Positions 1 to 26,069 of a DNA stretch of 26,069 nucleotides are shown here, piece by piece (positions within the stretch are counted from its first letter, which is position 1; each line of letters starts with the position of its first letter). The notes under the pieces were generated by a model that was not told where the DNA came from, searched no databases, and saw nothing but the letters and a program-made list of their open reading frames with translations. Made by a program: the position numbers and the translations under genes. The stretch covers positions 1 through 26,069 of the IMG/VR virus record IMGVR_UViG_3300033123_000549; one strand, given 5' to 3'. The DNA is from a virus. Lineage: Duplodnaviria > Caudoviricetes.

Positions 1-1416
1 AGTCGCTTTCAAAATATTGAATGAAAACGGAATCGCCTGGTTCAGATCGACCGTGTTATTTGTCAAAGCAACAGTTGAAGCGCCAAATCCGGTATTATTT
101 GCGGCCTGCCAAATTCTTAAATTTGTGGCAGACGTAACGACGGCCAAAACTTCGGCCTGAATGTTTGTGATTGAAGCGGCCAAAGCTGAAGTCCCGAAAA
201 TAGCATTTCCGACGATCGTATTCGATCCGATTCGAATTCGTGGCGTTTTGGTTCCAGCGTTTCCAGTAAATGAATAAAGGAATCCGATTCGAATAATATC
301 GCCAGCCGAAAGAGAACCGGCCGGAATTGAAAGCGTTTGAATAACGGTTTCGATATTGTTCCCAGGATTTCCAGCCAACGCCGCCCCGGTGTAAATAAGC
401 GCCGGAAGGATCGCTTTCGGAATTCGCGCCGTCGCAAAAGTTCCGGTCGTTATTTTCGAAGAGTCCAGGTTTGGAATTCGGGCCGTGTCGAAAGATCCTG
501 ACGTAATTTTCGAAGAATCGAGCGAAGGAATCCGGGCCGCGTCAAACGTTCCGGTTCCGGTTTTGGAAGCGTCGAGCGTTGGAATTCGCGCGGCGTCAAA
601 AGTTCCGGAAGTAATTTTTGCGGCGTCCAAGTTTGGAACGTCGGCCGAAGCGATCGCGCGCGCCTTCCATTGGTTCGAACTTAATTCGAAAAAAAGTCCG
701 TTCCTGTCGGCTGGATTTTGCGCCTGGACGTCGTGAAGTTCGTCCAATTCGTAACCGTTTTGAATTTTTATTTCGATCGATCCCTGGTTCGCGTGTTGGC
801 GCGTAACGACGCCAATATAAACCAAGTGATTCGGCGCGTATTGTTTTACTGAAGTATAATCGCCGGCCGTGGTGGCGCTCAAATAAAGCTGGGTTCCTTC
901 CGCATAGGCGGACGTATTAAGGCCGGCAATTTCGCCGAAAACAAGCGCGACGCCGTTTTGATTTGTTGGAAGATCGGAATAAATAACGCCGAAGGTTTGC
1001 GCGCTGGTAGCGTCCGAAGTCGCGATCGCTTTCGAAACGGTCGCTTTGTTACCTGACGCGCCAGAAATATAAACGACGGTTCCCTTTGTAAGCGTTGCGC
1101 CGGTTTCGTTTCGTACTTCGCGAAATACGGCCTTCGAATTCACGTAAGCCGGAAAAGGCGTCGGAGTTCCGGCGCCGTTTAAATAATCGGACGCCGTTCC
1201 GGTTGGAATATCGAATTTGCCAGCGACTTCGGTTTCCAAATTTGCGACCGAAGTTTCCAGGCCGGAAACAGCCAAAGAAGCGGCCGCGATTTCGGTTTGA
1301 AGATCGGTAAACGAAGGACATTCCAAAAGGTCGGCGCAGTTGAAAGCGGCGCCGCCGCCAGCGGTTTGAAGCGTGGCGCTTCCAGTCAAAGAAGACAAAG
1401 TTCCGGTTCCGTTCAT
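1..1416 (-). CDS. Tail fibre / receptor-binding structural protein, N-terminal 472 codons (continues across the window junction at 26016..26069)
   Basis: Own translation from ATG at 1416: MNGTGTLSSLTGSATLQ...EVRNETGATLTKGTVVYISGASGNKATV...GYELDELHDV...IPNLDSSKITTGTFATAR repeats...FNILKAT. Open to position 1 with no stop, which is why the ORF track lacks it. Rich in Thr/Gly/Ala/Ser, as expected for a fibre. Confidence 0.75.
   Translation of the reverse strand, partial: MNGTGTLSSLTGSATLQTAGGGAAFNCADLLECPSFTDLQTEIAAASLAVSGLETSVANLETEVAGKFDIPTGTASDYLNGAGTPTPFPAYVNSKAVFREVRNETGATLTKGTVVYISGASGNKATVSKAIATSDATSAQTFGVIYSDLPTNQNGVALVFGEIAGLNTSAYAEGTQLYLSATTAGDYTSVKQYAPNHLVYIGVVTRQHANQGSIEIKIQNGYELDELHDVQAQNPADRNGLFFELSSNQWKARAIASADVPNLDAAKITSGTFDAARIPTLDASKTGTGTFDAARIPSLDSSKITSGSFDTARIPNLDSSKITTGTFATARIPKAILPALIYTGAALAGNPGNNIETVIQTLSIPAGSLSAGDIIRIGFLYSFTGNAGTKTPRIRIGSNTIVGNAIFGTSALAASITNIQAEVLAVVTSATNLRIWQAANNTGFGASTVALTNNTVDLNQAIPFSFNILKAT
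419..634 (-). repeat. Four tandem 54-bp repeats encoding an 18-aa fibre repeat (IPxLD(A/S)(A/S)K(I/T)x(S/T)G(T/S)F(D/A)xAR)
   Basis: GGAAT units start at 419, 473, 527 and 581, with a partial unit at 635. Period is 54 bp. Confidence 0.9.
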
Positions 1417-1420
1417 TTCG

Positions 1421-1750
1421 TTAAAAATTTGTTTTTTGAATTTCGGTTTTGAAATCGATCCGCGTCGTTATGATTTCCGAAAGATCGGTTTTTTGAAGTT
1501 TCACGTCCGCGAATATTTTTCCCGGTTTGCAAGCGTCCAGCGCTTCGAACGGAATCGTTCCGGAAATCGCCACCGAAGAAACCGAAAGCGCGCCGCCGTC
1601 GCCGTTGTTTTGTTCCAGGAAGGGACGGCCGTCGATATTCCACAAAACGAAAACTTCGTCCATTGAAGAAGGATCGAAAACCGATCCGTCCGAATTTTTC
1701 AATTCGATTTCAAAGTTTAAAGTTGAAGGATAAATTTTTTGATAAGCCAT
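1421..1750 (-). CDS. Hypothetical structural protein (possible Ig-like/BppU-like adaptor next to the fibre)
   Basis: 109-aa ORF, tightly packed in the operon, with an A-rich upstream region. Function inferred from position only. Confidence 0.55.
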   Translation of the reverse strand: MAYQKIYPSTLNFEIELKNSDGSVFDPSSMDEVFVLWNIDGRPFLEQNNGDGGALSVSSVAISGTIPFEALDACKPGKIFADVKLQKTDLSEIITTRIDFKTEIQKTNF

Positions 1751-1753
1751 TTT

Positions 1754-2044
1754 TTACTTTTTAATTAGGTGGCGTTTGTGAAATAAAAAGGCCCAAAGGA
1801 AAACGAAGGCCAGTCCAACATTCAAAACTAATTCCGGAAGCGTTGGCTTCGGCGCGGTTAAAACATTAAACAAAGCGCCCAGAACCATTCCAATAAGACC
1901 AGCGCGAAGCGTCCAATTTTGAACGAACGGCCAGCGGTGAACGATCTTCGATTCATCGCCGTAAATCATAATATAAAACGCCGTTAAAGATCCGCCGAAA
2001 ATTACGTTCGCGATCCAGTTAATTATTTGAATCGTCGCTTCCAT
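1754..2044 (-). CDS. Small membrane protein, holin-like
   Basis: 96 aa with three hydrophobic segments and a basic C-terminus (HKRHLIKK). Confidence 0.6.
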   Translation of the reverse strand: MEATIQIINWIANVIFGGSLTAFYIMIYGDESKIVHRWPFVQNWTLRAGLIGMVLGALFNVLTAPKPTLPELVLNVGLAFVFLWAFLFHKRHLIKK

Positions 2045-2315
2045 TTTTGAAAACTTTTTTTGTCAAAGATTCGATTCCTTTCAGGCCGAAATAACCGAGC
2101 AAAAAAGCGACGCCGAACTGGGCTTTTCCTTCCAAATTTGCGTACTTAATTACCAAAGGCGTTAAATAGTTAGCCGACAAAGTTCCGGAAACGATTCCGA
2201 AAACCGACGCGCGAAGATTTTTCGCGGCCCTTTTGCCGACCATAATTAAAGAACCAAACATTCCGACCAGCGAAAGCGAAAGATCGATTCCAAATTCTTC
2301 GAAAAACGTTTTCAT
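2019..2315 (-). CDS. Putative holin
   Basis: 98 aa with three hydrophobic helices (SLSLVGMFGSLIMV; VFGIVSGTLSANYLTPLV; FGVAFLLGYFGLKG) and a charged C-terminus. Confidence 0.65.
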   Translation of the reverse strand: MKTFFEEFGIDLSLSLVGMFGSLIMVGKRAAKNLRASVFGIVSGTLSANYLTPLVIKYANLEGKAQFGVAFLLGYFGLKGIESLTKKVFKNGSDDSNN

Positions 2316-2791
2316 ATTGCGCGAATTCCGAAGGCCGGTTTTATGGATTTTCGTCCGGTTGAAAAATAAGACGTTCCACCGATCGCCCAGTTTTGGAAGT
2401 TCAAAAAGTTCAAAAGCCGAACTTTTTCTTCGTTCGCGATTTCCTGGTAATAGGAAATTATTTCGCCGCGTCCGCGATCCGAAACGCCCTGAGAAGTATC
2501 GTCGATAAGTTCACGGACGCCGAACTGGGTAGCGTTTTTTCCGTACAAAGCGAAAAAGCGCGCCGCCGTCGAAGCGATCGCGTAGGGTTGAACGTAATTT
2601 TTCCAAAACGTTTTCAGATCGGATTCTTCCGAAGTTTCTTCCAGGGCCGCGACGGCGTCAAATAACGCGCCGCCCAAAAGCGGCTGAATATCGTATCGAA
2701 TAGCGTCTTCGATAAACGGCTGAATTTTTGAATCCGGAACCTGAAGCGAAATCGCCGAAACTTTTTCCGTAATATCTTTTTTTGTAATCAT
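2312..2791 (-). CDS. Putative head-tail connector/adaptor protein
   Basis: 159-aa helical protein directly after the portal (TAATG overlap). The DIQPLLGGALFD segment resembles post-portal proteins of Bacteroidota phages (recalled, not searched). Confidence 0.55.
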   Translation of the reverse strand: MITKKDITEKVSAISLQVPDSKIQPFIEDAIRYDIQPLLGGALFDAVAALEETSEESDLKTFWKNYVQPYAIASTAARFFALYGKNATQFGVRELIDDTSQGVSDRGRGEIISYYQEIANEEKVRLLNFLNFQNWAIGGTSYFSTGRKSIKPAFGIRAI

Positions 2792-4152
2792 TACAAACCA
2801 GGATTTTGAGTTTGAACAGGCCCCAAACCAATAAGCGAACGAATTTCTTCGTCCGTCATTTTTTCCAGGACTTTATTCGCCACCAAAGGCGAAAGCGAAT
2901 TCAAAGCGTTAAGAACAATTTCGGCGGAACCAGCGACCTTTTCCGGTAACGGTTGAAGGCCAGCCAGGGCGCGAATTTCGTCTTCGCTCATTTTCGCCAA
3001 AACTTCGGACGGAATGAATTCGAAAATCGACAAAGGAACGATTTTCCATTCGATCGACGGAATGATCGCGGCGAATAAGCGTTCGATCATTCTTTGAAGT
3101 CCAGAAATCGTTTGAACAAATAATTTTATCGAATTCGAAAGCGCCTGGGTATTTCCCAAAATAGCCGCGACGTCCTGGCCGACGATAACCGGCGGAACGC
3201 CGAAGTGGCGCGAAACGGCGGCTGAAATCGTCGATCGGATTTCCTTTGTTCCATTCAAAAGCGCGGCGCTGTTAATCGTCGAAACTTCCGGCTTTGAATC
3301 GTTGTTTCGACCTTCCAAAACCATAACTTCGGCGCCGTCTTCGTTCACGAACTTTCGAATTTCTTCCGTGAAAACGTCGGCTTCGGAAGGGCCTTTCGGA
3401 TTTCCGTTTTCGTCGCGTTCGATTTCGTCCGAAAGTTGGTAAGGTAGCGAAATGATAACTTTTCCTTTGAAACCTTTTTTGATATTTCGACGATCCAGGC
3501 GCTGGATAGCGGCGTCGCTTTCGACATCTTCCAGGCCAGCGATCCAGGGCGGCGAAGGATAGCGTCCGGAAACGTCGGCTTCGCTGGGTTGGTGGAAATA
3601 TAAAATTTCGCCTATTTGTCGATCGTATTTTTCCAGGTCGCTTTCGATTTGTTGGGTACGCTTTTCCAAGTCCAGCGAAGGGTTGAAAGCGTGAATGAAA
3701 ATTTCTTCCGATTTCCCTTTTTCCCAGTCGTCCTTATAATAAAAGCCGCCGTTCGTCGCGGCGCGAAGTCGTGCGATCGGTACCTTGTAAAATTCGGCCG
3801 GTTTGCCGGCGTTATTGTATAAAACGCGGACGGCGAAGGCCGACCAAAACGCGCCCTGGGAAAGTTCAGAAAGCAAGTCGGCGGCTGTTTGCTTTTCGTT
3901 TACTTTGATTTTTCCGAAATCCGGATTCGAAAATCCTTTTCCTTCCGTGAACTGGGCAATTCGCGAAACACATTCCGCCGCCGTTCCTGAATCGAAAACG
4001 ACTTTTTGCGCCAGGTTTGGAAATTTATTCGTTTTTCCCCAGTTTATTATTTCGCCGGTTTTCGAAAGTTCGTTCGGTTCGTAATAGGCGGAAACGCGTT
4101 TTTCGTCGATTTTCGCGACGATCATTTCTTCCGAAAAAGTTTTCCGTTTCAT
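2791..4152 (-). CDS. Portal protein
   Basis: About 453 aa from ATG 4152 (TAATG overlap with the upstream stop). Motifs WGKTNKFP, YPSPPW and ISAAVSRHFGVPPVIVG are portal-like. Confidence 0.8.
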   Translation of the reverse strand: MKRKTFSEEMIVAKIDEKRVSAYYEPNELSKTGEIINWGKTNKFPNLAQKVVFDSGTAAECVSRIAQFTEGKGFSNPDFGKIKVNEKQTAADLLSELSQGAFWSAFAVRVLYNNAGKPAEFYKVPIARLRAATNGGFYYKDDWEKGKSEEIFIHAFNPSLDLEKRTQQIESDLEKYDRQIGEILYFHQPSEADVSGRYPSPPWIAGLEDVESDAAIQRLDRRNIKKGFKGKVIISLPYQLSDEIERDENGNPKGPSEADVFTEEIRKFVNEDGAEVMVLEGRNNDSKPEVSTINSAALLNGTKEIRSTISAAVSRHFGVPPVIVGQDVAAILGNTQALSNSIKLFVQTISGLQRMIERLFAAIIPSIEWKIVPLSIFEFIPSEVLAKMSEDEIRALAGLQPLPEKVAGSAEIVLNALNSLSPLVANKVLEKMTDEEIRSLIGLGPVQTQNPGL

Positions 4153-4589
4153 TATTCGAAAATAAAGAATTTCGCCCAAACCGGGAAAGCGTCCAGCGCT
4201 TTTTTTATTGTTTCCTGGTTCACTTTTTCCGAAATCAAATCGGAATAACTGAAGGAAATATTTTTTCCGTCGATTTTACCGGAAAAATTCATTCCGGCAA
4301 ATTTTGGATCGATCGAAATTTTCTTTTCGATATTTGTTTCGATCGTCGATTCGACGTTCGATTCGATCGCGGTTTCGATTTCCGCGTTTTGTTTTGGTTT
4401 TGCTTTTGCCATTTCGTCAATTTTTTGGAAATGTTTTTTAAGAATCGGATAAACTTCGGCGGCGCCTTCGTAACAATTACAAACGGAAAAAGAAAGGGCC
4501 GTTTTGGCGTAATTTACCAAAGCGGCCCAGTCGTTTCGATCCGTTTCGCCGAAATCCTTTTTTAAGATTTCGCGAACGTTGGATTCCAT
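4152..4589 (-). CDS. Hypothetical protein
   Basis: 145-aa ORF filling the gap between tail tube and portal. Has a low-complexity IESNVESTIETNIE linker and a possible internal start at MAKAKPK. Confidence 0.65.
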   Translation of the reverse strand: MESNVREILKKDFGETDRNDWAALVNYAKTALSFSVCNCYEGAAEVYPILKKHFQKIDEMAKAKPKQNAEIETAIESNVESTIETNIEKKISIDPKFAGMNFSGKIDGKNISFSYSDLISEKVNQETIKKALDAFPVWAKFFIFE

Positions 4590-4598
4590 TTTTCGAAA

Positions 4599-5213
4599 TT
4601 ACGCTTCGAGTCCTTCGATTGCAGACAAAGCGTCGGCGTAATCGTCGGCGGCGAACATTATTTTCGGCAAGTTGTAAGCCGCGCCGGACAAAGCGATAAC
4701 CGTTCCGGTTGAATCGGTTAAAGCGGTTCCAGTTTGGTACGTTCCAGCCGAAGGTAAAAGTCCGTCTTCGGTTTCAACGGCGGCCTTGAATGGATTCCAG
4801 GATAAACCGTAAATTTCGAAGCCGTTGTTCGAAGCGCTTCCGGTTCCTTTGCGTTCAATGATTGCGAACATAGGGCCGCCAGCAAGAAGCAAATTTTCGA
4901 CGCTTTTCATTTGCGCGCCGGTAACCGGAAAAAGCGTCGCGTTTACCGTGTGAGTAAACGTCGAAGGGCCATTTTCGGAAACGGTCAATTCCGCCTGCGC
5001 GTTGTTCGTCAATTTTTTACCCTGGTAAGGATAAATGTATTTTGAAGCGCCCAAGGTGAACGTCGCGATTTGTCCGTTCGCGTCAAGCGTTACGGCCGAA
5101 ATATCGGCGATCGATCCCAGCCAGATTCGGGAATCGATCCCGCCCTGGCGTTTGAGCGCGTCGCAGTTTGCCTGGATCGCGCTCAAAGTGTTAGTACAAG
5201 TTACTGAAGCCAT
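4599..5213 (-). CDS. Putative major tail (tube) protein
   Basis: 204 aa directly after the capsid gene. N-terminal C-x10-C...GGI pattern and beta-rich composition match post-capsid tube-like proteins of Bacteroidota phages. Confidence 0.6.
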   Translation of the reverse strand: MASVTCTNTLSAIQANCDALKRQGGIDSRIWLGSIADISAVTLDANGQIATFTLGASKYIYPYQGKKLTNNAQAELTVSENGPSTFTHTVNATLFPVTGAQMKSVENLLLAGGPMFAIIERKGTGSASNNGFEIYGLSWNPFKAAVETEDGLLPSAGTYQTGTALTDSTGTVIALSGAAYNLPKIMFAADDYADALSAIEGLEA

Positions 5214-5234
5214 TTTTTAAGGGTTAAGCGTTGC

Positions 5235-6221
5235 TTAATAGTTACATTGAACGGTAAAGTTCTTCGGGAACATTACGGCCGTATCGAGCGAAAATTTCGC
5301 CTTTACGAACATAGTATCGGCGTAGTTGTATTTTTTCCCGATTTCGATTGTATTCGTATCGGAAAACAAGTCCGCGCCGACTACCAAATCGTTCGCTGGG
5401 CCAGCGATCAAACAAGCGGCCGCGGTGTTGGTGGTGTAAGTCAAAGGAACGAATTTCACTGGAATTCCTTGGTAGAAAACTTCTTTCGTTTCGGGAATAA
5501 CGGTGAAAACGTCGCGGTAAGTTGCGGCGGAATTCTTCGCCAAAATTGCCTGGTAATATTGCAAAGGTGCAAAGATTGTAAAATCTTCGCGCATAACGGC
5601 AGTTGAAGGACAAGCGGCTAACAAATTCGCGAAAGCGGTCGCCACGTCGGTCGATTTTGTCGCGATAGTTGCGTCGGTTAAAGCGATCGCGGACGTAACG
5701 GTTGCCTTCGCCCAGAGGCCGTTCATAGTTACCAAAGCGTCTGACTGCGACCAGCCGCGCTTAATATCGGCGTTTAAAGATGAAGCAGCCACGGCGGTTT
5801 TGTCGGCGGTTTTCACGTTTTGCCAAATCGCGCGTTCAATGGAAGAACCGAATTTCCCGGCGAAGTGTTCCATTACGGCGCGCTCGAATTCGTTTGAAAT
5901 CATATTGAAAGAACCGGGCGCCATATCAACGGCGAAACGCGATCCGCGAAGCGTGTTCGGATCGAATTCTTCGTACAACATAACCTGAACAGGCGCGAGC
6001 GAAGTATCGCTGGGCGTCAAGGCGGTGGAAGTCGTTGGTTCCGCCTGGTAATCTTTGATCGCGGTTGTTGAACTCATCGACGTTAAAATAGTCGCGTCCT
6101 TTACGTTATCGATCAAACGAACGTAACCGTCGCGAACGGTTTTGTTCGCGAAGAAAATTTCCTGAAAAATTTCCTGGTAAAGTGTACCGGAGTACAAATT
6201 TGGAGAATAGGTTAAAGCCAT
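5235..6221 (-). CDS. Major capsid protein
   Basis: 328 aa directly downstream of the protease/scaffold gene. Size fits the HK97 fold; IERAIWQ and YQGIPVKFVP...NDLVVGADL segments are capsid-like. Confidence 0.8.
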   Translation of the reverse strand: MALTYSPNLYSGTLYQEIFQEIFFANKTVRDGYVRLIDNVKDATILTSMSSTTAIKDYQAEPTTSTALTPSDTSLAPVQVMLYEEFDPNTLRGSRFAVDMAPGSFNMISNEFERAVMEHFAGKFGSSIERAIWQNVKTADKTAVAASSLNADIKRGWSQSDALVTMNGLWAKATVTSAIALTDATIATKSTDVATAFANLLAACPSTAVMREDFTIFAPLQYYQAILAKNSAATYRDVFTVIPETKEVFYQGIPVKFVPLTYTTNTAAACLIAGPANDLVVGADLFSDTNTIEIGKKYNYADTMFVKAKFSLDTAVMFPKNFTVQCNY

Positions 6222-6245
6222 TTTTTTTATTTGTTTTTTAGATTT

Positions 6246-7379
6246 TTAGAAGTTGCGGCGGTTTGCGCGGTGTTTTTGCGCGGCCGTTTGGTTTTTGGGT
6301 TCGAATTGATTTTGAAAGTTTCCGGCGCCTGGAACTTTGTTCAAAACGTCTTTCAGTTGATTTTGAACGCCTTCCAATTTTTGCGCGAATTCGGCTTCTA
6401 AAGAAGCGATTTTTTCATTCGCGGCGGAAAGTTCGTTTTCCAAATTTTCGATCTTCGCCTGTGGATCGATTAGTTCCATAGCTACGCCGTCCAATACGAC
6501 CAAAATCCGGCCGTCCTGAAGCGTGTGTTCGCCGTCCGGCGCGGCGATCGTCATTTGATCATCTAAATAGACTTTAGTCGTTCCAGGAACGATTTCTTCG
6601 CCTTCGAAATAAACTTCGGTAACGCCGTCCATTAAGTAAAGATTCCCGTTCACTGGTTCCGGGCCTTCATTTTTTACCAATTTCGAAAGCGTGTTTTCGA
6701 TTTTGGAAAATAGTTCTTCGATTTTATTCATTTTTTGAGAATTAGTTTTTTCTTCGAATTTTGCCGCGATCAAATCGGAATAAATAAACGATTTAAAGTT
6801 TGCGGCGTTTGGTGTGGAATTAATTTTTCCGGTAGCGAATCCAAGCGAAACGACTTCCGCCGGATCGATCATTTCGTCGCGATTCATATATTCGCGAATT
6901 TTCGCTTTGATCGTTTCGTCCGTAATATTTAAAACGTCGATATAAGTTTGAAAAATCTTTTCCGAAATGGAATCCAGTTCGTCGGCGAACGCTTTCAAAT
7001 CTTCGGACGTCAAAAGGCCAGGATAGCCTTCGAAATCCAGGCGCGCGTTATGAATTAAAAAATTCGCGTTTTCCGAAATCAAACGTTCGTCGCCAGTCAA
7101 AAAGATAACCGTCGCGATCGAGTTCGCGCGATAGGCCTTCGTAGTAATTTTGCGCCCAGGAACGGCCGCCTTCCATTCGTTCAAAAGATCGAAAATTTCG
7201 TAACCGATCCGGACGTTTCCGCCGTCGCTTCGAATTTCGATCGAAAGTTCGTTTTCGTTTGGATCGAGCGCGGCCAGGCGTTCGGATAGCATCGAAGACG
7301 AAAAATTTTCATCGCCGCCAAAGATCGACGCGAACGAATTACTTTCGCCAATGTGGCCTGAAATTTTGATCGTTTCCAT
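6246..7379 (-). CDS. ClpP-like (S14) prohead protease with C-terminal scaffold region
   Basis: IRSDGGNV, ANSIATVIF (catalytic Ser) and FLIHNA (His). The C-terminal part has APDGEHTLQDGRILVV and a coiled coil. ATG at 7379. Confidence 0.85.
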   Translation of the reverse strand: METIKISGHIGESNSFASIFGGDENFSSSMLSERLAALDPNENELSIEIRSDGGNVRIGYEIFDLLNEWKAAVPGRKITTKAYRANSIATVIFLTGDERLISENANFLIHNARLDFEGYPGLLTSEDLKAFADELDSISEKIFQTYIDVLNITDETIKAKIREYMNRDEMIDPAEVVSLGFATGKINSTPNAANFKSFIYSDLIAAKFEEKTNSQKMNKIEELFSKIENTLSKLVKNEGPEPVNGNLYLMDGVTEVYFEGEEIVPGTTKVYLDDQMTIAAPDGEHTLQDGRILVVLDGVAMELIDPQAKIENLENELSAANEKIASLEAEFAQKLEGVQNQLKDVLNKVPGAGNFQNQFEPKNQTAAQKHRANRRNF

Positions 7380-7448
7380 TATTTGCAAAATTCAAAACTT
7401 TTTCGTAATCTTTGAAACGATCATTCAAAAAAGCAAATAAAAAAAAGA

Positions 7449-7616
7449 ATGAAAAAACCGAAATTTATCATCGCGGAAATCGACGAAGATTTGAAACAAA
7501 GATTCGATTCGAAAGTCCGCGAAGAAGGATCGAAGAATTCGCGCGTCCTTCGCCGTTTGATTCGGGCGTACATTACGAACGAAAACGACCAAAATAAAAA
7601 AGGCGCTTCCGATTAA
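7449..7616 (+). CDS. Ribbon-helix-helix (CopG/Arc-like) DNA-binding protein, 55 aa
   Basis: Own translation: MKKPKFIIAEIDEDLKQRFDSKVREEGSKNSRVLRRLIRAYITNENDQNKKGASD. Strand-helix-G-x-x-x-S-helix pattern. A-rich upstream region; below the ORF-track size cutoff. Confidence 0.75.
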   Translation: MKKPKFIIAEIDEDLKQRFDSKVREEGSKNSRVLRRLIRAYITNENDQNKKGASD

Positions 7617-7633
7617 AGAAGACGCCCTTTTTT
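7596..7633. terminator. Probable bidirectional intrinsic terminator between the converging RHH and tape measure genes
   Basis: AAAAAA-GGCGCTTC-CGATTAAA-GAAGACGCC-CTTTTT: an imperfect stem flanked by A and T runs. Confidence 0.6.
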
Positions 7634-7659
7634 CGGCCGCTTTTCACCTGGCCTATATT

Positions 7660-10587
7660 TTACAAACGCGAACGGCTTTCAGTAACCGAAACGCGCGTTT
7701 GAACGGAATTGATTTCCTTAACGGAAACGACCGGACGAATTTTCGACGCGGCTTTTTCAAACGTGGCGGAAAATATTTTTGCGGTTTGGAAGTTATTCGC
7801 AGCCGCCGAAAACGCCGCCGAAGACGTGAATCCACCGTCGGCGAATCCTGAAATCCCAGTTCGCGAAACATTCGATCGAAGCGATTCTAAACGGCCTACC
7901 AAAGAACGACCTTCCGAAGAATTCAAAACCGGCGACGGAACGACGTATTCGTCGCGGTGAACGATTCCGGCCGGTTCGTAACGGCCACCGCGTCCAGTAT
8001 AGCCACCGGAAGAAAACGAAGCCACCGAAATAACCGGCGTCGGGGGTTCGCCTTCCAGGATTTGTTTCACCTTTGCCGCGTTTGTGATGATCGTCGCGGC
8101 GATCGTCAAATATTTCGGAATCGAAGCCAGTCCACCGGTCGCCACGTTATCGGCGGAAGCCGGCGAAGTCGAGTTCAAAAGCGTATTCGTCAAGGCCTGG
8201 GCCGTATCGGCGGCGACTTCGAACAAAGCATAGGCGCGCGTATTTTGCGCGTTTGAAAACAAAAGCTGGGCCGTCGCCTTTGCAATATCGATCGAAAGGT
8301 TCGCGATTTCCTTCCGGTAGTTAATAGTCGCCTGGATTGTATTTCGTTCATCCTGGGCCAATTTTTTCGAATTGTTCAAACGGTTGGTTTCGATCGCGAT
8401 CGTCGTTTCTGCCAGTTGCTTTTCAATTTCGGCGCGCTGTTCGGCGTTCAAAGTTTCGTCTTTCAGTTGGGTTTCCAAAAGCGTTTTTTTCGCGTTCAAA
8501 GATTGTTCTTTCAATTCCAAAAGGCGGCGTTCAAGTTCGGCTTCCTGATTGAATGTTTGATCGCCAGCGGCTTTTCGAATCGCGGCTTCGTCGTTTACCG
8601 ATTTGAGAATCGCGGCCGTCTGAAGCGTTTCGCCGGCGTCAATAATTGAAATCGATTTTTTGTAAGATTCAAAAAGTAGATTTTGATCTTCCTTCGCGTT
8701 CTTTTCATTGAACGCCGTAATTTCGGCGGCCTGGGCCTTTTTTTGGTTGGTTTGCGCGTCCAGGAATGTTTTTTCGATCGAAGTCGTTTCTTTTCCGGCT
8801 TTTTTCGCGGCGATAACGGCTTCGGCGAAATTTTTCTTTAGTTCGATTTGTTCTTTTCGGTGTTTTTCTTCCAGCGAAGCCAAATCGCGAGCGCGTTCGT
8901 TTTCGATTGTGGAAATAGAAATTTCGCGCGCCCTTTGATCGAGCGAAGCGACTTTCGAAAGAAAATCTTCCTGAATTTTTCTTTTTTCTTCGGCGATTCT
9001 TTGCAAACGTTCTTTTTCTTTTTGCGCGTTTTCAATTCGTTTTTTCCGTTCTTCTTCCTGTTTTTTGGTGAAATTTGCGTCCAAAATAGCGCCTTCCGAA
9101 TTGATTTGTTTTCGCGTTTCGCCCAGTTCGAAAAGTCGATCTTTTTCTTCCTGGCTTAATTTATTGACTTTTTGTTTTTGCTTCAAAACCTTTTCTTCGG
9201 CCGAAACGTTTTTCAATTTTTCCGCGATCAAACGTTTTTCGGCGTTTAGAATATCTTTGTCGGTGGCGCCTTTCGCTTTCAAAAGATCGATTTCGCGTTT
9301 GATTTGATCTTCGGCGGACTTCCTAACGTTTTCCAATTTTTTGAACGATTCAACGGCTTTGTCGGCGTTTTCTTTCGTTTTTGCCGTGGCCGAATCGTCG
9401 ATCAAACCGAATGAAATAACGTTCAGAAAATCGCGCGCTTTGTCGGCTGCGGTTTGTAACGGCCCCAGGAATTCATAAACAGCGTTTTTGACTGAATCGA
9501 AGTTTTGGATTAAAGCGATTAAACCAATAGCCAAAGCGCCCAGGCCGGTGGCGACGATCGCGCCGCGTAGCGCCTTGAATGAAAACGAAGTCGTTTCCAC
9601 CGACGCGCCGAAAAGTTTGAACGTCGCGGCCGTTGCTTTGTTCAAAGTCGCCGCGATCGCCGTCGTCGCGTTTTGTCTTTTTTGCGCCAAATCCAGGGCG
9701 ACGGTTTTCGCTTCCGCGATTCCTATCGCTATTTGTCGAATTTGCATCGAAGCCGCGAAACCGGTTTGAATCTTTTCGGCGGTTTGCGCTGCGGCCGAAC
9801 CTTTTTCAATAAAGCCGACGATTTCCGGAAGTTGGAAGGCGGCCGTAATCCCGGAAGCGACGTCGGCGTAGGCGTCGTTTATTTCGGCTGCCCCTTTTTT
9901 CACTTTTTCCCCGAATTCGTCCTGTTTTCCGGACAAATTCAAAAAGCGCGTTTCCAGGCCCAAAAGCGTCTGGTCAATATCGCTTTTTATTCCGCCGGCC
10001 GCGTCTTTTTGCGCGGCTTTCAATTCGCGGAAAGCGACTTCGACTTCGCGAAGCGTCGATTCTTCCGAATTCAAAATTCGAACCGATTCCGAAAGCGTGT
10101 TTTTGATTTGTTCTTCGGTTTGTACCTGGGCTTTTTGTTCGGCCAAAACGCGGCGAATCGCGTTTTCGTAATCGCCGACCGATCGCGAATAGACCTGAAT
10201 CCCCTGTTCCTGTTCTTTTATTCGCGTTGTAAGTTCGTTAATTTTTGGAAGTAAGTTCGAAGCCAGTTCCGGCGCCAGGTCGGCGTATTGTTTTTTAAGG
10301 GCGTTCAATTCCGCGCGGTTTGCCGAAAGCGATCCTTCGGCAAATTGAAATGAAGCCGCCGTATTTTTGACCTGGTTTTCCAGAGCCCTTTGTTGGGTTT
10401 GAAGCGCTTTAATCGCGGCCGTCTGGGCGTCGTAAGCTTCGGCGCCTTCCTTCGTTGTTTTGTCGATCGATTTTTGCGTTTCCTTCAGGGTTTCGATCCG
10501 GCCTTTCAAAGATTGAATTTCTTTGATCGCTTCGTCGGCCTGAAGTTGAACTTCGAGAATGATTTTTTCGTCGGTTCCTATTGCCAT
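7660..10587 (-). CDS. Tail tape measure protein
   Basis: 975 aa, Ala/Lys/Glu-rich coiled coil, with a hydrophobic ATGLGALAIGLIALI segment. C-terminal FSSGGYTGRGGRYEPAGIVHRDEYVVP motif is typical of tape measure C-termini. Confidence 0.9.
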   Translation of the reverse strand: MAIGTDEKIILEVQLQADEAIKEIQSLKGRIETLKETQKSIDKTTKEGAEAYDAQTAAIKALQTQQRALENQVKNTAASFQFAEGSLSANRAELNALKKQYADLAPELASNLLPKINELTTRIKEQEQGIQVYSRSVGDYENAIRRVLAEQKAQVQTEEQIKNTLSESVRILNSEESTLREVEVAFRELKAAQKDAAGGIKSDIDQTLLGLETRFLNLSGKQDEFGEKVKKGAAEINDAYADVASGITAAFQLPEIVGFIEKGSAAAQTAEKIQTGFAASMQIRQIAIGIAEAKTVALDLAQKRQNATTAIAATLNKATAATFKLFGASVETTSFSFKALRGAIVATGLGALAIGLIALIQNFDSVKNAVYEFLGPLQTAADKARDFLNVISFGLIDDSATAKTKENADKAVESFKKLENVRKSAEDQIKREIDLLKAKGATDKDILNAEKRLIAEKLKNVSAEEKVLKQKQKVNKLSQEEKDRLFELGETRKQINSEGAILDANFTKKQEEERKKRIENAQKEKERLQRIAEEKRKIQEDFLSKVASLDQRAREISISTIENERARDLASLEEKHRKEQIELKKNFAEAVIAAKKAGKETTSIEKTFLDAQTNQKKAQAAEITAFNEKNAKEDQNLLFESYKKSISIIDAGETLQTAAILKSVNDEAAIRKAAGDQTFNQEAELERRLLELKEQSLNAKKTLLETQLKDETLNAEQRAEIEKQLAETTIAIETNRLNNSKKLAQDERNTIQATINYRKEIANLSIDIAKATAQLLFSNAQNTRAYALFEVAADTAQALTNTLLNSTSPASADNVATGGLASIPKYLTIAATIITNAAKVKQILEGEPPTPVISVASFSSGGYTGRGGRYEPAGIVHRDEYVVPSPVLNSSEGRSLVGRLESLRSNVSRTGISGFADGGFTSSAAFSAAANNFQTAKIFSATFEKAASKIRPVVSVKEINSVQTRVSVTESRSRL

Positions 10588-10590
10588 TTT

Positions 10591-12534
10591 TTACGGAATT
10601 TTTAAGAGTGAAAGAATCGCTTCGCCGGTTTCGGCGTTGTATTCGGTGAGTGAATTTAGGAAAAATTTTCCGTTCAAACCGGAAACGAAAATCGGTTCGG
10701 TGAAATCCAGGTTCGAAATTTCGTCTTCCGGAATGATCGCCGGCGCGGAATAAAGTTCGGCGGCGTCCAAGCAAATTTTGAATTTCGCATAACGCTGGGC
10801 GACGATATTCGAAAGGTTTTCGTTTGCGCTGGCGATATATTTTCCGTCGGAAATATCGACGTAAGAAGTACCGACGGCGTCCGAAGAAAGGCGGAACGTT
10901 TGATCGTAATTCAAAACCATTCCAAGGCGCGGCGGCGTTTCGTTTTCTTCGATTTGAAGTTTCGCGTAATCGTCCGGAATCGTCGCTTTCAAAGTTTGAA
11001 CCGTTCCCCATTCGTTCACGTTTGCCAGTTGTGGCGGAAAATTCGACGCGCGAGTCAAAATAGGCGCGAAGATCGATTCGAAAATCGTTCCTTCGTCTTC
11101 CAGCGTTTCGTCCAGGATTTCAAAATTTCCGTCGTAAACGCCGGCTTTTTGTTTTTCGAAAAGAAGCGTTTCGTTTTCGGCCGGCGCCGTTTTGAAAAAG
11201 TTCTTTTTGAAATATTCGCCGAATTTGAATTCGACCGGAATCGCGTTCGAATAATTCACAAAAGCCGACCAGTTTTTCGTCGCTGGGCGGTTCAAAACGT
11301 CTTCGATAAAATCGATTTTTAGTTCGGTTGGATTCGCCGGCGACTGGGAAAATAAAAGTCCGTAACGGATCGCCAAATCGCGAACAAAGTCGTTTATTTT
11401 CACGTCCGGAAGATTAAATTCCGGCTTAATTAAGCCGCCAAAAGCGACTGAATTCCGGTTCTGAATCGTAACGTTGAACGATTTGACAGCATCGACGCCG
11501 CCGCCGGCGTTATTTATGTAAAAATTGAACTGAAGATTTGAGTTCGCCGAAACGAAAACCGTTTCCAAATTTATCGAAAGCGAAATTTCCGCCGGGCCAG
11601 TCAAACCGGAAACCATTTTCGAAGCGACCGGGCCGAAAAACGTATCCAAAATTTCAAACGTTACCGAAGTACAAAATTCATCGATCAAAAGAACGATCGT
11701 CGCGTCGATTGAAACGTTCGCCTGGGTTGTATTGTATTCGGCCGAATTGTAAGGCCAGGAAGTCGAAATTTCGGTAAATTGATCGGAAAAAACGTCGATC
11801 GGAACCGGAAAACTATTTCCGCCGAATTCGGAATAAAAATCGTCTTCGACTTCGGCCGAAAGCGACGCCGTTCCACCAATCAAAACTTCGGACGGATCGG
11901 TTTCTATAAACGGCGAAGTGATTGGAAGAATTCGTTCCGCAAGGCCGGGCCATTCCCAAAACGTTCCGGAAGGCGTAACGCCAGCGAATTCGAAAATCTT
12001 TGAAAGGACGAATTTTGTATAGTAAACTGGACGCAAAAAATAAAACGGAAGCGTCGGAAAAATCCAGAAATCCGTCCAGCCGTAATTCGCCACCGGAACG
12101 ACCTGGCCGGCGGTGGAATCCGTATTTCGAAAGTCGTAAAAATCCGAAATCGAAAATCCCATTTCGATTCCATAGTCCAGCGATCGAAGTGGAACGTCCT
12201 TGATTCGATCGATCCAGTTCGAATTCGTTCCGAAAAGATTCGCTTCGAAAGTTTCCGAGCCTGATTTGATAACGGCGAAACCTTCCAAAACTTTCAGGCC
12301 TTTCGAAAAAACCAAAGCGTTGATTTTTTGGTAAGGCGTTGTTTTTTGGAATCCTGGTAAATGAAGCGGCCCTAATATTTGAACGTTGTTTTCGGTTGGT
12401 GGAATGGAAAACGTCGCCGAATTCGCGCCGGTAACTTCGCCGAAATTTACGAACGAAGAAGCCTGGAAGTTCAAAAGAACGTTTTCCGCGTCTTCCGAAA
12501 GTTCGATTCGTTGGCCGTTTAGATATAAATCCAT
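10591..12534 (-). CDS. Tail tip / hub-like structural protein
   Basis: 647 aa. N-terminal MDLYLNGQRIELSED...SATFSIPPTENN and internal NLPDVKINDFVRDLAIRYGL are typical of Bacteroidota siphovirus tail proteins next to the tape measure. Confidence 0.7.
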   Translation of the reverse strand: MDLYLNGQRIELSEDAENVLLNFQASSFVNFGEVTGANSATFSIPPTENNVQILGPLHLPGFQKTTPYQKINALVFSKGLKVLEGFAVIKSGSETFEANLFGTNSNWIDRIKDVPLRSLDYGIEMGFSISDFYDFRNTDSTAGQVVPVANYGWTDFWIFPTLPFYFLRPVYYTKFVLSKIFEFAGVTPSGTFWEWPGLAERILPITSPFIETDPSEVLIGGTASLSAEVEDDFYSEFGGNSFPVPIDVFSDQFTEISTSWPYNSAEYNTTQANVSIDATIVLLIDEFCTSVTFEILDTFFGPVASKMVSGLTGPAEISLSINLETVFVSANSNLQFNFYINNAGGGVDAVKSFNVTIQNRNSVAFGGLIKPEFNLPDVKINDFVRDLAIRYGLLFSQSPANPTELKIDFIEDVLNRPATKNWSAFVNYSNAIPVEFKFGEYFKKNFFKTAPAENETLLFEKQKAGVYDGNFEILDETLEDEGTIFESIFAPILTRASNFPPQLANVNEWGTVQTLKATIPDDYAKLQIEENETPPRLGMVLNYDQTFRLSSDAVGTSYVDISDGKYIASANENLSNIVAQRYAKFKICLDAAELYSAPAIIPEDEISNLDFTEPIFVSGLNGKFFLNSLTEYNAETGEAILSLLKIP

Positions 12535-12537
12535 TTT

Positions 12538-12918
12538 TTACAAAGTTGAAACCGGATTCGAAAAAATTACTGAAAATTCAATAGGCGAAAGTGGATCGAT
12601 TTCATTCAAAACGATAAACGAATCGCGTTCCACCATTACCGGAACCGGATCGTTCAATTCCGGAACGATCAAAAAAACCGTCGGCGAAAGTTTGATCGAC
12701 GAAATGAAGTCGCGATCGCTTCCTGAAATTCGGCCGGATTCGAACGAAAGTCGGCGGCGTGTTGCTTTGATCGGAATTTGCGAAAGCGCTTCGTTTTGAT
12801 TTGTGAAAACGATCGATTCGCCTGGCGAAATTTCGCTTTCGGCTTTGATTCGAAAGGAAAAGGCGTTGAAGCCATTGTTCCACCAAACCAGCGTTTGAAT
12901 ATATTTGAAACAGTCCAT
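12538..12918 (-). CDS. Putative tail protein
   Basis: 126-aa ORF with LVWWNNGFNAFSF, lying in the tail module with 3-bp gaps to its neighbours. Confidence 0.55.
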   Translation of the reverse strand: MDCFKYIQTLVWWNNGFNAFSFRIKAESEISPGESIVFTNQNEALSQIPIKATRRRLSFESGRISGSDRDFISSIKLSPTVFLIVPELNDPVPVMVERDSFIVLNEIDPLSPIEFSVIFSNPVSTL

Positions 12919-12921
12919 TTT

Positions 12922-13902
12922 TTAGGGCGTTGTTGTTGGAATGAAAGGCGAATAGTCGAAAAGATCGTTCAATTCGGTTCCTGGTTCGGCGACCAAAATA
13001 AGCGCCGGGAAATAGCCACAAATTCGCGAATAAATGAATTTTCCCGGAACGAAAGGAATTCCTTCCAGTGAATTCGAAGCGTCGAAAAGTGGGTTCAAAA
13101 TAGGCGTAAATGGAAGATTTGTTTCGTAAGCCGTTGGAAGGCCTGAAGCGGCGCCGACGTCTTTTCGAGCGTAGGTTTGAAGCGTCGCCAGCCAAAAATA
13201 AAAAACGGCGTTAAAATTGCCAGGCGAAACCGGATCCGGGAAGGTATTTTGAACCGAATTTCCGGAATCGAAATCCCAGGACGAAATTTTGATTTGAACC
13301 GGAAGAACGGCGTCGAATAACGGAACGACCTTCGAAGATTCTTCGTTTTCCGTTGGTGAAAAAAACGAATATTTTTGAAAATCCCAAACGGCCGAAAGAT
13401 AGGATCGAAGAAACTTCGCGATTTTGATTTCGAAAATATAATCGAAAAGCGGAACGCTTATTTCGCCTAATTTACGCCAGGGTTGAAAAACGTTCGCTGG
13501 GTGGCCGTATCGGTAGCCGCCCCAAATTTCGACCGTTGTTTCACTTAAAAGGAAAATTTGAACCGTTTCCGTCGAAACTAAAGGGTAATTTCCGGAAACG
13601 ACGATCGTCGCCGAAATTCCTGGTTCTTCTTCGACCGAAACGACGGAATAAGTTCCGCGAAGTGATCCGTTCGGAATTCGAACCAGGAAGTTCGTTCCAA
13701 GTTCGCCGAATGAAGGCGCCGAAGCGCCGGAAATTACGAACTGAATAAATCCAGCGCCACCGGTTCCAGCCGAAGCCGTGAACGACGGAAAAAGGATTTT
13801 CAATTTTTGCGACGGATCGATCGAGCAAAACGAAAGCGTTTCTTCCAAATAATCGGAAGCGATTTCGATCTTTTCTTCGATTTGTAAATAGGCGGAATTC
13901 AT
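12922..13902 (-). CDS. Putative tail/structural protein
   Basis: 326-aa beta-rich ORF in the tail module. Confidence 0.55.
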   Translation of the reverse strand: MNSAYLQIEEKIEIASDYLEETLSFCSIDPSQKLKILFPSFTASAGTGGAGFIQFVISGASAPSFGELGTNFLVRIPNGSLRGTYSVVSVEEEPGISATIVVSGNYPLVSTETVQIFLLSETTVEIWGGYRYGHPANVFQPWRKLGEISVPLFDYIFEIKIAKFLRSYLSAVWDFQKYSFFSPTENEESSKVVPLFDAVLPVQIKISSWDFDSGNSVQNTFPDPVSPGNFNAVFYFWLATLQTYARKDVGAASGLPTAYETNLPFTPILNPLFDASNSLEGIPFVPGKFIYSRICGYFPALILVAEPGTELNDLFDYSPFIPTTTP

Positions 13903-13906
13903 TTTT

Positions 13907-14404
13907 TCAAGTTCGGGTTAAAGTGATGTTTTTCGAAAATAGCGCGTTTTTCGCAAAGTTGAAAACCGACGCGCGAAGATCGGAAAATCCGGCGTTAGAA
14001 TCGACGTTTTCGAATACGTTCGAAGCTGCGCCCTGGAATTGTCTATAAATAGAAGTTCCGGATTGTGAAATCGAAATCGCCAGCGCCCAAGGATCTCCGA
14101 CTAAATTTTTCGCGATCGCCCATTCCTTAATTTTGTTAATTGGCGGAATTCCACCTGAACGGCGACCATAAACGACGAATTCGACGTAATAAAGCGCGAC
14201 TATATACGCTACCGACTGAGCGGCGTCAATATCGACGCGGACGGATTCCGCCAGGCGACCAGTTGCAAACGCTGGCGATTCAAAGTTTGAACCGTCCAGG
14301 CGCTTCCGTTTGATTGGATGCGATCGAAGCGCTTCGGAATATTGCGCCGCCAGTGGATTCAAATATTCTTCCAGCGCCGAATTCAAAAAAACCGAAGCGT
14401 CCAT
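13907..14404 (-). CDS. Putative tail completion/neck protein (HK97 gp10-like)
   Basis: ATGRLAESVR, YVEFVVYGRRSG and PPINKIKEWAIAK...ALAISISQSG motifs. Confidence 0.6.
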   Translation of the reverse strand: MDASVFLNSALEEYLNPLAAQYSEALRSHPIKRKRLDGSNFESPAFATGRLAESVRVDIDAAQSVAYIVALYYVEFVVYGRRSGGIPPINKIKEWAIAKNLVGDPWALAISISQSGTSIYRQFQGAASNVFENVDSNAGFSDLRASVFNFAKNALFSKNITLTRT

Positions 14405-14406
14405 TT

Positions 14407-14865
14407 TTATCGACAGTTAAAAGTTGAAGAATTTGAAGGATCGTAATATCGAAGCGGCGAAGATTCGAATAAATTGAAAGTAAGGCCCCAGCCGGTTACG
14501 GTGGAAGCCATTCGTTCCGGTTCGGGCGTACAAACGACGGAATCGATCGAAACGTTTTGATTCAAAACGTACCGAAGAAAATCGTCTTTTATTGTTTCGG
14601 CCTGGAATAAAAGTTCCGCGCGATCGTCTTTCGAGTTATCCGGCGAATCCTGAAGCCAAAAAAGAACGGCGATGTTCCACGTTTGGCGATCCTGGGAAAG
14701 CGATTCCGTCGCTTTGCAAAATAGCAAATTAACGACCGGAAAAGTCGTTTCGTCTTCGATAGTAACGACGGCGCCGTCGTATCGTTTGGCGTGGACGAAA
14801 GTTCCGTCCGGCGCGGCTAAATTTGCCGCAGTCGAAAGAATTTGAATAAGTTCCGAATAAATCAT
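14407..14865 (-). CDS. Putative tail terminator protein
   Basis: 152 aa with FPVVNL and C-terminal TVTGWGLTFNL. Size and position fit a tail terminator. Confidence 0.55.
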   Translation of the reverse strand: MIYSELIQILSTAANLAAPDGTFVHAKRYDGAVVTIEDETTFPVVNLLFCKATESLSQDRQTWNIAVLFWLQDSPDNSKDDRAELLFQAETIKDDFLRYVLNQNVSIDSVVCTPEPERMASTVTGWGLTFNLFESSPLRYYDPSNSSTFNCR

Positions 14866-15140
14866 TTGACTGGGTTTCGCGTTTCAAAAATACGTTTCAA
14901 ATTTGAATCGATTCTTCGCTGGTAAAGATTAAGTAATAAAATTTCATAAACGAAAACGGCCGGAAGGTTCAAAATTTCTTCGACGTCCAGGATTTTTTTC
15001 CCCGAAAGTTCGTAAGCGGTCGCCAGGTGGCCGAAGCGCGAAAGTTCTTCGCCGCCAGCGTTCACGAAGTCGGCGTCGTTTGGTTCGTCGTTAAGTTCTG
15101 AATAGCGATCCAGGAACCGATCAAACCGGACAAAAAAAAA
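14862..15140 (-). CDS. -1 frameshift extension of the chaperone (gpGT-like C-terminal part)
   Basis: The -1 frame after AAT TTT TTT TT reads FVRFDRFLDRYSELNDE...FGHLATAYELSGKKILDVEEILNLPAVFVYEILLL. It has no ATG of its own, and its stop overlaps the next start (ATGA). Confidence 0.6.
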   Translation of the reverse strand, partial: FFFVRFDRFLDRYSELNDEPNDADFVNAGGEELSRFGHLATAYELSGKKILDVEEILNLPAVFVYEILLLNLYQRRIDSNLKRIFETRNPVK

Positions 15141-15598
15141 TTTGCGAATCCGAACCATTTCGAAACCGGTTCCGAAAGCGTTTTTTCGATCGTCAATTCT
15201 GGCCGGTAGGTTTGAAGTATTTCCGGAAAAGCGTTCAAAATATCCTTTTCGTTTTCGACGTACTTCGAAACGATTTTTTTCGCTATTTCGATTTTGTTCC
15301 AGGATTCGTTTTCTATTTCGATTTCCGGAACGCCAGCGAAAACCGGCGAATCGAATTTCAAAAGATTTTCGCGAATGAAAAGCGGCGCGATCGTCCTTCG
15401 AAGAATGATCGACGAATTCAAGTCCAGCGAATGAAGAAGATCTATCGGAATATCGGTCAAAGCGTGAACCTGGTCGAACCAGTCCTTCGGTGCGTTTAGG
15501 GCTTTCAAATAAATTTCGAACGTCAATTCTTCGAACGATTCCGGAATAGATTTTTCTTCGATCGATCCGTCCGAATATTTCAAAACAAGTTTTTTCAT
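15062..15598 (-). CDS. Putative tail assembly chaperone, unshifted (gpG-like) form
   Basis: 178 aa, MKKLVLKY...IPESFEELTFEIY...WFGFANFF. Contains a T9 slippery run at 15132..15140. Confidence 0.6.
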   Translation of the reverse strand: MKKLVLKYSDGSIEEKSIPESFEELTFEIYLKALNAPKDWFDQVHALTDIPIDLLHSLDLNSSIILRRTIAPLFIRENLLKFDSPVFAGVPEIEIENESWNKIEIAKKIVSKYVENEKDILNAFPEILQTYRPELTIEKTLSEPVSKWFGFANFFLSGLIGSWIAIQNLTTNQTTPTS

Positions 15599-15601
15599 AT
15601 T

Positions 15602-16762
15602 TCAAAAAGTTTTCAATTTTCGCGGCGCCGAATTTCCGCCGTAGGCGTCAATAAATCCAAGCGTTCCGTAAATCATAGCGTCAAGAAGGTGATCGTTGAA
15701 CGGCTTCGGTTCGTTGGTTGGTTTGCCGTTATTGTCAATGATCCAGCAATAGGTTTTTAATTCGTCAAATAAATTTTTCGAACCAGGATCGACCAACATT
15801 TCGAAGAATTTCATTCGATCGATTCCGGCGGCTTTCGGCCGGAATTTCGGGCCTTTTTGCGCGTTGATTCCGAAGCGTCGAAGTTCTTCGATCGAATCCG
15901 GCCTGGCGTTATCGCAAAAAACCGGCTTCGATCCGGTTATCGGTTTAAGGTATTTCGCCAGGTCGGACGTAATAAAGCCGACCTGGTAAAAAATTTCCTT
16001 CAGGAAAAGTTTTGAATCTTTGATTCGGCCAGCAATAACGGCCGAAGGATCGTTCGAAAAACCGAAATCGACGCCGAAAAATTGCGGTTCGAAATCTTCC
16101 GGCGATTCTTTGAAGTTGGAATAAATAAGTCCGCGCCGGCCCTGGCCCAGTTGGCCCAGTCCGAAAACCGTCCAGAATTCCGGATCGACTTCCGCCAGCC
16201 GTTCGATGTTAGAAATTTGATGTTCCGTTAAAAAAGGGTTATCGCGATAGGTTGAAATTTGTTTATCGCAAACGTCCGATTTGAATTTTTCTAATTTCGT
16301 AACGATCCAGGAATCCGGATCGGACGGATTCCAGTCGCCGATAAATTTGTGAGAAGTTCGCAGTTCGAGTTGAACGTACTTTTCCCAGGTCAATTCGTTT
16401 AATTCATTCGCGAAACAAATATTTTGCTTTCGGCCCCGGACTTTTTGTTCGGAATCGACGCCGAAATAGTAGAACGTATTTCCCAGGACGGAAATCGATT
16501 TTTCGGTTTTATTCCAGTTTTCTTCGGAAAACAAATTTTCCGCGATCAAAATTTCCAAAAGATCGACCAGGACGGTCGATTTCACGGCCGGCGTCGTTGC
16601 GCGAACCAGCGAAATCCGAAGGCCGGCGTTTTGGTATTTCACACAAAGCGCGACCAGGTACTGAAGGACGGCGTAAGTTTTCCCGGATCGACTTCCGCCT
16701 TGTAAAATTGAAAGATATTTTTTCGAATCTTTCAAAAAATTGTAATTAACGCCGACGGCCAT
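15602..16762 (-). CDS. terL: Terminase large subunit (PBSX-like)
   Basis: Walker A GGSRSGKT, Walker B-like ICFANE, DWNPS, nuclease motifs GVDFGFSNDPSA and NDHLLDAMIY. Confidence 0.95.
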   Translation of the reverse strand: MAVGVNYNFLKDSKKYLSILQGGSRSGKTYAVLQYLVALCVKYQNAGLRISLVRATTPAVKSTVLVDLLEILIAENLFSEENWNKTEKSISVLGNTFYYFGVDSEQKVRGRKQNICFANELNELTWEKYVQLELRTSHKFIGDWNPSDPDSWIVTKLEKFKSDVCDKQISTYRDNPFLTEHQISNIERLAEVDPEFWTVFGLGQLGQGRRGLIYSNFKESPEDFEPQFFGVDFGFSNDPSAVIAGRIKDSKLFLKEIFYQVGFITSDLAKYLKPITGSKPVFCDNARPDSIEELRRFGINAQKGPKFRPKAAGIDRMKFFEMLVDPGSKNLFDELKTYCWIIDNNGKPTNEPKPFNDHLLDAMIYGTLGFIDAYGGNSAPRKLKTF

Positions 16763-16765
16763 TTT

Positions 16766-17188
16766 TTAAGATTCTTCTTCGTATTCGTCGAATTCGTCCG
16801 GATCTTCGGCTTCCGATTCGATCGCGGCGTCCAGCGAAAGGAATTTCAAATCTTCGACGCGTATAGTTCGCGTCGCTTCGATTTCGATCTTTTCCGAAAG
16901 TCCGATCTTTTTTCCGATCGTTTTCATTCCGTAAATTATCGCGGCCGTATCGCCTTCGGAAATCTTTTTCCGGAACGCCGAAACGATCATTTCGCGAATT
17001 CCGATTTCGATTTCTTTGTACTGGCGAAGGAATTCCGGATCGTTCTTCCATTTCGAAACCGACGAAGCGCGAATTCGGCAGTTCGCCGGCAAAAGTTGAA
17101 GCGCGTCCGCGTCGTTTAAGGCGCGGCGATAGCAGTCCAGGAAAATTCGCTGGCGTTCCTTTTTCGTCAATTTATCGAATGGAATCAA
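16766..17188 (-). CDS. Putative terminase small subunit
   Basis: 140 aa directly upstream of terL. HTH-like IRASSVSKWKNDPEF, GDTAAIIYGMKTIGK, and an acidic tail. Confidence 0.75.
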   Translation of the reverse strand: MIPFDKLTKKERQRIFLDCYRRALNDADALQLLPANCRIRASSVSKWKNDPEFLRQYKEIEIGIREMIVSAFRKKISEGDTAAIIYGMKTIGKKIGLSEKIEIEATRTIRVEDLKFLSLDAAIESEAEDPDEFDEYEEES

Positions 17189-17511
17189 AGTCCGTGGTTG
17201 AAGTTTTTCGCGTCCAGTTTTTCGATCGTTCTTTGAGCCCAGGCGATTCCTTCATCGCCGCCCCAGGCGTCCCACATTAAGCCACCACAGCCGGCCGAAT
17301 AGGGCGTTTTTGAGTTTCGGCGGTGGCGTTCAAAAGCCGCCATTCTTCGGACGGTTGTTTCCGATAGGTTTTCCCGGTTCGCGAGTTGGCGCGCCCTGGC
17401 CCAGCCGACTGGCGTTCCGCAGCCGCGTGGATTGCCGGTTTTCCGTCGATATTCGAGCGCGCGTTTGGCGTTATCGCTGGCGGCTTCCGGGTAATCGTTA
17501 TAGGTTGCCAT
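17185..17511 (-). CDS. Conserved phage protein of unknown function (YNDYP...CGTPVG...GCGGLMWDAWGG domain)
   Basis: 108-aa ORF overlapping both neighbours. I recognise the motif pattern from phage head-associated proteins; not verified by search. Confidence 0.7.
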   Translation of the reverse strand: MATYNDYPEAASDNAKRALEYRRKTGNPRGCGTPVGWARARQLANRENLSETTVRRMAAFERHRRNSKTPYSAGCGGLMWDAWGGDEGIAWAQRTIEKLDAKNFNHGL

Positions 17512-17995
17512 TCTTTTTGAAGTTTGAAAAGTTGGTTTCGACGTTTGATTTCGTAAGCGTTACATAGGCCGTTTTTCCGGCGCGTTTGATCGCTCGAAGA
17601 ATCTGGTTCCGGTTTCCGGACGCGACTTTCGAAACGTGAATCCAGTCCGGATTTTGATCGTTTCCAAATTCATAAATAAGTTGATCGAATTCGACGTTCA
17701 AAGCCAGCCAATAAAACGCTTCTTTATTTCGGTCGCCGGCGTCCAGGTCGATCGCTTCGCCGCGCGTGTGCGCCGAATTTTTACTTCCGCCGATAGCGCG
17801 GTTCACTTCAGGCGATCGGTAGAACGACGTAATCCGAACCGGTTCGCCCAGGTATTCGCGAAGCGGTTCGAAACATTCATTCGCGACGCGTTGCATATTT
17901 TCCAGCGTCGGCGCGTTCACTATTTGCGGAATATTTCGCCGGATTGCAGTCGCCGAATAAGTCGCTTCTTTCAAAGAAATATGTTTTGAAATCAT
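17498..17995 (-). CDS. Peptidase M15A family zinc peptidase, putative endolysin
   Basis: SFYRSPEVNRAIGGSKNSAHTRGEAID (SxH-x6-D) and WIHVS zinc-ligand motifs. ATGA overlap places the start at 17995. Confidence 0.9.
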   Translation of the reverse strand: MISKHISLKEATYSATAIRRNIPQIVNAPTLENMQRVANECFEPLREYLGEPVRITSFYRSPEVNRAIGGSKNSAHTRGEAIDLDAGDRNKEAFYWLALNVEFDQLIYEFGNDQNPDWIHVSKVASGNRNQILRAIKRAGKTAYVTLTKSNVETNFSNFKKNGNL

Positions 17996-18246
17996 TTCCA
18001 TTTTTCGAATTGTGATTTTATTTCATTTGACAATTTTTCGGCGTTTGTTACGATAACTTTTCCCATAATTTCAAAAATATTTTCAAGTTCTTCGCGTGGA
18101 ATATTCGCCGTAAAATCTTCCCAGGTTCCGTTTTTAAAACGAATTTTCCCTTTATATTTACTGATTTCGCGATCCTTTGAAAAAAGATTTTGTTCGATAG
18201 TGATCGAGTAAATTTCCCAGCCGTCGTTTTTTTCTAAATTTTCCAT
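17992..18246 (-). CDS. Hypothetical protein
   Basis: 84-aa ORF overlapping both neighbours. Confidence 0.65.
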   Translation of the reverse strand: MENLEKNDGWEIYSITIEQNLFSKDREISKYKGKIRFKNGTWEDFTANIPREELENIFEIMGKVIVTNAEKLSNEIKSQFEKWK

Positions 18247-18581
18247 TTTTGCAAAATTACTTTTTTGAATTCTTTGAATTCCAGGATCGTTTCTTTGTCC
18301 GAAAACGCCCTGAAAATTTCGTTTTCGATCCGGTTCAAAACGTCTTCGATATTTTCCACGTTTGAAACGACGATTCCGAACTGAACGGAAATGTTTTCCG
18401 GAATGGAAGCGTCTGCGACGTTTGCGCGGCGTGAAAAGCCGGAATAATATTCGAAGCCGTTCCAGTAATCGTTCGCACCTTTCGGATCGTAATAAAAGCC
18501 GACCTGAACGAAAGCGTCGATTTTTCTTCCGTCCAGGTAGGTTTTTTCGAATCGACGTTTGAAGTTCGGAAATTTTTCCAT
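18234..18581 (-). CDS. Hypothetical protein
   Basis: 115-aa ORF starting 1 bp after the SSB stop. Confidence 0.65.
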   Translation of the reverse strand: MEKFPNFKRRFEKTYLDGRKIDAFVQVGFYYDPKGANDYWNGFEYYSGFSRRANVADASIPENISVQFGIVVSNVENIEDVLNRIENEIFRAFSDKETILEFKEFKKVILQKWKI

Positions 18582-18582
18582 T

Positions 18583-18969
18583 TTAGAACGGTAAATCGTC
18601 GGCGAATTCGTCTTTTTGATTTGTTGCCGGCGCCGTTACCGGTGCGGCTGAATCGGATCGCTTTGTCAAAAGTTGAATTTCATTCGCCACCAATTCAAAC
18701 GACGCCTGGGCCGTTCCGTCTTTTCCAAGGTAGGCCGAAACTTCCGGACGGCCTTCGACAAAGATTTTGTCGCCTTTGTGAATGTAGTCGGCCAGGACGG
18801 CAGTTTTTCCTTCCTGGACGAATTTTTTACATTTTACCCAGGTTGTTTTTTCTTCCGTTTTCGTTTTGTACGTGTAAGCGACGGAAAAAACGATAACCTG
18901 AAGGCCATTGTTTAAAACTTTGACTTCCGCCGAGGTTCCTACGTTTCCAATGATTTGAGTTTTCAACAT
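18583..18969 (-). CDS. ssb: Single-stranded DNA-binding protein
   Basis: IIGNVG, FSVA, TTWVKC, YIHKGDKIFVEGR and the acidic C-terminal tip DDLPF. Confidence 0.95.
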   Translation of the reverse strand: MLKTQIIGNVGTSAEVKVLNNGLQVIVFSVAYTYKTKTEEKTTWVKCKKFVQEGKTAVLADYIHKGDKIFVEGRPEVSAYLGKDGTAQASFELVANEIQLLTKRSDSAAPVTAPATNQKDEFADDLPF

Positions 18970-18990
18970 ATTAAAAAAAATTTAGTTTAG

Positions 18991-19094
18991 TAGTCAGGAC
19001 AGGATTCGAACCTGCAAGCAGAGGCGGCGTCCATCTTCTGCGAGACTTTTCTATGGGAGGCGCCAGCGGTATTCCATATTCCCGCCACCTGACT
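18991..19094 (-). ncRNA. tRNA-like RNA (104 nt) without a canonical anticodon arm
   Basis: Acceptor stem AGTCAGG/CCTGACT plus discriminator A. D stem GCGG/CCGC with GG in the loop. T arm GCAGG-TTCGAAT-CCTGT. The 50-nt middle does not fold into a 5-bp/7-nt anticodon arm. No encoded CCA. Confidence 0.75.
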
Positions 19095-19253
19095 TTATTT
19101 TTCATTTTTTGAAAGTTTGGATCGTTTAGTTTCGACCCAGATTCCGCGTTTGGTTTTCGTTTCGAAAATAACCGTCGCCGAATTTCCGTCTTCGCTTTTT
19201 TCGTAACGGATTCGAGCGTTTCCGCGTTTGATTTGTCTTTTCAGTGATTGCAT
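19095..19253 (-). CDS. Small basic hypothetical protein, 52 aa
   Basis: Own translation: MQSLKRQIKRGNARIRYEKSEDGNSATVIFETKTKRGIWVETKRSKLSKNEK. Lies downstream of a promoter-like site, and its stop abuts the tRNA-like RNA. Confidence 0.6.
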   Translation of the reverse strand: MQSLKRQIKRGNARIRYEKSEDGNSATVIFETKTKRGIWVETKRSKLSKNEK

Positions 19254-19278
19254 AACGACCAATTTTTTGAAAGTTTCC

Positions 19279-19308
19279 CAAAGATAAAAAAATTTTTCAA
19301 ATTTCGAA
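19279..19308 (-). promoter_or_regulatory. Bacteroidota-type promoter candidate
   Basis: TATCTTTG (TAnnTTTG) at 19279..19286. The -33 element is imperfect (TTCG). Confidence 0.5.
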
Positions 19309-19569
19309 ATAGATTTTCGGAATTCCGTTTTCGATTTGTGTTTTGATTCCGGAAAAGAACGGATCGGTTTTTTTTATCTTCCAAAAAAGCGAAATTTTTT
19401 TGATTCGAACGAAGTTCAATTCATTTCGGCAAAATACCAATTCTTTCGAAATTTGTTGTTTTGTTCGATCCATTTCCGAAAGTTCGTTCCGGCGTTTGAG
19501 AAGCGCGCGTTCGTAATTTACGAAGAAAACCAGCGCTTCTTTCGGATCGTCGAATCCGTAGGTTTTCAT
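19297..19569 (-). CDS. Hypothetical protein
   Basis: 90-aa ORF with an ATGA overlap with the methyltransferase stop. Confidence 0.6.
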   Translation of the reverse strand: MKTYGFDDPKEALVFFVNYERALLKRRNELSEMDRTKQQISKELVFCRNELNFVRIKKISLFWKIKKTDPFFSGIKTQIENGIPKIYFEI

Positions 19570-20183
19570 AAAAAAAGGCGCGTTTGTGAAATATGAAGTT
19601 CGAATCGTTTTTTTGTCGCTTTGAAATATTCCGGATCGATTTCCGTCGCGAAAAATTCAAGTCCGGCGCGTTCGGCGGCGATTGCGGACGATCCGCTTCC
19701 CAGGTGAGTATCTATTATTTTATCCCCTGGCTTCGCGTAATTTTTGAAAATCCAGTCGTAAAGCGCTACCGGTTTCTGAGTTGGGTGAATTCGATCGTTT
19801 TGCATAGAACGAAGGACGAATTTTCGCGGCGCCGTTTCGAATGAAGTCCAGGCGAATTCGCCGTCTGCGAACGTCATTCCTTCGGCCGTCAATTTATCCC
19901 AAAAAATGAAATGTTTACACGGCCCAAGCGGAAAATAATTTCCGCCCCAGATTATTTGATTCTTTGAAACGCGAAACAATTCCGAAAAATATTCCGCGCT
20001 CGGAATTTGATCGTCCCAGGTCGCTTCGGCGAAACGTTTTCGTTTGCCTTTTTTTCGGCCAAGGTTCGCGTTTATATTTATACCGTAGGGCGGATCCACG
20101 ACGGCCAGGTCAAAATATTTATCCGGAAATTTTTTCATTTCCGAAACGCAGTCGGCGTTCAAAAGTTGGATTTGTGAATTCAT
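19566..20183 (-). CDS. DNA amino-methyltransferase (N6/N4 family, beta class)
   Basis: VVDPPYG catalytic motif followed by HPTQKPVALY and the IDTHLGSGSS SAM-binding motif. Confidence 0.93.
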   Translation of the reverse strand: MNSQIQLLNADCVSEMKKFPDKYFDLAVVDPPYGININANLGRKKGKRKRFAEATWDDQIPSAEYFSELFRVSKNQIIWGGNYFPLGPCKHFIFWDKLTAEGMTFADGEFAWTSFETAPRKFVLRSMQNDRIHPTQKPVALYDWIFKNYAKPGDKIIDTHLGSGSSAIAAERAGLEFFATEIDPEYFKATKKRFELHISQTRLFL

Positions 20184-20383
20184 TTTTTTTCGATTTTAAG
20201 TTTTCCGGACGTGATCGCGTCCCAGGTTGTTTTGATTTTTTGAAGTGAATCTTTCGGAATGGATTCCAGGAAATCTTCGATTTTCATTTCGCGGCCGTCA
20301 AAAAGTACGGTTTTTTGCGCGAAGACGTTCGTCGCGTTTTTTGGTTTGATCCAGGTTTTTGTTTGCGCTGGTGTCCGTTTCAT
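20180..20383 (-). CDS. Hypothetical protein
   Basis: 67-aa ORF with ATGA overlaps at both ends. Confidence 0.65.
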   Translation of the reverse strand: MKRTPAQTKTWIKPKNATNVFAQKTVLFDGREMKIEDFLESIPKDSLQKIKTTWDAITSGKLKIEKK

Positions 20384-20862
20384 TTTTTCCGATATATTTT
20401 CGCGTCTTCGAATTTCAAAAAAGCGTTTTCACGTTTGACCGTTTCGATTTTCAGGCAATTTTTCGCGACTTCGGACGCGCGTCTTTCGACGTCGATTAGT
20501 TGGTTTCCGTAGTCGTTCGTTATTTGCCAAACGGCCAGGAAATCGTCTTCCATTAAGTCGGTAATTAAAAAAAGCGGCGCCGAAAAAAGGAACGAAAGCG
20601 CGACCGATTTTTCGAATTTTGCAAACGGAATAAGAAACGTTTTCATTTGTTTTAATGATTCCAGCGTCGCCGGAAGATCGCCGAAGGAATATCGGTTTTT
20701 CAATTCCAAAAGGCCGCGAAGTTGGCCGTCTCGAACGATCAAAAAGTCGATCGCGCAGTATTTCGAAGTCGATAAAAGTTCGCATTTGAAAATCTTTTCG
20801 ACGATCCGGGCCGTCTTTTCTTCTTCCGAAAGGCAGTGTTCGAAGTTTAGATCGTTTTTCAT
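20380..20862 (-). CDS. PD-(D/E)XK family nuclease
   Basis: AIDFLIVRDGQLRGLLELKNR gives D...ExK spacing, preceded by an acidic helix (EEEK). Confidence 0.7.
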   Translation of the reverse strand: MKNDLNFEHCLSEEEKTARIVEKIFKCELLSTSKYCAIDFLIVRDGQLRGLLELKNRYSFGDLPATLESLKQMKTFLIPFAKFEKSVALSFLFSAPLFLITDLMEDDFLAVWQITNDYGNQLIDVERRASEVAKNCLKIETVKRENAFLKFEDAKIYRKK

Positions 20863-21668
20863 TCGTCAAAACGTTTTTTCAAATCGTCCAGGACTTTCGA
20901 TTTTTTTTCGGCCGTGAAAAAAGTCGTTTCCAAAAGAACGGCTTTCGCTTCCGAAATTATTCGCGTCGTTTCTTCGGCGTCGCTTAAAAGGCGGATTCGT
21001 TCGAATGGATTCTTTTCGCTTTCGGCGTTGTATTTCAAACGGATTTTCGCGAATTCCAGGGCGCTGTTTTTTTGTTCGTGATTGAAATAAATCGAAGAAT
21101 TTTCTTCCTGGCCTTCGTGAATGAAATCGTAAACGACGGCCGCTGGAATATATCCCAAAAAATTCAAAAGTCCGGTTTCGATAAAAGGTTTCGCGATCGT
21201 TAAATAGAAATCGCGATCCAGTTTTCGTTTTTCTTGCGGCGTTGGCTGGTTCGTTTGAACGTGAACGGCCGCCAGGGCGCGTTCGTTTTCACGTGTGGCG
21301 CGTTCGACTTCGTTTTGATATGAACGTACCACCTTCGAAAAAAAGACGGCGGAAAACGTCTGAAAATGATCCGGAACGTTTTGAAGTTCGCCGGCGGCGT
21401 ACATAGTGAACGCCTGGCGAATTTGTTTGATAGTCAAAAATCCGAAGTTTGATCGAATGAATGAAATCAAAACGCGCGTTTGAAAATCGTCCGGAAGGTT
21501 GGTTCCTCGAATTCCGATCAAAGCGAAGACGGTCGAAAGCGTTTCGATCAAATCTTTGTCGGTTTCAAACGTCGAAATTTTCGGCGCTTGTTTCGCCTGA
21601 AGAATAAGCGCGTCGCGCCCAGTCGTTAAGATTTGCGGAAAATCCGTTTTTTGAATTTGTGTTTTCAT
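20859..21668 (-). CDS. Replication accessory protein (helicase loader/inhibitor-like)
   Basis: 269 aa directly after the initiator. FGFLTIKQIRQAF...DHFQTFSAVFFSKVVRSY pattern; function inferred mainly from position. Confidence 0.55.
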   Translation of the reverse strand: MKTQIQKTDFPQILTTGRDALILQAKQAPKISTFETDKDLIETLSTVFALIGIRGTNLPDDFQTRVLISFIRSNFGFLTIKQIRQAFTMYAAGELQNVPDHFQTFSAVFFSKVVRSYQNEVERATRENERALAAVHVQTNQPTPQEKRKLDRDFYLTIAKPFIETGLLNFLGYIPAAVVYDFIHEGQEENSSIYFNHEQKNSALEFAKIRLKYNAESEKNPFERIRLLSDAEETTRIISEAKAVLLETTFFTAEKKSKVLDDLKKRFDE

Positions 21669-22371
21669 TGTTTTGAAATTTTTTTTGATTTGTTGGAATA
21701 GTGGCCCAGTTGAAAAAGTGGCGCTGGAATTCGATTTTCGATTCGTACTTCCGGCCGTTTCCCTTTGCGAAAATAACGAACTTTTCGAGCGCTGGCAAAA
21801 TGAAAGATTTTCCGCCGATCGCCTGGGCTAAATTGAAAAGCCAAGATTCGTTTTCCGGTTGAATGATTTCGGCGGAAAATTCGTCGATTCCGGCCGGCTT
21901 CAAATCTTCGTCTTTTTGGATTTCGTCAAACGAACTTTTTTGTTTGTTTTTTATTTTATCTTTTGTTATTTTCTTTTCTATATAGGTGGCAGTGCGGAAA
22001 ATTTCCGCGTTGTCTTCCGCGTTGTCTTCCGCGTTGTCGGCTTTGACAAAGTGGATTTTTTCCGCGTTGTCTTCCGCGTTGTCGAACGTGAATTCGATCC
22101 GTTTGGCCCTGGCCTGGCCGACGATTTCCACCGTTCGAAATAGGCCAGCGGCTTCCAATTCATTCCAATATTTCGAAGCCGAATCGCGCGAAATACCCAG
22201 GTCGATCGAAGCGTCCGTCGGCGTCAAAAAAACGTCAGATTTGCGTCGCCGGTTCCAAAGATCCAAAAGGTAAAAACCGAACGCGATCGCCTGGAAGGAA
22301 ATCTTTCGGCGCGCGTAAGCGTCAAAAATCCAGCGTCCGGCATCGTAACCGGTGGCGATTTGTTTTTTCAT
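21565..22371 (-). CDS. Replication initiator protein (lambda O-like architecture)
   Basis: ATG 22371 (MKKQIATG). N-terminal winged HTH (ASIDLGISRDSASKYWNELEAAGLF), central iterons with an AT-rich tract, and a C-terminal FQRHFFNW domain. Confidence 0.8.
   Translation of the reverse strand: MKKQIATGYDAGRWIFDAYARRKISFQAIAFGFYLLDLWNRRRKSDVFLTPTDASIDLGISRDSASKYWNELEAAGLFRTVEIVGQARAKRIEFTFDNAEDNAEKIHFVKADNAEDNAEDNAEIFRTATYIEKKITKDKIKNKQKSSFDEIQKDEDLKPAGIDEFSAEIIQPENESWLFNLAQAIGGKSFILPALEKFVIFAKGNGRKYESKIEFQRHFFNWATIPTNQKKFQNNENTNSKNGFSANLNDWARRAYSSGETSAENFDV
22003..22083. repeat. Iterons of the putative replication origin: five copies of TTCCGCGTTGTC
   Basis: Copies at 22003, 22015, 22027, 22060 and 22072. 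Adjacent AT-rich tract at ~21935..21983 and palindrome GCGGAAA-A-TTTCCGC at 21994..22008. Confidence 0.85.
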
Positions 22372-22376
22372 TGCAA

Positions 22377-22460
22377 TAAAAAAGGCCCAAAGGCCCAGGC
22401 GGTAGGGACGCCCAGGCCAAAAGGCCAAAGGTTTCGATTTTGCAAACGTTTTTTCCCTAC
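22377..22460 (-). promoter_or_regulatory. Structured leader RNA (terminator hairpin whose loop is complementary to the 5' segment) upstream of the initiator
   Basis: GGCCUGGGCG-UCCCUAC-CGCCUGGGCC stem with two G-U pairs, extended by GGCCU/GGGCC and followed by U6. GUAGGGA at 22454..22460 complements the loop. Confidence 0.7.
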
Positions 22461-22474
22461 AAAAAAACGATCAT

Positions 22475-22505
22475 TAAAGATACGAAAAAAAATTAACTTC
22501 CGCAA
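22475..22505 (-). promoter_or_regulatory. Promoter candidate for the replication operon
   Basis: TTG-N20-TATCTTTA, one mismatch to TAnnTTTG, just upstream of the structured leader. Confidence 0.45.
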
Positions 22506-22636
22506 CCAAAACATTCGAACGGCGAATCGTCCGGCTTTGAATTTTGATCTTCCGAAGTTATTCGATCGATCGCTTCCTTCGCCTTTGCTTCGTCGATTTT
22601 CGGGCCGAAGTTTTCGAATTCGTCTTCCGGATTCAT
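22493..22636 (-). CDS. 47-aa acidic peptide ending in CxxC-GS
   Basis: Own translation: MNPEDEFENFGPKIDEAKAKEAIDRITSEDQNSKPDDSPFECFGCGS. ATGA overlap with the upstream stop. Confidence 0.7.
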   Translation of the reverse strand: MNPEDEFENFGPKIDEAKAKEAIDRITSEDQNSKPDDSPFECFGCGS

Positions 22637-22902
22637 TTCGACCAATGTTTGAACGTTGGCCGTTTTCCGGACGCCAGTTCGCTTCCAAGTAACGAAATAA
22701 GATAGTTCGCCTGGGCGACTTTGTCGTAAAATTTCGCTTCGAAGGCCTGGCGTTTCAAATTTTGAACGCGATCCAAGCGCTGGGCGATCGTGAAATCGCG
22801 ACCTTTTAGAATTATTCCTGGCATAGTGTAAGCCGTTGAAATTTGAACTTTGTTTTCCCTGGGCCGAATAACACGACCCAGGATATTTTCGAAAGTAATC
22901 AT
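22633..22902 (-). CDS. Hypothetical protein
   Basis: 89-aa ORF with ATGA overlaps at both ends. Confidence 0.65.
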   Translation of the reverse strand: MITFENILGRVIRPRENKVQISTAYTMPGIILKGRDFTIAQRLDRVQNLKRQAFEAKFYDKVAQANYLISLLGSELASGKRPTFKHWSK

Positions 22903-23378
22903 TTAAGCGAAATTTTCAAAACGGTGGAAGATTTTTTTATCGGTGGAAATACTTCGACCAGTTCGCCGGTTTCTTCGATAACAATCGGAAGTTTGCCAGG
23001 AAGCGACTTCAGGAATTTTTCACGTTCAGATTTTTTCGCTTTTATTTCGGTTTCCTTTTCCAAAATTTCGGCCAGGATCGGATCGTTCGTTTCGCTGAAG
23101 TCGTATCGAACGCCGGCTTCGGCGACTGAAAAATCGACGCCGAAAGCGGACGATCCTTTTCCGCCGTGTTTAGCGGCTTCGGTTAGCGCGGCGTCCATTA
23201 TTTTCGAACGAACGTCTTCGGCGACCTTTGCGAGTTTATGCAAGTGAATAAACACTTCCAGCGCGTTTGTGTTTCCGTCTTCGACGTTTGAAACGATTTG
23301 TTCCACCAATGAAGAAACTTCTTCTTTTCCGGAATTTGGCGAAAGGATCGCCGACAAATTTTCGATTTGTGTTTTCAT
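22899..23378 (-). CDS. Conserved hypothetical phage protein (recombination module)
   Basis: 159 aa with an MKTQI start and a GVRYDFSETNDP motif; follows ERF. Confidence 0.7.
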   Translation of the reverse strand: MKTQIENLSAILSPNSGKEEVSSLVEQIVSNVEDGNTNALEVFIHLHKLAKVAEDVRSKIMDAALTEAAKHGGKGSSAFGVDFSVAEAGVRYDFSETNDPILAEILEKETEIKAKKSEREKFLKSLPGKLPIVIEETGELVEVFPPIKKSSTVLKISLK

Positions 23379-23397
23379 AAAAATAAAAATTTAAGGT

Positions 23398-24039
23398 TTA
23401 GTTTTTTGTTTCGGATTCAATAGCGCGAAGCGTCGCGTCGATTTCTTCGCCCAGGTCGGCGGAAATGTAAAAGTAAGCGGCGAATTTATCCAGGACGTCT
23501 TTTTCGCCAGCGCGAAAGCGATCGTACATTTTTGAAAGTTGTTCGGCGTTCGGCGCTTGCTTTGTTTTCGGTTGGCCTGGTTTCGATTCGTGTGTTTTGG
23601 AATCCGGATCGTTTTCTTCGCCGACGATCGGAATCGCGAACGTCTGAATCATAGCGTATTTATAGGCCGACGTTTGGGCTTTATTCGTCGCTTTGTCGCT
23701 GGAATCCATCGCTTCGCCGAAAGTCGTAATCGAATACGAAGAACCGTCTTCCGAACAAATAAAAGTGTATTTCATTTTCAGAATTACGTAATAAATCGCG
23801 CCGCCGGTTTTAGAAACTTTTTCGAATGAATCGCGGCTTTCGGCTTCCTGAAGGACGATCAAATTATTCTTCGCCAGGATCGGGCCGAGGACGTTATAAA
23901 GATCATCGATTCCGCGATATTTGAAACGCTGCTGTTCATTTACGCGATCTTTTCCGATTCCGATTTTCGCCAGGTCGCTGGCGGTTTTTGTAAGCGCTTC
24001 GAATACCTTCGGCGCTTCGTTTGTGATTTGTGTTTTCAT
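23398..24039 (-). CDS. ERF family single-strand annealing protein
   Basis: FKYRGIDDLYNVLGPILAKNNL and GEAMDSSDKATNKAQTSAYKYAMIQTFAIP...DPD motifs. The real start is probably ATG 24039. Confidence 0.88.
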   Translation of the reverse strand: MKTQITNEAPKVFEALTKTASDLAKIGIGKDRVNEQQRFKYRGIDDLYNVLGPILAKNNLIVLQEAESRDSFEKVSKTGGAIYYVILKMKYTFICSEDGSSYSITTFGEAMDSSDKATNKAQTSAYKYAMIQTFAIPIVGEENDPDSKTHESKPGQPKTKQAPNAEQLSKMYDRFRAGEKDVLDKFAAYFYISADLGEEIDATLRAIESETKN

Positions 24040-24060
24040 TTTGATTTGTGTTTGATTTTT

Positions 24061-24090
24061 CAAAGGTAAAAAACTTTTTTGATTTTGCAA
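24061..24090 (-). promoter_or_regulatory. Early promoter (Bacteroidota sigmaA consensus)
   Basis: TTG-N19-TACCTTTG. Shares AAAAAGTTTTTTACCTTTG with the promoter at 25464..25493. Confidence 0.8.
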
Positions 24091-24113
24091 TACTTCGGAA
24101 TAAAAAATTTTTT

Positions 24114-24335
24114 TTATTTTTTGATCGATTGCAAAAGAACGATTTCGGAAGCTCGAAGAATTTTATTTGCGACGCCAAACTGAAGTTCTAAACCTTCGAC
24201 GGCGCGGAAGACGGTCGGATAACTTATTCCGGCGATCCTGGCGAATTCTTTTTTTTCGACGATCGAAAGCGCGTCGATCATTTTTTTTCGTTCCGGCTTT
24301 GTTAAAGTCCGGTTTCGTTTTACATAAACTTTCAT
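24114..24335 (-). CDS. Cro-like helix-turn-helix protein, 73 aa
   Basis: ATG 24335 (ATGA overlap). KKEFARIAGISYPTVFRAVEG is an HTH pattern. Confidence 0.75.
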   Translation of the reverse strand: MKVYVKRNRTLTKPERKKMIDALSIVEKKEFARIAGISYPTVFRAVEGLELQFGVANKILRASEIVLLQSIKK

Positions 24336-24643
24336 AGGTAGTGAGTTATTGAAGGGAAAATTTCTATTGAAGCGCGAACGAAAGCGAAGTCGATCGGATC
24401 GAAACGTTTCCGAATGGATCGAATCTTTTCGGCCGTTACGACTTCCAGCCAGTTTTCTTCGTCGCCGGTTGTTGGTTTGTTTTGATCGACAAAAAAATCG
24501 ATATTTGATTTCAGGCGTTCGTCGATTTGTAAGCGGTGGCCGTTTTGTTCGAGTTCGAAAGTAAACGGCGCGAAGGCCACCGAAAACCATTTCTGAAGGT
24601 CGTTTGAATCGGTGGCGTTTAGGTTTGTGATTTGTGTTTTCAT
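24332..24643 (-). CDS. Hypothetical early protein
   Basis: 103 aa with an MKTQI start. Confidence 0.7.
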   Translation of the reverse strand: MKTQITNLNATDSNDLQKWFSVAFAPFTFELEQNGHRLQIDERLKSNIDFFVDQNKPTTGDEENWLEVVTAEKIRSIRKRFDPIDFAFVRASIEIFPSITHYL

Positions 24644-24647
24644 TTGA

Positions 24648-24878
24648 TTAAAGTTTGAAAGGTTCGCGTTTTATCATTTCATTTTTTAGCGCTTCGTCCA
24701 GCGCGGTTTTCATTTCTTCGACGGCTTCTTCGAATGTTTCCAGGCCGAATAGGTTCAATCGCGCCAGGCGTTTGAAATCGCCGGTTTCCGGATCTTCGAA
24801 TCCATATTCGAACCAATATAAAAAACCGATTTCGCCAGGTTGCTTTTCGGAATCGGTGGCAAATCTAAACGTTCCCAT
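24648..24878 (-). CDS. Hypothetical early protein
   Basis: 76-aa ORF with small gaps to both neighbours. Confidence 0.65.
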   Translation of the reverse strand: MGTFRFATDSEKQPGEIGFLYWFEYGFEDPETGDFKRLARLNLFGLETFEEAVEEMKTALDEALKNEMIKREPFKL

Positions 24879-24880
24879 TT

Positions 24881-25219
24881 TTACGCGTTTTCAATGTTAG
24901 CGAAGGATTCGATCAAATCGCGAATCGATTTCATTTCGGCCGGCGTTGCTTCGGCGTCTTCGGATTCCAGGACGATTTTTTCAATAGTTAGGCGGTAATC
25001 GTAACCGACGCCACCGATCGAAAAGTCCTGGAAGGCCTGGCCTTCGAAAAAGATTTTTAGATCGTCGCCGTCGTAATAAAGGCCGGCGAAGTCGGCCGCA
25101 GCCGTGAAGTTGTGAAGTGCGCGGTTCTTTGTAAAAACGACGCCGTTCCAGGTTTGGTTTGCGCTTTGACCGTTCATTTTTTCAAGGCGAACGTCAAAGC
25201 CGGTGATTTGTGTTTTCAT
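24881..25219 (-). CDS. Hypothetical early protein
   Basis: 112 aa with an MKTQI start. Confidence 0.7.
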   Translation of the reverse strand: MKTQITGFDVRLEKMNGQSANQTWNGVVFTKNRALHNFTAAADFAGLYYDGDDLKIFFEGQAFQDFSIGGVGYDYRLTIEKIVLESEDAEATPAEMKSIRDLIESFANIENA

Positions 25220-25236
25220 AAAAAAAAATTGAATGT

Positions 25237-25440
25237 TTATTTTGAAATGTTTTCTTCGCGAACAAATTCGACGTAATTACGGCCGAAAGTTACCTGGTAG
25301 GAAAGGTGATAAGTAACGTTCAAACGGTTATCGATTTGAACGCAGTGAATTTCGCCTGGCTTACCTAAATAGGAAATTTTTTCGCCGGCTTTGAATTTCG
25401 AATTTTGTAATTTTTCGGCTTTTGCTTGTTGGTAGTTCAT
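25237..25440 (-). CDS. Hypothetical early protein (SH3/KOW-like pattern), 67 aa
   Basis: ATG 25440 (MNYQQAKAEKLQNSKFKAGEKISYLGKPGEIHCV...). First gene after the early promoter. Confidence 0.65.
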   Translation of the reverse strand: MNYQQAKAEKLQNSKFKAGEKISYLGKPGEIHCVQIDNRLNVTYHLSYQVTFGRNYVEFVREENISK

Positions 25441-25463
25441 TTTGATTTGTGTTTTGTACCTCA

Positions 25464-25493
25464 CAAAGGTAAAAAACTTTTTTTATTCTGCAA
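25464..25493 (-). promoter_or_regulatory. Early promoter (Bacteroidota sigmaA consensus)
   Basis: TTG-N19-TACCTTTG. Confidence 0.8.
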
Positions 25494-25521
25494 GCAAAAA
25501 AGTAAAAAAAATTTTTGATAC

Positions 25522-25549
25522 AAAAAAAAGCGCCAGGAATCCCGGCGCT
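25522..25549 (-). terminator. Intrinsic terminator
   Basis: AGCGCCGGG-ATT-CCTGGCGCT followed by a T run. Confidence 0.85.
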
Positions 25550-25586
25550 CGTTTCAAAAACAACCAAATTTTTGAAAACACAAATC
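25522..25586 (-). ncRNA. Candidate ~65-nt small antisense RNA
   Basis: Lies between TATATTTG (25591..25598) and the terminator. Its 5' GAUUUGUGUUUUCA is complementary to the repeated early-gene start motif. Internal 9-bp hairpin UUUCAAAAA/UUUUUGAAA. Confidence 0.6.
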
Positions 25587-25590
25587 GAAA

Positions 25591-25620
25591 CAAATATACT
25601 TCGAAAAATTTACTTTTCGA
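25591..25620 (-). promoter_or_regulatory. Promoter candidate for the small RNA
   Basis: TCG-N19-TATATTTG: perfect -7 element, one mismatch at -33. No ORF lies between it and the terminator. Confidence 0.6.
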
Positions 25621-25849
25621 TTTTTTCTTCGTCTACGGTCGTTTGTGCCACAGCCGAAGCCACCAGGCCAGCCGTCGCAATATAGCCGACGATTCCGGCC
25701 GGAATAGCCACCGGCGCCGCAGCCAAAACGCCAGCGATCGCGGTTAAAATCATTCCAGCGTTTCGAATTTTTTTGAAGAACGACGGCGTCGGCGCGTTCA
25801 AACGTTCTTCGAGCGAAAGTGAATTCGCGGTTTTCTTTTCTTTTTTCAT
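25610..25849 (-). CDS. Small membrane protein, holin-like
   Basis: 79 aa: APTPSFFKKIRN followed by two hydrophobic helices. Confidence 0.7.
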   Translation of the reverse strand: MKKEKKTANSLSLEERLNAPTPSFFKKIRNAGMILTAIAGVLAAAPVAIPAGIVGYIATAGLVASAVAQTTVDEEKIEK

Positions 25850-25866
25850 ATTTCAAAAAGTTAGTT

Positions 25867-26019
25867 TCATTCGATAAATATTTCGACGTAGGACTGGCCT
25901 TCGTTTTCAGATTCCCAAAGGCGCGAACCAGGAACGAAAACGTTCGTCGCCTGTTCGAAAGTTAGATCGTAAAGCGTGGCGCCTTCCGGATCCGTTACGG
26001 CGTAGCGTTTTTTTATCAT
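25867..26019 (-). CDS. Small hypothetical protein, 50 aa (follows the fibre gene)
   Basis: Own translation: MIKKRYAVTDPEGATLYDLTFEQATNVFVPGSRLWESENEGQSYVEIFIE. ATGA overlap with the fibre stop. Confidence 0.6.
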   Translation of the reverse strand: MIKKRYAVTDPEGATLYDLTFEQATNVFVPGSRLWESENEGQSYVEIFIE

Positions 26020-26069
26020 TGTTTCAAAATTTCAATAAATACGAATTCCAGAATCGCCGTATCGGTTCC
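26016..26069 (-). CDS. C-terminal 17 aa of the tail fibre (joins 1..1416 across the junction)
   Basis: Reads GTDTAILEFVFIEILKQ-stop from the first base of the minus strand, in frame with ...FNILKAT at position 1. Confidence 0.75.
   Translation of the reverse strand, partial: GTDTAILEFVFIEILKQ

Follow-up and report, generated by a model that had tools for sequence, protein, structure and literature searches.

Shared starts of early genes as probable targets of a predicted antisense small RNA in an uncultured phage

The c4 antisense RNA of phages P1 and P7, as PMC5320573 describes it, is phage-encoded, about 70 nt long and acts in trans on the phage's own mRNA over the ribosome-binding region, with a specificity that changes with its pairing segment. 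It consists of three stem-loops, pairs through its a'/b' loops, is cut by RNase P and has a role in lysogeny and immunity (PMC5320573), while the predicted unit described here has a linear 5' seed and about ten sites over start codons, with no lysogeny module found. Membership of the c4 family was rejected, as there was no match to the Rfam c4 model and the fold lacks the three stem-loops with a'/b' loops. Trans-encoded seed sRNAs, including the phage RNAs PreS and VpdS (bioRxiv 10.1101/2024.10.31.621285), similarly have their own promoter and terminator and an unpaired seed against a motif present in many targets. PreS is described in that source as Hfq-bound and directed mainly at host genes, whereas the RNA predicted here would pair with early genes of the phage itself, perfectly over up to 14-15 nt inside the coding sequence.

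The start-associated sequence (SAS) of Cluster K mycobacteriophages is an asymmetric 13-bp repeat found at non-structural gene starts and oriented the same way throughout, apart from a single inverted copy in four phages; PMC3203893, which also names the stoperators of L5, leaves its function open, with an RNA or a protein as partner, and it has been open since 2011. The motif described here is likewise found in one orientation at non-structural genes with a single reverse copy, but SAS lies upstream of the start and contains the Shine-Dalgarno core (PMC3203893), while our motif overlaps the ATG and has no such core, so membership of SAS was rejected. In phage Anaya, the reverse SAS copy (59882, one mismatch) is intergenic and lies inside a predicted stem-loop, with no U-tract terminator seen after it, and the parallel is therefore partial. 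The L5 stoperators, T4 RegA sites and T4 PeSL cassettes offer further likenesses, namely repeated oriented sites at genes, recognition of start regions and repeats tied to gene shuffling; to our knowledge, these are protein-read or recombination elements without a complementary RNA unit. The arrangement reported here is likely that of a trans-encoded base-pairing sRNA, with targets inside codons 1-5 of the phage's own early genes.

Motif copies at unrelated gene starts

The same first 14 nt are common to five unrelated early genes of an uncultured phage, represented by a stretch of 26,069 nt (the window). The motif ATGAAAACACAAAT occurs exactly on the minus strand at 25219, 24643, 24039, 23378 and 21668, which are the five ATG positions that an earlier sequence-only reading had given for non-homologous ORFs; the best blastp E among the five proteins is 0.048, and nothing is in common beyond their N-termini. 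The predicted target sites are as follows.

25444..25455, minus strand: copy ahead of the first early gene (67 aa, 25237-25440), within its predicted 5' UTR
25205..25219, minus strand: exact site, codons 1-5 of the 112-aa gene (24881-25219)
24629..24643, minus strand: exact site, codons 1-5 of the 103-aa gene (24332-24643), the gene indel site relative to strain L143
24025..24053, minus strand: two sites in tandem, one in the 5' UTR (24043-24053) and one at the start (24025-24039) of the gene for the Erf annealing protein (23398-24039)
23364..23378, minus strand: exact site, start of the 159-aa gene (22899-23378), 15-nt pairing
22357..22371, minus strand: near site (1 mismatch), start of the 235-aa initiator-like gene
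21654..21668, minus strand: site opening the 269-aa gene (20859-21668), with a G-U pair at its last base
20169..20183, minus strand: near site (2 mismatches), start of the DNA methyltransferase gene
19333..19347, minus strand: in-frame internal copy within a 90-aa ORF; the third -7 box follows about 50 nt downstream
19230..19244, minus strand: near site, codons 4-8 of the 52-aa gene (19095-19253)
18952..18966, minus strand: near site, codons 2-6 of the SSB gene (18583-18969)

Near-copies at 22371 (one mismatch) and at 20183, 19244 and 18966 (two mismatches each) agree with those that the sequence-only reading had placed at the starts of the initiator, methyltransferase, SSB and 52-aa genes, except that in the 52-aa gene the copy is not at the ATG. 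Look-alikes of the 235-aa initiator-like protein include HTH_36 and Phage_rep_O clusters, as a lead only. The same reading was right about the 23 identical bp at two gene starts (24019..24041 and 24623..24645) and about 5' UTR copies behind both early promoters (at 25455 and 24054, minus strand), while the copy at 19333-19347, which it took for non-coding, is in frame inside the 90-aa ORF (19297-19569, IKTQIEN). All eight minus-strand occurrences of ACACAAAT fall within 19341-25452 and none in the structural region, from which it had also reported the motif absent.

Under a third-order Markov model, exact ATGAAAACACAAAT is expected 0.0014 times on the minus strand, against five observed gene starts, and under the phage's own N-terminal codon usage 3e-4 times in 42 genes, so the motif starts are well above the A-rich N-terminal codon bias against which a check had been proposed. 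The 15-mer is present in about 280 viral stretches; among 120 control viral loci picked for holding it (about 40 of them with short flanks only), 39 had no such start, 75 had one and 6 had two, compared with six here. The N-termini of homologues, also proposed as a check, differ in 118 of 120 homologues of the 159-aa protein. Since all five exact-copy starts use ACA, which is the least frequent Thr codon within gene bodies (12%), and because of the UTR copies and the differently starting homologues, the earlier view of a nucleic-acid rather than a peptide signal is supported.

A predicted small RNA between late and early genes

The copies do not all share one orientation, as had been claimed: a single reverse-complement copy lies at 25572-25586 and provides the predicted 5' end of a 66-nt unit without genes. 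This unit separates the last late gene from the first early promoter and, as a sequence-based prediction, has a -7 box of the Bacteroidota type, a toehold of 7-9 unpaired nt, a hairpin and an intrinsic terminator.

25610..25849, minus strand: 79-aa gene, last before the unit (phrog_25580, weak)
25591..25598, minus strand: TAnnTTTG -7 box (TATATTTG) of the predicted sRNA, 11 nt past the stop of the 79-aa late gene
25573..25586, minus strand: 14-nt seed, exact complement of TGAAAACACAAATC, beginning at the predicted +1
25521..25586, minus strand: predicted 66-nt small RNA with 5' seed, hairpin (25577-25552), terminator stem (25550-25528) and U tract
25464..25471, minus strand: -7 box of early promoter P1 (TTGC-19 nt-TACCTTTG)
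24061..24068, minus strand: -7 box of early promoter P2 (TTGC-19 nt-TACCTTTG)
19279..19286, minus strand: third -7 box (TATCTTTG), ahead of the 52-aa gene

The seed starts 4 nt behind the TAnnTTTG box (position -12..-5 from +1 taken from PMC9723704), its first 7 nt are predicted unpaired (p >= 0.9), and the exact 14-mer is expected 1.4e-4 times at its place. The predicted RNA has a z of about -4.5 to -4.7 (0/200 shuffles), and no -33-like TTG was found upstream of its -7 box. The 3' UTR of the 79-aa gene is an alternative source of the predicted RNA. Rfam returned nothing at gathering score in 17500-26069 (at E<=1 only weak tRNA, ncS54 and rliI) and no matches in the related loci L206, L225, L282 and L143, ARAGORN found no tRNA, and we found no prior description of such a unit in the literature searched.

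When the 26,053 16-mers on the transcribed strand were compared with 42 gene-start windows, the unit's 5' end gave the best complement. Predicted binding of the whole folded RNA has a median of -11.9 kcal/mol at 19 early starts versus -3.3 at 23 late starts (p=0.002), and values at or below -7 were obtained for 12/19 and 2/23, respectively. The early-versus-other contrast reaches significance in this phage only (p=1.5e-4), and not in L206 (0.36), L282 (0.07) or L345 (0.22). Match counts alone are not diagnostic, since a plus-strand box at 12900 has seven ten-nt matches merely from overlap with an A-rich late start. Near-copies retain the ACAAATC or TCAAATC end, which is the portion facing the toehold. 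Only one of the variant sites is a G-U-compatible change, and the others are true mismatches. Each of the three early boxes on the minus strand is followed by a first gene that bears a site.

We consider it probable that the shared ATGAAAACACAAATC starts are binding sites of a predicted trans-acting antisense phage sRNA, which would jointly block translation of the early recombination and replication genes. The predicted RNA (25586-25521, minus strand) would pair through its exactly complementary 5' end with the gene starts, the open 7-9-nt toehold meeting ACAAAUC first and then unzipping over the AUG, and pairing over the start codon would repress initiation. It would presumably act late, because the unit closes the late operon, has no -33 element, and no integrase, repressor or antirepressor family was found among the 42 proteins, with most early proteins lacking a family assignment. 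Bacteroidota genes have no Shine-Dalgarno sites (PMC6847099), and the target would accordingly sit on the start codon and codons 2-5, which would force unrelated proteins to begin MKTQI.

Related lineages and competing explanations

The same layout with other 5' seeds occurs at the same position in three other phage lineages (L206/L282/L345, L225 and L134), where the units lie 5-25 nt past the last upstream gene and 150-201 nt before the next start, the seed again falling on the predicted +1. With exceptions, a given seed finds its best pairing among the early starts of its own phage. A complement of at least 9 nt to the window seed is found in 6/20 own starts versus 0/18, 0/17, 0/17 and 1/14 in the others; for the L206 seed, 7/18, 6/17 and 5/17 in its own group versus 1/20 and 1/14; and for the L225 seed, 5/14 own starts versus 0/20, 1/18, 1/17 and 0/17 (gene calls in relatives came from a crude script, and one window call was corrected by hand). 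For the annealase leader, too, pairing is strongest with the cognate seed (-20.4 against -13.3 for the runner-up; -19.4 against -9.9; -21.6 against -11.4), and in the orthologous 269-aa gene ACA stands at codon 3 in this phage (seed UGU), AAT in L206 (seed AUU). For some orthologues specificity is weak, as the window seed ties with the L206 seed on the 269-aa start of L206 and L282, and the 159-aa start of L134 has no seed match. The 15-nt seed does not vary in the L206 group (4/4), unlike the middle of the unit; the fold has 0/13 compensatory pairs.

A pattern scan covered 18 seed families flanked by 4 kb or more. Only three of them had at least three own 10-nt matches, and these are the ones from which the pattern was built; the other 15, with flanks of at most 10 kb, had 0-1. 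The box with this exact seed was a unit in 1/70 loci, namely the phage's own record, and none of 11 other loci with the 159-aa family had such a unit, 7/11 lacking a non-coding terminator in the span examined. CAT content of other units differed weakly from controls (10/21 vs 14/52, p=0.08). A both-strand unit detector was dropped, its output being dominated by gene starts read backwards. Several marks of a trans-encoded sRNA are present in the sequence: a promoter box and terminator, an accessible seed matching several distant starts, and seed-target covariation with exceptions.

The sequence-only reading had offered an sRNA target, a protein-binding site or a recombination anchor; the first is favoured because the complementary element exists and covaries in relatives. 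An asymmetric, stoperator-like DNA site that a phage protein would read near promoters and gene starts, with the reverse copy as an inverted operator upstream of P1, is unlikely. In its favour, copies follow P1 and P2 closely and one precedes the third box by about 50 nt; a 73-aa HTH-like protein (a lead) and a weak RHH protein are encoded by the phage, and G-U-type variants are few. Against it, in four seed families the predicted +1 of a box-to-terminator unit coincides with the start of the single reverse copy, whose 5' end is predicted unpaired, the motif is not palindromic, and sites in relatives move between leader and coding sequence, yet remain at translation starts.

Still less probably, the shared starts play no part in regulation and serve as homology anchors when early gene cassettes are exchanged by Erf; the Erf gene, the 23 identical bp and strain L143 speak for this. 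In this 96%-identical strain, an extra 74-aa gene lies between two imperfect repeats spanning the start codon, directly before the 24643 gene; however, this is a single event, the extra gene begins MKKQQ, only a partial copy, and the covariation, the 5' UTR copies and the reverse copy with its separate unit are left unexplained. This indel at start-codon microhomology is probably a by-product, and recombination at the motif is more likely a route by which the site spreads. The unit itself has no substitutions in L143, only one extra T in the U tract, while the ERF start copy is lost (MKTQP) and the 159-aa copy altered (MKSQI). A sister species (portal 77%, 159-aa protein 81%, compared on protein level) retains MKTQI. 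Scans based on Erf, the 159-aa protein, terminase and portal returned only the own record, L143 and distant loci; no related locus was found in genome contigs, and no close cultured phage was found.

We give an equally low probability to a variant of the antisense reading in timing or outcome, in which the RNA would be active early or constitutively, as a c4-like silencer for immunity or a carrier state, or would cleave transcripts instead of blocking ribosomes. The unit's own -7 box and the sites in the first gene behind all three early boxes, as c4-type control would need (PMC5320573), are consistent with it, but the missing -33 element, the lack of an integrase or repressor family and four exact sites inside operons at translation starts argue against it. 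Chance, A/C-rich Bacteroidota start bias or a peptide signal MKTQI is largely refuted and very improbable, even with A-rich Bacteroidota starts (PMC6847099), A/C-rich starts in related phages, the many viral stretches holding the 15-mer and the MKTQI of the sister species, given the low expectations, at most two such starts per control locus, the use of ACA, the UTR copies and the reverse copy.

Meaning for phage gene control

The antisense reading touches two open questions, how small phages without an obvious late regulator silence their early genes, and why identical motifs stand at unrelated gene starts in some phages (SAS; PMC3203893). The locus supplies a concrete predicted RNA, about ten predicted targets and natural seed variants for swap experiments, and would be a compact design for translational silencing in Bacteroidota lacking Shine-Dalgarno sites. 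It also gives a genomic flag: where unrelated phage proteins have common N-termini, a reverse complement should be looked for. Tentatively, and as a serious possibility rather than a probable one, a Bacteroidota phage family may switch from early to late expression by one 5'-seed sRNA at the late/early boundary, the seed and its regulon being rewritten together in each lineage, here within codons 1-5 with convergence of N-termini. If this is true, microhomology at starts would let new genes enter the regulon, and the same logic would account for the single reverse SAS copy in mycobacteriophages.

Reality of the shared start and its genomic setting

Five early genes begin with exactly ATGAAAACACAAAT (peptide MKTQI), and these, together with four near-copies and two UTR copies, were all recovered where the sequence-only reading had placed them; protein comparison also bore out its claim that the products are unrelated past the first residues. 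Two of its details need correction: the copy at 19333, which it took as non-coding, lies in frame within an ORF, and one copy has the opposite orientation, while a single orientation had been reported for all. Chance is excluded in three ways. The Markov expectation is 0.0014 against five exact starts, the phage's own N-terminal codons give an expectation of 3e-4, and such starts number at most two per locus in 120 control loci, taken of about 280 holding the 15-mer and each selected for holding it. The Thr codon is ACA in 5/5 motif starts; within gene bodies ACA encodes 12% of Thr. Among the 120 homologues of the 159-aa early protein listed, only two begin with MKTQI, one from the cluster of this phage, the other from a sister species. 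The shared start is a real feature.

The window is the whole assembly and, since both ends are joined in a near-identical viral record, it is a circular phage genome of 26,069 bp, with nearly all genes on the minus strand:

25440-17992 (-): early genes, including Erf, PD-(D/E)XK, methyltransferase and SSB
after these (-), in order: endolysin, terminase, tape measure, protease, portal, holin

The 42 window proteins gave no match to an integrase or repressor family. The terminase has its best matches in Bacteroidales phages and portal homologues carry names from Hymenobacter, which, together with the TAnnTTTG boxes, suggests a Bacteroidota host. A lone plus-strand 55-aa gene (7449-7616, +) between the tape measure and protease genes has an RHH match at E 0.001, weak and below the cutoff. 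At about 21995-22075 (-), within the 235-aa initiator-like gene, several GACAACGCGGAA direct repeats precede an A-rich stretch, resembling an iteron-type origin. A tRNA-like element (18991-19094, -) between the 52-aa gene and SSB, ending some 20 nt upstream of the SSB start, scores 27 bits against the Rfam tRNA gathering score of 29; it has a long, irregular anticodon arm and is not called by ARAGORN.

The reverse copy and a predicted small RNA

The reverse copy, overlooked by the sequence-only reading, sits between the 79-aa gene, whose stop is at 25610, and the early promoter P1. Here the transcribed strand carries, in order:

25598-25591 (-): TATATTTG box, followed by four bases
25586-25573 (-): 14-nt complement of the motif (the seed)
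downstream (-): hairpin, then terminator

PMC9723704 places the Flavobacterium box at -12 to -5, and by this spacing the predicted +1 is the first base of the 14-nt complement. The fold of the predicted 66-nt RNA beats 200/200 shuffles, the terminator contributing much of that, and its first seven bases, a predicted toehold, are open in the modelled fold and face the motif end retained by the near-copies. Of the 26,053 16-mers of the transcribed strand, the one at the 5' end of this RNA shows the highest complementarity to the 42 start windows, which were curated by hand, with ten perfect bases in 6/42; with both folds paid for, calculated binding reaches -7 kcal/mol or lower at 12/19 early and 2/23 late starts. 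Match counts call for caution, as a plus-strand box at 12900 reaches 7, because it overlaps a late start and 11/22 late genes (18001-1416) begin with AAAAATGG, a second, weaker start class seen in 2/19 early genes. This box and the TAnnTTTG boxes at 24613-24640 (+), within codons of the 126-aa and 103-aa genes, point back over the start codons of these genes, and a transcript from 24620 (+) would likewise be antisense to the motif; both may be chance occurrences.

Units and seeds in other phages

The 96% strain L143 keeps the unit without substitution, with one extra T in the U tract, which is one of 23 differences in 614 columns around it; taken alone, this conservation carries little weight. 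Scanning 234 loci, each at least 3 kb long (some repeats of one contig), gave 26 box-to-terminator units, where, besides this phage, L206 and L225 have three or more own targets each and L134 one. A seed-unit pattern modelled on L206, L225 and the window returned 120 loci; 48/122 matches (these loci, L206 and the window) are non-coding with a terminator, the new ones including L282, L345 (92% identical to L206) and L326. The window shares two or three early proteins, at 31-36%, with L206, L282, L345 and L134, and none detectably with L225. In the window and these five loci the unit starts 5-25 nt after the last upstream gene and 150-201 nt before the next start, with the seed at the predicted +1.

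Many viral contigs also carry short units that run from TATATTTG to a terminator and have 5' ends rich in U and G, among them L289, L290, L294, L296, L307, L310, L321, L324, L328, L329, L337, L342, L351, L360 and others; with no target within the flank examined, they may be sRNAs that act on the host or on distant sites, or else plain terminators. Early genes of the related phages L132, L131, L147 and L149 have common ATGAACAACAACAAC-type starts, and the scanned spans of L132, L131 and L147 hold no complementary unit.

Seeds vary by lineage, and own starts with a complement of at least 9 nt number 6/20 in the window, 7/18, 6/17 and 5/17 in the L206 group and 5/14 in L225, against 0-1 for foreign seeds. 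The annealase is Erf in the window and RecT/Bet in L206 and L134, and in three lineages the calculated pairing of its leader favours the own seed by 7-10 kcal/mol. Where the seed goes from UGU to AUU, the orthologous 269-aa gene has AAT in place of ACA as its codon 3. Against generality, own matches are only 0-1 in 15/18 seed families, a unit was seen in 0/11 other loci of the 159-aa family, the contrast between early and other starts has no significance in the L206 group, and some orthologue pairs lack seed specificity.

Known systems and proposed action

Both c4, the antisense RNA of P1/P7, and seed sRNAs act in a manner like that proposed here; membership in c4 itself was rejected on the Rfam search and the published c4 description. 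The pattern of many forward copies and one reverse is common to the motif and the start-associated sequences of Cluster K mycobacteriophages: Anaya has 14 forward and one reverse (36,000-60,835 searched). The latter (L401:23871-23883, Anaya 59870-59882) lies in the gp96-gp97 gap, as part of a predicted stem-loop that sits behind a long hairpin. A literature search, mainly at abstract level and covering few subscription journals, turned up no account of a phage sRNA that pairs with a start motif common to its own early genes.

The motif, its complement, the layout and the covariation are directly observed, and we consider it fairly likely that the motif copies are target sites of the predicted phage antisense sRNA. 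The RNA would come from its own box, which has no -33 element, or from the 3' end of a late message; pairing would nucleate on ACAAAUC, then extend across AUG, and early-gene initiation would be blocked late in infection. Since Bacteroidota initiate translation without Shine-Dalgarno pairing, according to PMC6847099, the start codon and first codons would be the place to cover. Recombination at starts does occur, as L143 has an extra gene before the 24643 gene, flanked by imperfect start-codon repeats; it is probably a by-product and a route for the spread of sites. In the L206 group the majority of sites lie in leaders, and therefore MKTQI would be this lineage's version of a broader scheme.

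Follow-up and report, generated by a model that had tools for sequence, protein, structure and literature searches.

The window analysed here, a stretch of 26,069 nt, raises the question of what is encoded in a short gap between genes on its minus strand. The initial annotation read this gap as a phage small RNA whose 5' end is antisense to the start-codon regions of a whole set of early genes.

Genome context

The window appears to be a small tailed phage of the Bacteroidota type. A scan of its 43 proteins identified a terminase, portal, Clp-type protease, tape measure, endolysin and holin, as well as ERF, SSB, a methylase and a PD-(D/E)XK nuclease, and the minus strand holds almost all of the genes. 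The IMG/VR record is listed as linear and 39% complete. Position 1 is joined to position 26069 in an independent record of the same virus (L068) and also in a 96%-identical relative (L308). Because both contigs join its ends we treated the window as a complete circle, and the 26,069 bp probably constitute a complete circular genome. Relatives of the putative capsid occur in Cellulophaga phage phi46:1 and in contigs of Saprospiraceae, Flavobacterium, Polaribacter and Parafilimonas, with six of seven loci falling in Bacteroidota, and the phage host likely belongs to this phylum. The sequencing runs that contain the virus are freshwater DNA; no RNA run is listed among the 22, which has no bearing on expression.

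The genome had been described as having no recognisable CI or integrase. No integrase was found by the 43-protein scan or a six-frame search, and neither an antirepressor nor CI was recognised among the 43 proteins, although two candidate regulators score below the Pfam cut-off. One is an RHH-like gene at 7449-7616 (plus strand, E 0.001), apparently the sole real plus-strand gene, which lies between the tape measure and protease genes. The other is a Cro-like HTH gene at 24114-24335 (minus strand, E 0.07). The 268-aa initiator-like protein resembles phage replication initiators, and the linker of its gene contains short repeats encoding NAED (21987-22083); such short repeats are typical of origin iterons. 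A tRNA-shaped element at 18990-19094 (minus strand) has an acceptor stem, a D-like arm and a T arm with GGUUCGAAUCC, while a long insert replaces the anticodon arm. It was missed by ARAGORN and Rfam, and 113 nt of this region are skipped in the contigs of all four runs compared.

Anatomy of the predicted small RNA unit

Read along the minus strand, the locus consists of TCG, 19 nt, TATATTTG, TTTC, GATTTGTGTTTTCAAAAATTTGGTTGTTTTTGAAACG, a GC-rich hairpin and a T run. Its features are as follows.

25618..25620, minus strand: putative -33 element TCG, 19 nt before the -7 box; the same spacing separates TTG from the box in promoters P1 and P2
25591..25598, minus strand: Bacteroidota sigma-A -7 box TATATTTG, with the TAnnTTTG consensus reported for this phylum (PMC9723704)
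25521..25586, minus strand: predicted non-coding RNA of ~65 nt, with +1 placed 4 nt past the -7 box, as in FopS-10
25573..25586, minus strand: 5' seed, reverse complement of the tag at early genes, with its first 7-9 nt free in the predicted fold
25552..25577, minus strand: hairpin 1, a 10-pair stem that takes up the 3' part of the seed
25520..25550, minus strand: intrinsic terminator, a 10-pair stem (GC-rich hairpin 25550-25528) and a T run
25610..25849, minus strand: 79-aa gene, the last gene upstream; the unit lies in its 3' region

At the sequence level, then, the promoter with its TCG-N19-box arrangement, the terminator with its T run and the ~65-nt unit between them are all present where they had been described, and the unit is single-copy in this genome. 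The predicted fold of the 67-nt strand comprises nine unpaired 5' bases, a 10-pair hairpin and the terminator, and none of 200 shuffled sequences was equally stable (z = -4.4); the stability of hairpin 1 by itself was not significant (z = -1.4). The proposed unpaired 5' toehold thus agrees with the fold, and so does a hairpin that holds the end of the seed, except that ten pairs are predicted instead of nine. Opening the first 7-9 nt of the seed would cost 0.1-0.7 kcal/mol, compared to 5.9 kcal/mol for all 14. The U/G-rich top of hairpin 1 is predicted to be able to pair with AAUCAAA upstream of some AUGs.

There are 25 TAnnTTTG boxes in the window, and the inverted tag copy starts 4 nt past one of them. 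Given these 25 boxes, the chance of its lying within 1 nt of that placement is ~0.0014. Because the genome is circular, the terminator of the unit likely also ends the late operon; since this is an ordinary job for a terminator, we do not count it as independent evidence for a small RNA. No Rfam family matched the unit at gathering score, the best being ncS54 (21.6 of 43 bits) and rliI (20.2 of 45 bits). An identity with Flavo-1 was discarded after no Rfam match appeared in the window or in seven relative loci, and the idea of a conserved loop motif was given up when a scan with AAAANTTGGTT yielded 33 loci, none of them new with targets.

Early-gene starts with a 14-nt tag in one orientation

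The seed is complementary to a 14-mer, TGAAAACACAAATC, which occurs in five exact copies in the window and in none of 100 shuffles. Allowing up to two mismatches gave 12 copies against 0.8 expected, 11 on the minus strand and one on the plus strand; allowing up to three gave 17, of which again just one is on the plus strand. That one is the seed, and the view that it is the sole copy in the opposite orientation therefore stands. The main copies and the early promoters are located as follows.

25464..25493, minus strand: early promoter P1 (TTG-N19-TACCTTTG)
25444..25457, minus strand: tag in the leader of P1, 12/14, ahead of the 67-aa gene
25205..25218, minus strand: tag at the start of the 112-aa gene, 14/14, MKTQI
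24629..24642, minus strand: tag at the start of the 103-aa gene, 14/14
24061..24090, minus strand: early promoter P2 (TTG-N19-TACCTTTG)
24043..24056, minus strand: tag in the P2 leader, 11/14 (three mismatches)
24025..24038, minus strand: tag at the start of the ERF recombinase gene, 14/14
23364..23377, minus strand: tag at the start of the 159-aa gene, 14/14; 21 of 22 nt here match the inverted copy
22357..22370, minus strand: tag at the start of the initiator-like gene, 13/14, with the mismatch near the toehold
21654..21667, minus strand: tag at the start of the 269-aa gene, 13/14
20169..20182, minus strand: tag at the start of the DNA methylase gene, 12/14
19333..19346, minus strand: tag within the coding region of the 90-aa gene at its 3' end, 13/14, away from a start codon
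19230..19243, minus strand: tag in codons 4-8 of the 52-aa gene, downstream of promoter P3, 13/14
18952..18965, minus strand: tag at codons 2-6 of the SSB gene, 13/14

With the classes assigned from gene position and annotation, and with one 'early' start (19105) that may be spurious, the tag at 12/14 or better was found at 10 of 20 early starts and at none of 23 late starts (p = 1e-4); at 11/14 or better the counts were 10 of 20 and 2 of 23. Equally good sites in late genes or on both strands, which would have spoken against a directed RNA, were thus not seen at 12/14 or better. Threonine is encoded by ACA in all five MKTQI starts, compared to 11% of threonine codons in general, and two tag copies are non-coding, lying in the early promoter leaders. 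This indicates that the tag is kept at the nucleotide level. At the main early promoters, P1 and P2, a tag copy falls within the first ~16 transcribed bases. The unit and the tag are a real, non-random feature of this genome.

In the P3 leader (19254-19272, minus strand), 17 of 19 nt are the same as bases 10-28 of the predicted RNA. This leader can fold onto its own tag, which would hide the 52-aa start; it is possibly a diverged duplicate, or a chance match.

Predicted pairing with early-gene starts

Genome-wide, 840 windows passed a duplex prefilter and were scored with accessibility included. The best four were early starts and the fifth was the internal copy in the 90-aa gene, in line with part of the expectation that the MKTQI starts would rank top; the 159-aa site fell among the background windows, as did those of P1, the 52-aa gene and SSB, and the row labelled methylase in this ranking does not contain the methylase tag. 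Energies centred on the sites ranged from -19.5 to -14.6 kcal/mol for the ERF, 112-aa, 103-aa, 159-aa and 269-aa genes. They were -12.3 kcal/mol at P1, -11.5 at the 52-aa gene, -10.1 at the methylase, -8.8 at SSB and -7.7 at the initiator-like gene, and five late control starts gave -1.0 to -5.9 kcal/mol.

Based on these site-centred energies, the strong predicted target set comprises five to six genes and not the whole list first put forward. ERF and the 112-, 103-, 159- and 269-aa genes remain on that list, whereas the initiator-like, SSB and methylase sites lie within the genome-wide background. The label 'loader' found no support, the 269-aa protein having matched only families of unknown function. 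For ranking targets in relatives, raw duplex energies with G-U pairs were too noisy.

Conservation among close relatives

Positions 25521-25598 carry no substitution in L308 or in X8, X14 and X20, the runs that cover the unit (X16 has no coverage there), while 24 pooled variable sites occur in the 458 nt around it (25436-25893; p ~0.01-0.02). One variable site, at 25520, lies just past the T run. In L308 alone, 13% of 79-nt windows are unchanged anyway.

The tags drift at the background rate: in L308 (96% identity) two of six tags have changed, at 4 of 84 nt, equal to the 3.9% background. The ERF gene of L308 keeps its leader tag copy, and a relative that lacks the first early gene has a different leader in which the tag is still present. 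Among relatives, an extra gene is inserted at 24632-24649, at the tag. The methylase gene (19564-20179) and the first early gene (25219-25462) are absent or replaced in relatives, with the joints at gene starts. In homologues of the 159-aa protein, MKTQI is retained at 81-99% identity (P0018, at 81%, still starts with it) but missing at 37-38%, which makes the tag lineage-specific. An exact promoter-plus-seed scan of IMG/VR returned 67 loci, with multiple tags in the same virus alone, and single-protein scans with the capsid and terminase found no close relative there.

A different seed-tag pair in a distant relative

An alignment search found 340 capsid relatives, 80 of which were entered, and 30 whole records were included (27 from the capsid, 3 from ERF). 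We compared 10/10 seed matches at the starts of a unit's own genome with those at all other starts, for 74 promoter-terminator units in 173 sequences with 4863 genes, called by a crude method that accepts ATG starts alone. The 173 sequences leave out copies of this virus, L001-L067, loci shorter than 4 kb and those for which the whole record was used instead; near-duplicates remain among them. Among the matches listed, two of the 74 units passed correction. One is the unit described here (G000), matching 5 of 48 own starts and 14 of 4815 others (p = 8e-7); the other is in G042, whose major capsid is ~30% identical to that of this phage, with 5 of 66 own starts and 18 of 4797 others (p = 1e-5).

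The G042 unit has the same promoter-terminator layout with a different seed, and G042 carries its own matching tag, whose four exact sense copies all lie at or just before early starts, two of them directly behind promoters. The unit lies between tail genes, on the strand opposite to the late genes and with its own terminator. Reciprocally, the G000 tag was at none of 66 G042 starts and the G042 tag at 1 of 48 G000 starts. G001 and G035 were borderline: G001 matched 9 of 65 own starts (p = 1e-4) but 1 of 65 in a stricter test, and its seed also matches G042 starts. Similar units without own targets occur in G044 (0/55) and G031 (0-1/36). A scan with the G001/G042 seed returned 11 loci, the two known ones and nine without a terminator or own targets.

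The predicted seed and tag thus covary at the level of the whole system, in two clear cases, this phage and G042. The anticipated covariation in relatives is borne out to that extent; a compensatory single-base change of seed and tag was not seen. Because the units share no alignment beyond promoter and T run, we treat them as analogous and not shown to be homologous.

The gap between the tape measure and protease genes, which holds the RHH-like gene in this phage, is the site of a small-RNA-like unit in G001 and G044. A second recurring promoter-terminator unit was observed in the capsid relatives, with a 5' hairpin loop that looks complementary to the terminator loop. Its sequences differ between genomes, no Rfam match was found in the loci scanned, and a pseudoknot or attenuator is possible. 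It occurs at these positions:

G004:C1 24427(-), G010 12774(-), G011 16460(-), G014 20056(-), G016 4097(+)
G024 7215(+), G033 22443(-) and 18201(-), G038 25648(-), G042 6721(+)

Relation to known systems

Phages P1/P7 and P4 use small antisense RNAs, C4 and CI respectively, in immunity. These had been named as the nearest precedents, but by analogy of function the closest precedent is FopS. The C4 covariance model (RF01695) had no match at E up to 10. C4 represses a linked antirepressor operon in a temperate phage, and here no antirepressor, CI or integrase was found among the 43 proteins scanned. C4 acts on one antirepressor operon, whereas the unit here is a primary promoter-to-terminator unit with ~10 dispersed putative targets.

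FopS (RF04319) and GibS are small RNAs of Bacteroides thetaiotaomicron (PMC11697453). FopS is reported there to have 12-15 paralogues, to bind RbpB and to target host PUL mRNAs, with one copy in a phage, and FopS-10 blocks translation at start codons in vitro, as supported by compensatory mutants. Like FopS, our unit has, at the sequence level, a Bacteroidota sigma promoter with +1 four nt past TAnnTTTG, a length of 65-70 nt, an intrinsic terminator and a 5' seed predicted to be complementary to start-codon regions. It shares the 4-nt spacing with FopS-10, and the 5' word of FopS-10, GUGUUUUUCA, resembles that of the unit, both having the form GUGUUUU(U)CA, with an identical word of 7 nt. Unlike FopS, it is single-copy, and in place of host PUL mRNAs it apparently targets early genes of the phage itself, by way of a dedicated 14-nt tag. 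The RF04319 model did not match at the unit (gathering 56 bits), its only match in the window being one of 17.8 bits at 23369-23451, antisense of a tag. By these models the unit is a member of neither FopS nor C4.

Cluster K mycobacteriophages have a comparable arrangement, the SAS, an asymmetric 13-mer in one orientation at non-structural gene starts, with a single inverted copy away from a gene start; the account in PMC3203893 leaves its function and its RNA or protein partner open. Two closely related K1 genomes have, in their right-hand 35 kb, 16 and 14 sense copies by our count, with one inverted copy in each. The lone inverted SAS (L322:33683-33695 in Adephagia, L323:33836-33848 in CrimD) is predicted to occupy the 10-nt loop of a long intergenic hairpin, which on this folding model is a candidate antisense RNA, as a lead only. 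The SAS is like our tag in being a one-orientation start tag with one inverted copy; it differs in its actinobacterial host, in overlapping the Shine-Dalgarno site upstream of AUG, and in presenting the inverted copy in a loop instead of at a 5' end, and the sequences are unrelated. P22 Sar, lambda OOP and BTP1 STnc6030 are phage antisense RNAs on phage genes, including roles in immunity or exclusion, and each acts on one phage gene or operon, none having a shared many-gene tag as far as PMC12197685 describes them. Our search of the literature, mostly open-access, returned no phage small RNA aimed at a tag common to many early genes.

Proposed mechanism

We consider it probable that the unit encodes a FopS-like small RNA directed against the phage's own early regulon, where it would block the initiation of translation, with early shut-off ahead of immunity as its role. 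The early/late and strand asymmetry, the toehold, the conservation, G042 and the FopS precedent all point to an antisense RNA as first proposed; the full target list is less well supported. The RNA would be made by host polymerase with host sigma-A. Its unpaired GAUUUGUGU toehold would nucleate on ACACAAAUC, and this pairing would then open hairpin 1. In the reading frame the resulting duplex would span bases +2 to +15, and on the P1 and P2 transcripts the first ~16 nt; pairing of the hairpin top upstream of the AUG may sometimes lengthen it. Ribosome loading on several early genes would be blocked at once, as in repression by FopS-10, and initiation in Bacteroidetes is reported to depend on local sequence and structure at the AUG (PMC6847099). 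If the first genes are not translated, polar effects on the operons may follow. The seed may also come from the 3' end of the late transcript, because on a circular genome late transcription passes the 79-aa gene into the same terminator.

If the unit does act as such an RNA, we lean towards a role in shutting off early genes as the RNA accumulates. We favour this because the unit lies at the late-operon 3' end, its -33 element departs from the consensus and no integrase was found. A role in immunity or in a plasmid-like carrier state is possible but rather unlikely under the same model.

Alternative readings

The tag could instead be the binding site of a phage protein, on DNA as an operator or stoperator, or on mRNA in the manner of RegA, and the inverted copy one more promoter site. 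In keeping with this, the promoters at 25598, 25471 and 24068 all carry a tag copy at their start and the genome has the RHH-like and HTH genes, but these are weak candidates with matches below Pfam cut-offs, and the tag is non-palindromic. Cluster A mycobacteriophage stoperators resemble the tag in being many asymmetric sites, 13-mers, oriented with transcription (PMC9283540). According to the same source they are protein-DNA sites that are intergenic and inactive when reversed, and no such repressor was found here. Since reversed stoperators lose function, a protein site leaves the inverted copy unexplained, the only tag site not oriented with transcription, and this copy heads a unit without a product to regulate. 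Moreover, eight copies lie on or just past start codons, most of them far from promoters. We regard a protein site as improbable.

Alternatively, the tag would be an A-rich, translation-friendly start spread by recombination as early genes come and go, and the inverted copy the relic of a short inverted duplication at the 3' end of the late operon, with the terminator insulating P1. Early genes have been gained and lost at the tag, as at the 24632-24649 insertion, the tags drift at the background rate, and Bacteroidetes lack Shine-Dalgarno sites and are described as using upstream adenines (PMC6847099). The 21/22-nt match to the 159-aa start extends past the predicted +1 by 4 nt on the upstream side, consistent with the relic of a DNA duplication. 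A relic would not, however, be expected to start exactly at a promoter +1, and highly expressed late genes lack the tag (0/23). The unit is also unchanged in four relatives while its flanks vary, and the arrangement recurs in G042 with different sequence, opposite to the late genes and with its own terminator. This reading has a low probability in our view.

A FopS-like RNA of a generic anti-start kind, with host mRNAs as its main targets, would account for the 5' word common to the unit and FopS-10, and FopS has been reported in a phage (PMC11697453); the seeds of G044, G031 and G001 likewise look generic, with few or no specific own targets. This reading predicts the opposite of the tag enrichment seen in the early genes of the phage itself. 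Five Bacteroidota genomes together contain one full tag, compared to five in 26 kb here, and the promoter-plus-seed pattern was in none of 401 sampled genomes of the phylum. We judge it very unlikely. A last reading takes the inverted copy for the tagged start of a gene on the plus strand, an open frame of 37 codons (LKTQIETN...) with a TTG start at 25572. It is scarcely credible and was rejected, as the frame is broken by a stop at codon 25 in L308, with the same base change in X14 and X20, has no TAnnTTTG box upstream on the plus strand and is in register with the antisense gene.

Implications

If the antisense reading is right, one RNA controls a dispersed early regulon through a tag that also shapes the first five residues of the proteins, which would provide a regulatory mechanism for small Bacteroidota phages without a recognisable repressor. 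We propose, tentatively, that one tiny RNA, with a private tag in the leaders and first codons of the early genes, can replace a phage's protein master repressor, seed and tag being re-invented in each lineage; this would explain the SAS and amount to a strategy of shut-off or immunity that crosses phyla. The published open question of the SAS in cluster K mycobacteriophages becomes testable, with the lone inverted SAS in a predicted hairpin loop and a laboratory host available on which the phages grow. From such seed-tag pairs, immunity groups or the timing of genes could also be read off a sequence, and Bacteroidota, a group lacking Shine-Dalgarno sites, would gain a compact tool for silencing.
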